Below are positions 1 through 64,000 of a stretch of 64,000 nt of DNA, piece by piece (the first letter of the stretch is position 1; every line of letters starts with the position of its first letter). The translations under genes were made by a program, and so were the position numbers. The notes below the pieces were generated by a model, which made no database searches, was not told where the DNA came from, and worked only from the letters and a program-made list of their open reading frames with translations. The stretch is from a candidate division WOR-3 bacterium. Its GTDB lineage: Bacteria; Hydrothermota; Tepidihabitantia; Tepidihabitantales; Tepidihabitantaceae. Location of the stretch: NCBI GenBank assembly GCA_965648905.1, contig CBFGIT010000014.1:1-64000 (forward strand). Direction: 5' to 3'.

Positions 1-96
1 GAGCCTTACCCGCATTCCCTTACACGAGGATGCCAGACTGCGCGGTTCATCCAAGTGAACCGCGTCCCTTGGGCACGGCCTTCCGGCTACGATGGC

Positions 97-125
97 TTGA
101 CAGTTCCGCCCGCGGGTTATAGAAT
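97..125 (+). promoter_or_regulatory. sigma70-type promoter, leaderless architecture
   Basis: TTGACA(97-102)-17 nt-TAGAAT(120-125), then 6 nt to ATG at 132; no SD. Confidence 0.7.
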
Positions 126-131
126 CCGGGC

Positions 132-644
132 ATGCCCGAGCGAGTGGCGTTACGAGCACGTGCTGGTCTGGCTGCGGCCATCGGCCTGCTCCTTCTTGCC
201 GTCGGCTGTACGCGATTGGACAACCTATTTGACAATCCCAAGGGCTGGGCCGGAAGGAGAGTGTGCCTGCTCGGAAGGTCTTGCGGCCCGCCGGGCCCGC
301 ACTTTGGTGCCGGCGACTGGCTCGAGGCGTGTGAGCCCCAAACGTACGAACTGCTCGTCGCCGACGGGAGCAGCGCCGAACGCATCGATGTCATGACCAG
401 CGGTCCGCTGCCGAAGGAGGGCAACCGCGTGTTGGTCTATGGTGTCGTGCGCGCACGGCCTTACGTCATCTCGCCCTTAATCGGGGAGTGCTTAACCGTC
501 AGCGGCCCGGTCATCGAAGACCCGCCGGAGATGAAGGCCCTGTACGCGGCAGCCCGGTTCTGCGCGCAGGCAGTCCGAGGGCCCAGGTCCCGCCAGCGCC
601 GCGCTTCGGTGCGTGGTTCCTTTCCCCATCCGGGCTCGCACTGA
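132..644 (+). CDS. Hypothetical lipoprotein
   Basis: Basic N-terminus, hydrophobic stretch and lipobox LAVGC; promoter directly upstream. Confidence 0.6.
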   Translation: MPERVALRARAGLAAAIGLLLLAVGCTRLDNLFDNPKGWAGRRVCLLGRSCGPPGPHFGAGDWLEACEPQTYELLVADGSSAERIDVMTSGPLPKEGNRVLVYGVVRARPYVISPLIGECLTVSGPVIEDPPEMKALYAAARFCAQAVRGPRSRQRRASVRGSFPHPGSH

Positions 645-659
645 TGCCATTGATTCGCA

Positions 660-674
660 GGAATTCCGGTGACA
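660..674 (+). repeat. 15-bp direct repeat, left copy (GGAATTCCGGTGACA)
   Basis: 14/15 identical to 2521-2535; the two copies bracket darTG. Confidence 0.6.
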
Positions 675-752
675 CAGTACGCGATTCCTTTGGCCGGCCT
701 GTCCATTGACGAGATTGCGATTGTCGAAGGCCGGGCGAAGTAGGCTTGCTGG

Positions 753-1361
753 GTGACCAGAGACGAAGTCAAGGAGCTGCACTACATCACGCACGTCGAC
801 AATGTGGCGTCCATTCTGAAGCACGGGATTCTGTCGCACAACCGGGCCAGTGGTCTGACCTGCAAGTCGGTGGCGCTGGAGGCGGTACAACTGCGGAGGA
901 GAAAACGGGTGCCCAACGGCAGGCCGCTGCACGACTACGTGAATCTGTACTTCAATGCGCGCAATCCGATGATGTTCCGTGTGATTCGCGGCGACATAGC
1001 CGAGCCCAGAGACCTGGCCGTGCTCAGGGTGAGTCCGTCGGTGCTGGGCCAGTCGCATGTGGTCATCGCCGACAGGAATGCTTCCAGTGACTACGTGATG
1101 TTCTACGCTTCGCCGGACGGACTGGCGCAGCTCGATGGCAGCCTGGTGTTTGCGGAATACTGGGTTGACGATGACCCATTGGAGCAGTTCCGGAAGAAGT
1201 CCGCGATATGCGCCGAGGTGCTGGTTCCGGACTGCGTTCCCGCCCGGATGGTGACCGGCGTGTACGTCTCCGGCGACAAGACGGCCGCTCTTGTCGAGGG
1301 CAGCCTGCGCGGCAGGGCCGGACTGGACATCGTCGTGAATCTGCATATCTTCTTCATGTAG
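753..1361 (+). CDS. darT: DarT ssDNA ADP-ribosyltransferase toxin (DUF4433)
   Basis: Motifs LHYITHVDNVASILKHGILS, LHDYVNLYFNARNPMMF and AEVLV (catalytic Glu); followed by a macrodomain gene. Confidence 0.92.
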   Translation: MTRDEVKELHYITHVDNVASILKHGILSHNRASGLTCKSVALEAVQLRRRKRVPNGRPLHDYVNLYFNARNPMMFRVIRGDIAEPRDLAVLRVSPSVLGQSHVVIADRNASSDYVMFYASPDGLAQLDGSLVFAEYWVDDDPLEQFRKKSAICAEVLVPDCVPARMVTGVYVSGDKTAALVEGSLRGRAGLDIVVNLHIFFM

Positions 1362-1368
1362 GCAACCC

Positions 1369-2502
1369 ATGAACAGAGTAAGACCCGTCATCGGCGACAT
1401 CTTCCAGTCGAAGATGCAGACGCTCGTCAACACGGCCAATACCGTCGGCGTGATGGGCAAGGGGCTTGCTCTGGAGTTCAAGAACCGCTTCCCCGACATG
1501 TTTGAGGACTATGTCAGGCGGGCGAGAGCCGGGGAGGTGAAGCTCGGCCACCCGTATCTGTTCAAGCGTCTGGTTCCACCGTGGATTCTGGTGTTCCCCA
1601 CGAAGGAGCACTGGCGTTCCGTCTCGCGGCTGTCGGACATCGAGGCGGGGCTTGAGCACGTTAGGCGCAACTACCGTCAGTGGGGAATCACGTCCATCGC
1701 CGTGCCCCCGCTCGGGTGCGGTCTGGGCCAGTTGGAATGGAGCATCGTCGGCCGGACGCTGTACCGACATCTGGCTGAGCTGGACATCCCGGTCGAGCTG
1801 TACGCTCCGACTGGGACGCCGCTGGACGAAGTCGCACCAGAGTTCCTGTCTCGACCCAGTGAGGCGCAACTTGTCGAATGCGCGAGAAACGGCAAGTCGA
1901 ATATCCCTTCAGGGCTAATCGTGGTCATTGAGGCCCTCCGGCGTATAGAGCGGACGCCGTATCACTGGCCCATCGGCCGGGTCGCATTCCAGAAGCTGGC
2001 CTACTTCGGCACGGAGATGGGGTTGGCAACCGGGTTGAAGTTCCAGCGCGCCAGCTTCGGACCATACGATGAGAATACCAAGGCCGTGGTCACCAGGCTC
2101 GTGAACAACGGCCTTCTGGAGGAACGGCGCTATGGAACTGGGCGCATGTTCAGGGTGAGTGCCGGCCCGACGTTCGAGGACGTTCGCAGACGGTTCGCCA
2201 GCGACATCGCCGAGAATGAGGAGACGATACGGCGTCTGGTTGACCTGTTCTGTCGCATCAGAACAACCCAGCAGGCGGAGATGGTCGCCACCGTACACTT
2301 CGCGCGGCGCACGATGAGACCAAGACAGGGGGGCAAGCCGAGTGAGTGCGATGTTCTGTCTGAGGTACTTGAGTGGAAGAAGAAACACCGACCCTCCTAC
2401 GACAAGACGGAGGTCGGTTCTACAATCCGGGCATTGGCTGTCCTCGGATGGCTGGACGTCGCCCCAAGCAAAGACCTCCCGACTGCGTTAGAACCGGCGT
2501 AG
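1369..2502 (+). CDS. darG: DarG macrodomain antitoxin (ADP-ribosylglycohydrolase)
   Basis: GDIF...LVNTANTVGVMGKGLALEFK, FPTKEHWR, SIAVPPLGCGLGQLEW; C-terminal FQKLAYF/GPY region; 7 nt after darT. Confidence 0.92.
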   Translation: MNRVRPVIGDIFQSKMQTLVNTANTVGVMGKGLALEFKNRFPDMFEDYVRRARAGEVKLGHPYLFKRLVPPWILVFPTKEHWRSVSRLSDIEAGLEHVRRNYRQWGITSIAVPPLGCGLGQLEWSIVGRTLYRHLAELDIPVELYAPTGTPLDEVAPEFLSRPSEAQLVECARNGKSNIPSGLIVVIEALRRIERTPYHWPIGRVAFQKLAYFGTEMGLATGLKFQRASFGPYDENTKAVVTRLVNNGLLEERRYGTGRMFRVSAGPTFEDVRRRFASDIAENEETIRRLVDLFCRIRTTQQAEMVATVHFARRTMRPRQGGKPSECDVLSEVLEWKKKHRPSYDKTEVGSTIRALAVLGWLDVAPSKDLPTALEPA

Positions 2503-2520
2503 CCCCGTCAAGTTAGCCGG

Positions 2521-2535
2521 GGAATCCCGGTGACA
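2521..2535 (+). repeat. 15-bp direct repeat, right copy (GGAATCCCGGTGACA)
   Basis: Matches 660-674 with one mismatch. Confidence 0.6.
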
Positions 2536-2594
2536 TCACATAGAGATTTTCTTCGCCGCGTCTGACCGAGGATAAGAGCCGCGAGAGAGCGGGG

Positions 2595-2795
2595 AGAGGC
2601 AAAGGCGGAGGACGAAGGCAGAAGCTAGAAGCTAGAAGGCAGAAGGCAGAATGGAGAGTGCAGAATGGCGGAGAGGCGAATGGCGAGTGGCGAAAGGGCG
2701 GAGGACGAAGCTAGAAGCTAGAATGCAGATTGCAGAATACAGATTGCGGAGTGCAGAATGGCGAAAGGCGAGAGGCGAATGGCGAGTGGCGAGGA
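2595..2795 (+). repeat. Purine-rich degenerate heptamer tandem repeat tract
   Basis: Units GCAGAAG, GCAGAAT, GCTAGAA, GCAGATT, GGCGAAT/GGCGAGT; shares blocks with 3365-3810. Confidence 0.85.
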
Positions 2796-2805
2796 AGGTG
2801 CCGGG

Positions 2806-3036
2806 CTAGAGTCGGGCCCAGCGTTCGGCATCCACTCGGATTCCGGTCCCGCGTTCGACCTCACGCAGGAGCAGCCACAATTGGGCGACCGAGTACTCCG
2901 AATCGGCAGGCAGGGTGAGAGTGTAGTGCCGCAGCCGCATGAAGAAGTGCCTGCCACCAGGCTCCGGGGCGGTGAAACCGAGTGCGCGGAGTTTGCGGAT
3001 GAAGTCGCGTCGCTTGCAGGGCGACCAGCTAGGTAC
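2806..3036 (-). CDS. HicA-like toxin with a non-canonical (GTA) codon at the expected start; possibly a pseudogene
   Basis: PCKRRDFIRKLRALGF...GGRHFFM...LTLP HicA-type pattern, directly downstream of a hicB-like gene; start uncertain. Confidence 0.7.
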   Translation of the reverse strand, partial: VPSWSPCKRRDFIRKLRALGFTAPEPGGRHFFMRLRHYTLTLPADSEYSVAQLWLLLREVERGTGIRVDAERWARL

Positions 3037-3292
3037 GTGTCGTCGTCTTTGGCCGCGGCCTTCGGCCACGGTTGAGGTTGACCCGGCCAAGAACCGGCAG
3101 CGGGTCGCCGTGACGCAGTTTGACAATCAGCCAGTCTTCAAGGACCGAGCGAAGCTCCTCCTGACATTCGTACAGGGTCGATGCGAAAGCGATTACTCCG
3201 GGACAACGTCGGATTGTCCCGCAGTAGTTGCCGTCTTCGGTCTTTTCGTAATCCGCGGTCTTCATCGCCGCGGCGATGTAGTCGAGGAGCAT
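3029..3292 (-). CDS. HicB family antitoxin (short form)
   Basis: MLLDYIAAAM...YCGTIRRCPGVIAFASTLYECQEELRSVLEDW...GDPLP; leaderless promoter TTGACC-16-TAGAAT at 3328-3301. Confidence 0.85.
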   Translation of the reverse strand: MLLDYIAAAMKTADYEKTEDGNYCGTIRRCPGVIAFASTLYECQEELRSVLEDWLIVKLRHGDPLPVLGRVNLNRGRRPRPKTTTRT

Positions 3293-3364
3293 ACAGGGTC
3301 ATTCTAGCCGGGGCGCCAGGGAGGTCAAGAGCGCCAGGGGCCGCGGGGGTAAGGAGCGGGCGAG

Positions 3365-3810
3365 GCGAGGCAGAAGGCGGAAATCAGAAGGCAGAAGGCA
3401 GAATGCAGATTGCAGATTGCGGGGCGTAGAATGGCGGAGAGGCGAAGGGGCGGAGGACGAAGGCAGAAGCTAGAAGCTAGAATGCAGAAGGCAGAATGCG
3501 GAATGCAGATTGCGGGGCGTAGAATGGCGGAGAGGCGAAGGGGCGGAGGACGAAGGCAGAAGCTAGAAGCTAGAATGCAGAAGGCAGAATGCAGATTGCA
3601 GATTGCGGGGCGTAGAATGGCGGAGAGGCGAAGGGGCGGAGGACGAAGGCAGAAGCTAGAAGCTAGAATGCAGAAGGCAGAATGCGGAATGCAGAATGGC
3701 GGACGGCGAAAGGCGAGAGGCGAAAGGCGTGGGGCGGAGGCAAGGCAGAAGGCAGAAATCAGAAGGCAGAAGGCAGAATGGAGAGTGCAGAATGCAGAAT
3801 GGCGGAGAAC
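3365..3810 (+). repeat. Heptamer-built tract containing a 93-bp unit repeated three times
   Basis: GGGGCGTAGAATGG recurs at 3421, 3514 and 3607 (period 93). Confidence 0.92.
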
Positions 3811-3889
3811 GGGAGACGAAGGGCGAGCGGCGGGAGGCGGAGGCGGGTCGTTGACTAGACCTGTGTCGGAAATCGGCTAGAATCTGCCC

Positions 3890-4513
3890 ATGAGTGAAGT
3901 GGAGCAGCACAGCGCCACCGTGGTGGTCTATACGGTCGGCCATTCGAACGTGTCAGCAGAGGCGTTTGTTACCCTGCTCAAGTCGCACGGCATTGAAGTA
4001 CTTGTCGATGTGCGTTCGGCGCCGTACTCGAAGTACGTGCCTCACTTCAACCGCGACGTGCTGAAGCAGGCGATCGTCGACGCCGGCCTCAAGTACCTTT
4101 ACCTCGGCCGCGAGCTGGGCGGCAGGCCGCCCGGGCTTCACTTCTACGGTTCAGATGGACATGTCCGCTACGACCTGATAGCGGCTTCGCCAGAGTTCTG
4201 CCAGGGCATCGAGCGGCTGCGACGCGGGATTCGCGAGCATCGCGTCGCCCTGATGTGCAACGAAGAGGACCCGCGTGAGTGTCACCGTCGGCTGCTCGTC
4301 GGTCGGGTTCTAGCTGAAGGCGGCGTCACCGTGCTTCACATCCGCGGCGACGGACGCGTTCAGTCCGAGGCCGAGCTGGCAGAGGCCGAAGGCAGCAATA
4401 GTGCGTCCGATGTCCAGCAGGAGTTTGAGTTTGCCCTAAGGGAGAAACCAGAGTGGAAATCCACACGGTCGGTTTTGCCGGCAAGTCGGCCCAAGCGTTC
4501 TTCGGGGCTCTGA
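3890..4513 (+). CDS. DUF488 family protein
   Basis: YTVGHSN, LVDVRSAPYS, LGRELGG, ALMCNEEDPRECHR; TAGAAT 6 nt before ATG. Confidence 0.9.
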   Translation: MSEVEQHSATVVVYTVGHSNVSAEAFVTLLKSHGIEVLVDVRSAPYSKYVPHFNRDVLKQAIVDAGLKYLYLGRELGGRPPGLHFYGSDGHVRYDLIAASPEFCQGIERLRRGIREHRVALMCNEEDPRECHRRLLVGRVLAEGGVTVLHIRGDGRVQSEAELAEAEGSNSASDVQQEFEFALREKPEWKSTRSVLPASRPKRSSGL

Positions 4514-4890
4514 AGCGCGCCGGCATCAAGCGCGTCGTCGACGTCAGATTGAGGCCGAATGGCGGCCTGGCGCTTTTCGCCCGAGGCACGGACCTACCCT
4601 ATTTCCTGCGCGAGCTCTGCGGTGCCGAGTACGTCCACGTCCCGTTGTTCGCTCCCACGAAGGAAATCCTCTCGGATTTCCGCAAGAAGAAGACGGATTG
4701 GCTCGAGTACGAGCGCCGGTTCCAGGGCCTGCTCGATGAACGCCAGGTTGCTGAGAAGGTGGACCGGGCGTTGTTCTTGACTACGGCCGCTCTGCTCTGC
4801 AGCGAGGCCAAACCTGACCAGTGCCACCGACGGCTGGTGGCCGAATACCTGCAGTCGCACTGGCCGGGCGTGACCGTGACCCACCTGTAG
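4453..4890 (+). CDS. DUF488 family protein (second, shorter subtype)
   Basis: IHTVGFAGKSA, VVDVRL, FAPT, ALLCSEAKPDQCHRRLVAEYL; GTG start inside the 3' end of the preceding gene. Confidence 0.88.
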   Translation: MEIHTVGFAGKSAQAFFGALKRAGIKRVVDVRLRPNGGLALFARGTDLPYFLRELCGAEYVHVPLFAPTKEILSDFRKKKTDWLEYERRFQGLLDERQVAEKVDRALFLTTAALLCSEAKPDQCHRRLVAEYLQSHWPGVTVTHL

Positions 4891-4897
4891 TACACTC

Positions 4898-5599
4898 GTG
4901 CGTATCGTCGTCAGTCACCTGACCCGGATGCAGCCGGGGTTCGTCTGCATCGCCGGCATTGACCCCAAGACCGGTCGCCACGTCCGACCGGAGCTGCGCG
5001 GTGCCCGCATCGGAGTTGATACGCTGGAGCCAAACGGTGGGCCGTTCAACATGGCGGTCGAGGTCGACCTGGGTCATGCCAAGTCAAAGCCGAGTCCGCC
5101 GGAAATCGAGGACTGCGAGGTTCGGGCCTCGTCGGTGCGCAAACGGCGCGACGTGCCGGCAGATGAGTTCTGGCAGTTACTACAGAAGGTCGGCCAACCG
5201 AGGCTGGCCGATGTGTTCGGTGCAGACCTGTGCCGACACGGGAACACCTGCATACTGGAACCCGCAACCGGCAGAGCATCGCTCGGCTGTCTCATCCCCG
5301 GGGACACCCCGCAATTGGAGGTCTGCATTGAAACGTATCTGGGGCGGCCGAAGAGGCGCATCCGGTGCCATGTCCGAGACCTGGACGGCGAGTACTTTCC
5401 TGCGGTCACGGACTTCCGTCTGTATCATAACGACCAGCAGACCCCGCGCCGGGAGCTGATTGCCAACTTGAACCGGCGCATGAATGATGGTGTGGCTGCG
5501 ATTCTGAGCGTCGGTGTCACGAGGGCGATGAGCCAGGGCAAGCACTGGTTGCAGGTCAACAACATCCACCTGCAGGACGACCCGACGTGGCGACTGTAG
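4898..5599 (+). CDS. Dual OB-fold-like protein associated with DUF488/DarTG loci
   Basis: N-terminal HLTRM...VCIAGID...VRP, internal SLG and VTD, C-terminal LSVGVTR...WLQVNNIH; context after two DUF488 genes. Confidence 0.6.
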   Translation: MRIVVSHLTRMQPGFVCIAGIDPKTGRHVRPELRGARIGVDTLEPNGGPFNMAVEVDLGHAKSKPSPPEIEDCEVRASSVRKRRDVPADEFWQLLQKVGQPRLADVFGADLCRHGNTCILEPATGRASLGCLIPGDTPQLEVCIETYLGRPKRRIRCHVRDLDGEYFPAVTDFRLYHNDQQTPRRELIANLNRRMNDGVAAILSVGVTRAMSQGKHWLQVNNIHLQDDPTWRL

Positions 5600-5602
5600 T
5601 CT

Positions 5603-5662
5603 GTGGCCGACCCGTCTCACTTCGAGTGGGCCAACGCGACGTGGAATTCGGTGACGGGTTGC
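5603..5662 (+). pseudogene. 5' remnant of a DUF5131 (phage Gp37/Gp68-like) gene
   Basis: MADPSHFEWANATWNSVTGC resembles the family N-terminus (S.IEWT.ATWNPVTGC); similarity ends after about 20 codons at a repeat tract. Confidence 0.7.
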
Positions 5663-5835
5663 GCGCTGACCGGGCAGAAGGCGTGTCGCGGAGGTAAGTC
5701 GAAGGTCAAACGGCGAGTGGCGAAAGGCGGTCGTCAGTGCAAAGGGCAAAGGGCAAAATGCGGGAAAAAACCAAGCGCCAACCAGTCAAGCTCCAAGGGA
5801 TGAGGGCAGAAGGGAGGGAGAACCGAAGAGACAGA

Positions 5836-6063
5836 CTAGAGGAGTCCGGCCAGCTCGTCGGCAGTGATTCCCGCCTGCTTCAGGATGGACTGCAGGGTCT
5901 TGGGCGCGAGCGTCCTGCCGGCATGAACCGGTACCGTGACCAGGGTGTCTTTGCCGCGGTGGAACAGGTAGTGGTGGCTGCCACGCACGCGGATTTGCTC
6001 GAACCCCGCCTGCCGCAGCGCCCGGAGCGCGTCGTTACCGGTGACCCGGGGCAGCCGGCTCAC
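5836..6063 (-). CDS. hicA: HicA family mRNA interferase toxin
   Basis: LPRVTG...LRQAGFEQIRVRGSHHYL...VTVPVH...TLQSILKQAGIT. Confidence 0.92.
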   Translation of the reverse strand: MSRLPRVTGNDALRALRQAGFEQIRVRGSHHYLFHRGKDTLVTVPVHAGRTLAPKTLQSILKQAGITADELAGLL

Positions 6064-6278
6064 GAGACGGCTGGTTCTATCTCTACCGGAACCTCGACCG
6101 GGATGGGTTTGCCGAGGTCGCGGAGGGTCTGGACAAAGCCGGCGATTGCTTCCTGAGCGTTGGCGACGGCTTCATCCCAGGTGGCGCCTTCGGTGATACA
6201 GCCAGGCAGGGCCGGTACGGTCACCGTGTAGCCGCCGTCCTCGTTCTTCTCGATTTCAACCAGGTATCGCGTGAGCAT
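6060..6278 (-). CDS. hicB: HicB family antitoxin (short form)
   Basis: EDGGYTVTVPALPGCITEGATWDEAVANAQEAI; GTGA overlap with hicA; leaderless promoter TTGACT-16-TACAAT at 6312-6285. Confidence 0.92.
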   Translation of the reverse strand: MLTRYLVEIEKNEDGGYTVTVPALPGCITEGATWDEAVANAQEAIAGFVQTLRDLGKPIPVEVPVEIEPAVS

Positions 6279-6418
6279 GGTTCCATTGTACGGGTTATCG
6301 GGGACGAGTCAAACCGCGAGAAAGACCGGGAATGGAGAAGGCATGGAGCGGAGGCAGGGCAGAAGGCAGAGCGCAGAATCGCGGAGAGCGAGAGGCGAAT
6401 GGCGAAGGAATGCCCGTG

Positions 6419-8023
6419 CTACCACTGGAAGGTGAAGATGGCGCGGGAGCGGACGTCTTTGATGGCGTTGTGCATTGTGCCGACAATGAAACGGCCAGGC
6501 AGGGAGAATCGTCCGACAATGCCGAGTTCTTCGATGACTTCGCGCACGAACTGGACAAAGCTCTCGGCACTGCGCGGCAGGTCCGGGCTGCCGTGCGTGT
6601 CAACCAGGACCGGATGCACGCCGTAAAGCAGGCGCAGCCGACGCGCGGTTTCGATGCGGGTAGTGAGGGCAAGGACCGGCATGGTCGGCCGGAAGCGAGA
6701 GACCATGGCCGCGCTCGCACCGGTGGTGGCATAGGAGATGATCAGGGGTGAGCCGGCCTGCTCGGCCAGTTGGCAGATGGGAAAGCCGATGATGTGGATG
6801 TTGCGGGTGACCGGTTTGCGGGCGTAGTCGTTGTTGAACTTGGCAAGGTAGCGTGCGCGGTTGATGGGCATGGTTGCCGCAATGACCCGGGCCATGACCT
6901 TGACGCTTTCTAATGGGAAGTCGCCGGCCGCGGTTTCGCCCGAGAGCATCAGGGCGTCAGCGCCTTCTTCGATCGCCGTAGCAATGTCCTGAGGCTCGGA
7001 CCGGTGCGGCAGGGGACGCTGCATCATCGATTCGAGCAACTGGGTGGCGACGATAACCGGTTTGCCCGCGATGTTGGCTTTGTCGATGAGCCGGCGCTGG
7101 ATTTCCGGGATGCGGTCGAAGTCGACGAGCACGCCCAGGTCGCCGCGCGCGACCATGATGCCGAAGACATGTTCGTCGGCAAGAATCGCGTCGATGTTGC
7201 TGACTGCGGCCGGGGTCTCGATCTTGGCGATGATGGGGCGGCGGCCGCGCGGGCTGCGGTCGAGCAGTCGGACCAGGGCACGGACATCGGCGGCATCCTG
7301 GACAAACGACTGGGCGACAAAGTCGACATCGAAGCCGTGGGCGAGTGCGGCCCGGTCTTCGGCCACGTCGAGCGGGCCAGCCTGGAGCCGACCGCCGGCA
7401 ACGTCCGGAAGGTTGACGTGCTTGCCGGCCTGGATTGTGCCCCGGTGTTCGGCCCGGAGCAGAACCGTGTCGGGCGAGCGCTTGCGTTCGACCCGGAGAT
7501 AGACTTCGTTGTCGCCGATAACGACCAGGTGGCCGCGTTCGAGTTCGACATAGACGTTTTTCGGGTAGGAGACAAGCAGCCGGGCCTTGATGCCGGATGC
7601 GGCCGGAGAGCCGGCGTCTTCAACGTCCGAGAGCTGGACCCGGTCGTCTTCAACGACCTTGAGTGTCGGCAGCGGGTTGCCATCCGGGTCGCGGATTTCG
7701 ACCACGCGGATTTCCGGGCCTTTCAGGTCCATGATGATTGGAATTGGCACGTGGAGCCGTTCCTCAGTGGCACGGATGGCAGCGATGAGACGGTCGATTC
7801 GTTCGAAGTCCTGTTCTCGGACATGGGAGAAGTTGATTCGGGCCGCAGCCATGCCGTGCTCGACCAGTTCTTCAATCGAGGTCAGGGCCGAGGGCTCGGG
7901 AAAGGTGCCGTCCGGGTTGCGGCCGGCGAGCGAGACGCGCGGGCCCATGGTGCAGACGATGGCGAGCGTACCGGGCTGCATCGGGCCGGCCGCGAGCACA
8001 TGGTGTCTTGCCTTGTGTTTCAT
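6419..8023 (-). CDS. pyk: Pyruvate kinase
   Basis: IVCTMGP, RINFSH, DLKGPEIR, IAKIE, GIMVARGDLG, ATQLLESM, MLSGETAAG; start moved to ATG 8023 because TTGACA-16-TATGCT lies 7 nt upstream. Confidence 0.93.
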   Translation of the reverse strand: MKHKARHHVLAAGPMQPGTLAIVCTMGPRVSLAGRNPDGTFPEPSALTSIEELVEHGMAAARINFSHVREQDFERIDRLIAAIRATEERLHVPIPIIMDLKGPEIRVVEIRDPDGNPLPTLKVVEDDRVQLSDVEDAGSPAASGIKARLLVSYPKNVYVELERGHLVVIGDNEVYLRVERKRSPDTVLLRAEHRGTIQAGKHVNLPDVAGGRLQAGPLDVAEDRAALAHGFDVDFVAQSFVQDAADVRALVRLLDRSPRGRRPIIAKIETPAAVSNIDAILADEHVFGIMVARGDLGVLVDFDRIPEIQRRLIDKANIAGKPVIVATQLLESMMQRPLPHRSEPQDIATAIEEGADALMLSGETAAGDFPLESVKVMARVIAATMPINRARYLAKFNNDYARKPVTRNIHIIGFPICQLAEQAGSPLIISYATTGASAAMVSRFRPTMPVLALTTRIETARRLRLLYGVHPVLVDTHGSPDLPRSAESFVQFVREVIEELGIVGRFSLPGRFIVGTMHNAIKDVRSRAIFTFQW

Positions 8024-8196
8024 GGTCTTGAGCATAGGCAGCAGGGGACGGGTGTCAAGCAGTTGGCAGACCCCGAGTCCGATGTTGACAACCGGGCCGC
8101 TCCGGGCTAATTTCAGTCGTGGCAGACTCGATGCGGCCCCGTATTCTCGACGGGCAGCCGGATTCACTCAACACAATTCAAGTATAAGGAGGAAGC

Positions 8197-10728
8197 GTGA
8201 AGAGAGTCGTGTTCGCTGCAACGGTGCTCCTGGTTCTGGTCCCGGCCGCAGCATTGGCCCGGGTTCAGGTCAGGTTGCACACGCCACCTGCCGGACGTCT
8301 CGGAGTCGAAGACCTCTGGTGGGTGGAGCTTTACAGCCGTGAGGGCGTGCGCCAGACCGTCTGGCTTGAGGGTCGTGTCAGCGAGGCCCGTCAGGGTGAG
8401 GTGTTCCGCGCCCGCAGTAACCGGTTCGAGCTGAACCTGGCTCCAGGCGAGCGGCGCACCATCCGGTACCGGGACATCACGGTCGAGGAGCCGTGGTACA
8501 AGCGCGGCTATGAGGCGTTCTATCTGCGGACCGGTACGGTGCCGGAGGGCGACTACACTTACTGGGTGCTGCTTCAGCCTGATTTGGGCGGCGATACCGG
8601 CCGGGTGCGGGTGAGCCCGAGCGGGCCGCCCCGGCTTCAGACCCCGCTTGACAATGCCCACATCACCGAGCGCAATCCGCGGTTTGCGTGGCTTGCACCG
8701 ATGCCGGCAGTGCCCGAGGTAAGTTATGAGCTGAAGCTGGTTCAGGTGCTGCGCGGCCAGACACCAGAGGCGGCGATGATGGCCAATCCGCCGTTCTTTT
8801 CGGCCAGCGACCTGCGGACAACCTCGCTTGTCTACCCGCGTTCGGCCCGGCCGCTGGCAGCCGGTGCGCGCTATGCCTGGCAGGTGAAGGCGTTCAATCG
8901 CGGCACGCTGGTCGGCTCAAGCGCAGTCTGGAGTTTCTGGTTCATTCTGGGCGGGGGCGGGACTGGACCGATTCCCTCGAACGAAATCTACTTCTGCGAC
9001 GGCGGCGAGACCAAGGGCGCAGTCTACCGCTACACCGGCGTCGAGACCAAGGTCTACCAGCGGCCGGCCAACCGCATCTACAGCTTCTGTTTCGCACCGT
9101 GGGACCGGAATCGGCTCTATTTCGTGGACGCCAATCAGTTCAACATCTATGTCAAGCGGCTTGTGCCGGGGGCGCCGGCTGAGTCGATCGTCTACACGCA
9201 CACGACCTATGTGCGCGACATTCACATCACCAAGGACGGAGCGATCTACTTCAGCGAGGCGACCGGGGCCGGCGGTGACGGGAAGGTCTGGCGTCTGAAT
9301 ACCGACGGCACCAGGACGTTGTACTACACGGTCCAGCTTTCCCGGGTCAACGGGTTCTGGGGCGGGGACTTCAGTTTTGACCCAACGGGGACGCTGTATC
9401 TGAGCACCGGCAACCGGATCGGTTCGAGCATCTATCGGGTAGACGTGGCCGCCAACACCGTGACGCCGGTCTACACCATCAGCACCGAGGCGATTGCCGG
9501 GTTCACGTTTGGGCCGGACAGCCTGGTCTACTACGGTGACTGGGGCAAGAAGATCTACCGGCTTGACCTGGAAAGTGGTGTCAGAATCGCGGTCTACAAC
9601 CGGGCGACCCGCAAGTGGCTTTCGGACGTCGGGTTCAGACCGAGCGAGACCGGAGTGACACCGCCGGGCGGGGTCGGTAACTGGGTGCTGGCTTACGGCG
9701 TGGGTGGCACGACGCTGGAGCGGATTGACACCTTTGGTCTGACCGACTACACCGAAGGGAGCCTGGTGATGAATGACGCGCCGTTCGGCGGACATCTCGG
9801 ATTCCGGTCCGGTTCTTCGAGCGCGATTCCGACGGCCGACATGTACTACTACCGCTGGCAGTACCGGCGCGACGGCGAAGTCGGCTGGCATGACTTTGAC
9901 GAGAACGTGGTCGTTCACTATGTCAAGGAAGCGCCGGGCGAGATGCCGTCGTTCCCGACCTACAAGCTTGGGCCGAATCCGATCGGCGGCAAGAACCTGT
10001 ACCAGTTCCGGCCTCATGACCCGCCTTCGATTCCCGGCGCAGTGACCTACTGGCCGACAAGCGGTTTTCTGGGCGACATCTACTCCGGTCTCCTGCATAC
10101 AGTGTCGAAGAGCCTGGGTCCGGGCAGATACGCGGTCCGGCTGAGCGTCTACGATTCGCTGGGCAATCAGACCCTGCCCGGAGCCGGGACGTTCCGGTTC
10201 CTGATTCCGACCGCACCCGAGGCCGGCGGGACGATTCCGACCCGACAAGCCCTGCCGGGCGAGATTGTCGATGGCGGAGTCCGGTTCTATCTGCATGTGG
10301 ACAACCGGCCGTGCAGCGCCTACATTGCCGCGCCGACGATCGGCGGGACACCGGCTTCAGACACCTGCGGATTCCTGCGCTACGACCCGGCTGACCCGGC
10401 ACCGGTTTCAATCCGGTTCCACGCGTCGCACCCGGACTCGTTCGCGGTTTACGGGTTTCGCATCTACCGCGGCATCTTCACGGTTGACAGCTCGGCCGTG
10501 GCGTATCCTGAGGTCGGGGCAGCGGTCGCGGGCGTCTATTCAAGCGACGGTCACGGCAACTTCAGCCACGACTTCCTGCGCTCGACCATGCTCGGGCCGT
10601 GCACTGAGGCGGCGTTGTCCGAGAACCTCTACGTCTATGCCAAGGCAACAACCGGTTGGGGCACGCGCATCTCGGGTTATGACCGGTACTATGTGCGGGC
10701 GTTTGCCCTGGCTGAGAAGAAGCCTTGA
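8197..10728 (+). CDS. Secreted multidomain protein (Ig-like domains, beta-propeller, uncharacterised C-terminal domain)
   Basis: Signal peptide, SD AAGGAGG, YAWQV-type Ig/FN3 strand, repeated D.G.lY propeller blades. Confidence 0.75.
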   Translation: MKRVVFAATVLLVLVPAAALARVQVRLHTPPAGRLGVEDLWWVELYSREGVRQTVWLEGRVSEARQGEVFRARSNRFELNLAPGERRTIRYRDITVEEPWYKRGYEAFYLRTGTVPEGDYTYWVLLQPDLGGDTGRVRVSPSGPPRLQTPLDNAHITERNPRFAWLAPMPAVPEVSYELKLVQVLRGQTPEAAMMANPPFFSASDLRTTSLVYPRSARPLAAGARYAWQVKAFNRGTLVGSSAVWSFWFILGGGGTGPIPSNEIYFCDGGETKGAVYRYTGVETKVYQRPANRIYSFCFAPWDRNRLYFVDANQFNIYVKRLVPGAPAESIVYTHTTYVRDIHITKDGAIYFSEATGAGGDGKVWRLNTDGTRTLYYTVQLSRVNGFWGGDFSFDPTGTLYLSTGNRIGSSIYRVDVAANTVTPVYTISTEAIAGFTFGPDSLVYYGDWGKKIYRLDLESGVRIAVYNRATRKWLSDVGFRPSETGVTPPGGVGNWVLAYGVGGTTLERIDTFGLTDYTEGSLVMNDAPFGGHLGFRSGSSSAIPTADMYYYRWQYRRDGEVGWHDFDENVVVHYVKEAPGEMPSFPTYKLGPNPIGGKNLYQFRPHDPPSIPGAVTYWPTSGFLGDIYSGLLHTVSKSLGPGRYAVRLSVYDSLGNQTLPGAGTFRFLIPTAPEAGGTIPTRQALPGEIVDGGVRFYLHVDNRPCSAYIAAPTIGGTPASDTCGFLRYDPADPAPVSIRFHASHPDSFAVYGFRIYRGIFTVDSSAVAYPEVGAAVAGVYSSDGHGNFSHDFLRSTMLGPCTEAALSENLYVYAKATTGWGTRISGYDRYYVRAFALAEKKP

Positions 10729-10752
10729 GTCAGGTTGGTCTGAGGAGGGCGA

Positions 10753-12519
10753 ATGACGGATGATAGGCCACGGCGAGAGGTTCGGGGGCGGACGTGCGTC
10801 CTGATTCTTGCTCTTGGTGTCGTGTTTTGCGGCGGCCGCTTTCCCGCGGCCGCCGCTCGTGCCGGGCCGGTCCAGTTTTCAGGTTCGGCTGCGCTCAGCT
10901 CGGACGTGAGCGCGATATCCGGGGTCAAGGGCGACACCCTGCGCCGGTCTCAGTCCGACGTGATGCTGACACTCAATCCGACCTTGAGCCTGTTCGGGTT
11001 CCCGCTCGGGCTGGACCTGTTGGTTTCAACTCAGGAGTCGAATCTGCGTCAGGCGCTGAACAAGTTTCGGATGTACTTTGCACCGGACCAACTGGCCCGG
11101 TCTCTGCTCCAGATGCCGGCGTTCATCTTTGCCATCAAGGGCGTGGAAATCGGAACCTGTCAGCCGAGCTACTCGACCCTGACTCTGTCGGGCGTGCCCG
11201 TGACCGGGGCGGCGGTGGAGCTGAATCCGTGGTACGTCTATCTGGCCGGAACCGGGGGAAGAGCCCAGCGCGGGGTGGAAGCATCGGACTCAAGCCAGCC
11301 GGCGTTCAGCCGGATGCTCTACGCGGCCAAAGTCGGCGGCGGCAAGAAGGAAGGGACGCATTTCTACCTGACCATGCTTACTGCCCGAGACGACCCGAAC
11401 TCGATTGCGCGGCCGGTGCTGGTCGATTCGTTCGGCGACTCAACCGAAATCATCACGCCGAATGAGAACTACCTGATTGGAGCGGAGTTCCACCTGAACC
11501 TGGCCGGTGGCGCGTTCCGGCTGCTGTCTGAGGTGTCGGCGATTGAGTTCACTCGGGACCGGCGTCTGCCCATGCTCGATGTTGACGCAGCAAAGCAGGT
11601 CCCGAACTGGGCCAGGAGCACGGTGAAGAAGCTGAACCCGAACCTGTCCAGTTCGTTCGACCTGGCCTATGCCGTCAAGCCGGTATTCAGCCTGTTTGAG
11701 ACGAACGTTGGGGCCGAGCTGAGGATGGTCGGGCCAGGTTATCGCTCACTTGGTGCACCGAGCCTGCGCAATGATAACCTGAGCTATGGCCTGACGGTTG
11801 AGCGCGGGTTTCTTGACCGGCGGGTGAGTCTTTCAGCCTCGGTCAGGCGCGAGCACGACAATCTGGTGGTCGCGCGGGATTCGGCGGGCGAGCCGATTCG
11901 GCTCAAGGCCCTGACCACATTCTATACCGCTTACGACTTCACCGTCGGGCTGAACTTCGACCGGGTGCCGAGTCTGGTGATGAGTATCTCACCCCAAACC
12001 GAGCACAACGACAGTCTGGACGTACGCTCCAGCATCGTGAGCTTCAGCACCGGATACAGCTTCCAGACCGGGCAGGTTGTCCACTCACCCGGTCTGTCGC
12101 TGGCACTGCAGAACTACGGGGTGCGGCCCGGAGAAGGCGGCTACCGGTCATGGGACCTGGGTCTGTCTCATGACCTGAGCTTCAGTTCGCCACTTGCGCT
12201 CGGGTTCGGCTGCGGGTTGTCGCGGACGACCTACCAGGACACGACACCAACTGATGGCACTTTCTACGTCGAGGCGTCGCCCGGGTACACGATGTTCGAG
12301 CGGTGGAATAACACGGTCACGCTGGGCGGTTCGTTTGAACGGCAGGGCAAGCGGTATGATGCCCGCTACAGCACAGGCTTCCCGGTCTGGAAGATATGCG
12401 ACGGCACTGCCAGTCTGGGCTACAGCATGTACCGGGGTGCACCCGACCCAGGCGATGGGAACGAACGCGATGAGCACAACGAGTTCCGGCTGACCGCGGG
12501 TCTGTCCAGGAGCTGGTAG
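10753..12519 (+). CDS. Putative outer-membrane beta-barrel protein
   Basis: Signal peptide, alternating amphipathic strands, C-terminal aromatic residue (FRLTAGLSRSW). Confidence 0.7.
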   Translation: MTDDRPRREVRGRTCVLILALGVVFCGGRFPAAAARAGPVQFSGSAALSSDVSAISGVKGDTLRRSQSDVMLTLNPTLSLFGFPLGLDLLVSTQESNLRQALNKFRMYFAPDQLARSLLQMPAFIFAIKGVEIGTCQPSYSTLTLSGVPVTGAAVELNPWYVYLAGTGGRAQRGVEASDSSQPAFSRMLYAAKVGGGKKEGTHFYLTMLTARDDPNSIARPVLVDSFGDSTEIITPNENYLIGAEFHLNLAGGAFRLLSEVSAIEFTRDRRLPMLDVDAAKQVPNWARSTVKKLNPNLSSSFDLAYAVKPVFSLFETNVGAELRMVGPGYRSLGAPSLRNDNLSYGLTVERGFLDRRVSLSASVRREHDNLVVARDSAGEPIRLKALTTFYTAYDFTVGLNFDRVPSLVMSISPQTEHNDSLDVRSSIVSFSTGYSFQTGQVVHSPGLSLALQNYGVRPGEGGYRSWDLGLSHDLSFSSPLALGFGCGLSRTTYQDTTPTDGTFYVEASPGYTMFERWNNTVTLGGSFERQGKRYDARYSTGFPVWKICDGTASLGYSMYRGAPDPGDGNERDEHNEFRLTAGLSRSW

Positions 12520-12567
12520 GTTGAGCGTGACCTGAATCGGTAGTCAGCAATTCGGTCAGGAGAGTTC

Positions 12568-12599
12568 GCGCCAGGGGCGGCACATGCCGCCCCTGGCGC
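12568..12599. terminator. Hairpin between convergent genes
   Basis: GCGCCAGGGGCGGCA / TGCCGCCCCTGGCGC perfect inverted repeat. Confidence 0.75.
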
Positions 12600-12639
12600 T
12601 GGTTTCCGAGGCAGGAGCTTGTCCTGCCTTGTTCTTGAG

Positions 12640-15600
12640 CTACCGCTCGACCACGAGCTTGTGAGTCAGGGTGTAGTTGTCTGACTCAAGCCGGGCAAGG
12701 TAGACGCCGGCGCTCAAGCTGCGGAGGTCAAGAGTGGTGCTGCCGCTGCGGGTCAGGCCCAGACTGCGGACGAGCACGGCTCGACCGGTCGCGTCGTAGA
12801 TGCTGACGCTTGCCTGACTGGTCCGAGGCAGGCTGTAGTGCAGTACAGCGTACCCCAAGGCCAGCGGATTGGGGAGAACCGCCAGCCTGCCGCCGGTGAG
12901 TTCGAACCGGGCCTCGGCCTGGACCTGGGTCTGGGTGGTGCGTCGAGTCGGTGCCTGCACGATGCGCGCCGCAGGCGTGTACAGCCAGAGCTCGTTGGTC
13001 TTGTTGCCTTTGAAGGCGTAGAGTGCCGGGCTCGGGTACTGAGTCAGCCCAACGATGTCACCGCCGCCCTTGACGCGCTTCTTGGCGGTTCCCACCGGGA
13101 TCGTCTCGGCCTCGGTCCATGAGTCGGCGCCGACGTCGTACTTCCAGAACTCCTGGGTGTTGCCGCCCTTGAGCGCGTAGATGAAGCCGGCGTGGAAAGC
13201 TCCGGCACCGCCGTCCTTGGACTTCTTCTTCTTGCCTGCGCTGTTCAGGGTTGGCATCGGCGTCAACGGCGTGCCCCAGGTCTGGGTGTTCAGGTTGAAC
13301 GCGAGCAGGGTCTGGTACTTGGACTGGTGGCAGAAGATGAGCGAATCAGCCCGGCAGAGCCACGAACCCTTGTCGTACTTGGGCGCTGGGGCAGGCACGG
13401 GAGCGAGCGGCTCCCAGGAGTCGGCCGCGACGCCGTAGCGGTAGAACTCGTTCTTGCCGCCTTTGAGGCAGTAGACGTAGTCCTCATCCGGCGTTGCGCC
13501 AGACACGTAGACCAGGTCGCTGCCGCCTTTCACCTTCTTCTTCGACGTGCCGAGCGGGATGTCGCGCAACTGCTTCCACGAATCGAGCGCGACGCTGTAG
13601 GTCCAGAAGGCGGTTGTGTTGTTGCCTTTGAGGGCAAAGAACAGTCCGTCCTGGTTCGAGCCCGGGGTTCCGACCGCGCCTTTGCTCGGCTTCTTGGCTT
13701 CGGTTCCATCCGGCCAGTCGGTCTTCGCAGTCCAGGAGTCGCCGACCACGTCGTAGCTGTAGAAGTCGGGCTGTTTGTTGCCGCGGGCAGCAAATAGCCG
13801 GGTTGTGCTATTGTCCCAGCCCAGCCAGGCGCCGTCGCCAATCGGTTTGGCGCCAGAGGGCATCGGGCTCTTGAGCGACCACGGCGGCGGCGGCGGCCCG
13901 GTGGTGAAACTGAAGTTGCCGCTCATCGTGTCGTTGGCCGGGTTGCCGTCGTAGGCGATGTAGGTCGAGCACCGGGTCACGTAGTCGCCGGCAGAATGTG
14001 GTTTCGGGATGGTGTCGAAGATGACATCAGCCGATGCCTGCGAGGCGAGCGCGGTTACGGTTCGGGAACTCGTGTAGACGTTCGTGCCTTCGCAACTGAC
14101 ATTGCAGAAAACGGTGAAGGTCGCTGCTTGAGCACCGAAGTTACGGACCGTGGCCGCGGGCACGGCATCGGCCGAGGTATCCATGACCCCGGTCGGCGCG
14201 GTGACGGCAGTGACGCCCACGTCAACTGCCCCGACGCCGAAGTTCACTCGGACCGTGTCGTTGCTTCGCACCTGGTCGGTTGCGAGGTAGGTGAAGCAGG
14301 TGGCAGTGTAGCTGCCCGAGACTGCGGTCCAGCTCGGGAAAGTCACCGCGGTGTCGGCGCCGAGCGGAAGCCCATTGGGCAGGTTGATTGACTGGGAGTA
14401 GACCGAGCCGATTCGGAACTGAATGGCGCACGGCTCGCGCAGGGTTCCCAAGTTGCGCACGGTTGCCTCAGGAGTCACCGGTCCGGGCAGAATCTGGCCC
14501 ACCGGCCGGACAATTGCCCGCGCGCTGTAATCGTGAACGTTGACCGTGACTGAGCCGGTCTGCCGGTTGTTGTCCGGGACCCGGTCATTGTCGAGCATCA
14601 CTGAGCACCGGGTGGCATAGGTGCCGCGCGCCCGGGCAACCCATTGGGCGAAGCTGACCGTGTCAACTGCGCCCGGGGCAAGGTCGGTGACGCGCTGGGT
14701 GTCACTGTAGGTGCCGATGGCGAACAGGACGTCGAACGTGTCGTTTTCCGAACCAAGGTTCTGGACCACGGCGCGCGGTGTGACAGTCGCGCCTGAGTCG
14801 TAAGCGCCGCTTGGCCCGACTATCGCGGTGACCGCGGCATCCACGACCCGGACGTCCACCGACCCGCTCAGGGTGTCGTTGACCGTGACCAGGTCGCTGG
14901 TCATGATCGTCGAACACCGGGTCGCGAAGGTGCCGCGGCCGGGCGGATCCCAGTTTGCGAAGGTAACGGTCCGGAACGCGCCGGGCGCAAGGCTGGCGAC
15001 ACTCTGGGTGTTAGAGTAGCCGCCCTGTATGTCGAACCGCACTTGGAAACTCGCGGTGTCGGTCCCTTCGTTCTTGACCTGAACCTGAGGCGCAATCGGG
15101 ACCCCAGAGTCAACCTTCCCGATTGGTGAAAGGATGACCGTCGGAAGGGCATCCCACACCCTTACTCGCACTGAACCAGTCTTCTTGTTGTTGGTCTGGT
15201 CCCAGTCATTGCCCAGGCGGGTACTGCAGGAAGTGACATAGGTTCCGCGAGGTTGCTGGGTCGGGGTCCAGTTGCCAAAGGTGATTGTGCCGGTTGCGCC
15301 CGGGTCAAGGGTCGAGGATGTGACCGTACTCGTATATGGCGTACCAACGATAATGAAACGCGTGCTGATGGAGGTGCGGACGGAACTCAGGTTGCGGACT
15401 ATCGCCCGCGGCTGGACCGTCGTACCAGAATCGACCGGGTCCCAGGGGAAGAGGATCGAATCCACTTGTGCATTCATGACTCGGCAGAAGACCGACGAGT
15501 TCATTGTGTCGTTCCACGGTCGCTGGTCGCCCGTGCAGTTGACCGAGCACCGTACCGGCCAGGTGCCTCTGGGCCAGGCACTGTAGGTTGGAAACAGGAC

Positions 15601-16398
15601 ACGCGTCTTCGCGCCGGCAGCCAGATTCGAGACCGTTGCCGTGTTGTCGTAGAATGTACCGATACGCATGCGCACCGTGAAGGTCTGGCTCGCAGAACTG
15701 TGGTTCTGAACCGTGCAGGCCGGCTGGACGTTGCTGACGACCGAGTCCAGGGTTGTGCTGTAGTTGGGATAGACCCAGCGGACGTCGACGTCGGTTGTCG
15801 CCGTGCCGGTGTCCGAGACAAAGGCCCGAATCAGCCAGTCGCCTGGCAACTCAGCCGGCAGGGGTGTGCGGAACCGATGTTGGTCGTATGACGAGTCTAT
15901 CCAGTTGGTAGTCGAGCTGAACTGGGCGTTGTCGATTCCCATGCGGGGCCGGGTGTTGACAAACGGGAGAGTATCGTTATAGATGAAGACAAAGAAGCCG
16001 CCGCTGGTGACGCGGATATCGAAGCTCCCGACATAAACCTTGACCCAGCCGGTGGCCGAGGCCCGGCAGGCGGTGTCGAGGAGCACAGTCCCCGGACTGC
16101 CGCCGGCTCCATTGTCGCGATAGATCATCAGCCGGAACGGATTTTCACCTGAAGTGCCGTTGTTGAAGCTGACCGTGTCAATCCGAATCGGGCCGGTGGG
16201 AATGAACTTCATGCCGGCTCCCTGCCGGTAGTTGTCCCAGTTCCAACTGACTGCCCGGTTGCCGTCGTCGTGGTACATCCAGCGGTCGTCAAGCCCGATC
16301 TCAGACCCGGGTCTGGTTTCCTCGGTCACCGGCGCGGCCGCGCCGAACGCGACCGCACAGAGAGCGAGGGTTACGACAAGCGATGCAGCTTTGTGCAT
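12640..16398 (-). CDS. Secreted protein with tandem CARDB/Ig-like repeats, Kelch-type propeller and T9SS-type C-terminal domain
   Basis: Signal peptide; repeated V.N.G...F..W...G.Y...CST...D...ND units; lYalKGgNT.EFW.Y blades; PNP...SIYDATGR...GVYL...KLVVER. Confidence 0.85.
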   Translation of the reverse strand: MHKAASLVVTLALCAVAFGAAAPVTEETRPGSEIGLDDRWMYHDDGNRAVSWNWDNYRQGAGMKFIPTGPIRIDTVSFNNGTSGENPFRLMIYRDNGAGGSPGTVLLDTACRASATGWVKVYVGSFDIRVTSGGFFVFIYNDTLPFVNTRPRMGIDNAQFSSTTNWIDSSYDQHRFRTPLPAELPGDWLIRAFVSDTGTATTDVDVRWVYPNYSTTLDSVVSNVQPACTVQNHSSASQTFTVRMRIGTFYDNTATVSNLAAGAKTRVLFPTYSAWPRGTWPVRCSVNCTGDQRPWNDTMNSSVFCRVMNAQVDSILFPWDPVDSGTTVQPRAIVRNLSSVRTSISTRFIIVGTPYTSTVTSSTLDPGATGTITFGNWTPTQQPRGTYVTSCSTRLGNDWDQTNNKKTGSVRVRVWDALPTVILSPIGKVDSGVPIAPQVQVKNEGTDTASFQVRFDIQGGYSNTQSVASLAPGAFRTVTFANWDPPGRGTFATRCSTIMTSDLVTVNDTLSGSVDVRVVDAAVTAIVGPSGAYDSGATVTPRAVVQNLGSENDTFDVLFAIGTYSDTQRVTDLAPGAVDTVSFAQWVARARGTYATRCSVMLDNDRVPDNNRQTGSVTVNVHDYSARAIVRPVGQILPGPVTPEATVRNLGTLREPCAIQFRIGSVYSQSINLPNGLPLGADTAVTFPSWTAVSGSYTATCFTYLATDQVRSNDTVRVNFGVGAVDVGVTAVTAPTGVMDTSADAVPAATVRNFGAQAATFTVFCNVSCEGTNVYTSSRTVTALASQASADVIFDTIPKPHSAGDYVTRCSTYIAYDGNPANDTMSGNFSFTTGPPPPPWSLKSPMPSGAKPIGDGAWLGWDNSTTRLFAARGNKQPDFYSYDVVGDSWTAKTDWPDGTEAKKPSKGAVGTPGSNQDGLFFALKGNNTTAFWTYSVALDSWKQLRDIPLGTSKKKVKGGSDLVYVSGATPDEDYVYCLKGGKNEFYRYGVAADSWEPLAPVPAPAPKYDKGSWLCRADSLIFCHQSKYQTLLAFNLNTQTWGTPLTPMPTLNSAGKKKKSKDGGAGAFHAGFIYALKGGNTQEFWKYDVGADSWTEAETIPVGTAKKRVKGGGDIVGLTQYPSPALYAFKGNKTNELWLYTPAARIVQAPTRRTTQTQVQAEARFELTGGRLAVLPNPLALGYAVLHYSLPRTSQASVSIYDATGRAVLVRSLGLTRSGSTTLDLRSLSAGVYLARLESDNYTLTHKLVVER

Positions 16399-16612
16399 GA
16401 TGCCTCCTTACTTTGGTCTTGTCAGACTGTCAGCTTGGGTGGTAAGCCATCTCTTCTCGATTCTTCACGGCCCCGGTCCACCCCGGACCAAGCCTGTACC
16501 CACAGAAGCAGGGTCCAAGCGGGGCCGTGGATTCTATGCCCGGTAGAATCCCCCGGCACAATGAACACGTAGCGCGCCGCCGGGCGCGTGACCCATACGA
16601 CGCTGCGTCTTA

Positions 16613-16640
16613 ATTATAGGCAGATGCGCCGCAAAGTCAA
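16613..16640 (-). promoter_or_regulatory. sigma70-type promoter ahead of a ~210-nt leader
   Basis: TTGACT-16-TATAAT on the minus strand. Confidence 0.7.
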
Positions 16641-16676
16641 ACAGAACCGGAGGGTCGGCCCGACACCGTTCTGCGG

Positions 16677-17603
16677 TTAGGCCGGCCGGCCGGCCGGAAT
16701 CGGCACGAACGCGGGCCGCCGTCTAAAAGAGTCAACCAGCTTGCGGCCGAAGGGTAGAAATGCTTCACAACCTTTTACCCGTCGTCTGAAGACCTGGGCT
16801 TCAAACTCATCCGCGGCCAGGTGGTTGACAAGTCGGTCAAGACCGGCTGAGGTAAGCCAGTAGTTGCCGTTGCCGATGACAATCAGGCCGCGGCGCACCC
16901 AATTGTAGATGGTGCGCTCGTCCTTGCTCAGCTTGACGTAAGTGTCGAAGTTATCAACCGGTTTCAGCGAATCCGAGTCGAGGACAAAGGCGATGAGCAC
17001 GAGCGGGAAGGTCTTGATGATTATCTTGAAGCTCGGGGGGAATCCCCGGTTCGCGGGCAGAACTTCAACGCCGGTGATGTTGTCCGGGCTGAGTAGTCGG
17101 TCGATGTCGAACTCGGGCGTGAAGCCGAGTCGGTTGCCGATGACACCGATGCCGACGTTCTGGAGTTCGACGTTGCGGTCGGCCGGCTTCATCAGCCGCA
17201 TCATGCGGATCTTGAAGAAGGCAGTCTCCTGAAGTGCAAGCAGTTCGCGGAAGATGGTATAGGTCATGATTGACGCCACGCCCATCCGTCGGTAGTCCTG
17301 TTTGACGGCGATGTCCCAGAGGCAGATGCCTTTGCCGGGCGGGTCGCGTTCGACAAAGGCCCGGCCAATCTGTTTGCCGTCGAGCGCGACGTAGGCGTTG
17401 GCCTTGGTCTCGAGGATTTCAGTGGTCAGTTCGAGCTGGCGGCCAGCCAGTCCGCCGTCACGCACCAGAATGTGGGTGTGGTCGAGCCAGTCGAAGCGCG
17501 GCCCGATGCGACCCGGAATCCAGACAAACGGGATTTTGGGTCCCAAGTGGCGGCGAAGTGAGGACGCAAGTGGACCAATGAGAGGCCAGTTATGGATTGC
17601 CAT
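16677..17603 (-). CDS. GNAT-like domain protein
   Basis: LWDIAVKQDYRRMGVASIM resembles the acetyl-CoA binding motif A. Confidence 0.6.
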   Translation of the reverse strand: MAIHNWPLIGPLASSLRRHLGPKIPFVWIPGRIGPRFDWLDHTHILVRDGGLAGRQLELTTEILETKANAYVALDGKQIGRAFVERDPPGKGICLWDIAVKQDYRRMGVASIMTYTIFRELLALQETAFFKIRMMRLMKPADRNVELQNVGIGVIGNRLGFTPEFDIDRLLSPDNITGVEVLPANRGFPPSFKIIIKTFPLVLIAFVLDSDSLKPVDNFDTYVKLSKDERTIYNWVRRGLIVIGNGNYWLTSAGLDRLVNHLAADEFEAQVFRRRVKGCEAFLPFGRKLVDSFRRRPAFVPIPAGRPA

Positions 17604-17606
17604 CTC

Positions 17607-19142
17607 TTACCGCATCAGGCAGGGGTTGAGGGTTACAGCCCGCTCCAGAGCCTGGACCGCTTTCTGGACCATCCCTTTGTCGCGGTAGGCGATGCCGAGG
17701 TTGTGCCAGGCACCGAAGTGGCGTGGGTTGAGTTGGACTGCTTTGCGGTAGCAACTGATTGAACCGTCGAGGTCGTGTTTCTCGTAGTAAGCGCGCCCCA
17801 TGTTGTAGCGGGCCGGCGCAAAGCCAGGTTCGATCCGGCAGACCTCGCGGTAGGCGGCAATCGCTTGGTCGTACTGGCGTTGTTCGAGCAGCAGGTTGCC
17901 GAGGTTGAAACGGGCCTGATAGTAGTCAGGTCTGATGGCGGTCGCCCGCTCAAAAGCGGCCTGTGCCTTGGCCGGGCTGTCCATGTTCGCATAGGCGAGT
18001 CCGAGGTTGTTGGCGGCCTCGGCATAGTCGGGTCTCAGCTCAAGTGCCCGTTTGAATGCCCCGATTGCCTTGGGCCAGTGCTTCATCATTGCGTAGGCGT
18101 TGCCTTCGCAGTACCATGCTTCAGCCAGGTCCGGAGCGATGGCGTGAGCCTTGTGCAGTGCCTTGATTGCCTCGCGCGGTGCTTCCCGCCGCAGGTGGCA
18201 CATCGCGATGCTCACATATACACCAGACGAATCGGGCCGGAGCGCGAGTGAACGCTGGTACAGCTCGATCGCCTTGTCCCAGCGGCTCTGGGCAAACAGA
18301 TAGGTTCCGAGGCTGGCGTAGTACAGGGCAGTGAGATCGCGTCGGTCGAGTCGCTCGCCCGCGGTGGTCGACGCGAGCGAGAGTGGTGCTGGGTCGAGCA
18401 GCTCCCAGCAGACGAGCCGGCCGCAGACGTCCACCTCAAGACGCAGGATATCGTTTCTGGTCAGATAGCCGACCCGGAACCCCAACCGATTGATGATGAT
18501 GGAGTCGAGGATTGCCAGACCCAGCGAGTTACCGGCGCCGGCACGGCTGTCGGCATAGCTGTCAATGACCTGGGTGAGTAGGAAGTCGGGTGAGACACGG
18601 CCGGGCTTCAAGGCCCAGAGCGAGCGTCGAACCTCAAGCAGCAGCCCGAGCTGGGCGTCGAACCCGCGCTCGCCTGAGCGGACGCGGGCCAAGTGGCTCA
18701 AAGCCAGAAGAATCGGGGCGGAACCGACCACCCGGGTCCAGACGGAGTCGAGTTTGTGCGCGTAGGAGAGAATGCTGTCCGGGGCGTGAATGCCTGATGC
18801 ACTGAGCAGGCCAAATGCCAGCGCCGTTGCGGTGTCGAACTCACGTTCAATCTCATCCATTGCCGCGACCAGCCGTTCGGCCGAGGCGGCGATGCGCCGT
18901 GGCTGAAAGTCCGAGCAGGCGAGGATTTCAGCGAACCGTTCGGCAAGCGACCCAGGCAAGATGCCCTGCGCACGGCGGGTCAAGTTGTCGTGTTGAGTGG
19001 TACTCAGGACGAGTTCGCCGGCCTGCTCCTGTTTGAGCTGGGCTTCGGCGCGGCGCCGGCTGGCCTCAAGCGCACGCGCCAAGGCGCTCGGTTCAGACGC
19101 GCCCCGGGCGTTGTTTTGGGCAGAGCTGTCTAGCCGTTCCAT
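17607..19142 (-). CDS. TPR repeat protein with an N-terminal SirB1/transglutaminase-like region
   Basis: About 7 TPRs (AWHNLGIAY, ARYNMGRAY); LTQVID...GNSLGLAIL segment. Confidence 0.8.
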   Translation of the reverse strand: MERLDSSAQNNARGASEPSALARALEASRRRAEAQLKQEQAGELVLSTTQHDNLTRRAQGILPGSLAERFAEILACSDFQPRRIAASAERLVAAMDEIEREFDTATALAFGLLSASGIHAPDSILSYAHKLDSVWTRVVGSAPILLALSHLARVRSGERGFDAQLGLLLEVRRSLWALKPGRVSPDFLLTQVIDSYADSRAGAGNSLGLAILDSIIINRLGFRVGYLTRNDILRLEVDVCGRLVCWELLDPAPLSLASTTAGERLDRRDLTALYYASLGTYLFAQSRWDKAIELYQRSLALRPDSSGVYVSIAMCHLRREAPREAIKALHKAHAIAPDLAEAWYCEGNAYAMMKHWPKAIGAFKRALELRPDYAEAANNLGLAYANMDSPAKAQAAFERATAIRPDYYQARFNLGNLLLEQRQYDQAIAAYREVCRIEPGFAPARYNMGRAYYEKHDLDGSISCYRKAVQLNPRHFGAWHNLGIAYRDKGMVQKAVQALERAVTLNPCLMR

Positions 19143-19302
19143 TGGCTTCCCTGATTACTTCGAATTGTCCTTCCCTTAATAATTGTATCCGAGGCCGCGC
19201 CGAAGTCAAAAGAAGGCGAACAGAGGGGCGTGAGGCCGCCTTCCGAATGGCAGAGACCGAGCGGCAGGCGTTCTGACGCGCTGAGTGGGTCTTGACACTC
19301 AT

Positions 19303-19331
19303 TTGACAGCGGGCGAAGTCTCTGCTATAAT
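19303..19331 (+). promoter_or_regulatory. Consensus sigma70 promoter
   Basis: TTGACA-17-TATAAT; SD GGAGGAG before ATG 19380. Confidence 0.8.
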
Positions 19332-19379
19332 TAGCGCGCTGAGACTTCAGGTCCCGGAAGGACCTGGGGAGGAGTAACA

Positions 19380-22300
19380 ATGCGCAGAGAGAAAGTGGTG
19401 GCGACAGCTTTGCTGCTGTCGGCCGTCGCCGTTCTTGGTGCGTCGGTCGGTCAGCATCGCGGTTCGCCCGGTTACAGCACGTCAACGCTCTGGGGTCTGG
19501 GCGGGCTGTTTGGGAGGTGGACCCCGGCGGACGAGGTAGTTTCACTTCGCACCGAATGCTCGAAGACGTTCGACAATCACGACGGCACCTACTCGCTCGT
19601 GCTGAGCGGTCCGGTTCATCGTCTGGGGCGGACCGGCGAGTGGGAGGAGTTCCCGGTGCCGGAATCGAGCTACGGAACCGATTCGTACGACACGGTACGC
19701 ATCGGCACCAACCCCGGCTATGACCCGATTATCTGGGCCGCCGGGTACCCCTATTTCCGGGTGCAGTTCATCTATTTGAGCTCGGAACTGCAGTTCAACG
19801 GCCACATCGTGGGTCTGGGGTTCTATGGCGATGGCCAGGCCGTGGGCGGGGACACCATCAATCGCGCCCGGCACTGGCTCAAGGACGTGGGCTACAGCAC
19901 GTTCGGCTCCGATAACTGGGATGACCCGGGCACACCGGTCTGGGGTGAGGGCACGCTGTACCTGCCCGAGGATAGCAACTGGGTCAGACTTCCCCTGCAG
20001 CAGTCGTACACGCATATTCACGGCAACAATCTGCTTGTCTCCTACTGGCACAAGGACGGCACCGTCGAGCGCGCCCAGTGGTATCGTTTCCACGAGCTGA
20101 ACGCAGACCGGGGCAAGCGGGGCCGCGACAATACCGATTCGATTCCAACCATGATTCGAATTCGCACCCGCCCCAACATCGAAATCGTCTACATTCCCAT
20201 CTACCCGGACATGCAGACTGTCTCAGTCCTCGGACCGAAGGACACGGTCGTCTCCGGGCAGACCTATACGCCTCAGGCCGTGGTGCGCAACAATGGTCCA
20301 GTTCCAGCGGTCCGCTTTGACGTGAAGCTTGACATCAGCGGCGGCTACAGCAAGACGCGGTCGTATGCTGACTGGCCGGTCAGTTCCCAGCAGACCCTCA
20401 GCTTCGACAACTGGACTGCTTCGAATCTGGGCATTTTTTCGACTCGCTGCTCGGTCCGGCTCAACTACGACTCGGTGGCGACAAACAACAAGGTCGAGGT
20501 CGATGGTCTTGTGCGGCGGCTCGATGTTCAGGTAGTCGACCTGATTGCACCGCCGGCCGAGGTTGACTCAGGTCAGGAGTGCATGCCGAGTGCCAAGGTC
20601 AGAAATAACGGGAATACCACCGTCAGTTTCGACGTGCGCTACATTGTCCAGGGTGGCTATGTCCGCACGCAGACTGTGGACGCACTCGCACCGGAAGAGG
20701 AGCGAGTGGTCGTGTTTGACCCGTGGACCGCGGCCACGCGCGGGGCGCTGACGGCGCGGTGCACCACGATGCTGGCCGGCGACCAGAATCAGTCGAACAA
20801 CCGTCTCTCCCGCAGCGTATTCGTGCGCGTGTTCGATGTCGTGCCGGTCGTCATTACCGCACCCCCGCCTTTGGTGGACTCGGGCCAGTTGCTCGCGCCG
20901 CTGGCGGTCGTGCGTAACAACGGTAACACGACTGCGAGTTTCGGTGTACGGTTCGACATCGAGGACGGCTACTCCGATACCCGAAGCGTGAACCTGGGGC
21001 CAGGAGCACAGACCTCGGTTCTGTTTGCCGGGTGGACTGCTTCGAGACGGGGTACTCTTGTGACCCGTTGCACAACCATGTTCACCGGCGACATGGTCAA
21101 CGGCAATGACAATCTGAATGGCTCGGTCACGATTGCAGTTCACGACGTCGGGATTTCGAGCGTAGTTACACCCTGCGGGCAGATTCCCTGTGGTTTGGTG
21201 ATACCCGAAGTACGTCTGAGCAACAACGGCACAACCCGGAAACCCGTAGATGTCACGTTGTCAATCACTGCCAACCCGCCGTACTTCCGGCAGGTCCACT
21301 GCCCGGACGGGTTGCCGACGGGCGAGGACACGGTGGTGACCTTCCCGGAATGGCTGGCGCTGCCCGGCAGTTACGTGCTCCGTTGCTCGACGTTCATGGA
21401 GCGGGACCAGGTCAGCACGAACGACACGGTCAGCATGGCTCTGGAGGTCAGGACGGTGGACGTCGCGGTGATGGCGATTGTCGCGCCCGCGGGTCAGATT
21501 GAGACCGCCATGGTCATCAGGCCGACGGCCCGGGTCGCCAATCTCGGGGGGCAGGCGGCAACCTTTGAGGTCTGGTTCCGGATTGACTCGATGGGCGAGC
21601 CGGTCTACTCCCGTAACATGCTCGTCAAGGACCTGGTCCAAGGAGGGGAGACGCTGCTGTTGTTCGATACCTGGCCGAAGCCGCATCGGTACGGGATGTA
21701 TGCGACTTCATGTTCGGTCTACGTCGTCAACGACCAGCAGCCGGGCAACGACCGGTTAACCGGCTGGTTCTTTGTGGTCAAACACGCGCAGCGTTACGGC
21801 TGGCGCAGCCGGACCGACATTCCGGCGCTGCCATCGAACCGACCCGCGGGCAAGGGCGCCTGGCTTGCCTTTGACCCGCAGACCGAGCTCGTCTACGGGG
21901 CCAAGGGGAACAAGTCCCGCGAGGTGCATTCCTACGACCCGGACGCAGACAACTGGAAGCAGCTCAGCCCGGTCCCGACCGGCCGCGAGGGCAAGCCTTT
22001 CGGCAAGGGCGCGGTTGCCTGCGGCGACGGGCAGGGGATGATATATGTGACCAAGGGCGGCAACACCAGCGGCTTCTGGCGCTACAGTACAACAACCGAT
22101 TCCTGGCAACAGCTTGCCGACGTTCCGCTCGGCACGACTCGACTGAAGGTCAAGGAGGGTTCGGGGCTGGTCTTCACCGACGCGAACCGGGCTGAGGAAT
22201 CGAGGGATCCTGAAGACAGTGGGCTGCTCGACGGGCGGTCGCATGGTCTTGGCGTTCCGACCGCGGCACCCGGATTCGTCTATCTGCTCAAAGGCCAGAA

Positions 22301-23132
22301 GGGTGACTTCCTCCGATACAATACGCTTAGCGACTCATGGGAGGCCGGTCTTACCCCGGCACCCAGTCAGGCCGGCAGATGGGCGGCCGGTTCCTGGCTG
22401 GTGTCCGACCGCGCCGCGAACATCTTTGCACACAAGGCCAAGGGGCACATGCTGTATCGGTATGACGTCGATGCCAATGTCTGGTTGGAGATGGCGAGCG
22501 GCATGCCACTCTTAAGTCGCTGGACCGGAAAGGCGAAGAAGTCCAAGGATGGCGGCTGCGCGGCGTGGCTCGACCAGTCGGTGTACTGCCTGAAGGGCGG
22601 CAACACCCAGGAGTTCTGGGAGTACCGGCCGGCGAAAGACTCCTGGTACGAGCTCGACACGATGCCGTCGGTCGGGACATCGGCCAGGCGCAAGCGGGTC
22701 AAGGCAGGCGCGGCCATGGTCGGTCTGCGCGGACTGATCTATGCCCTGAAAGGCAACAAGACTACCGAGTTCTGGATGTATGTGTTTCCACCTGAGAGCC
22801 TGAGCGCACTCGGTCCAGCGCGGCACGACGGGGTTGCAGCCGGCAGTCGGAATCCAGAACGCGGAGTGCAGAGCGCCGAGTGCGGGTTCAGTGTCGGGCC
22901 GAACCCGCCGGCCAGCGGTATCGTACGGGTCAGCTACCGGCTGGCCGGCCCTGAGAAGGTGACGGTGCAGGTTCTTGATCCGGCCGGTCGCGTGTACTTG
23001 CGGCAGACCCGGTCGCTGGGGCAGCTCGGCAGCTTCGACGTTGACCTGCGCGGTCTGGGGGCAGGAGTCTGTTTGATCCAGATGCGTTCTTCGAGCGGCA
23101 CAAGCACTGCCAAACTGGTCCTGCAGCGCTAG
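19380..23132 (+). CDS. Secreted CARDB-repeat/Kelch protein with T9SS-type C-terminal domain (paralogue of 12640-16398)
   Basis: Signal peptide; same repeat architecture; shared KSKDGG and LKGGNTQEFW segments; ends KLVLQR. Confidence 0.85.
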   Translation: MRREKVVATALLLSAVAVLGASVGQHRGSPGYSTSTLWGLGGLFGRWTPADEVVSLRTECSKTFDNHDGTYSLVLSGPVHRLGRTGEWEEFPVPESSYGTDSYDTVRIGTNPGYDPIIWAAGYPYFRVQFIYLSSELQFNGHIVGLGFYGDGQAVGGDTINRARHWLKDVGYSTFGSDNWDDPGTPVWGEGTLYLPEDSNWVRLPLQQSYTHIHGNNLLVSYWHKDGTVERAQWYRFHELNADRGKRGRDNTDSIPTMIRIRTRPNIEIVYIPIYPDMQTVSVLGPKDTVVSGQTYTPQAVVRNNGPVPAVRFDVKLDISGGYSKTRSYADWPVSSQQTLSFDNWTASNLGIFSTRCSVRLNYDSVATNNKVEVDGLVRRLDVQVVDLIAPPAEVDSGQECMPSAKVRNNGNTTVSFDVRYIVQGGYVRTQTVDALAPEEERVVVFDPWTAATRGALTARCTTMLAGDQNQSNNRLSRSVFVRVFDVVPVVITAPPPLVDSGQLLAPLAVVRNNGNTTASFGVRFDIEDGYSDTRSVNLGPGAQTSVLFAGWTASRRGTLVTRCTTMFTGDMVNGNDNLNGSVTIAVHDVGISSVVTPCGQIPCGLVIPEVRLSNNGTTRKPVDVTLSITANPPYFRQVHCPDGLPTGEDTVVTFPEWLALPGSYVLRCSTFMERDQVSTNDTVSMALEVRTVDVAVMAIVAPAGQIETAMVIRPTARVANLGGQAATFEVWFRIDSMGEPVYSRNMLVKDLVQGGETLLLFDTWPKPHRYGMYATSCSVYVVNDQQPGNDRLTGWFFVVKHAQRYGWRSRTDIPALPSNRPAGKGAWLAFDPQTELVYGAKGNKSREVHSYDPDADNWKQLSPVPTGREGKPFGKGAVACGDGQGMIYVTKGGNTSGFWRYSTTTDSWQQLADVPLGTTRLKVKEGSGLVFTDANRAEESRDPEDSGLLDGRSHGLGVPTAAPGFVYLLKGQKGDFLRYNTLSDSWEAGLTPAPSQAGRWAAGSWLVSDRAANIFAHKAKGHMLYRYDVDANVWLEMASGMPLLSRWTGKAKKSKDGGCAAWLDQSVYCLKGGNTQEFWEYRPAKDSWYELDTMPSVGTSARRKRVKAGAAMVGLRGLIYALKGNKTTEFWMYVFPPESLSALGPARHDGVAAGSRNPERGVQSAECGFSVGPNPPASGIVRVSYRLAGPEKVTVQVLDPAGRVYLRQTRSLGQLGSFDVDLRGLGAGVCLIQMRSSSGTSTAKLVLQR

Positions 23133-23141
23133 ACTCCGAAG

Positions 23142-23172
23142 GCGGGGACACGATGACGAATCGTGTCCCCGC
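23142..23172 (+). terminator. Hairpin after CDS
   Basis: GCGGGGACACGAT / ATCGTGTCCCCGC inverted repeat. Confidence 0.7.
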
Positions 23173-23367
23173 TGCCGGCGCAGCGGTGAACAAACTTCTG
23201 TCGCGCCGGGCGTGTGTTCGTTGCCCAAGGGTTCCTTGAGGTCTCCAAGACTTGAGATTGACAATCGCTGCCGAACGACTAAGCTTGATGACAGGCGCGG
23301 ACGGAGCCAGCCCTGCTGGCCGACGCGCAGGCAGAAAAGCAACAAAAAAGCCATGGAGGAGGCACCC

Positions 23368-25488
23368 ATGAAGAAGAGCATCATGGTGATTGCCCTGATG
23401 CTTGTCGCCGGGCTGGCTTTGGCCGCCCGCGGCCCGGCGCAGCTACCGAGTCCGGAAATGCCGGGCGGCCCTGAGCTGTCGGTGCGCCGGGGCGAGGTTG
23501 TGCTTGAGCCGTGGGCCGGGCAACTCGAACCGGTGGACAATCCGGACGAGACCCTGCGCTACGACGGCGGCAACTACAACGGCATCGGATTGACGCGCGG
23601 CGGCACTTATCGTGGAGCGGTCCGCTTCACGCCCGTGGCGACCTGCACGGTCAAGGCGATTCTATTCTATCAGCGCGACGCATCCCAGAACGAATACGTG
23701 TTCGTGTTTGCCGAAGACAACGATACCAACCCGGGTGGAATCCTCGATTCCGCACCCTATACCGGCAGCGGCTCGATGCAGTGGAAGCGCATCAACCTGC
23801 CTAATCGGCCGGTGGTGATGGCGGGCAGCGACTTCTGGGCCTGCGTACGTGTCACCCACGACTCGGGCGCGTTTCCACTGGGAACCGATTCCGGGCCGAT
23901 GGTGCCGAACCGCGGCGGGTTCATCTCGACCGGCGCGGGCTGGCGCCAGTTGCTCGGTTCGGGTCTTAACTACAACTGGAACGTGCGGGCGATTGTCGCG
24001 GGCGTCCCGGGACAGGCGAATGACGTCGGCGTCACCCGAGTGCTCTCTCCGGCAACGTCGGTGCCGCCTGGCACGTATCAGCCCAAGGCGCGGATTGTCA
24101 ACTTCGGCACCACGCCGGTGAGCAATATTCCGGTGACCTGCTGGATAGACTCAGCCGGACAGCACATCTATGACCAGAGCACGAGTTTCACCGGCCCGCT
24201 TCAGCCCGGCGGCCGGACCGAGGTTACCTTTCCGAACTGGGTAACCGGGCCGGCCCGCAACACGTACACGGTCCGGATGTTCACGAGCCTGAGCGGGGAC
24301 CCGGTACCGGCCAATGATACGGCCACGCAGGTAACGAACACCGTGTCAGTTCTGCCGTTTGCTGACCATGACACCGGCAACTGCCGATTGACTGTGACCT
24401 GCTTCGGTGCGATCGGTCATGATGTTCCGTCGGACGCGGGCAGCGGGTTCAAGTGGCCCAAGACCAGCGCGGACTGGCTGTACTTCGGCTCGCTCGCGAT
24501 TTCCAACTCCCCGGACTACGTTGTTGATCACTACTACTCAAACCCGCCCACGAATCCGCCGAACAATGACTTCCGGCCGGTGGACAGCGTCGCGCCGGTT
24601 GTACCGCCCGTGCATGCAGACCAGCATTTCCGGGCCTCGTACTCGGACGCTTCGCATCCGACCCCGAAGGGCATCAAGGTGACTCAGAACAGCTACGCAA
24701 CCGCCATGCCCTACTACAAGAACAGCGTGGTGATGGTTTTCGACATCGAAAACCAGGGGTCGGCTCCGGTCAACGGCCTGTATGCCGGGACCTTCACTGA
24801 CTTCGACATGGGCACGAGCAACCAGGTGACCACGGTTGCGGACACGGTGCGGCGGATTGTGGTAATGCGTCAGTCAACGACGGCGAATCCGTCGATCGGC
24901 GTCAAGATTCTGGAGCCCGAGTCATGGCGGAATCTGACTTCGATTGACCACAACATCTGGGTCTACCCGGACTCCTGCGTCACCGACAACCAGAAACACC
25001 GTTTCCTGAGCGGAGCGATTGTCAACCGGAATTCTAACCGGGCGTTCGATTGGTCAACGGTGACCTCAGTTGGGCCGTTTGACCTGGGTGTCGGTGAGAC
25101 TTATCGGTTCGCCGTGGCACTCTGCGGTGGCACGAGCGAGGCGGATTGCCGCGCCAATGCCGACAGCGTCCAGTCGTGGTACGACCGCGGCATGCCGGTC
25201 GGACTGGTAGAGAACCTCGCGCCGGCCAAGACCGGTGCGGTGGTCACGGTCGGTCCGAGTCTGTTCCGACGAAGGACGTCCATTGACTACGTCTGCCGCA
25301 GCGCGGGCAACCTGACGGTCGAAGCCTACGACGCGGCCGGACGACTGGTGGACCGGCAGACCCTGGCGGTGCGGCCTGGAGCCGGACGCTACGTCTGGCA
25401 GCCGGGCACCCTGGCCGCAGGAATCTACTTCCTCAACGTCAGGACGCCGGACAGCGAAAGCCTAACCAAGGTCCTGCTCGTCGAGTAG
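23368..25488 (+). CDS. Secreted protein with CARDB-like and T9SS-type C-terminal domains
   Basis: SD GGAGGAGG before MKKSIMVIALML signal peptide; YDAAGR...AAGIYF...KVLLVE C-terminus. Confidence 0.8.
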   Translation: MKKSIMVIALMLVAGLALAARGPAQLPSPEMPGGPELSVRRGEVVLEPWAGQLEPVDNPDETLRYDGGNYNGIGLTRGGTYRGAVRFTPVATCTVKAILFYQRDASQNEYVFVFAEDNDTNPGGILDSAPYTGSGSMQWKRINLPNRPVVMAGSDFWACVRVTHDSGAFPLGTDSGPMVPNRGGFISTGAGWRQLLGSGLNYNWNVRAIVAGVPGQANDVGVTRVLSPATSVPPGTYQPKARIVNFGTTPVSNIPVTCWIDSAGQHIYDQSTSFTGPLQPGGRTEVTFPNWVTGPARNTYTVRMFTSLSGDPVPANDTATQVTNTVSVLPFADHDTGNCRLTVTCFGAIGHDVPSDAGSGFKWPKTSADWLYFGSLAISNSPDYVVDHYYSNPPTNPPNNDFRPVDSVAPVVPPVHADQHFRASYSDASHPTPKGIKVTQNSYATAMPYYKNSVVMVFDIENQGSAPVNGLYAGTFTDFDMGTSNQVTTVADTVRRIVVMRQSTTANPSIGVKILEPESWRNLTSIDHNIWVYPDSCVTDNQKHRFLSGAIVNRNSNRAFDWSTVTSVGPFDLGVGETYRFAVALCGGTSEADCRANADSVQSWYDRGMPVGLVENLAPAKTGAVVTVGPSLFRRRTSIDYVCRSAGNLTVEAYDAAGRLVDRQTLAVRPGAGRYVWQPGTLAAGIYFLNVRTPDSESLTKVLLVE

Positions 25489-25510
25489 CTCATTTCGTTG
25501 CGCAGTTCAA

Positions 25511-25536
25511 CGGGGCGCCCGTTTGCGGGCGCCCCG
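25511..25536. terminator. Hairpin between convergent genes
   Basis: CGGGGCGCCCG / CGGGCGCCCCG. Confidence 0.7.
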
Positions 25537-25571
25537 GATGTTGAATTGGCAGCGCGGTCGGAACCTGGGAG

Positions 25572-26246
25572 CTAGCGAAGCGAGTCGGCGATGATAAGGA
25601 CGTGCGGCATCGTCCAGCCGGATTCGAGGCCCTTCTCGTCCCGGGCTTGAGCCTGGATGAGATACTCGCCGGGCAGAGTCCAAGCATGGGTGAAGGTAGC
25701 TTCGGTGTTCTCAGGTATCAGGTCGCTCCAGGCAGTTGTATCGCCGTCACCCCAGTCCGTCCGGTAGCGGATGCGGTCGCGATTCGGGTCGGTTGTGACG
25801 GTGGTGAAGCTGTAGACCGAGTCAACCAGACCGGAGTCCGGACCAGCCGGCGTGGTCGGCGTACCCGGTGCGAGGTTGACCGTATCTTCAATCGTGATCT
25901 CGTGCCAGTTGGACCAGAGCGAGAGCGCACTCTTCTTGTCCCGGGCTCGAGCCGAGACCTTGTATTCGCGCGCCGTCGCCCAGATATGCTCGAGCGTGAC
26001 GGTGTCGCCCGAGCGGAACGGCTCAGTCCAGTCCGCGGTGTCGCCGTCGTCCCAGTCCACTCGCACCGACACCGGGTCGAAGTCAGGGTCGCGGGCGGTG
26101 ACCTTGAAGCGACAGGGCGTGCCCACCCGGCTGAGACTCGGTCCTGATGGCGGCGGCGGCGTGTCGGGGTGGAGGTTCCGGGCGCAGCCAGCCGCAAGGA
26201 ACAGACTCACCGCCGACAGAAGCAGAGAGCATCTCCTGCACGTCAT
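25572..26246 (-). CDS. Lipoprotein with two PKD-like domains
   Basis: Lipobox LAAGC; two DP..D...DWGDG...H.W...Y...ARD repeats; leaderless promoter at 26280-26253. Confidence 0.8.
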   Translation of the reverse strand: MTCRRCSLLLSAVSLFLAAGCARNLHPDTPPPPSGPSLSRVGTPCRFKVTARDPDFDPVSVRVDWDDGDTADWTEPFRSGDTVTLEHIWATAREYKVSARARDKKSALSLWSNWHEITIEDTVNLAPGTPTTPAGPDSGLVDSVYSFTTVTTDPNRDRIRYRTDWGDGDTTAWSDLIPENTEATFTHAWTLPGEYLIQAQARDEKGLESGWTMPHVLIIADSLR

Positions 26247-26341
26247 GAAAATATGCTAGGCGGTGGGGCCGGGAAGTCAAGTCCAGCCGCTTCTTCTGAC
26301 CATCGGCTTGACTGGGGAACGAGGTTTGTCTAAAGTGGGAT

Positions 26342-28635
<2,294 letters not shown>

Positions 28636-28654
28636 ATCGACCGCACCGAAGCAC

Positions 28655-28678
28655 GACCGCCCCGGTAACGGGGCGGTC
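28655..28678. terminator. Hairpin between convergent genes
   Basis: GACCGCCCCG / CGGGGCGGTC. Confidence 0.7.
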
Positions 28679-28695
28679 AATGCTGTTGCGGGTAG

Positions 28696-29934
28696 CTATC
28701 TTACGCCGTAGCCGCCGCCCTGGCCGAAGCTGGTGAGAATTGACATGTAAGGCATGATAATGGCGATAATCAGGAAGATGGCGCCGATGCCCATCATTCC
28801 GATCATCACCGGTTCGATCATGCCGGTCAGGTTCTTGACCGCGTATTCAACTTCGCTGTCGTAGTAGTCGGAGACCTGCTTGAGCATGTCATCCAAGGCT
28901 CCCGACTCCTCGCCGGTCGCCACCATCTGGACGACCATTGCCGGGAACACGCCGATTTCCCGCATCGGAGCGGCAAGCCCGCGTCCCCGGCGTACGCTCT
29001 CGGCCAGCTTCTCCACGGCACCAGCCATGTAGACGTTGCCGACGGTCTTCGAGACGAGGCCCAGGCTACGCAGAATCGGCAGCCCGGTACGGTCGAGGGT
29101 CTCGAACATTCGGGCGAACCGCGATAGAGCCATCTTGTAGATGATCGGCCCGAAGATGGGAATCCGAAACTTGAGTCGGTCCCACCAGAGCCGGCCGGCC
29201 GGGGTCCGGATGAACAGGTAGAAGAGGACGGCTACGCCCGCAGCGAGGAGGGCGATGACGTACCAGAACTTGCTCATGAAGTCGGTTACGGCAATCAGGA
29301 TTTGGGTTGGCAGCGGCATCTTGCCGCCGACCGTGGTCAGCAGTTGGGTGAACTTGGGCAAGACAAACGTCGCCAGTACGATAACGGCGACGACGAAGCC
29401 GACCATGAGGATGATTGGGTAGCGCATCGCCGAGCCGACGTCGGATTTGAGCTTGCGTTCGTGCTCAAGGAGCATGACCAGCCGGTCGAGGATGTCGTCA
29501 AGTACACCGCCCGTCTCTCCGGCCCAGATCGAGTTGACGTAGAGCTCGCCGAACACGCGCGGGTGTTTGGCCATGGCGGCGGACAGGGCCGCACCGCCCA
29601 TCAGGTCCTTGCGGATCATGTCCAGTGCCTTGGACAAAGGCTTGGACTTGGTCTGGGCCTGGAGCGCGCCGATAGCCGAGAGCATCGGCAGACCGGCACG
29701 GTGCAGGGTGACGAACTGGCGGGTGAAGTTGATCAGGTCAACCGGCTTCACCCGTTCAAAGAAACGGGCGAAGTCGACTCCCACCCCGCCACCGGCTTTC
29801 TGCTCGCGGATGGTGATTGGCACATAGCCGAGGGTATCGAGCTTATCGACAACTCCGGCGAGGTCGGTTCCCTCGAGTGTGCCGGAGATTATCTGGCCTT
29901 CTTTGTCCCGGACCTTGTATTGAAAAAGTGGCAT
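28696..29934 (-). CDS. Type II secretion/type IV pilus platform protein (GspF/PilC family)
   Basis: FTRQFVTL..AGLP, GETGG.LD, AMRYP, QMVATGEESGALDDML, IEP. Confidence 0.92.
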   Translation of the reverse strand: MPLFQYKVRDKEGQIISGTLEGTDLAGVVDKLDTLGYVPITIREQKAGGGVGVDFARFFERVKPVDLINFTRQFVTLHRAGLPMLSAIGALQAQTKSKPLSKALDMIRKDLMGGAALSAAMAKHPRVFGELYVNSIWAGETGGVLDDILDRLVMLLEHERKLKSDVGSAMRYPIILMVGFVVAVIVLATFVLPKFTQLLTTVGGKMPLPTQILIAVTDFMSKFWYVIALLAAGVAVLFYLFIRTPAGRLWWDRLKFRIPIFGPIIYKMALSRFARMFETLDRTGLPILRSLGLVSKTVGNVYMAGAVEKLAESVRRGRGLAAPMREIGVFPAMVVQMVATGEESGALDDMLKQVSDYYDSEVEYAVKNLTGMIEPVMIGMMGIGAIFLIIAIIMPYMSILTSFGQGGGYGVR

Positions 29935-29958
29935 TGGTCTTTTTCTCCTCGGGGTTCG

Positions 29959-31551
29959 CTACTCGACCTTTTCGGCTTCGTCCATGACTTCCTCAATGGT
30001 TGTGACGCCATCCACGACTTTCTGGATGCCGTCCTCCCAGAGGGTCTTCATGCCGTACTCACGGGCCAGAGCACGTATCGCACTCGTGGGTGGCCGCGTC
30101 ACGACAAGCTCGCGGATGCGGTCGTTCATCTTCAAGACTTCGAAAATGCCGATTCGGCCTTGATAACCGGTGTTACGGCAGCGGTCGCAGCCCCGGCCTC
30201 GGTAGAACTTCGTTCCCGCGGGCAGTTCCAGCTCCTCAAGCAGCTTGGCGGGCGGGTCGTACGGTTCCTTGCACTTGCCGCAGATCTTGCGCACGAGCCG
30301 CTGCGCCACCGTGCCTTCGGTCGCAGACGCGACCAGGAAGGGTTCGATGCCCATGTCGATGAGACGCGTAATGGTGCCGGGCGCGTCGTTGGTGTGGATT
30401 GTTGAGAAGACGAGCTGGCCGGTCAGGGCCGCCCGAATCGCTACACCCGCGGTCTCACCGTCACGAATCTCGCCGATCATGATAACGTCCGGGTCCTGGC
30501 GCAGGATGTGCTTCAATCCCAGGAGGTACGTGTAGCCAGCCTTTTCGTTGACCTGGGACTGACAGATTTTGTCCATGTCGTATTCGACCGGGTCCTCGAT
30601 GGTGATGATGTTCTTGTCGCCAGACCGGATTTCACCGAGGATTGCGTAGACGGTCGTAGACTTGCCCGAGCCGGTCGGCCCAGTGACCAGGAGCACGCCG
30701 TGCGGTTTGGCGATCATTTCCCGCATCACCGTGGCCGAGTCTCCCATCAGTCCGAGTTCGTCAAGGGAGAGTAGGCGCATCCGGTCGAGGATACGCATGA
30801 CTACAGTCTCGCCGTAGGTCGTCGGGAAGGTGGAGACGCGGAAGTCGATTTCGCGGCCGTCCACCAGAGCACCATAACGGCCGTCCTGCGGCACGCGCTT
30901 CTCGGCGATGTTCATGCGCGACATGATCTTGATACGGGAGACGACGGCGAGCTGCAAGGCCTTCTTCGGTGAGACGATAGGGTGGAGAATACCGTCAATC
31001 CGGAACCGGACGGTAAGGCCTTCGCGGGTTGGCTCGATGTGAATATCGGAAGCGCGTTCGCGCACGGCGCGGATAATCATCTGGTTGACCCAGCGGACTA
31101 CCGGGGCTTCGGACGCCAGCTCTTCGAGCTTGGTCGGCGAGACCCCCTGCTCCGCGGCAGCACCCTCTTCTTCGTCGGGCAGGTCGTCGAGGCTGGTCAT
31201 GTCCGGTTCGTCCGGGATGTCGGGCTGCTGGGGTGTCGTATAGTACTGGTTGAGCGCCTGAAAGAAGTCGAGTTCACGGCAGACCATCGGTTCGACCTCC
31301 ATGCCGGTCATGCGTCGCACCTCGTCGAGAATGAATATCTGCCCCGGGTCGACCAGGGCGACGGCCAAGGTGTTGCCGGAGCGAAAGAGCGGGATCAGTT
31401 TATTGCTGCGCATGAACGGTTCCGGGAACATCTGCAGTACCTCGGAATCGACCCGGAAGTTGGTCAGGTCGACAAACGGTACGCCGTACTTCTGTTCCAG
31501 AGCCGTGCCGGTATCTTCGGCCGGCGTTTGTTGTTGCTGTTCATCTGCCAT
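29959..31551 (-). CDS. GspE/PilB family assembly ATPase
   Basis: ASDIHIEP, EKRVPQDG, GPTGSGKSTT, TIEDPVE, LRQDPDVIMIGEIRD, STIHTND, zinc CxxC pairs. Confidence 0.94.
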   Translation of the reverse strand: MADEQQQQTPAEDTGTALEQKYGVPFVDLTNFRVDSEVLQMFPEPFMRSNKLIPLFRSGNTLAVALVDPGQIFILDEVRRMTGMEVEPMVCRELDFFQALNQYYTTPQQPDIPDEPDMTSLDDLPDEEEGAAAEQGVSPTKLEELASEAPVVRWVNQMIIRAVRERASDIHIEPTREGLTVRFRIDGILHPIVSPKKALQLAVVSRIKIMSRMNIAEKRVPQDGRYGALVDGREIDFRVSTFPTTYGETVVMRILDRMRLLSLDELGLMGDSATVMREMIAKPHGVLLVTGPTGSGKSTTVYAILGEIRSGDKNIITIEDPVEYDMDKICQSQVNEKAGYTYLLGLKHILRQDPDVIMIGEIRDGETAGVAIRAALTGQLVFSTIHTNDAPGTITRLIDMGIEPFLVASATEGTVAQRLVRKICGKCKEPYDPPAKLLEELELPAGTKFYRGRGCDRCRNTGYQGRIGIFEVLKMNDRIRELVVTRPPTSAIRALAREYGMKTLWEDGIQKVVDGVTTIEEVMDEAEKVE

Positions 31552-31648
31552 CTCAAACCTCCTTAATGCCGACAGCCAGGACCGGCGGCATTGCGCCTGG
31601 CCGGACCGGACCTGTCAGCGGAGAGCATCGGCGCCCTCATGGTGCATC

Positions 31649-31678
31649 ATTATACCCTGCCCGCTAGGCCCATGTCAA
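31649..31678 (-). promoter_or_regulatory. Consensus sigma70 promoter for the pilB/pilC-like pair
   Basis: TTGACA-18-TATAAT on the minus strand. Confidence 0.7.
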
Positions 31679-31957
31679 CGTGTGCGCAATCAGGGGGTAG
31701 TGTCAGCGTCGGTTCGTGTTCGTCGCGGGACCGTCCGGTCCAACGTCGGGCGTGGCACGTCACAGGCACGCGACCGGTTCACGGGCCGTCTTCTGGCTGG
31801 CGCGGTCGTAAGATGGTGGCGGTCCGGTCCGGCTCCGGGGCGACACAAGGATTGACAGCTCGTGCTCCGGCTCCTATCATAACTCTTGGACCATCAAACA
31901 ACCCAGACCGTGGGCCGCACCGGCGGTCCCCTGGTCCGGCCTAGCCAAGGAGGCAAG

Positions 31958-34162
31958 TTGCCGCGTCCGACAGTTGCTGCCGCGTTTTTTGTGCTGATGC
32001 TCGGGGTCTCGACCGGGGACGCTGAGTTGCATCGACTCGGGCTGATTCGTGAGGACCTGACCAGGATAGCGCCTGAGCGTGAGGTGAAAGTCGTTCTTCC
32101 GGTCCCAGGAGCTGGTTCTTTCCGCGACCGGCCGCGCGTGGACCTGACTGATGAGATGCCCCCGGTCGGCAATCAGGGTGCTCAAGGTTCGTGTGCGGCC
32201 TGGGCCATCGCCTACTATCACCGGACCCAGCTTGAGTATCGTGAGCGGCGCTGGAACCTGGCCGACCCTCGACACCAGTTCAGCCCGGCGTTCACCTACA
32301 ACCAGGTGAACGGCGGCGCGGACCGCGGGTCCGGGTTTGGTGACAATATGCCGCTTATCTGCGACCAGGGTTGCGCAAGCCTGTATGACTTTCCCTACGA
32401 CCAGTACAACTGCACCCGCTGGCCTTCAGAGTCGGCCTATGCCCGGGCGATTCCGTTCCGGACCAAGGACTGGAGCTGGGCGCACGTCTATGACACTTCG
32501 GGTATCAATCGCATCAAGCAATTGCTGGTCAACGGCAGTACCGCAACGCTCGGAATCGACGTCTGGGGCAACTTCGACGAAATCAGACGATTCAACAACA
32601 CGTACTGCGTGGCCGACAAGATGGGGTCGAATCGGGGCGGTCATCTGGTTACGTTCGTCGGCTACGATGACTCGATGGTCACCAACGACGGGCCCGGTGC
32701 GTTCAAGATGGTGAACTCCTGGGGAGCAGGTTGGGGTGCGCAGGGATACTTCTGGATGTCCTACGAGGCAGTCATGGACTGGGACTTGAGCCATCAGGCA
32801 TTCGGCTGGCTGGTGGATACCGTCGGGTACGAGCCTAAGCTCCTGGCCCGGGTGCAGATTGAGCATCCAACCCGGGACAGAGTCGGCATTCAATTCACGG
32901 TCGGGCCGCGCTTCAACGCGTTCTGGATAAAGGATTTCCGGCAGTGGCGAAGGGTCGCGGTTGAGCAACCGTTTCCGGCCAACAAGATGGTCTTCGACCT
33001 GACCGAGGCCGCGGACTTCATCACCAGTCGGCGAACTGACTCGGTCTATTTCTGTACTAACGACAGCCGCCGCGACAACCAGACCGGGACGGTTCTGTAT
33101 TCCTCGGTGCAGCATCTGGATTGGGGCACCGAGTTCACCTCAAACGCGACACCGGTGCCGATTCCTGACGACGGCTCCACGGCCGAAGTTGGCATGAGAA
33201 TTCTCGAACTTGACCGCGACGTCTCCTGTACCTGGGTCTTTGAGCCATCGGGCAGGGTCGAACCGGAGAGTTCCTGTGTTCCCCGGGTCGAGGTGAGGAG
33301 CTTCGGTGCCGAGCCGGCCACATTTGCGGTCGGACTGGCGATCGGCAGCGGCTACTACGATACGGCGTGGGTGACCGGGCTGGTTCGCACCCGGGCCGAG
33401 ACACTGAGCTTCATGCCCTGGGTCGCAGCACCGCGCTGCACGGTTGCGGTCAGGTGCTCGACGATGCTGGCCGGAGACCAGTATCCTGACAATGACCGTA
33501 ACCTGGTTCAGGCTTTTTCCCGTTACACTGACGCCGCGGTCGTCAGTATCACGGCACCGGGCGATACGGTCGATTCGGGCATCGTGGTCCGGCCTCAGGT
33601 GCGCGTCCGCAACAACGGGACTCAGACCGAGAGTTTCCTCGTGACGTTCATGATTCCGGATGAGGGTTATCAACGCACCGCCCGCGCCACGGTTCCGGCT
33701 GACACCGAGATGCTGGTTCTGTTTACGCCTTGGACGCCGGCAGGCCTCGGCAGTCACCTGATGCGCTGCACCTTGGAGATGGCCGGCGACATGGAGCCGA
33801 GCAATGACTCGTTAGTCGGTACGGTTTTTGTTCGATCCGGTTCCGGAGTGGGTGAGGCTTCGTTCGCGGAACAGACTGGTCTGTCCAGACCGGTCTCGAC
33901 CGTGTGCGCTGGGCGATTCGTTGCGGCGCTGGCCGTCCCCCCAAACACCCATGCCAAGCTGACGGTCTTTGACGTTTCAGGAGTGCGCGTGCGGCAGGTT
34001 TCCTTAGTCAGCGGCGGCGTCAGGTACTGCGAGATGGTCTGGGACGGCAGAGATGACAACGGAGTCTTGGTCCCACCGGGCGCGTATCTGTGTCAATTGG
34101 AGGCTGGTCAGATAAGCTCGACGGTCAAGCTGGTCCTTTGCGCGGCGTCCGCCGGTCGCTAG
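31958..34162 (+). CDS. Secreted papain-like (C1) cysteine peptidase with CARDB and FlgD/T9SS-type C-terminal domains
   Basis: NQGAQGSCAAWA (Cys), GGHLVTFVGYDD (His), NSWGAGWG (Asn); WDGRDDNG...GAY; TTG start chosen from SD AAGGAGG. Confidence 0.88.
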   Translation: MPRPTVAAAFFVLMLGVSTGDAELHRLGLIREDLTRIAPEREVKVVLPVPGAGSFRDRPRVDLTDEMPPVGNQGAQGSCAAWAIAYYHRTQLEYRERRWNLADPRHQFSPAFTYNQVNGGADRGSGFGDNMPLICDQGCASLYDFPYDQYNCTRWPSESAYARAIPFRTKDWSWAHVYDTSGINRIKQLLVNGSTATLGIDVWGNFDEIRRFNNTYCVADKMGSNRGGHLVTFVGYDDSMVTNDGPGAFKMVNSWGAGWGAQGYFWMSYEAVMDWDLSHQAFGWLVDTVGYEPKLLARVQIEHPTRDRVGIQFTVGPRFNAFWIKDFRQWRRVAVEQPFPANKMVFDLTEAADFITSRRTDSVYFCTNDSRRDNQTGTVLYSSVQHLDWGTEFTSNATPVPIPDDGSTAEVGMRILELDRDVSCTWVFEPSGRVEPESSCVPRVEVRSFGAEPATFAVGLAIGSGYYDTAWVTGLVRTRAETLSFMPWVAAPRCTVAVRCSTMLAGDQYPDNDRNLVQAFSRYTDAAVVSITAPGDTVDSGIVVRPQVRVRNNGTQTESFLVTFMIPDEGYQRTARATVPADTEMLVLFTPWTPAGLGSHLMRCTLEMAGDMEPSNDSLVGTVFVRSGSGVGEASFAEQTGLSRPVSTVCAGRFVAALAVPPNTHAKLTVFDVSGVRVRQVSLVSGGVRYCEMVWDGRDDNGVLVPPGAYLCQLEAGQISSTVKLVLCAASAGR

Positions 34163-34237
34163 CTACTGCTCGCCGTTCGCCGCCCGCCCGGCGACGGTGG
34201 CTTGACTTTGCTCGGGGCCGGTCTACACTTACCGCCG

Positions 34238-35392
34238 ATGTGGTCAGTCGTCGTCACTTTGATTGGCGTGTTGTCGGTTCAAGGTGACCTGAAGATGGTC
34301 ATTGAGCCGGCGGTCTATCCGTCGACTGAAAGCACGGCGATTCTGGAACTGGCCTATGAAATACCCCATACTTCCCTCGCATTCACGCGCGATGGTGTGT
34401 CGTACGTGGCCCGGTACCGTGCAGTAGTTCAGATCGCGGACCGGCGTGGCAACGTGCTCGCGGGAGATGTCTGGGACCGGGAGGTGCGGGTTGACGGCTA
34501 TGACCGGACCGTGGCGCGGGACTCGGCAGAGCAAGGAGTAATTCGGCTGCCGTTCGGTCTGGGCGGAAGAAGCGGCCGGGTTGACTTTTCGGACCGGACC
34601 AGCGAACGCCGAGGCCGGGCCGAGTTCGGGGTTGAAGTTCCGCGGGCGGGGTTGGTGCTGAGGCTGTTCAAGTCCGGTCAGGAATTTGCTTCGCGGAAGT
34701 ACGGAGCAGAAGATACAATTGAGGCAGTGGCTCAGGCGTCGGCGCCGCTCGAGAGCTGCCGGTTTGCGTTGCTGGACAACAGCCGGGTTGTCGCCGAGAC
34801 GACGGCCCGGTTTGATGAAGAGCGGGTGGCGCGTTTTGCGTATTCGATTCCCGACAGCACGGGGGTGGTGCGACTGGGCGGGAACTCGTATGTGATTGAG
34901 GCATCGGCCCGAAATGGGAATGAGCGACTTGCCGTCCGGGTCGGTCTGAGGGTGGACGTGCCGTTCTATTTGAACGACGAGGCCTGGCTGGAGAGAGTGG
35001 AGCGGCTGCTGTACGTTGCGAGCGCGAGTGAGATGGCACGGCTGAGGGCAGTTCCCAGGGCAGTGCGGAAGCAGGCTTGGCAGGGTTTCTGGAAATCCAA
35101 GGACCAGACCCCGACGACCGAGCGGAACGAGCGCGAGGAGGAGTACTTTGAGCGGATTGCCTATGCCGAAGAGCACTTCGGTCACGGTGACCGGGGCTAC
35201 AAGAGCGACCGGGCCCGGGTGTATGTGCGCTGCGGGCCGCCGGACCAGATAGAGAGCCGGCCATTTGAGCTTGACTCGCCGGCTTATGAGATATGGCAAT
35301 ATTTCCGCCCGAATCGTCGGTTCGTGTTCGTAGACCGTTTCGGCACGGGCGAGATGAGGCTGCAGAATCCGGGGATGCTCGATGACCTGTAG
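34238..35392 (+). CDS. GWxTD domain-containing protein
   Basis: FWKSKDQTPTTERNE..EEYFERIAYA...GYKSDRARVY..GPPD. Confidence 0.85.
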   Translation: MWSVVVTLIGVLSVQGDLKMVIEPAVYPSTESTAILELAYEIPHTSLAFTRDGVSYVARYRAVVQIADRRGNVLAGDVWDREVRVDGYDRTVARDSAEQGVIRLPFGLGGRSGRVDFSDRTSERRGRAEFGVEVPRAGLVLRLFKSGQEFASRKYGAEDTIEAVAQASAPLESCRFALLDNSRVVAETTARFDEERVARFAYSIPDSTGVVRLGGNSYVIEASARNGNERLAVRVGLRVDVPFYLNDEAWLERVERLLYVASASEMARLRAVPRAVRKQAWQGFWKSKDQTPTTERNEREEEYFERIAYAEEHFGHGDRGYKSDRARVYVRCGPPDQIESRPFELDSPAYEIWQYFRPNRRFVFVDRFGTGEMRLQNPGMLDDL

Positions 35393-36662
35393 TCTGGTCG
35401 GGGTCGCGCTGGTTTTCCTGTCGGCGATTGATTTCAGCGTGGACTGGGCCGCGTTCCGGGCCGGACCGGAGTCGAGTCGAGTTGAGTTCTTCTACGGGAT
35501 TCCGTATGACCAGTTGTTGTACACACAGACCGACTCGGGAATCAACGCCCGGTTTGCTGTGCAGATGGAGCTGAGCGGTATCGGCACGAGTTTCCGGGAA
35601 CAGGGGACCATCAGGAAGCGGGCACGGCTGACCTCGTTCCGGGAGGCCGAGCGGGTGCGGCGGTCTTTCGTGGACGGGTTCAGCGTGGTTGCGCCGCCAG
35701 GCCGGTACCGGTTCCGTATCGCTGTTGCCGAGTCAACGGCCAGTGGGGTGAACCAGGGCATGCGTGAGGACAGCATCGAGGTTCCCGGGTTTGCCGGCGG
35801 CCTGACTTTGAGTTCGTTGCAGCTCGGAGCGAGTCTGACGACCGACACGGTAACGGGTGCCGTTTCGGTGATTCCGAGTCCGGGTCTCAGGTTCGGTATC
35901 GGCGGCAACGACGCAGTCTACGTCTATTTCGAAGGCTATGGTCTGAGCCTGGACACGAACCAGTATCGGATTGACGTCGCCGTGCTGAGGCCCGGGTCGG
36001 ATGACACACTGGTGCGGGGCGGGCCGCTGTTCCGTCCCAAGGCCGGGGCTGACGTCGCCACCGCCCTGGGCGTCAGCCTGGAGGCGGTCGGGCCGGGGCC
36101 GTGCGTGCTGGCGCTTTCTTTGGCCGACCTTGCCACTGGACAGCGCGTTGGCGGAACGAAACGTTTTGTCGTCGGCGAGGGGGCGGCCGGCCCGGGGTTC
36201 CGCGTCAGTCTTGACAGTTTGACCGGGCGCGAGCGACGGTACTATCGCGAGGTCGAATTCATTGCGACACCCGGGGAGCTTAAGTACTATGCGGCGCTGT
36301 CGGATTCGGGCAAAGAGGCGTGGCTGGCCCGGTTCTGGGCCCGGCACAATCTGACCGAGTATGCCCGGAGGATGGAGACAGCAGAAGAGCGATACCGGCG
36401 TCAGCGGACGCCGGGCGTGAAGACCGACCGGGGGCGGGTTTACGTCAAGTACGGCGAACCTGATGCGGTCGAGCAGAAGGTCATCGAGACCGACGCCCGG
36501 TCGCGCGAGTACTGGCACTACTACGGGACCGGGTACACGTTCGTGTTCATCGATATCCGGGGCGACGGCGACTTCCGTCTTGCCTGGACAAACAGCAAAG
36601 ATGAACCGCGAACCGGCCTTGAGGACTACCTGCTGCCGGCCGAGCAGGAGCAGTTTCGGTGA
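35382..36662 (+). CDS. GWxTD domain-containing protein
   Basis: EYARR...GVKTDRGRVYVKYGEPD...W.Y...FVFID. Confidence 0.85.
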   Translation: MTCSLVGVALVFLSAIDFSVDWAAFRAGPESSRVEFFYGIPYDQLLYTQTDSGINARFAVQMELSGIGTSFREQGTIRKRARLTSFREAERVRRSFVDGFSVVAPPGRYRFRIAVAESTASGVNQGMREDSIEVPGFAGGLTLSSLQLGASLTTDTVTGAVSVIPSPGLRFGIGGNDAVYVYFEGYGLSLDTNQYRIDVAVLRPGSDDTLVRGGPLFRPKAGADVATALGVSLEAVGPGPCVLALSLADLATGQRVGGTKRFVVGEGAAGPGFRVSLDSLTGRERRYYREVEFIATPGELKYYAALSDSGKEAWLARFWARHNLTEYARRMETAEERYRRQRTPGVKTDRGRVYVKYGEPDAVEQKVIETDARSREYWHYYGTGYTFVFIDIRGDGDFRLAWTNSKDEPRTGLEDYLLPAEQEQFR

Positions 36663-36686
36663 ACGGCCAGCGATGAGCGACGAGAG

Positions 36687-37508
36687 ATGAGTGCGGCAGA
36701 ACGGGTGGCGCGGGTTGAGTTTCACCCGCTCAAAGTCGAGCCCTGCTTCGTCCCTGACGGGATGGAACTCGACGTGGGTGAAATGGTGGTTGTCCGGGAT
36801 GATGACGGGGAAGACGCCGGGTTCGTGGTTGGTCTGACCGACACGGACGAGGGGCAGCACCGAATTCTGCGTCGAGCCAGTGATGAGGAACGTCTGCGCC
36901 GGCGTGAGCTTGAGCGCGAGGACGAACGTGCTGCTGCGGCGCTTGAGCAGGTCGGGTCGGAGCTGGCGATGGATCTGCGAGTGATCGGTGCACACTGGCG
37001 TTTTGATCGACGAAAGGTCTTCCTGTATTTTGCGTCCGAAGCACGGATTGACGTCCGGCATCTGCAGCGGGCGGCTGCCGCGGCAATCGGAGCCCGGGTA
37101 GCACTGAGGCAGGTCGGGGTCAGAGACCATGCGCGGCTGCTAGGCGGGCTGGGGAGCTGCGGCCGTGAGGTGTGTTGTCGTCGGTTCATCCGCGAGCTGA
37201 AGCCGATTGCCCTGCGGATGGCACGGCAGCAGAGTCTTTTTGTTGAGTCGGGCAAGATCTCCGGGTTGTGCGGGAAGTTGCTGTGCTGTTTGGGATTCGA
37301 GGATGAGGCGTACCAGGAGTGGCTGAAGGAGATGCCCAGAGTGGGCGATACGGTGCTCACCGGCCGAGGGCCGTGCGTGGTCGTCGGGGTGGATACGGCC
37401 AAGCGCCGGCTGAATCTGAAGGACGCAAGTGGCGCTGATGAGACGGTTGCGCTGGAGGAACTGGGCCGGGAGAGGGGACAGAGCGCGCAGGGCGCAGACC
37501 GAGGTTAG
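36687..37508 (+). CDS. PSP1/RicT (YaaT) family Fe-S protein
   Basis: RQVGVRD.AR.LGGLGSCGREVCC, MARQQSL, KISGLCGKLLCCL. Confidence 0.9.
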   Translation: MSAAERVARVEFHPLKVEPCFVPDGMELDVGEMVVVRDDDGEDAGFVVGLTDTDEGQHRILRRASDEERLRRRELEREDERAAAALEQVGSELAMDLRVIGAHWRFDRRKVFLYFASEARIDVRHLQRAAAAAIGARVALRQVGVRDHARLLGGLGSCGREVCCRRFIRELKPIALRMARQQSLFVESGKISGLCGKLLCCLGFEDEAYQEWLKEMPRVGDTVLTGRGPCVVVGVDTAKRRLNLKDASGADETVALEELGRERGQSAQGADRG

Positions 37509-37530
37509 AACGCAGGTGTCGAGATGCAAG

Positions 37531-38820
37531 ATGTACGAGAGCGAGAGGCGAGCGGTGAGCGGCGTGACTGAGCAGGTGGCACTGCGAGAGCGGATTGACG
37601 CGACACTGCTGGAACGAATGGTTGAACAGGGCAAGGTCGTGTTGCTTGGTTCGCGCAGGCATGGCATCGCGCCGGTGGCGGTGGGAAAGGGAACCAGAGT
37701 GAAGGTCAACGCCAATATCGGAACGTCACCTGACGTTGGCGACCTGGCACAGGAGCTTGCCAAGTTGAAGGTTGCGGTCGAGGCAGGGGCGGATGCGGTT
37801 ATGGACCTGTCCGTAGGCCCGGACACGGATGAGGTGAGGCGGGCAGTGATTGCCGAAGCGAAGGTTCCGGTCGGCACCGTGCCGATCTACCAGGTTGCGC
37901 TCGACAGCCGGAAACAAGGCCGGTCGTTTGTCGAGACGAGCCGACGTGAGGTCCTGGCGGGCGTGGAGAAGCACCTGGCTGACGGCGTTGATTTCATCAC
38001 GGTCCATTGCGGCATCAACCTGAGGAACGTTCCGGCATTGGCTCGGGCCGGACGACTGTGTGGCGTGGTCAGTCGCGGCGGCTCGATGACCATTGAGTGG
38101 ATGCGGCATAATCGGCAGGAGAACCCATTGTACGAGTGCTATGACGAGGTCCTGGCAATGGCCCGGGAGTACGGGGCAGCCTTGTCGCTCGGTGACGGAC
38201 TGAGACCCGGCGCGCTGGCCGACGCTACCGACGAAGCTCAGATTGCCGAGCTTCTGACCATCGGCGAACTGGTGATGCGGGCGCGTGATGCAGGCGTGGC
38301 GGCGATTGTCGAGGGGCCGGGGCACGTGCCGCTTGACCAGATTGAGGCGAACGTCGTGCTTGAGAAGCGGGTCTGCGACGAGGCACCGTTCTATCTGCTC
38401 GGTCCGCTGGTCACCGACGTGGCCTGCGGCTACGACCACATCAGCGGTGCAATCGGCGGCGCCCTGGCTGCGTTCTATGGCGCCGATTTCCTCTGTTACG
38501 TCACGCCGACCGAGCATCTTGCGCTACCCGGGGTCGCCGACGTGCGGGCCGGTGTTATCGCATCGCGGATCGCGGCCCACGCCGCCGACGTTGCCCGGCG
38601 TCATCCGGGTGCGCTCGACTGGGACCGTCGGGTGTCGGCGGCACGGGCAGCACTGGACTGGGACGCGATGATCGCCGGTTCGATTGACCCGGCGCGTGCC
38701 CGAGAGGTGTTTGGCGCAGCCCGCTCGCGCACTGAAGGGGCCTGCACGATGTGCGGTGAATTCTGCGCGATTAGAAGAATGAAGACCGACAAGACAAGAC
38801 AGGAGCAAACTGATGGTTAA
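37531..38820 (+). CDS. thiC: Phosphomethylpyrimidine synthase ThiC (short type)
   Basis: KVNANIGTS, GADAVMDLS, GTVPIYQ, VSRGGS, SLGDGLRPG, EGPGHVP, LCYVTPTEHL, CTMCGEFC; start uncertain. Confidence 0.9.
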   Translation: MYESERRAVSGVTEQVALRERIDATLLERMVEQGKVVLLGSRRHGIAPVAVGKGTRVKVNANIGTSPDVGDLAQELAKLKVAVEAGADAVMDLSVGPDTDEVRRAVIAEAKVPVGTVPIYQVALDSRKQGRSFVETSRREVLAGVEKHLADGVDFITVHCGINLRNVPALARAGRLCGVVSRGGSMTIEWMRHNRQENPLYECYDEVLAMAREYGAALSLGDGLRPGALADATDEAQIAELLTIGELVMRARDAGVAAIVEGPGHVPLDQIEANVVLEKRVCDEAPFYLLGPLVTDVACGYDHISGAIGGALAAFYGADFLCYVTPTEHLALPGVADVRAGVIASRIAAHAADVARRHPGALDWDRRVSAARAALDWDAMIAGSIDPARAREVFGAARSRTEGACTMCGEFCAIRRMKTDKTRQEQTDG

Positions 38821-39910
38821 GCCGAAGTACCGACTGCATACACCCGGACCGGTTGACGTGCCCGCCCCGGTCCTCAACGAGATGGCAAGCGCACTGGTCT
38901 ATCATCGTGAAGCATCGTTCACCACGATTTTCGAATCAGTGACCCGGGGGCTGCAGAAGATGCTGCTGACCAAGAGCGAGGTGCACGTGCTGACCGCATC
39001 AGGCACCGGTGCGATGGAAGCGGCAGTGTGTAATCTCGTGAGTCCGGGCGACAAGGTTGTGGTTGTGACTGCCGGTAAATTCGGCGAGCGGTGGCGCGAG
39101 CTGAGCCTGCGCTGGGGAGCGTTTGTCGACGAGATCAACCAACCCTACGGGCGTTCGGTCGCACCCGAGGAGCTCGAACGCAAGCTCCGTGCTAACGAGT
39201 CGGCCCGGGTTGTTCTGACGACCTTGACTGAGACCTCGACCGGCGCGTTGAGTGATGTGAAGGCCTACGGCGATGTGTGCCACCGGTTGAACCGCGTCCT
39301 GGTGGTTGATGCGATTGCCGGTCTGGCCGCAGACGAGCTGCGGATGGACGAATGGCACATCGACGTGGTCGTCGGCGGGAGCCAGAAGGGCCCGGCCGTG
39401 CCGCCGGGGCTGTCGTTCATCGCCGTCAGCCCGCGGGCGGCAGAGGTTGTGGACCGGGCCAAAGGGCCGAGGTTCTACTTTGACCTGCGGACTTCGCGAC
39501 GCTTCAAGGAGAAAGGTCAGACGCCGTGGACACCGGCAATATCCATCTTCTATGCTCTTGACTGCGCACTCAAGCGCCTGCACAAGGCCGGCATGGCGCG
39601 CTGCTGGAAAGAACACAAGGCCGCTGCCGATCTGGTCAGGGGCAAGGTCGCTGAGCTTGGTCTGACCCTGTTTCCAGAGCGTCCATCAAACGCCCTGACC
39701 GTGATACGCATGCCCGAGGGCGTTGACGGCACCAAGGTTGTCGAGTACTGCAAGAAGCGGGACAAGATTCTTCTGGCCAACGGCCAGGCAGAGATGCGCG
39801 GCAAGGTCGTCCGAATCGGGCACATGGGTCCGGTCAAGCCGGCTGAGCTGTCCCGAGTCTTTGATGCCTTCAAGAGGGCCTACCGCGCAACCGCTGGTCG
39901 CGCGAAGTAA
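38813..39910 (+). CDS. Class V PLP aminotransferase (alanine-glyoxylate/serine-pyruvate family)
   Basis: TPGP, SGTGAMEAA, ETSTG, VVDAI, GSQKG (PLP Lys), TPWTP, RIGHMG. Confidence 0.92.
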   Translation: MVKPKYRLHTPGPVDVPAPVLNEMASALVYHREASFTTIFESVTRGLQKMLLTKSEVHVLTASGTGAMEAAVCNLVSPGDKVVVVTAGKFGERWRELSLRWGAFVDEINQPYGRSVAPEELERKLRANESARVVLTTLTETSTGALSDVKAYGDVCHRLNRVLVVDAIAGLAADELRMDEWHIDVVVGGSQKGPAVPPGLSFIAVSPRAAEVVDRAKGPRFYFDLRTSRRFKEKGQTPWTPAISIFYALDCALKRLHKAGMARCWKEHKAAADLVRGKVAELGLTLFPERPSNALTVIRMPEGVDGTKVVEYCKKRDKILLANGQAEMRGKVVRIGHMGPVKPAELSRVFDAFKRAYRATAGRAK

Positions 39911-40063
39911 AGCTCGCTCAGCCAAGAGGTTGGCCGATTTCGGTCCACTCAGTCCGAAGTTGTCGCAGTTGCTGGCTGTAAGTCTAACTCGTTGCTCGTC
40001 AGTATGTTAGTGTGGTCTAGCTATTCGGCACGGGTTGTGCAGAATGGAAGCTGGGAGAATAAC

Positions 40064-40249
40064 ATGCGATTGCCACCTCTGCGTCTTTCGGCCGTGTTTG
40101 CTGGTGGGCTGGCCCTGATACTGCTTGGCATGGCAGCGAGCCTCAGTCTCAGGCCAGGAGAAGCGGTTGTGCCGCTTTTCTCAGTAGTCGGTACGCTGGT
40201 GATGATGACCGCGGGCGGTCCGGGCCGCGGGCCTGGAGTCCCGCACTGA
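40064..40249 (+). CDS. Possible small two-TM membrane protein
   Basis: Two hydrophobic segments, weak SD; no recognised family. Confidence 0.3.
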   Translation: MRLPPLRLSAVFAGGLALILLGMAASLSLRPGEAVVPLFSVVGTLVMMTAGGPGRGPGVPH

Positions 40250-40250
40250 A

Positions 40251-40850
40251 CTAGCCCCCTTCCTCACCCGGCAGCCGGAACCGCACCATCTTGCGCAAGA
40301 AGACCGTCACGTAGTTGACGAACGATACCACAATCAAGAGCCCGACCGAGTAGTCAACCAGCGACTTATAGCGGAGCAGCGCCGGCAATTCAAGCGTATA
40401 GTAGACAATCGTCAGGGCGAAGGCGGTGCCGGTAATCTTGCCGAGGACATCCGAGGAGACGAAGGAACCTCTTGTCTTCATGATGACTACACTGCCGGCG
40501 AGGATAAGGAGGTCGCGGAGAATAACGGCCGCGGCGAGGGCGATGGGCAGGTCCCGGACATACACCAGGCAGACCAGTACCGTGCCGACCCAGACTTTGT
40601 CCACCAGGTGGTCGAGTACGCGGCCGAGGTTCGAGACCTGGTCAAGGCGTCGCGCAAGCCAGCCGTCGAGTGCGTCGGTAATCCAGGACAGGCCCATCAC
40701 CGCGACGGCAACCACGCCCTGGCGACGGAAAATGAGCAGCAGGACGATGGGCAGCAGCAGAATCCGCGAGAGGCTGAGGAGGTTGGGGACGGTGATGAGT
40801 CGGGCCGCGCCCGAGGGTTGGCTGCGGCTCGGCTCGACCGGGCTGGTCAT
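40251..40850 (-). CDS. CDP-alcohol phosphatidyltransferase (PgsA-like)
   Basis: PNLLSLSR, TDALDGWLARR...GRVLDHLVDK. Confidence 0.9.
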   Translation of the reverse strand: MTSPVEPSRSQPSGAARLITVPNLLSLSRILLLPIVLLLIFRRQGVVAVAVMGLSWITDALDGWLARRLDQVSNLGRVLDHLVDKVWVGTVLVCLVYVRDLPIALAAAVILRDLLILAGSVVIMKTRGSFVSSDVLGKITGTAFALTIVYYTLELPALLRYKSLVDYSVGLLIVVSFVNYVTVFLRKMVRFRLPGEEGG

Positions 40851-42529
40851 GACCGGCGTTCTCTGAGCATTTCGCGGGCGTGAGCCAGGGTGGCGCGGGT
40901 GACCGTTGCTCCACCGGCCATGCGCGCCAGTTCGAGCACGCGCGATTCGTCATCGAGTTCGCGCACCTGAGTTCGGGTGCGCCCGGCTCGAGTTGTCTTC
41001 TCGACCAGGAAATGTCGGGATGCGTAGCGGGCAATCTGGGGGAGGTGGGTGATGCAGATGACCTGGTGGGTCTGGCTGAGTCGGGCGAGTCTTGAGCCAA
41101 CCGCGTCGGCAATACGACCGCCGATGCCGGTGTCGAGTTCGTCGAAGACAAGGGTGGGTACCGGGTCGGCGTTGGTGAGGACGGTCTTGAGCGCAAGCAT
41201 GATGCGCGACAACTCCCCGCCCGAAGCGACCTTGCGCAGGGGGCGCGGTTCTTCTCCGGGGTTTGCCGAGAAGAGGAACTCGGCTGTGTCCCAGCCCCGT
41301 TCGGTCAGCGCAGGAGCGGCCTGGTCGTCAGATCCGGACTGGATATTCATAAGCAGCTTCGCGGAAGCAAGCCCGACCGCGGCGAGTTCTTCGTGGGTCT
41401 GGGATTCGAGTCGGGAGCGGCTGCGCAGGCGCTGGCGCGAGAGTCTGCGGGCACGGGCAAACAGGTCGGTCTGGAGTTCCTCGACCTGAGCAGCGATGGT
41501 CTGGCGGCGGTCGCTGTCAGTGGCGAGGGTGTCGAGTTCGGCCCGGAGTCGCTGAGCAAGCGCCGGGAGTTCAGCCGCACTGACGCCGTACTTGCGTTCG
41601 AGCTTCGCAATCTGGAATAGACGCGCGTTGACTTCGTCAAGGCGCTGGGCCGAGTAGTCGAGTGTTTCACAATAGGCTGCGAGCTGGCGGGAGGTGTCGT
41701 TGATGGTCTCCCGGGCCTGGGTAAGACGGGCGCAGTGCTCGGTGAGGCGTTCGTCAATGCGACAGAGCTGGGTGAGGGCCTTTTCCGCCGCGGCGGTGAG
41801 GTCGTGCGCCGAGACCTCGCCCTCGGTGAGAAGCTGTCCGATTTCGTGGGCCAGGGCGTGGCGGCGTTCGGCAGTTTCGAGTAGCTTGCGTTCCTGCTCG
41901 AGCGCGGTTGGTTCCTCGGGGTTGACCGCGGCGTCAGAGAGTTCTCTTGCCTGGAACTCGGTCAGTTCGCGGCGTCGCCGACGTTCGGCCAGTTCCTGGT
42001 CAAGTTCAGCGAGCTCGGCCCGGAGTCGTTCACAGACGCGGAATCGTTCACTGAACTGGTTACGTTCCTCGGTAAGGCCGGCATAGGCGTCGAGGATGTC
42101 GAGGTGGACGTCGGGTTTGAGCAGGTACTGGTGCTGGTGCTGGCCGTGCAGGTCAACCAGTTGGTCGCCCAAGTGTTCAATGGTGGTGAGGGTGAGACTT
42201 GAGTCATTGGCGTAGCACGCACCTCGACCGGCTCGCTCGACCCGGCGCTTGAGAATCAGTTCCGGCTCGTCTTTGATGTCGATGCCAAGGGAACGGCAGT
42301 ACTCAACCACTTCCGGGCTGAGGGTGATTCGTGCTTCAATCTGGGCCGAGTCGGCGCCGGTCCTGATTGTGTCGGGGTCAGAACGTCCGCCCAGCAGCAG
42401 CGAGAGCGCACCGACGACGATCGACTTGCCGGCACCGGTCTCACCGGTCAGGACCGTCAGCCCTGGGCCGAACGCGAGCCGCAGCGACTCAATGAGCGCG
42501 AAGTCTCTGATGCTCAGTTCGGTCAGCAT
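40847..42529 (-). CDS. recN: DNA repair protein RecN
   Basis: TGETGAGKS, HGQH, ASGGELSRIMLALK, FDELDTGIGG, CITHLPQIA. Confidence 0.96.
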   Translation of the reverse strand: MLTELSIRDFALIESLRLAFGPGLTVLTGETGAGKSIVVGALSLLLGGRSDPDTIRTGADSAQIEARITLSPEVVEYCRSLGIDIKDEPELILKRRVERAGRGACYANDSSLTLTTIEHLGDQLVDLHGQHQHQYLLKPDVHLDILDAYAGLTEERNQFSERFRVCERLRAELAELDQELAERRRRRELTEFQARELSDAAVNPEEPTALEQERKLLETAERRHALAHEIGQLLTEGEVSAHDLTAAAEKALTQLCRIDERLTEHCARLTQARETINDTSRQLAAYCETLDYSAQRLDEVNARLFQIAKLERKYGVSAAELPALAQRLRAELDTLATDSDRRQTIAAQVEELQTDLFARARRLSRQRLRSRSRLESQTHEELAAVGLASAKLLMNIQSGSDDQAAPALTERGWDTAEFLFSANPGEEPRPLRKVASGGELSRIMLALKTVLTNADPVPTLVFDELDTGIGGRIADAVGSRLARLSQTHQVICITHLPQIARYASRHFLVEKTTRAGRTRTQVRELDDESRVLELARMAGGATVTRATLAHAREMLRERRS

Positions 42530-42531
42530 GG

Positions 42532-43341
42532 CTAGCGGCGGCTCCCGGTCCAGTTCAGTTTCTCGCGCATGATGCGAAAGAAATCCTTCCGCCGCGGAAC
42601 CACGAGCCGGACCGTGAAACCGGCACGGGTGAGCAGGACCCGGTGTCCGGGTTTGACGCGCCAGCGTTCCTGGCCGTCGAGGTTGAGAATCGCGCAGTCG
42701 GAGCGCGGGCTGAGCTCGAGCTCGACCCGGGTGTCGGCGGGCAGGAGCAACGGCCGGGCACCAAGCGCATGGGGCGAGAGCGGAGTCAAGAGAATCGCTT
42801 CCATCGTCGGCAGGACAACCGGTCCGCCGGCAGCCAGCGAGTACGCGGTTGAACCGGTGGGCGTGGCGATGACGACGCCATCGCCGACGAACTTGGTCAC
42901 GAACATGCCGTCAGCCCAGGCCGTGATGTCAATGACGCGGTTGTCCGGACCCATGTTGACGGCGCAGTCGTTCAGGCAGTATCCGGTTCGGCGCCCGTAG
43001 CGGCAACGCAACAGCATGCGTTGGGTCTCGGCATGGCGGGACCGGGCAAAGTCGCGGACGCCGGCACGGGCCTCACGGACTGAGAACAGGGTCAGAAACC
43101 CGAGCCCGCCCATGTTTACCCCCATGATGGGTACGGACCGACCCCGGACCAATCGGACGGCACGGAGCAGAGTGCCGTCACCACCCAGGGCCATGACGAG
43201 GTCGCATGAAGGGCTGACTGATTGCGCCCGGCGGCCGAGCACTGTCGGATGGTGGCCCAGGGTCTTGAGCCAGCCTGTGAACTCGGGTACGAACCTCGCG
43301 GCCGGCGGCTTGTTCTGGTTGACGACAAGGGCGATTCTCAT
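42532..43341 (-). CDS. nadK: NAD kinase
   Basis: GGDGTLL, G.LGFL, LND, GDGVVIATPTGSTAYSLAAGGP. Confidence 0.95.
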   Translation of the reverse strand: MRIALVVNQNKPPAARFVPEFTGWLKTLGHHPTVLGRRAQSVSPSCDLVMALGGDGTLLRAVRLVRGRSVPIMGVNMGGLGFLTLFSVREARAGVRDFARSRHAETQRMLLRCRYGRRTGYCLNDCAVNMGPDNRVIDITAWADGMFVTKFVGDGVVIATPTGSTAYSLAAGGPVVLPTMEAILLTPLSPHALGARPLLLPADTRVELELSPRSDCAILNLDGQERWRVKPGHRVLLTRAGFTVRLVVPRRKDFFRIMREKLNWTGSRR

Positions 43342-44213
43342 GCGGTGTGCTCCAGTTGAAGGAATCCGTAGCGGACTCGCCCGGCAAGGTCGCGTTCGAT
43401 TTCGACGGCGGGCGACGAGCGGCGCAGGAAACGGCCGTGCGTCGAGTCGACTTCGAGCGCCAGCAGACCACCCGGGGCGAGGAGTGCAGGACCATGGTCG
43501 AGCAGCATCCTGACAATACTAGTGCCTTCTGGCCCGCCATCAAGGGCGAGAGCGGGCTCGTGTTCGCGAACCCGAGGCCCGAGTCGGGCAAGCCGGCTGC
43601 TGGGAATGTAGGGCGGATTGGAGATGAGCAGGTCGATTCGGCTCCGATAGCGGGCAAAGAGCTGACCGGTCAGGGAGGCTGTCCGGACAAACCGGATGCG
43701 GGACAGGACCCGGAGCCGCCGGGCATTGTGCCGCGCAACCACGAGCGCTCTGGCTGAGCAGTCCGCGGCCAGTACCCTCATGCCTGGCCACAACCGGCAG
43801 AGCGCGATGGCGATGCAGCCCGAACCCGTGCCGAAGTCAAGGGCCAGCAGTCTGGAGCCCGGCCGGGTGCTTCTTCGTCGACGCAGTCGGTCGATCGCAC
43901 GCACGACCAGTTCCTCGGTCTCAGGACGTGGAATCAGAACATGGCGGTTCACAGCCAATTCGAAGTCGAGGAAGGGGGCCTTGCCGCAGGCGTACTGCAC
44001 CGGCTCGCCACGCCTGACCTTCGTCACGCACTCTCGGAAACGGGACCGGAGTCCGGCCGGTACCATGGCGTTCTCGTACAGCACGTGCCGGGTCACGCCG
44101 AGCAGGCTCATCAGCAGGAACTCGGCATCAGGGCGTGCTATTGTCCGGCTGGCTGCGCAGAGGAGGTCTGATACTCGGACCGAAGCGCCGCGAGAGCGGG
44201 TCACCGCACTCAA
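43338..44213 (-). CDS. prmC: Release factor glutamine methyltransferase PrmC (HemK)
   Basis: GEPVQY, VLIPRPETEELV, DFGTGSGCIA, SNPPYI, EPALALDGG; follows prfA. Confidence 0.94.
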   Translation of the reverse strand: MSAVTRSRGASVRVSDLLCAASRTIARPDAEFLLMSLLGVTRHVLYENAMVPAGLRSRFRECVTKVRRGEPVQYACGKAPFLDFELAVNRHVLIPRPETEELVVRAIDRLRRRRSTRPGSRLLALDFGTGSGCIAIALCRLWPGMRVLAADCSARALVVARHNARRLRVLSRIRFVRTASLTGQLFARYRSRIDLLISNPPYIPSSRLARLGPRVREHEPALALDGGPEGTSIVRMLLDHGPALLAPGGLLALEVDSTHGRFLRRSSPAVEIERDLAGRVRYGFLQLEHTA

Positions 44214-45286
44214 GTCTGGAGCTCGGCCTCGGCCTGCTCCAGTGCTGCGAACAGCTCGTCCAGTTTGCCGTCCATGACCGACGTGAGGTCGTGCACGGAG
44301 AAGCCGATGCGGTGGTCGGTCACCCGGTTCTGCGGAAAGTTGTAGGTACGGATTTTCTCACTCCGGTCGCCCGAGCCAATCTGGCGGCGCCGCGTCGAGT
44401 CGGTCTTGTTCCGCTCGGCTTCGCGCTGGGCTGCCAGCAGCCGGGCAGCAAGGACCTTCATCGCCTTGGCCTTGTTGCGGCCTTGAGACCGCTCGTCCTG
44501 ACACTGAACCGTGATGCCGGTGGGCAGGTGGGTGATGCGAACCGCGGAGTCGGTCACGTTGACGTGCTGGCCGCCGTGACCACCGGCCCGGAAGACATCA
44601 ATCCGCAGGTCGTCAGGGTTGATTCTCAGCTCGACCTCTTCGGGCTGGAGCAGGACTGCCACTGTGACGGTTGACGTGTGAATCCGACCCGAGGCCTCGG
44701 TCGCGGGGACGCGCTGCACCCGGTGGACGCCGCTCTCGAACCGGAAGAAACGGTATGGTTCGTCGCCTTCGACCGCAAAGATGACTTCCTTGTAGCCCTT
44801 CAGTTCACTCGGGCGCGAGTCCATTACTTCGACCTTCAGGTCGTGTTCCTCGGCAAACCGTGAATACATCCGAAACAGCTCGCCGGCAAACAGCGCCGAC
44901 TCCTGGCCGCCGGCCGCGGCCCGGATTTCGACGATGCAGCTCTTATCCCAATCCGGGGAGCGGGGCCGGAGAGCTTCTTCGAGTCGCGCGGCCAGTTGCT
45001 CGAGTTTCCGGTTCAACTCGGCCAGTTCCTGTTCGGCCAGAGCCTTGAGCTCAGAGTCGTCGGCCGCGGCGAGCATTTCGGCCGCACCAGTTGCCTCCCG
45101 TTCAAGCTGCTCGTACTGCTCAAGCAGCGTGATGCTGGCGTGGAGGTGACGATAATCGCGCGTCACCTGCTTGAGCCGGGCGACGTCAGCCGTCACTTTG
45201 GGGTCGGACAACTGGGACTCGAGCTCGGACAGTTGCTTGAGCAGGGGCTCGAACCGTCGGCGGAAAGCGTCGGCAGGTATGGGCAT
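44210..45286 (-). CDS. prfA: Peptide chain release factor 1
   Basis: ESGVHRVQRVPAT (PxT motif), GGQHVN, RSEKIRTYNFPQNR. Confidence 0.96.
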   Translation of the reverse strand: MPIPADAFRRRFEPLLKQLSELESQLSDPKVTADVARLKQVTRDYRHLHASITLLEQYEQLEREATGAAEMLAAADDSELKALAEQELAELNRKLEQLAARLEEALRPRSPDWDKSCIVEIRAAAGGQESALFAGELFRMYSRFAEEHDLKVEVMDSRPSELKGYKEVIFAVEGDEPYRFFRFESGVHRVQRVPATEASGRIHTSTVTVAVLLQPEEVELRINPDDLRIDVFRAGGHGGQHVNVTDSAVRITHLPTGITVQCQDERSQGRNKAKAMKVLAARLLAAQREAERNKTDSTRRRQIGSGDRSEKIRTYNFPQNRVTDHRIGFSVHDLTSVMDGKLDELFAALEQAEAELQT

Positions 45287-45495
45287 CAGTGGTTCGGTTG
45301 CGCGACCAGGCTAGTGGAACGAAGAACGCGGTCGGGAAGACAGGCAGGTCCGGCAGGCAGCAACGATGAGCACAGGTCATTATGCAGGTATCGGGGCGGC
45401 AGTCAAGTGCGGTTCCGTGGTTGGGCCCGGGCTGATTCCGGACGCGCTTCACGGCCGGCTTGACTTTTGCTGCCGGTGAGCTAACTTGAGCAGGC

Positions 45496-46665
45496 ATGGA
45501 TGAACTGAGACTTCGCTACGGCACGAACCCGCACCAGACCACGGCCCGCGCATTCGTCACCGAAGGCAAGCTGCCGTTCGAGGTACTGAACGGCCAGCCC
45601 GGTTACATCAACCTGCTTGATGCCCTCAATTCGTGGCAACTGGTCCGGGAACTGAAAGAGCTGACCGGCCTGAGCGCGGCAGCATCGTTCAAGCATACCA
45701 GTCCGGTCGGTGCGGCCATCGGCCAGCCGCTTTCCGAAGAACTGGCCGAATCATGTCTTGTAAGCGGCATGGAATTGTCGCCGCTCGCCTGTGCCTATGC
45801 TCGGGCCCGCGGGGCAGACCGGATGTCGTCGTTCGGAGACTGGGCAGCGTTCAGCGACCCGGTGGACGAGTCCAGCGCCCGGCTGCTGGCCCGTGAGGTA
45901 TCAGACGGGTGTGTTGCGCCCGGTTACGAGCCGGCCGCACTCGAGATTCTCAAAGGCAAGAAGAGCAGCAACTACCCGATTATCAAGATGGACCCGGACT
46001 TCGAGCCCGGGCCAAGAGAGCTGCGTCAGGTTTTCGGGGTCTCGCTCGAACAGGACAGAAACGCCGCGCGCATCACCGCAGCGTTGCTCGAGAAGGTCGT
46101 CACGCACAAGAAAGTGATTCCCGATTCGGCCCGAACCGACATGCTTATCGCGACTCTGGTTCTGAAGTACACCCAGTCCAACTCGGTCTGTCTGGCATAC
46201 GATGGCCAGGTCATCGGCTCGGGTGCGGGTCAGCAGTCGAGGATTCACTGCACCAGAATCGCCTGTGCCAAGGCGGACAAGTGGCTGCTGCGACTGCACC
46301 CGCGCGTACGCGGCCTTCAGTTCAAGAAGGACGTTACCCGGGTCCAGAAGTCGAACGCGGTTGACCTGTTTCTTGAGGAAGATGCGACCGAAGAGGAACT
46401 GGCAGCCTGGCGGTTGAACTTCGCATCAGTACCCGAGCGGCTCACCCGAGAGGAAAAGCAGGCCTGGATTGCCAGGTTCACAGGCGTGGCGCTGAGCTCG
46501 GATGCTTTCATTCCGTTTCGTGACAACATCGACCGGGCCGCGCGTTCGGGCGTGGGCTATGTGGTTCAGACCGGAGGCTCAAGCCGGGACGAGGGAGTCA
46601 TTCGAGCTGCGGACGAGTACGGCATGGTCATGGTCCTTACCGGTCTGCGGCTGTTTCTTCACTGA
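45496..46665 (+). CDS. AICAR formyltransferase (PurH transformylase domain only)
   Basis: LRYGTNPHQ, GYINLLDA, FKHTSP, KYTQSNS, GAGQQSRIHCT, SSDAFIPFRDN, RLFLH; no N-terminal IMP cyclohydrolase domain. Confidence 0.9.
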   Translation: MDELRLRYGTNPHQTTARAFVTEGKLPFEVLNGQPGYINLLDALNSWQLVRELKELTGLSAAASFKHTSPVGAAIGQPLSEELAESCLVSGMELSPLACAYARARGADRMSSFGDWAAFSDPVDESSARLLAREVSDGCVAPGYEPAALEILKGKKSSNYPIIKMDPDFEPGPRELRQVFGVSLEQDRNAARITAALLEKVVTHKKVIPDSARTDMLIATLVLKYTQSNSVCLAYDGQVIGSGAGQQSRIHCTRIACAKADKWLLRLHPRVRGLQFKKDVTRVQKSNAVDLFLEEDATEEELAAWRLNFASVPERLTREEKQAWIARFTGVALSSDAFIPFRDNIDRAARSGVGYVVQTGGSSRDEGVIRAADEYGMVMVLTGLRLFLH

Positions 46666-47563
46666 CCGCGGCCGGTTCGACATGGACAACGATGCCGGTG
46701 ATGTCCGGCATCTCGTTCCTGAGCTGCGACTCGACCTGAGACGCGATGTCGTGCCCCTGGCGGACCGTGAGCGCCGGGTCAACCTCGACGTGGACGTCCA
46801 TTTCAATCATGCCGCCGGCGCCCGAATGACGGGCCCGGAAGGCATGAAGTCCGAGAACGCCCGGAATCGCGGCGACCGCGGCACGCATCCGCTCGACGTC
46901 GGCCGGGGCCGGAGCCCGGTCGGACAGTTTCTGGAGCGATTCGCGGACGACCCGGATGCCGATGATGACGAGGAACGCGGCGAGTACGACCGCGGTGACG
47001 TGGTCAAGAAAGGCCCAGCGATCGCCACCGACGAGAGCCCCGGCAATGCCGACGGCGGCTGCGACCGAGGAAAAGGCATCGGAGCGGTGGTGCCAGGCGT
47101 TGGCCAGCACCGCGGGATTGCCGTAGCGCCGACCGACCGCGCGCGTCCACCAGTACAGGCTCTCCTTGAACACAATCGAGACGACCGCGGCCCAGAACGG
47201 CAGCCAGCCTCGGATTGCGCCGTGCTTCCTGCCCAAGGAGACAATCGACTCAATGCCTACAAACAGCGCGGCGGCGACCAGCAGCAGCCCGACAAACAGG
47301 GTGATAATCGACTCGTAACGCGAATGCCCGTAGTGGTGGTCGGCATCAGCCGGCCGCTTGGCCGCGGCGATACCCCAGAGCACGACAAAGTCACTGGCAA
47401 GGTCTGAGGCGCTGTGCAGGCCATCGGCGATGATGGCGCTCGAACCGGCGGCCAGCCCGACCAGGACCTTGCCGGTGGCGAGGAACAGATTGACCACCAG
47501 TCCGAACAGCGTCACCCTGCGCTCCTCGCGCAACTGACCGGCGGTCGCAGACTCGTTCGGCAC
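46637..47563 (-). CDS. Cation diffusion facilitator family transporter
   Basis: S.AIIADGLHSASD, HHYGH, AWHHRSD, HVEVD...GHDIA, HVEP; GTG start chosen from promoter TTGACT-16-TATGCT 7 nt upstream. Confidence 0.9.
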   Translation of the reverse strand: MPNESATAGQLREERRVTLFGLVVNLFLATGKVLVGLAAGSSAIIADGLHSASDLASDFVVLWGIAAAKRPADADHHYGHSRYESIITLFVGLLLVAAALFVGIESIVSLGRKHGAIRGWLPFWAAVVSIVFKESLYWWTRAVGRRYGNPAVLANAWHHRSDAFSSVAAAVGIAGALVGGDRWAFLDHVTAVVLAAFLVIIGIRVVRESLQKLSDRAPAPADVERMRAAVAAIPGVLGLHAFRARHSGAGGMIEMDVHVEVDPALTVRQGHDIASQVESQLRNEMPDITGIVVHVEPAAVSEETAADR

Positions 47564-48445
47564 GACCACAAGCATATTGACCGACAGCGGCCAGTCAAGC
47601 CGGGCTGATTGGGCAGACAGACGGACGGACGGAACGCAAGGGAGTCCGACGTGCGCGTACTCTGGAGTCTGGATGGGATAGTTCCGGGGAAGTGGAGCTT
47701 GTGCGGAGACTCGTTAGTGGAGATGCTGGTTGGGGCCTTGGAGGGGGCGAACCCGGCGCTCGGGCTAATCGGCGGATGCTCGTCAGGTCGGATACGTCCG
47801 GGCATGTGTGGGCGAGCTTTGCTCGGACCAATGGTCGTGATTTTGGGGATGTTCGTGGTCGTGCCTTTGGAAATGCCGGTGGTCATGCCTGCTGAAGTGC
47901 TGACAGGAATGACGCTGGCTGTGCTAGCGGTCGTGCTGTGTGGAATCAGGAGAGCAGTGACGACCGGCGTTCCTGGGATTGTGCCAGCCGCAATTCAGAG
48001 CGAGTCGCCAGCAGGCTGTACGTCGGCAATTCCGCCCGACATGTCTTGATGATTGCCGAGTCAGTCACAGTCGCCAGTAACGCTGGTCGCGCCAACTGTA
48101 ATGACAACGGGAATGCATCGGGGAACTGCCCACCGGGCGAGCCAGAGTTAGGTTCGTCGGGGCGGGTTGTGCGTGTAACTTTCTGAGAACTATTGCGTTA
48201 GCCGCAGTTTGCTGGCTGGTTGGTACGGGTCGCTTGATTGACCGACCTGCCGGCTTCGGAATCGTGCCGTCTCGAGTCCGGTCCTGCTGAGGTTGAAGGT
48301 ATTGGTCCGTTTGAGCCCGGGCTGCCAGACTTGACCTGAGCCCACCGCCGACTAGGATAGTGCGCCAGATGCAAACGTTCCAGCAGCATGCCGGTCAGGC
48401 GGCAGAGTCCGCTTCGGTTGGTCTTGCGCGTATTGAGGAGCAGGC

Positions 48446-49813
48446 GTGACTGAAGCTGACAGCGCAGGGCCGCTTGTCCTGGTCGTGGATGATGACCCCG
48501 AAGTCAGGAAGCTGCTTTCGTATCTGCTGAAGTTCGATGGTATGAACGTTGTCCCGGCAGCCACGGGCAAAGAGGCGCTCGACCTGCTCAGCACCCGGGA
48601 TTTCAGTCTGGCATTTCTCGACTATCAGTTGCCTGATACCGACGGGCTCAAGGTGCTCGCCGCGGCTCTGAAGGCGAAGCCAGCGCTGCCCGTTATCATG
48701 ATGTCGGGGTTCGGCACAATCAAGCTGGCGGTTCAGGCGACCAAGCAGGGAGCCTACGACTTCATCGAGAAGCCGCTTGACACCGACCGGGTGGTGATGA
48801 CCATGCGCCACGCGCTCGAACGTCAGCATCTTCAGCGTGAGGTTGCCACCCTGCGGGCAGTGTGCCGCTCCCAGTACGAGATGGTCGGCAATTCGACGGC
48901 AATGCAGCGGCTCCAGGAGATGATTGACCGGATTGCACCGTCTCGGGCCAGCGTGCTGATACTCGGCGAGAGCGGCGCAGGCAAGGAGCTGGCCGCGCGT
49001 GCTATCCACGACCGGAGTTCGGTTAAGTCCGGGCCGTTCGTGCGGATCAACTGCGCGGCAATTCCCCAGGAGTTGATTGAGAGCGAGCTGTTCGGCCATG
49101 AGAAGGGCGCGTTCACCGGCGCGGTTGCCCAGAAGCCGGGTAAGCTCGAACTGGCCGACTCGGGCACGGTGTTTCTCGACGAAGTCGGGGACATGAGTCT
49201 CTATGTCCAGGCCAAGCTGCTTCGGTTCCTGCAGGAAGGCGAGTTCGAACACGTCGGCGGGACCAAGACGATCAAGGTTGACGTCAGGACCCTTGCCGCC
49301 ACGAACAAGAACCTGGTTGAGGAAATCAGCCGACAGCGTTTCCGGGAGGACCTGTACTACCGGTTGAACGTCGTGACCCTGGAGGTGCCACCGCTGCGCG
49401 AGCGCAGAGAGGACATCCCGGTGCTGGCTGAGTACTTCCTTGCCCGCTATTGCGAGGAACATGCGGTTCCACTCAAGAGTCTGACCAGCGATGGTCTGGC
49501 TTTGCTTGCGGCTCAGAGCTGGCCGGGCAATATCCGCGAGTTTGCCAATGTCATCCAGCGCTCGGTTGTGCTCGTGCCCGGCCCGAACATCTCAGCCCAG
49601 GACATCGAGCCGCTGCTTATCACCCGAACCGGCGAAGGGCAGACGAGCAGGGCGCTGAAGGCCGCACGCGACGAGTTTGAACGGCGTCACATTACGTCGG
49701 TGCTTACCGAGTGTCGTGGCAGCGTCACCGAAGCTGCGCGTGTGCTAGAAGTCGAACGTACCAGTCTGTATCGTATCGCTGAGCGGCTCGGGCTGAAGCT
49801 CGAAGCCCGCTAG
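48446..49813 (+). CDS. NtrC-family sigma54-dependent response regulator
   Basis: Receiver (VDDD, FLD, GAYDFIEKP), GESGAGKE, GAFTGA, FLDEV, REDLYYRL, WPGNIRE, Fis-type HTH. Confidence 0.95.
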   Translation: MTEADSAGPLVLVVDDDPEVRKLLSYLLKFDGMNVVPAATGKEALDLLSTRDFSLAFLDYQLPDTDGLKVLAAALKAKPALPVIMMSGFGTIKLAVQATKQGAYDFIEKPLDTDRVVMTMRHALERQHLQREVATLRAVCRSQYEMVGNSTAMQRLQEMIDRIAPSRASVLILGESGAGKELAARAIHDRSSVKSGPFVRINCAAIPQELIESELFGHEKGAFTGAVAQKPGKLELADSGTVFLDEVGDMSLYVQAKLLRFLQEGEFEHVGGTKTIKVDVRTLAATNKNLVEEISRQRFREDLYYRLNVVTLEVPPLRERREDIPVLAEYFLARYCEEHAVPLKSLTSDGLALLAAQSWPGNIREFANVIQRSVVLVPGPNISAQDIEPLLITRTGEGQTSRALKAARDEFERRHITSVLTECRGSVTEAARVLEVERTSLYRIAERLGLKLEAR

Positions 49814-49962
49814 ATTTCCACCACAAAGAGCGTAGCCGAACGGCGACGCGGATGTTGTCAGACTACGACACCTGTCGTTGCTATCTGTTGCCAGCTCGGT
49901 CGGGCTAACCTGTAAATCTCGATAGTATGTAAGTTACATTCATCGGTAAGCCTGGTACCCGA

Positions 49963-49978
49963 TGGCACGTGGTCTGCA
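49963..49978 (+). promoter_or_regulatory. sigma54 -24/-12 promoter
   Basis: TGGCACGTGGTCTGCA with exact GG-N10-GC spacing, upstream of CDS 50094. Confidence 0.65.
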
Positions 49979-50093
49979 CTTCTCAAGTCATGACTCTAAT
50001 GCAGACCAATATCTCAGACCACTCCGGAAACTCTTATCAGAGTGCTGTGATGGTCGGACGAGTTGGTTATGACCCGGACTGCGGAGGTGCACG

Positions 50094-50570
50094 ATGACGA
50101 CTCTGGTTATGGCGGTGGGCGGCGGGATTGCACTGCTCGGACTGGCGGCGGTGTCGAAGCTCTTCAAGTATGCGTTGCTTCTGGGCGTGGCCGGACTTGG
50201 TTGCTATATCGGGGTCGTGCCGAGTGCCCGGTGCAAGGTTGAGGAGCGTGTGCGCGAGTACGTGCGTCAACTGCAGGGTGTGGACCGGGTACCTGAGAGC
50301 ATCTACGGTGAGGATACGGGCGACGAGGACGACGACCTGGACCCGGCGGGGGTCATTCCGGGCGACTATGACGATGTGGACGAGGTTGCGATGGACAACA
50401 TCAAGAGCGCAATCTGGCAGAGCGAAGCGGCAGAAGAGATTGTGTCCATCCTGGGCGAGGCGGAGCGGCATCCGGCCCGGCGGTTGCTGGACGTAGTGCG
50501 GGTGCTGCTCAAGGATGCGGCAGCAGATGCGAGCGGAGCGATTGATTCGGACGACTGGGATAACGACTAG
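50094..50570 (+). CDS. Hypothetical membrane-anchored acidic protein
   Basis: SD GGAGGT; two N-terminal hydrophobic segments; Asp/Glu-rich body. Confidence 0.65.
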   Translation: MTTLVMAVGGGIALLGLAAVSKLFKYALLLGVAGLGCYIGVVPSARCKVEERVREYVRQLQGVDRVPESIYGEDTGDEDDDLDPAGVIPGDYDDVDEVAMDNIKSAIWQSEAAEEIVSILGEAERHPARRLLDVVRVLLKDAAADASGAIDSDDWDND

Positions 50571-50728
50571 GCAGGGAACTCACCAGCGGGGGCGGGCAGC
50601 GATGCCCGCTCTCGCAGTTTGGTTGCTCGTCCGAAACCTGACGCCAAGCGCACCAACAACATGAAGGGTTCCAAACCTGTAACGGTGCTTTGTTGTGAGC
50701 TCGCGTACCGGGGTGCGCCGCCCGAGGC

Positions 50729-51247
50729 TTATGTCTTGCGGATGAAGCGGGGCCGGCTCGGTCTGAGCGGCAGTGTGAGTCGGTGGCTGAGCACAGTCAT
50801 GCCGGCGCGGCAGAAGAACGCCCGCGCCACCAGGTCGAAGTCGTAGACCGAGGCCTGAATCTCGTCCGCGCCGCGCGCCTGGGCCCATTCTCTCACTTCG
50901 GCCAGGAGCCTTGTGCCGATTCCCTGGCGGCGGTGCGTGCGCCGAACCACAATGCCCCGGATGATAATTGACCTCAAGGGTTTCTTCTGCGGATAGTCGG
51001 GCATTTCCCTGAGTCCTGCGTTGACAATGCCGATTACACGGCGGCCCAGTTCGGCAACTGCCAGGAACGTGTTCGGGTCGCGCATCAGCTCTTCGGTTCG
51101 GTCGCGGCGCCGAACTCGGCCCTGGGGCTTGCGGAACCGGTCGGGCAGATTCTCTCTGAACAGGCGGTCCATCTGCTCGGCAAGCGCGCAGATGGCGTCG
51201 AAGTCAGCCGGAACTGCAGGGCGGATGACGATACGGCGAGTCTTCAT
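50729..51247 (-). CDS. GNAT family N-acetyltransferase
   Basis: IRPA...D, V...HRRQGIGTRLL; ATGA overlap with upstream gene. Confidence 0.88.
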   Translation of the reverse strand: MKTRRIVIRPAVPADFDAICALAEQMDRLFRENLPDRFRKPQGRVRRRDRTEELMRDPNTFLAVAELGRRVIGIVNAGLREMPDYPQKKPLRSIIIRGIVVRRTHRRQGIGTRLLAEVREWAQARGADEIQASVYDFDLVARAFFCRAGMTVLSHRLTLPLRPSRPRFIRKT

Positions 51248-52014
51248 CGTTCTTCTCGATGGCCGCAGGCCGGTTCTTCACCACCGAGTGTCCGGACGGT
51301 TCTTTGGATGGTTGCAAGACACAGGCCCGGCGTTCGGACAATCTCACGGCCGGAAAAGCGCAGCACATGCCAGCCTCCGGACACGAGCCGGTTGTCGCGG
51401 GTGCGGTCGACCTCGGCTCTTGCTGGGCCGGTATGGTACAGCTCGCCGTCACATTCGACGTCAATGTTACCGTCCCGGCAGAACAGGGCCAGGTCGAGCA
51501 TGTTGCCCGGGCCATAGTCGCGGACAAAGTACTGCCGTTCAGGAGAGAGGCCGGAGCGCTTCAACCGGGAGTAGAGTCGGTCCTCAATCGGGCTGTCGCA
51601 GAACAGGTCGTTGATTTCCTGCGCGCGCTTCAGGCGCTCCAGGGTCGTCGGGATGAAGACAATCCGGCGCAGGCGCAGGCTGGGAATCGGGTGGGGCAAG
51701 CGTTCCAGTCTGTCAATCGCCAGTCGCCAGTACTCATCAAGAGCCCGCGGGTGGCCGGGTTCGTCGGGCAGGAGGTCGATGCGTCTTGCTCTGGTGATGC
51801 GCCGCACTCGGGCCAGGTAGTTGACCGCCCATTTTTCGGCGCCGAAGGCCGCGGTCTGGTAGAACGCAAGCCAGCGAAACCGCTCGATCCGGTCCGGTGC
51901 AGTTCGGGCCGGAATCCGGTACCAGTGTTCGTCTTGGAGCCGGTTCCAGTCTGTCCGGCGCGTGACTACGGCGACGAGCGCGGGTGTGCTTCTGGTTACG
52001 CGCCGGCGTAGCAT
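51244..52014 (-). CDS. DUF559/Vsr-like endonuclease with an N-terminal accessory domain
   Basis: SPIEDRL, ERQY, LDLAL, VECDGELYH, DRTRDNRL..GWHVLRF. Confidence 0.82.
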   Translation of the reverse strand: MLRRRVTRSTPALVAVVTRRTDWNRLQDEHWYRIPARTAPDRIERFRWLAFYQTAAFGAEKWAVNYLARVRRITRARRIDLLPDEPGHPRALDEYWRLAIDRLERLPHPIPSLRLRRIVFIPTTLERLKRAQEINDLFCDSPIEDRLYSRLKRSGLSPERQYFVRDYGPGNMLDLALFCRDGNIDVECDGELYHTGPARAEVDRTRDNRLVSGGWHVLRFSGREIVRTPGLCLATIQRTVRTLGGEEPACGHREER

Positions 52015-52080
52015 GGGTCAGAATAGGCGGTGATTGGGCATTCGTCAAGGTCATCGGCCGCAGGCAAACAAGTGAAGCAG

Positions 52081-52106
52081 AGGGCGGCGTGATTTCACGC
52101 CGCCCT
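52081..52106 (-). terminator. Hairpin downstream of CDS ending at 52128
   Basis: AGGGCGGCGTGA / TCACGCCGCCCT. Confidence 0.7.
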
Positions 52107-52127
52107 TGGGTTAGTCTCGATTCCGGT

Positions 52128-54050
52128 CTAACGGGTAAGAACGAGTTTGACTTCAGACTGTTGGTCGCCTGAGCCGACACGGCAGAAGTAGATGCCCGGA
52201 CTGACCAACTGGCCGAGCTGGTCGCGTCCATCCCAGGACGAGCCGGTCAGGGTGCGCACGTGGCGGCCGCTGTTGTCGAAGATGGAGAGGAGAGGGGTTG
52301 AGGTTTCAGGGAGTCGAGGGCTCAGGTCGAAGCGGACTGCAGTGGAGAACGGGTTGGGCCAGGCGCGGACTGCGGCCCGAACCACCGTTGCCGGCGTTTC
52401 GGCGATACCGCTGCTCGGGTCAGCAGTCGTGTACTTGATGGCCCGGCCGGGCACAAGCTGAGCCATGCCCCGATGATAGCTGCCGTCAAACAGACACTGG
52501 ATGGCTACGGTCATGCTCGGGTCCTGGATGCCGATGGTGCTGCTGGTGTAGTTGTTTGCCGTCAGGTACTGTACGAGCAGGACATTGTCGCCGGTCGGCG
52601 AATGGATCGTTGTGTCGTAGATGACGAGCTCGAACTTGTCCCATTGGTCGCGTGCACCGTAGTAGTGGACGCTGTCGTACTCGATGACGAAGCGGTGATT
52701 GGCCGGGTCGTGGTAGTACCAGACGCTGTTGCCGTAGGGCGGATACAGGTCGTCCCAGTTGAGACAGACCACAGCCGGCAGGCTGGTTGTCGGCAGGGCG
52801 GTGTTGGTGTAGGAAACATTGGTCGTATAGCCGGGTGCGACCCAGCCATTGCCGCAGATGGAAACCTGGCTGTAGGTCTGGCCGTAGTAGTTCCAGACAA
52901 ACCCTGGCGGCAGGTCGACCTGTACGGTCTGGTCGTCAGACAGAGTCAGTCTGGTGCCGATGTCCCGGATTTCGACCCAGGAGAACTCAGGATGCTGAGC
53001 ATACTGGATATCAACGTCGTCGTATGCCCAGTAGCGTGCGGGTTGACGCGGGCCGTCTGGAATCGGGTCGATGGCACGGAGTTCACCGACAACTACCGTG
53101 AGGTTGAGCGTGTCAACGTAGTTGCTGCCGGTAAGAAACAGTGTCAGCGGTATCGGAGTCTCAGGCTGAATCGAGGAGCTGACCTGGGCAACGTAGGCAT
53201 CGCCCTGAGCGCTGCTGCCAGGTGCGATATTGCCGTAGGCAGAAGTCGAGTCGGTCAGGACAAACCGGGCGTCACCGGAACGAAGCAGCCCGGTAACGCT
53301 GTTTGCTGCCTCATTTCCGACGTTGCGGACGGTGACAAGCAGTTCTCCGGTCTCGCCCGGGTCGAATCGGCCGTTGCCGTTGCCGCCGGGCGGCGGGTCA
53401 TTAACCGTGCGCGTGCCGAGCACGCAGTACGGGCCACTGGCATGGCTGACAAGAGTGACGTCGTCGGCGAAGACCTTCGCCCACGGCGTCCCTCAACCGC
53501 TGTAAGTGTAGCTGAAAAGCGCGACTTCAACCCGGGCAACGTCGTCCGGGTTGACGCCCTGGAGATTCTGGCTGAGTTCCTCGGCGATATTCAGGGTGTA
53601 CTCGTTCCATGAGGGGTCGGTGATTCGGCGCAGACTGAGCACGCCGGTAGGAACCCAGTTGGCATAGGTGGAGTAGTAGTAGCGGGTTTCGCCTAGGACT
53701 GCGTCGGTGTTGTCGAGGTAGCGGACCGTGAAGCAGGCGGCAGGCCAGCACGTTGACGAGCCGCCTCCCTCTTCGAAGCTGGCCCAGAATGACAGTTCGA
53801 GCAGTACACCCGGTACGTCAACGGTCTGGCTGAGGCGCGCCCAGCCCGGGTTGTCGTACTGGTAGGTCTGGGCCTCATAGTCCGGGTCAGGATGATAGCC
53901 CGGATCGCGGCTGGCGGTGTGCGTGCCGTAGCCGCTGTCGGTATAAATCCAGCCGACGGTCAGTTCCTGTTCGAAGTCACCGTTGGTGAGCAGGTTCTGG
54001 CCGGAACTGACCGCCAGAACCAGGAGCGGAATGAACAAGAGCTTTTTCAC
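52128..54050 (-). CDS. Candidate secreted selenoprotein, 640 aa with in-frame UGA at codon 186; CBM-like N-terminal domain and T9SS/FlgD-type C-terminal domain
   Basis: The two listed ORFs share one frame, joined by 23 open codons (...SYTYSG-UGA-GTPWAKVFADDVTLVSHASGPYCVLGT...); SD, GTG start and signal peptide only upstream; sorting domain only downstream; SECIS-like hairpin after UGA. Confidence 0.72.
53457..53492 (-). promoter_or_regulatory. Candidate bacterial SECIS element
   Basis: UGA + 11 nt + GGCGA-AGGUCU-UCGCC stem-loop, extended by GACG.CGU / ACG.CGUC lower pairing. Confidence 0.7.
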
Positions 54051-54200
54051 AAGACCTCCTTAGCAGGTCAGGTATATTCTCGCGGCCCGGAGCTTGTTGT
54101 CAAGCTGAGAAGTGAGCCTGCGTGCTCGAGGGGCGAGCGTGAGTTGACGCGGTCCCCTGAGCCGGAGGAACACACGACGGCCTGATGCGAGCGACTGAGG

Positions 54201-54761
54201 CTATCTGACGTGGCAGCTTCCGCCGCCGTGCCTGGCGAAGTACTTCTGATGGTACTCCTCGGCGGGCCAGAAGGTCCTGGCAGGTACAATCTCCGTGACC
54301 ACCGGCCGCTTGAGCCTGCCGGACTGGTCGAGCTTCTGCTTGGAGGCGAGCGCCGCGGCCTGCTGTTCAGGTGTGTGATAGAATATCGCGGACCGGTACT
54401 GGGACCCGATATCGGGACCCTGGCGGTTCTTCGTCGTCGGGTCGTGCATGTTCCAGAACACGGTGAGCAACTGGTCGTAGCTCACAACCGCTGGATCGAA
54501 GACAATCTGGACCGCTTCAGCATGGCCGGTCTTGTCGGTGCAGACCTGTTGGTAGGTCGGGTTGTCGGTGTGGCCGCCGGTGTAACCGACAGTGGTCGAG
54601 ACAAGGCCTTTGACCTGGTCGAACGCGGCCTGAACTCCCCAGAAACACCCGGCCGCGAACGTTGCGGTTTCAGTCCTGTTCACAAGTTCCTCCTTGGGTA
54701 TTCCCGCATCGGCGGACAGGCCCGACACGAGCAACATCAGCATCCATGCGGTCTTGAGCAT
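54201..54761 (-). CDS. msrA: Peptide-methionine (S)-S-oxide reductase MsrA with a signal peptide
   Basis: [37 protein letters not shown]. Confidence 0.95.
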
Positions 54762-54795
54762 TTCTTAGTTAGACGCGAGAAGTGGCTGCGGCGAA

Positions 54796-55101
54796 TCAGC
54801 CGCGCCACTGGTAGAGTTCGAGCGGAACCCGGCCGTCTCCTGAAAGCCTGATGCCTTCGGCCTCCAGGGCCCGGCGCTGAACGTCGCAGCCTGCACCGGT
54901 GAGCGATATGGCGCCTCTGCTGTTGATGACCCGGTGCCAGGGCAGGTTCTCTTTGTCTGAGAGCGACCGGAGAACCCAGACAACCTGGCGCGTGGCGTGC
55001 GGGTCTCCGGCCATGGCCGCAATCTGGCCATAGGTCGCCACGCGGCCTTGGGGGATGCTCTTGATGACCTTCACGACGCGGTTCACAAAGGGGTTGAGCA
55101 T
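54796..55101 (-). CDS. Alkyltransferase-like protein (ATL, MGMT family DNA-binding)
   Basis: IPQGRVATYGQIA, PWHRVIN (Trp in place of the catalytic Cys), Q..LEAEG. Confidence 0.9.
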   Translation of the reverse strand: MLNPFVNRVVKVIKSIPQGRVATYGQIAAMAGDPHATRQVVWVLRSLSDKENLPWHRVINSRGAISLTGAGCDVQRRALEAEGIRLSGDGRVPLELYQWRG

Positions 55102-55206
55102 GGGTCAGGCTACGAAGTTGCGGCCGCAAGTCAAGCGCTTCAAGACAGGTTTTGACCTGCGGATATGTCGGGATAGAATAGCGTCAGGAATCCAAAAGGA
55201 GACACC

Positions 55207-57432
55207 ATGCGGAGATTCACTATTGTTCTGTTCTGTATCTGTGCCATCGGCTTTGCCCAGCCCGAGTCATGGGACAAGGTGATGATGGCGCCCGCGGTCA
55301 TGCCCATGGACATGTGCTTTCTCGCTGACGGCCAGCACGGCTGGTTTGTCGGCTCGGCCAGCGCAGGCGGGGAGGTTCTTACGGTCGTCATGGTCACACT
55401 AGACCGGGGAGAGACTTGGCGCAAGCTGCCGTTTCCGGACTCAAGCAGCACCAGTCTTGGGGGTGTGTTCTTCGTGTCGCCTGAGCGCGGCTGGGTCGTG
55501 GGCAGTTCAGGCTACATCAGTCGTACCACCGACGGCGGCATGACGTGGACGAGGCAGACCAGTCCGGCGAGCCGCAAGCTCAGCCGCGTCCACTTCGTCA
55601 GTGACCAGATCGGCTGGATTACCGGCGGCTGGAATGACGGTAGCCAGTATCTTGTGCTCAAGACCACGAACGGAGGCACGACATGGCAGAACCTGAGCTT
55701 TGGCTCGGACTGCTACTCGTGCGAGGATATCTGGTTCGCGGATACGCTGAACGGCTGGCTTGTCGGCCAGAGCAGTTCTATCAACCCCTTCATCCAGCAC
55801 ACGACCGACGGCGGCACGACGTGGAGCCTTCAGAGTGCACCGATTCCTTCGGGCAATGGGCCAGTTTCGTCGGTCTGTTTCCCGACGCCAAGCATCGGTT
55901 GGGCCGTGGTTTCGAGTATCTATCAGTCGCCGTCCGGCACGATTCTGCACACGACTGACGGCGGGACGACCTGGGGTGCGCAGGGCTCGACCGGGCTGCA
56001 CTACAACTATGCCCTTGACGCACCGGATACGCTGCACGTGGCGATTCTTTCGACCCAGGTGCTGGGCAATGCGACGGGCCGTCTGGTTGTCACCACGAAC
56101 GGCGGCCAGAGTTGGTCAAGCTACAGCCTGCCGACTTACAGCTACGGTTACGGATGCCAGTACCGGGGTAGCGACATCTGGGTGGCGCAGGACAATAGCC
56201 AGGTAGTGCACAGCTCGAACAGTGGCATGAGTCTGGACTGGCAGTTCTACGCACCGATGTGGCAGTCAGCAGGCTGGAGCTCGGCCCAGGACGGTTGGCT
56301 GGTGGCCGGTTCTTCGAGCGGGCCGGGGTACTGCTATCGGACGACTGATGGCGGGACAAGCTGGTCCCGTGACCGAAACGCTCCGGGCGGGGTGCAGGTG
56401 CAGTTTGTCGACTCAGACCACGGCTGGATGCTTCGAGAAGGCAACAGCGCCAGGGTCTGCAGGACCACTGATGGCGGGCAGAACTGGGCCGAGTTCAGCG
56501 TCGGCACCAGTTCCTGGGTCGGCCGGATGTTCTTCGCCAGCGAGGATTCGGGTTGGGCCTGCGGCAGCCAGGGCACGATGCGCGTGACCACGAACGGCGG
56601 TGCAACCTGGACGGCCCAGAACCTGAATACCTCGAACTACTGCGAAGACGTGTTCATGTTCAACTCGAAGACGGGCTGGGCTGCCGGCGGGTATGGCAGC
56701 GGCAACGGCTTCATTCGGTTCACCACTGATGGCGGGGCGAACTGGCAGACTCAGAATCCGGGTGGTAGCGCACACGTCAATCGGCTGTTCTTTCTGGATG
56801 CGCAACTCGGCTGGGCCGGGTGCTATGGCGGCGAGGTCCAGAGGACGACCGACGGCGGCGCGACGTGGAGCATTGTCGGCTCAGTGCCGCACTTCTACCT
56901 GGAGGCTCTGGTCTTCACTGATGCCCAGACTGGGTGGCTGGCCGCAGGCAACGCGGGCGGGAGTCAGCCAGGCGAGGATGGCCGAGGCTTCATATACAAG
57001 ACCACCAATGGCGGCATCACCTGGCAGCAGGAGTACGCCGCACCGTGGCCGCGCGGCTGGGTACAGGATATCAGTCGCCAGCCCGGCGGCCTGCTCTGGG
57101 CCTGCGGCAACCATTCAGGCCTGCTCAAGACTATGCCGCCGCAGGCAGTCGAGGAGCATCCCAGGTCAGCATCGGACGAACTGCGCCTGCGAGCGTGGCC
57201 GAGCCTTGGCAACGTGCCGGTGCAACTTGAGTTCGCATTGCCGCGCGCCGGGTCGGCGCGGCTGGCGGTCTATGATGCGGCCGGGCAACTTGTGACGAAT
57301 CTCGTGCAGGGGTGCATGTCGCAAGGCCAACACTCGGTGGTTTGGGCTCCAGGGGAGGCGGCGTGCGGCGTCTACCTGTGTCGGATTGAGGCACTGGGCC
57401 AGGAGCGCACGGTCAAGGTCTGTCGCCAGTAG
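55207..57432 (+). CDS. Secreted YCF48/BNR-repeat beta-propeller protein with T9SS-type C-terminal domain
   Basis: Many TTDGG.TW repeats with F...GW blades; signal peptide; VYDAAGQ...GVYLCR. Confidence 0.88.
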   Translation: MRRFTIVLFCICAIGFAQPESWDKVMMAPAVMPMDMCFLADGQHGWFVGSASAGGEVLTVVMVTLDRGETWRKLPFPDSSSTSLGGVFFVSPERGWVVGSSGYISRTTDGGMTWTRQTSPASRKLSRVHFVSDQIGWITGGWNDGSQYLVLKTTNGGTTWQNLSFGSDCYSCEDIWFADTLNGWLVGQSSSINPFIQHTTDGGTTWSLQSAPIPSGNGPVSSVCFPTPSIGWAVVSSIYQSPSGTILHTTDGGTTWGAQGSTGLHYNYALDAPDTLHVAILSTQVLGNATGRLVVTTNGGQSWSSYSLPTYSYGYGCQYRGSDIWVAQDNSQVVHSSNSGMSLDWQFYAPMWQSAGWSSAQDGWLVAGSSSGPGYCYRTTDGGTSWSRDRNAPGGVQVQFVDSDHGWMLREGNSARVCRTTDGGQNWAEFSVGTSSWVGRMFFASEDSGWACGSQGTMRVTTNGGATWTAQNLNTSNYCEDVFMFNSKTGWAAGGYGSGNGFIRFTTDGGANWQTQNPGGSAHVNRLFFLDAQLGWAGCYGGEVQRTTDGGATWSIVGSVPHFYLEALVFTDAQTGWLAAGNAGGSQPGEDGRGFIYKTTNGGITWQQEYAAPWPRGWVQDISRQPGGLLWACGNHSGLLKTMPPQAVEEHPRSASDELRLRAWPSLGNVPVQLEFALPRAGSARLAVYDAAGQLVTNLVQGCMSQGQHSVVWAPGEAACGVYLCRIEALGQERTVKVCRQ

Positions 57433-57739
57433 CCGGTCTTTGCTGCTCTGACCTTGGAGTGTCGGCCCAATCGGCAATCGCCGGTGTTCTTCTAGCTTCG
57501 AAATCGCAACTTCCCGTCAGTGCACTCGGACGCGACGTGATGTCCTTCTGACGGCCGTTGTCAACAGCCTGCCGTAGCGTACCTTCTTACCGTGGGCATA
57601 GACACGGAAGCAAAGGACGGGTGGTCCTGGTGCATGAAGTGGCGGAGCAGAGAAAGCTGCGGTCTCGGAGTTGGAACGACGCGTGGTCTTGACCACGACC
57701 CTGAAGGAAGTATCATACCATTGACCAAAGGAGTTCTGC

Positions 57740-60061
57740 ATGAAGCGACTCGCTGTCTTTGTGTTCGTGGCTCTGCTTTCGGCGGCAACCGCCCGCGCGC
57801 AGGTCAGGACCAGAACCATCTACCTGCCCGACAGCCTTTCCGGCGTGCTCTCTCCCCAGTATGCGTTGTATGACCCGGCAACGGACAAGCTGTTCGTCGC
57901 GGGTAATCTCGGTCAGGCCTTGGCGGTTCTTGCTGCGGACGGGCTGGAGCGGCTCAAGCGGCTGCCAATGCCTTCATTCGTCAGAACGATGGCCCTGGAC
58001 CCGGTGCGCGGCAGGGTGTACGTGCCGGTGTTCGACTCCGGCGTAGTGTTGGTCATCGACGCAGCGCGGGACAGCATCGTCAGTCGGATTCGCGTCGCCT
58101 CGGCCCCCTCGGCGATTGCGTTCAGTTCCCGTACGAACCGGATGTACGTCACGTCGCAGTTCTCAGACAGCCTTGCGGTCATCGATGCCGCAAGCATGCA
58201 GGTGGTTCGCTTCGTGCGCCTGCTGCGGCAGCAGGATGCGGTCGCGGTCAACCCGGCGGCGCACAAGGTGTACGTCTCCAGTTCGAGTCATGACTCGGTC
58301 TACGTGGTCGATGACAGCACGAATGTGCTCCTGCGTGTCGTACCGGTTACGCGTTCGCCCTGCTTCCTGCTGGCGGTGCCGGAAGAGAATAGGCTGTACT
58401 GTGCCTGCCGGGTCGCGGACCAGGTTTGCGTGCTTGACGCAACCAGCGACTCGCTCATTGCCCGTGTGCCGGTCGGGCGGACGCCGCAGTACCTATGCCA
58501 CAGTCCGGCTGACAACTGTGTCTACGCGTCGAACTGGCAGGGCAGTACGGTATCGGTCATCGACAGCCGGGGCGATAGTGTGGTTGCCACGGTCGCGGTC
58601 GGCGCGAATCCGATTACCATGGTCTGTCTGCCGCCGGAGAGCACCGTGTTCTGCACCAACCGGTCATCGAGCACGGTCAGCGTCATCGACTGCCGGAATC
58701 ACCAAGTCGCAGCCACAATTCCGGTCGGCAGCGTGCCGATGGCGATGAGCTACATATCGCGTCACAGCCGGGTGGTATCAGCGGGTGAAGACGACAGCCG
58801 GCTGGTCGAAATCGACGGCGCGACAAACCAGGTGACTAAACAGACGTTCGTCGGACTCTCGCCCTGGCACCTGCTCTGGCCCGGCACCGAAGACAAGCTC
58901 TACTGTGCTTGTCCCATGAGTGACGTCGTGGCCGTACTCGACCCGGTTCAGGGTCGGCTGCTGCGCCTGATAGATGCGCCGGGCGGGCCGGGTACGCTGC
59001 TCGCGGTTCCTGGTCGCCGGCTCTACGTTAGTTTGAAAAACTCCGGTAGTGTGGGCGTGGTCGACCTCGCGACCGACTCGCTGGTGAGAACCTTCAGCGT
59101 AGGGCAGAATCCCTCTTTTCTCTCTTACTTGGAATCACGCAACAAGGTCTACTGCGCCAACGCCGCAGACTCAAGCGTATCGGTCATCGACCCGGACCGG
59201 GATTCGGTCCTTGCCACGCTGCGGGTCGGCTTCAACCCGGAGCCAATGGTAGCGAAATTCGGCAAGGCATACGTTGTGAACCGCGCTGCCATGCCGGGAA
59301 CGGTGAGTGTGATTGACGGGGCGGGCGACTCGGTCCGGACTACGATTCAGGTCGGCCTACGGCCTCACTCCATCGCCTGGTCGGACAACTACAGCAGGGC
59401 ATATGTCGTTAACGACCTGTCGAACGACGTGACCGTGATTGACGGTCGCACCGACCTCGTGCTGGCAACCGTACCGGTCGGCAGCTTTCCCTGGGCGGTC
59501 TGCTGCAACCAGGCGCAGAACAAAGTCTACGTTGCCAACCTGATGCAGGGAACGGTCTCGGTCATCGACTGCGCCACGAACCAGGTGATACGGAACATCG
59601 CGGTCGGCGGCGGGCCACAGGTGCTGTTGTGGACCAGCAGCCTCGGCCCCAGCCTCGTCTTCTGCGTCAACGGCAGCGCGCAGACCGTGTCGGTGATCGA
59701 CGGCGTAACCGACTCGGTCCTTGCTACCCTGCCCATCGGCGAGTACGCGTGCGCGCTCGAACAGACCGGAGCCACGGTCTGCGTCGCCAACCGCAACGGC
59801 TCGACGCTTACCCTGCTTGAGAACCTGACCGGGCTCGCGGCCAGCAGCACCGGCACACAGCCCGGCCTACCCGCGACTCCCACGCTCGTGCGTTCAGACG
59901 CGGAACTCAGCCGCCTCCGGGACAACGCGGCGCTCTTCGACGTTCAAGGCCGCAGGCTGGCCGCGTCATCGTCTCCTACACCCGGCGTGTACTTCGTGCG
60001 GAGCTCGACTGGTGCTCGGCGGGAAGGGGCGCGCGTCACCAAGCTCGTCTTAACCAGGTAG
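57740..60061 (+). CDS. Secreted YncE/YVTN-repeat beta-propeller protein with a reduced sorting domain
   Basis: Repeated VY.AN..S.TVSVID...VATV.VG..P; FDVQGR...PGVYF...KLVLTR. Confidence 0.88.
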   Translation: MKRLAVFVFVALLSAATARAQVRTRTIYLPDSLSGVLSPQYALYDPATDKLFVAGNLGQALAVLAADGLERLKRLPMPSFVRTMALDPVRGRVYVPVFDSGVVLVIDAARDSIVSRIRVASAPSAIAFSSRTNRMYVTSQFSDSLAVIDAASMQVVRFVRLLRQQDAVAVNPAAHKVYVSSSSHDSVYVVDDSTNVLLRVVPVTRSPCFLLAVPEENRLYCACRVADQVCVLDATSDSLIARVPVGRTPQYLCHSPADNCVYASNWQGSTVSVIDSRGDSVVATVAVGANPITMVCLPPESTVFCTNRSSSTVSVIDCRNHQVAATIPVGSVPMAMSYISRHSRVVSAGEDDSRLVEIDGATNQVTKQTFVGLSPWHLLWPGTEDKLYCACPMSDVVAVLDPVQGRLLRLIDAPGGPGTLLAVPGRRLYVSLKNSGSVGVVDLATDSLVRTFSVGQNPSFLSYLESRNKVYCANAADSSVSVIDPDRDSVLATLRVGFNPEPMVAKFGKAYVVNRAAMPGTVSVIDGAGDSVRTTIQVGLRPHSIAWSDNYSRAYVVNDLSNDVTVIDGRTDLVLATVPVGSFPWAVCCNQAQNKVYVANLMQGTVSVIDCATNQVIRNIAVGGGPQVLLWTSSLGPSLVFCVNGSAQTVSVIDGVTDSVLATLPIGEYACALEQTGATVCVANRNGSTLTLLENLTGLAASSTGTQPGLPATPTLVRSDAELSRLRDNAALFDVQGRRLAASSSPTPGVYFVRSSTGARREGARVTKLVLTR

Positions 60062-60321
60062 ACGGAATCCGACGAGACCCGACACTTGAGTGTCTGCGGT
60101 CTGTGCCCCGGCTCTGGCACGACACCGTGAATCCCGACCGGGTCGAATGCCACTGGGCCGGACCCGCAGAGCGCGGGGGCGGCAGAGCCAGTCGCGCAAG
60201 GGCAGAGTGACCGCCAGGCCGTCAAGCACAGGCTGGTCGTGGCCGGGTGCAGAATGTCAACACGCAGCCGGGTGGGATGCTCTGGGCCCGTGGCAGTCCA
60301 CCTCTGCCGGACTGAATTGTC

Positions 60322-60383
60322 GGGCCAGGAGCGCACGGTCCAGGTCTGTCGGCAGTAGCCGGTCTCTGTTTCTCCGACCTTGG
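60322..60383 (+). repeat. Degenerate copy of the 3' end and downstream sequence of gene 55207-57432
   Basis: 56/62 identical to 57396-57457 by manual alignment. Confidence 0.85.
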
Positions 60384-60539
60384 GGTTGACTCGGTCGAAA
60401 TTGACCCAGCTACGCCGTCTGGTATAATTTTCTTAGTGTCCGTCAGTTAGGGAGGAAGCAGGAAAGGTCGTCTGTCTCGTACAGTAGATGACATATCGAC
60501 AACTACCGATGTCAGCGTCGGGAATCAGAAGGGGAAGCA

Positions 60540-61259
60540 ATGCACAGAGCAGGGACAATCGTCGTCATGGTGTTGGTTGCCGCGGCTCAGGCGGCGGCGT
60601 TTTCGTTCGGAGGGGAACTTGACCTGAACTCGCGCTACGTCTGGCGCGGGGTGGCGCTGAGTCAGGGGCCGGTGGCACAACCTTCAGTCTGGTTCACACT
60701 CGGGGATTTCACGTTCACGCCGTGGGCCAATATTGTGCTCTGGGGAGAAGACGATAAGTGGCAATTCAACGAACTGGACCTGACTCTATCCTATGAGAAA
60801 GAGTGGCTGGGGATTGAAGTGTCGCCCTCGCTTGCGTACTACTTCTACCCGAACCAGGAAGACGCGCCGTCCACCGCGGAGCTGGGGCTTGAGCTTTCGA
60901 GGTCGATTGGCCCGGTTGACGTCTCAACGAGTCATGCTGTCGACCTGCGGGCATACCGGGGTGCGTACTACGGGACGATTGGGCTGGAGTACGAACAGGA
61001 GTTGACTTCCGAGCTTGGCGCCGAGCTCTCGGTTGAAGCCGGCCTGGGCTCGGCCCGGTTCAACGAGAGCAACTTCAAAGTGAACAAGACCGCACTGAAC
61101 GCAATCGGGGCAGAGGTGTCGCTGGAGTGGTCGCCGGCCGGCCTTTTCTACCTGCGACCGCACGTCAATTTGAGCGCATTGGTGGATTCGGGGCTGCGCG
61201 AAGCAGCCGAAACAGGGACACTCTTTACGGCCGGACTGGCAATCGGGAAGGAGTTCTAG
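60540..61259 (+). CDS. TorF-like putative outer-membrane beta-barrel
   Basis: Signal peptide; SRYVWRG...GPVAQP, ELDLTLSY; C-terminal Phe. Confidence 0.75.
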   Translation: MHRAGTIVVMVLVAAAQAAAFSFGGELDLNSRYVWRGVALSQGPVAQPSVWFTLGDFTFTPWANIVLWGEDDKWQFNELDLTLSYEKEWLGIEVSPSLAYYFYPNQEDAPSTAELGLELSRSIGPVDVSTSHAVDLRAYRGAYYGTIGLEYEQELTSELGAELSVEAGLGSARFNESNFKVNKTALNAIGAEVSLEWSPAGLFYLRPHVNLSALVDSGLREAAETGTLFTAGLAIGKEF

Positions 61260-61262
61260 AAC

Positions 61263-62987
<1,725 letters not shown>

Positions 62988-62991
62988 AAGG

Positions 62992-63438
62992 ATGAACGAC
63001 GAGAGCAACGGTCGGCCGGTCGAAGTCCTGTTGGTCGAGGACAACATCGGCGATGTGCGTCTGACTCAGGAGGCGCTGCGCGAAGCCAAAGTCCACAACA
63101 ACCTGAGTGTGGTCAACGATGGGGTCGAGGCGATGGCTTTTCTGCGGCGGGAAGGCAAGTATGCCGGGGCTCCACGACCAGACCTGGTGCTGCTGGACCT
63201 GAACATGCCGAGAAAGGACGGTCGAGCAGTCCTCGCCGAGGTGAAGGCCGACCCTAACCTGAGACGGATACCGGTGGTTGTCCTGACGACATCCAAAGCC
63301 GAGGAGGACATCGTCCGCAGCTATGAGTTGCATGCCAACAGTTACGTGACCAAGCCGGTGGACTTCGAGCAGTTCATGAAGGTGGTGCAGTCAATCGAGG
63401 GTTTCTGGCTGACTGTGGTCAAGTATCCGAACAACTAG
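62992..63438 (+). CDS. Single-domain response regulator (Rcp1-like)
   Basis: [32 protein letters not shown]-terminus; ATG start 4 nt after kinase stop. Confidence 0.92.
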
Positions 63439-63453
63439 ACCAGAGGGGGATTG

Positions 63454-64000
63454 TTGAGCAGCGATTCGGTCCGAGTACTGCTGGTCGAAGACAATCCGGG
63501 TGATGCGCGGCTGCTGGCCGTGCTGCTGCAAGAGGCGGGCGGAAACGAGTTTGTTCTGACCCATGTCGAGCGGCTGGCCGATGCGGTGCAGGCGCTCAAG
63601 GCAGACAGGTTCGACGCGTTACTGCTCGACCTCTCCCTGCCTGATTCGAGCGGCATGGATACGGTGCGGACGGCCCGGGCCGCGGCCGGTCTGATACCGA
63701 TTGTCGTGATGACCGGGCTCGATGATGAGCAGAAGGCGCTCGAGGCCTTGCGCTGTGGAGCCCAGGACTATCTGGTCAAGGGGCAGCACGACGGTAAGCT
63801 GCTGGTCCGGGCACTGCGCTATGCCCGGGAGCGGGCGCGAATCGAAACGGCGCTGCGCGAGAGCGAGGAGCGATTCCGCCGGTTCTTCGAGAACGACCCG
63901 GAGTACTGCTACATGGTGGCGCCTGAAGGGACGATTCTGGACGTGAACCGGTCGGCTCTGTCGGCCCTGGGCTACAGCCGCGAGGAGCTTGTCGGCCGGC
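63454..64000 (+). CDS. Receiver + PAS domain signalling protein (runs off window end)
   Basis: VLLVEDNPGDA, LLDLSLPDSSG, GAQDYLVK, ESEERFRRFFE PAS entry; missing from the ORF track because no stop in window. Confidence 0.85.
   Translation, partial: MSSDSVRVLLVEDNPGDARLLAVLLQEAGGNEFVLTHVERLADAVQALKADRFDALLLDLSLPDSSGMDTVRTARAAAGLIPIVVMTGLDDEQKALEALRCGAQDYLVKGQHDGKLLVRALRYARERARIETALRESEERFRRFFENDPEYCYMVAPEGTILDVNRSALSALGYSREELVGR

Follow-up and report, generated by a model that had tools for sequence, protein, structure and literature searches.

The in-frame TGA which splits the gene 54050–52128 on the minus strand of the analysed DNA, a stretch of 64,000 nucleotides from a candidate division WOR-3 bacterium referred to here as the window, almost certainly encodes selenocysteine (Sec). 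Because the apparent stop is almost certainly Sec, the split gene is expected to make one exported cell-surface protein. Taken as a whole, the data are with high probability best explained by one gene, the product of which is an exported WOR-3 selenoprotein of 640 residues that combines a SECIS-decoded UGA186, a Sec domain of the carbohydrate-binding module (CBM) type and sorting by type IX secretion (T9SS).

The open reading frames 54050–53493 and 53423–52128 lie in the same frame of the minus strand and are interrupted solely by the TGA at 53495–53493, as the preliminary description of this DNA had stated. The 23 codons between the TGA and the next possible start encode GTPWAKVFADDVTLVSHASGPYC, and reading through results in a product of 640 residues with Sec at position 186 and a terminating TAG at 52130–52128. 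The preliminary description had also placed a Shine-Dalgarno sequence and a signal peptide exclusively upstream, and a sorting domain exclusively downstream of the TGA. This arrangement was reproduced: AGGAGG and a signal-peptide-like N-terminus (KKLLFIPLLVLAVSSG, with basic residues, hydrophobic core and small residues at the end) were recognized by eye in front of and within the first part, and TIGR04183 matches the end of the second. The features are as follows.

52128..54050, minus strand: gene read as encoding a selenoprotein; 640 codons plus TAG, GTG start, single in-frame UGA; homologues share the single TGA
54055..54060, minus strand: Shine-Dalgarno-like AGGAGG, 4 nt 5′ of the GTG start; by eye
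54000..54050, minus strand: predicted signal peptide, residues 1–17, VKKLLFIPLLVLAVSSG; from the sequence pattern only, N-termini of paralogues similar
53436..53999, minus strand: N-terminal Sec domain, residues 18–205, predicted CBM-type β-sandwich; AlphaFold2 model and fold searches
53748..53750, minus strand: Cys101 (TGC), putative Sec186 partner from the conserved GGSSTCWP loop; conservation pattern
53493..53495, minus strand: codon 186, a UGA interpreted as selenocysteine; homologues share TGA at this column
53482..53492, minus strand: 11-nt spacer from the UGA to the hairpin; read in the sequence
53466..53481, minus strand: SECIS hairpin GGCGAA-GGUC-UUCGCC, loop at 53475–53472; folding, conservation and covariation
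52362..53435, minus strand: passenger region, residues 206–563, Ig-like β-sandwich followed by an all-β domain; predicted model
52140..52361, minus strand: T9SS type A C-terminal sorting domain, residues 564–637; TIGR04183

Sec machinery and the SECIS hairpin

Decoding of UGA as Sec by SelB and a SECIS element is an established mechanism in bacteria generally. The source genome (99.6% complete) carries the corresponding machinery, in agreement with the selenoprotein postulated in the preliminary description: a tRNA-Sec with the anticodon UCA (72 bits), selA (560 bits), selB (348 bits) and a pair of selD genes, both of them Sec-containing with a single in-frame TGA, were detected with matches that all exceed the curated cut-offs. 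UGA186 would be decoded as selenocysteine by SelB bearing Sec-tRNA(Sec), and SelB would be recruited by a minimal SECIS inside the coding sequence, which consists of a 6-bp stem and a GGUC tetraloop and begins 11 nt after the UGA.

The bases of this hairpin double as codons for W-A-K-V-F-A, the start of the last β-strand of the Sec domain. From the hairpin proposed in the preliminary description the element GGCGAA-GGUC-UUCGCC, placed 11 nt past the TGA (spacer 53492–53482), stands; the additional lower-stem pairing is seen in the single-sequence fold and is not conserved, as its two outer pairs form in 21/64 and 35/64 distinct homologues. An 81-nt stretch around the hairpin folds with −34 kcal/mol (z = −2.1), and 7/200 shuffled sequences fold equally well. 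The hairpin alone is therefore only mildly unusual, and its weight lies in its conservation. The GGUC loop is present at 64/69 anchored family sites, the stems have mostly 6–7 bp (6 bp in the window gene), and, counting from the U of the UGA, the loop begins after 20 nt at 33 sites and after 23 nt at 34 sites, the steps always being whole codons. Bacterial SECIS elements are generally characterized by a 6–8-bp stem and a conserved loop G ca. 20 nt after the UGA (accessible part of PMC4605307), with distances of 16–37 nt between UGA and apical loop (accessible part of PMC10778597); the family hairpin agrees with these descriptions in stem length and position of the loop G.

Further support for a functional RNA structure comes from covariation among 64 distinct homologues, in which 84.4% of the stem cells are paired compared to 76.3% in shuffled and 25–57% in slid controls. 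Cells with double changes number 47 versus 12.3 expected, a value reached in 0/500 shuffles, and the covariation exceeds 500/500 shuffles and every slid control. At one stem position the compensatory pairs are distributed as AU 34, GC 27, CG 1 and UA 1, and columns 10 and 19, two synonymous third positions, covary as well (GC 56, AU 5, CG 2, UA 1); the Val codon is GUC in 60/64 homologues. The residue pairs encoded by the stem arms (K-F 28, E-S 26, R-L 6, W-Y 1 and Q-C 1) each represent a Watson-Crick or wobble solution. The last β-strand thereby appears as a natural case of RNA and protein constraints acting on the same bases, the SECIS stem forcing these residue pairs.

The likeness to the SECIS of Escherichia coli fdhF, noted in the preliminary description, is borne out by the K-12 record, which reads TGA, 11 nt and GGUUGCA-GGUC-UGCACC. 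It comprises the spacer, a short G+C-rich stem, the GGUC loop and the location inside the coding sequence; in contrast to fdhF, the stem of the WOR-3 hairpin contains no bulged U. In analogy, we infer that the WOR-3 hairpin is recognized by the organism's own SelB. Since the hairpin is nearly the minimal SECIS of fdhF, E. coli may be able to produce the domain as a genuine selenoprotein, and its function could then be tested directly. An Rfam scan of 53380–53540 returned chance matches only (E 0.5–4.6) and no SECIS family. The Sec sites of the two selD genes were also considered as a source of an organism-specific SECIS consensus and were discarded, as neither shares the tetraloop hairpin of the family. 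A genome-wide scan for an in-frame TGA followed by an NGUN tetraloop hairpin yielded 31 candidates, composed of 7 copies of the lectin-like Sec family and noise-like frames, and hence no further selenoprotein.

Family distribution and alternative readings of the UGA codon

Related loci were retrieved with a single protein as query. TGA is found in the same loop and column in 8/8 copies within the source genome, is kept in 91/94 gene copies at the loci fetched from relatives, and occurs once in each of the 150 matches listed. The family is present in 107/272 genomes of the phylum, from which these matches derive, with 1–9 copies per genome, and forms 304 clusters at 50% identity. In the homologues conservation at the protein level extends past the TGA, and the Sec column is characterized by TGA with a conserved hairpin, neither by Trp nor by a variable residue. 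Relatives lacking the UGA have Cys at the Sec column in 6/18 cases and another residue or a gap in 12/18; since both Cys and Sec are missing from the site in these twelve, the centre is dispensable for the fold. Based on these comparisons, the lectin-like proteins with UGA and hairpin constitute a large predicted family of selenoproteins.

The selA gene was detected in 101/107 family-positive genomes, and the tallies of the Sec-domain family and of selA, counted per taxonomic family, are near-identical, a co-occurrence which overstates its own significance because related genomes are not independent. Among the six family-positive genomes without a selA match, two have tRNA-Sec and one has selB. 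A follow-up of the selA-negative genomes except G223 found none of selA, selB and tRNA-Sec in G186 (96% complete) and G058 (76% complete). Metagenome runs with near-identical DNA carry hot-spring labels. The sequencing runs listed for the gene include no RNA run; two of them (X3 and X4) cover nothing of it and one (X2) small parts only.

The most serious competitor of the Sec reading at the decoding level is a true stop, which would leave a secreted stub of 185 residues, a separate or unexpressed downstream part and a hairpin serving e.g. pausing or mRNA stability. Gene callers annotate the locus in this manner, all 120 stub homologues listed in databases are “hypothetical proteins” of 107–192 amino acids, and among 1.84 billion proteins 95 of the best 150 cluster representatives end at the Sec column. 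However, the stub would be deprived of the last β-strand, encoded 3′ of the UGA, of a domain that models at a pLDDT of 97 only when read through. Moreover, 23 codons pass before the downstream part offers a start codon, a ribosome-binding site is not visible there, and the sorting domain of this part would be cut off from the signal peptide; the family also tracks selA and the hairpin fits the SelB-binding plan. We therefore regard a true stop as very improbable and the stubs as the trace of a systematic annotation error, by which public databases hold “hypothetical” proteins of ca. 185 residues and orphaned C-terminal halves.

Still less credible is the insertion of an ordinary residue (Trp, Cys or Gly) at the UGA through an altered genetic code or a suppressor tRNA. 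The frame would be open under any reassignment of UGA, and the two family-positive genomes in which no Sec machinery was found could be quoted in its favour. Against it, TGA terminates 635/1372 long ORFs genome-wide and open-frame extensions past TGA are no longer than those past TAG or TAA, which extends to the whole genome the earlier observation in the window that UGA is a normal stop and a reassigned code unlikely. In addition, no TGA interrupts selA or selB, the anticodon UCA is restricted to tRNA-Sec with tRNA-Trp having CCA, and in the family the UGA occurs at one column only, with a SECIS-type hairpin after it. Nonsense mutation and assembly error, both considered in the preliminary description, have a negligible probability. 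The lone TGA in an otherwise intact gene would suit a pseudogene of recent origin or a faulty assembly, but both are refuted by the comparative data, since the same TGA recurs in 8 paralogues and 107 genomes, protein conservation persists beyond it, and a strain contig of 96% identity, taken from a hot-spring metagenome, is unchanged at TGA and hairpin among the 40 of 47 differences listed.

Fold and predicted export of the protein

The Sec domain read through the UGA was modelled by AlphaFold2 (residues 17–206) with a pLDDT of 97.0 and a pTM of 0.92. Fold searches with VIA revealed matches covering model residues 1–190, with Z-scores of 15.4 to 5w6h_A (rmsd 2.4 Å, 145 residues aligned), 14.2 to the porphyran-binding CBM 8xmz_A, 12.8 to CBM16 and 11.3–11.6 to CBM4-2; Foldseek gave a probability of 1.0 and E values of 1.2e-9 to 1.8e-8. 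The confident model and the fold searches agree with the carbohydrate-binding-like domain suggested earlier, and the Sec domain is accordingly modelled as a CBM-type β-sandwich. It shares the β-sandwich fold with CBM4/9, CBM11, CBM16, CBM61 and the C-terminal domains of phage tailspikes at marginal sequence similarity. PF02018 gave no match on the window protein at E ≤ 1 and weak matches in 9/121 family members (best E 0.0037); as its gathering score is not reached, the domain is assigned to the same fold, but not to the Pfam family. It begins with N-G-D-F-E and terminates in A-D-D-V-x-L, presumably in common with CBM_4_9 domains. To our knowledge, no known CBM contains selenocysteine, and among the papers listed in a literature search none joins selenocysteine with a carbohydrate-binding module.

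The model of the passenger region is less well defined (pLDDT 84.5, pTM 0.63). Foldseek found for the C-terminal 435 residues generic Ig-like or β-sandwich matches only (TM-score ≤ 0.21), and searches with the C-terminal part gave no PDB sequence match and no Pfam domain besides the sorting domain. At least 11 passenger-type paralogues without the Sec domain are encoded in the source genome. The sorting domain was identified by TIGR04183 with 29.8 bits versus a cut-off of 23 (PF18962: 19.9 bits, under its cut-off of 27), and TIGR04183 also scores above cut-off in 4/6 other own copies tested. With its predicted signal peptide and type A sorting domain the WOR-3 protein resembles T9SS cargo, and the genome contains two full-length PorU-like genes (357 and 354 bits, under the curated cut-off of 420). 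Owing to the terminal type IX secretion sorting domain, the protein should be located on or outside the cell surface; its export to or beyond the surface is predicted from sequence. A neighbouring msrA gene was considered as functional partner and rejected, since L047, a relative of the same genus, is alone in keeping it and the other loci lack it.

Partner cysteine, proposed function and related systems

In the model, Sec186 is positioned in the loop preceding the last β-strand of the Sec domain. Its context in the window protein is S-G-U-G without an adjacent Cys, and the candidate partner is Cys101, which is kept in 6/7 own paralogues aligned and whose equivalent is absent from 18/18 UGA-less relatives. 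Many family members instead read G-C-U-G or G-C-U-S, and the own copy C30 has no distal Cys and reads N-C-U. Among 82 family representatives, 59 have an adjacent C-U without a distal Cys, 12 a distal without an adjacent Cys, 10 neither and 1 both, so that Cys is adjacent to Sec in 60/82. The pairing of Sec186 with a Cys of STCWPAAC, put forward in the preliminary description, thus receives indirect support from the almost complete mutual exclusion of the distal and the adjacent Cys. We infer from this pattern of nearly always one partner Cys per Sec that it points to a reactive Cys–Sec centre.

In mechanistic terms, Sec186 and one partner Cys might form a reactive selenolate/thiolate–selenenylsulfide centre on a lectin-like scaffold. 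The partner would be Cys101 (GGSSTCWP loop) in the window protein and, in most family members, the Cys immediately preceding Sec. Sec would act as attacking nucleophile and Cys as resolving residue, with peroxide, polysulfide or sulfur, disulfide or a soft metal as candidate substrates. Judged from the conservation pattern, such a centre has a roughly even chance of being the function of the Sec domain. As a more tentative extension, the outer surface of WOR-3 cells might display a selenium-based centre, namely a lectin-like Cys–Sec module on T9SS cargo for catalysis or covalent capture outside the cell, and polysulfide or sulfur, peroxides and disulfide-bonded or thiol-bearing polymers are its possible targets. 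If true, this would be an extracellular selenoenzyme or “reactive lectin” without described counterpart, present in up to 9 copies per genome.

A different role of a real selenoprotein would be the binding of soft metals or metalloids such as Hg, Cu, As or Sb by Sec and Cys at the cell surface without redox cycling. Some subfamilies add His and Cys around Sec (C-U-S-G-H-C, U-G-G-C), the metagenome runs with near-identical DNA are labelled hot springs, and precedents exist in C-U motifs of mercury- or organometallic-handling proteins such as HgcA and the MerB-like SaoL (accessible part of a 2026 review, PMC13188914). However, family-wide conservation comprises just Sec and one Cys with no third ligand, and no metal-related gene is conserved nearby. 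An adjacent residue pair as C-U moreover has a poor chelate geometry, and we consider metal binding unlikely. The chances are lower again for a purely structural staple, i.e. a selenenylsulfide surviving in reducing, sulfidic habitats where disulfides fail. In the window protein the partner Cys resides in a different loop and the bond would thus tie two loops; however, the partner directly neighbours Sec in 60/82 representatives, where a bond would staple nothing, and 12/18 UGA-less relatives fold without any Cys at this site. Of these roles, the reactive Cys–Sec centre remains the one we favour.

The architecture, not recognized among known selenoproteins in the preliminary description, is likewise missing from the 87-family selenoprotein catalogue (Table 1, PMC9312934), and the Sec domain has no match to the NCBIfam selenoprotein models and no model of its own in NCBIfam or Pfam. 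The literature searched reports no T9SS cargo as a selenoprotein, no selenoprotein in connection with type IX secretion and no selenocysteine in WOR-3 lectin-like proteins, with the qualification that supplementary tables could list the family. A word search did not meet it in the accessible text of PMC13188914, PMC12013277 and PMC13326102, and a cited groundwater-genome study (Cell Rep 2026) could list it. According to the catalogues, prokaryotic selenoproteins are mostly of the thioredoxin-fold, redox type, and a large family with a CBM-type fold exported by type IX secretion would widen where and how selenium is used.

Sec outside the cytoplasm has precedents in the catalogued exported or envelope selenoproteins of bacteria, i.e. 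a DUF1573 protein, an MtrB/PioB-type barrel and “GOS_C” (2022 review, PMC9312934), and in the multihaem MccSep, whose Sec–Cys pair acts on polysulfide (accessible part of bioRxiv 10.1101/2025.11.18.688581); however, none of them has the fold, motif or domain architecture of the WOR-3 family. The fdhF product, despite the related SECIS, differs fundamentally as a cytoplasmic molybdoenzyme from the predicted exported β-sandwich. Mammalian thioredoxin reductase contains a C-terminal Gly-Cys-Sec-Gly centre, in which the neighbouring Cys and Sec form a selenenylsulfide. Most members of the WOR-3 family correspondingly carry a Cys directly before Sec, in contrast to the window protein with its G-U-G and distal Cys. 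There is no relation in fold, location or organism, and no flavin partner; thioredoxin reductase is compared here as a possible working mode of the Cys–Sec centre and not in the sense of family membership.

The probable selenoprotein gene and its decoding

The open reading frames 54050-53493 and 53423-52128 (- strand) share one frame whose sole break is a TGA at 53495-53493, as claimed in the preliminary description, and translation of this triplet as selenocysteine (U) yields a 640-residue product (window protein) with U at position 186. The gene at 54050-52128 is very probably a genuine selenoprotein gene; its recoding mechanism is the canonical bacterial one, while the family to which it belongs is uncatalogued, widespread and unusual in fold and location. 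The accompanying elements and neighbouring genes are:

54060-54055 (-): AGGAGG, immediately 5′ of the GTG start (judged by eye)
52130-52128 (-): TAG ending the 640-residue product
54201-54761 (-): gene for peptide methionine sulfoxide reductase (MsrA) with a signal-peptide-like N-terminus, immediately upstream on the same strand
55207-57432 (+): 741 residues with BNR/Ycf48-like repeats and a tail resembling a type IX secretion system (T9SS) sorting domain (by eye)
51244-52014 (-): downstream DUF559-like protein, named by eye from its translation
50729-51247 (-): downstream GNAT-type acetyltransferase-like ORF, likewise named by eye

Adjacency to msrA is shared by the same-genus relative L047 alone, and inspection of the translations by eye revealed no evident selenoprotein link of the DUF559-like and GNAT-like neighbours. 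Metagenome runs with a hot-spring label contain near-identical DNA. A 1436-nt contig from a 96%-identical strain spans 52916-54049 with 43 differences, and none of the 40 differences listed out of 47 falls into the stretch of the UGA and its hairpin (53404-53594).

The own genome (60 contigs, 3.01 Mb, completeness 99.6%) contains tRNA-Sec (72.2 bits, gathering score 47; anticodon UCA according to ARAGORN), selB (348 bits, model positions 1-580), selA (560 bits) and two selD genes (contig positions C8:88040-90884 and C4:87631-88554) with one in-frame TGA each. One of these Sec-containing selD genes directly adjoins selB. A reassigned genetic code, previously considered unlikely, is excluded because the anticodon UCA is confined to tRNA-Sec among 54 tRNAs, tRNA-Trp carries CCA and TGA behaves as a normal stop. 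Of 1372 stop-to-stop ORFs with 350 codons or more, TGA terminates 635, and the frame stays open for at least 100 codons past the stop in 19% of cases for TGA, compared to 29% for TAG and 30% for TAA.

Conservation of the UGA and of the SECIS hairpin

Residues 1-215, used as a tblastn query, detected six further copies in the own genome, all with an in-frame stop at the equivalent aligned column that is TGA in each case; an eighth copy, on contig C27, came from a profile search. In close relatives, the profile matched 53 of 61 genomes, with only three stop-free domain-complete matches (G005:C1:2500109-2500672, G007:C3:201587-202138 and G060:C17:21675-22271). Phylum-wide (E <= 1e-10), the family is found in 107 of 272 genomes, and exactly one TGA is present in all 150 matches listed, 110 more lying beyond the list. 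The relatives go by the names candidate division WOR-3, Candidatus Stahlbacteria or candidate division TA06. In the fetched loci, counted with duplicates between collections retained, a TGA is present in the Sec loop of 91 among 94 gene copies and absent from the other three. Of 18 UGA-less representatives, six replace Sec by Cys and twelve show another residue or a gap in that column; Sec/Cys pairs thus occur, as in other selenoprotein families, yet the fold can also dispense with the site.

The family largely follows the Sec trait. In the same 272 genomes selA was detected in 122, including 101 of the 107 family-positive ones, and the tallies per taxonomic family nearly coincide (both 0/11 in f8, 16/16 in f13 and 0/14 in f15; 23/31 for the family and 25/31 for selA in f14). 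Among the six selA-less exceptions, G022 and G203 possess tRNA-Sec and G191 selB; G186 (96% complete) and G058 (76%) contain the UGA gene, although searches for selA, selB and tRNA-Sec gave no match in either; the sixth is G223 (74% complete), the follow-up covering the other five. As relatives are not independent, this co-occurrence is supportive and its apparent significance inflated.

The hairpin GGCGAA-GGUC-UUCGCC (53481-53466) starts eleven nt 3′ of the TGA. Folding of the single 81-nt sequence gave a modest excess of stability (z = -2.1; 7 of 200 shuffles as good), and the family alignment is more informative. In 71 distinct TGA-site sequences, the distance from the U of the UGA to the loop start is precisely 20 nt in 33-35 sites or 23 nt in 34. 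Of the 69 anchored sites, 64 have the loop GGUC, two AGUU and two GGUU; one site with a U-U closing mismatch was mis-anchored and placed by hand. The stems mostly comprise 6-7 bp. With an 8-pair helix as the reference, 84.4% of the cells are paired in 70 aligned hairpins, of which 64 are distinct, compared to 76.3% after shuffling (0/500 as high) and 25-57% with the partner column slid, and double-sided changes occur in 47 cells versus 12.3 expected (0/500 shuffles). The signal resides in the inner four pairs (AU 56/GC 6; AU 34/GC 27/CG 1/UA 1/GU 1; GC 56/AU 5/CG 2/UA 1; invariant CG). Of the hairpin described earlier, the core stem and loop were therefore retained by conservation, while its “lower stem” was not, the two outermost pairs being poorly kept.

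Because the SECIS stem is itself coding, the residues encoded by the arms flanking an invariant Val are coupled (K-F 28, E-S 26, R-L 6, W-Y 1, Q-C 1), the two exceptions being E-F, a G-U case, and V-S, a mismatch. Codon choice tracks pairing, Val being GUC in 60 of 64, Arg always AGG and Ser always UCN, and one covarying pair links two synonymous third positions. Such synonymous-site covariation cannot be explained by selection at the protein level, and selection acts on the hairpin as RNA. The anticipated likeness to E. coli fdhF was borne out by the K-12 record, where TGA, 11 nt and GGUUGCA-GGUC-UGCACC follow the same plan.

Fold, predicted secretion and novelty of the Sec domain

The predicted structure of residues 17-206 is a β-sandwich (mean pLDDT 97.0, pTM 0.92), in which Sec186 (model residue 170) is placed in the loop joining strands 157-166 and 174-186, and Cys101 (model residue 85) in the loop preceding strand 87-96. 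The last strand of the modelled domain is encoded 3′ of the UGA, by the SECIS itself. Foldseek related the model to tailspike 4 of phage CBA120 (E 1.2e-9) and CBM61 (1.8e-8), and VIA Z-scores were 15.4 for 5w6h_A, 14.2 for the porphyran-binding CBM 8xmz_A, 13.2 for 5x7o_A, 12.8 for CBM16 and 11.3-11.6 for CBM4-2. Sequence agreement is weak (family profile against PDB matching 5x7o_A at E 2e-4; PF02018 in 9 of 121 members). By fold, the Sec domain thus groups with carbohydrate-binding modules and lectin-like domains related to them, in line with the preliminary description.

The N-terminus of the window protein resembles a signal peptide (by eye), and its sole Pfam/NCBIfam match is a T9SS type A sorting domain at residues 564-637 (TIGR04183, 29.8 bits, cut-off 23 bits). 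Four of six other own copies tested also exceed this cut-off, and two full-length PorU-like genes of the own genome score below their curated one. The remainder of the window protein, modelled with lower confidence (pLDDT 84.5), comprises an Ig-like sandwich, an all-β domain to which no solved structure clearly corresponds, and the sorting domain. Family members fuse the same N-terminal module to varied passengers, some with Kelch repeats or a CARDB-like domain. Since the shortest forms (276-282 residues) carry just a linker and a sorting domain besides it, the Sec module itself appears to be a T9SS cargo in its own right. The passenger of the window protein (residues ~206-560) has at least eleven own-genome paralogues without Sec domain (e.g. 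C37:20382-21758, C41:11375-12736 and C18:44545-45927), forming a large surface-protein family. Distant UGA-less relatives of the domain are located C-terminally in proteins of ~400 residues with a different N-terminal part (P0135, P0138, P0145 and P0151), so the module is not confined to T9SS cargo.

When 1.84 billion cluster representatives were searched with a profile, 304 matched at E <= 1e-3 and 183 at E <= 1e-10; among the best 150 of the 304, 95 proteins terminate precisely at the Sec column, 18 continue across it, four end earlier and 33 are other fragments. The 185-residue stub retrieved 135 matches (E <= 1e-10) in a word-index search; the 120 listed, all of 107-192 residues, bear the name “hypothetical protein” or, among UniRef entries, “CBM-cenC” or “DNRLRE domain-containing”, and none is called a selenoprotein. 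The architecture, unrecognised from the outset, indeed matches no Pfam/NCBIfam model in its Sec domain, NCBI selenoprotein models included, and is absent from the 87-family Table 1 of a 2022 review (PMC9312934). The main text of a 2026 review and of the deep-Sep and BSepDB papers mentions neither secretion, T9SS, CBM nor WOR-3, and a literature search returned nothing relevant on selenoproteins with type IX secretion, WOR-3 or carbohydrate-binding modules.

The proposed Sec-Cys centre

Among 82 N-complete truncated representatives, 59 have a Cys immediately before Sec and lack the distal Cys of the GSSTCWP loop, twelve have the distal without the adjacent one, one has both and ten neither, some of this last type showing U-x-x-C in the fetched loci. 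In the own copy on contig C30, the distal Cys is missing and the Sec site is N-C-U. Within the fetched loci L069, L071, L075 and L084, one subfamily has C-U-S-G-H-C around Sec, with Cys, Sec, His and Cys within six residues resembling a metal site, and another S-G-U-G-G-C.

Because the adjacent and distal Cys almost never coincide, and the distal one is absent from all 18 UGA-less relatives, Sec is nearly always accompanied by exactly one Cys, whose position has shifted during evolution. As the candidate partner Cys of the window protein sits in the GSSTCWP loop, the pattern implies that this loop would adjoin the Sec loop. These features fit a two-residue reactive centre, in which Sec would act as the nucleophile and Cys as the resolving partner. 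Binding of a metal or metalloid by the Sec/Cys site is a live alternative. A Sec-Cys bond serving purely as a structural staple is unlikely, since the two residues most often stand side by side as C-U. The same adjacent arrangement of Cys and Sec is found in the GCUG centre of thioredoxin reductase.
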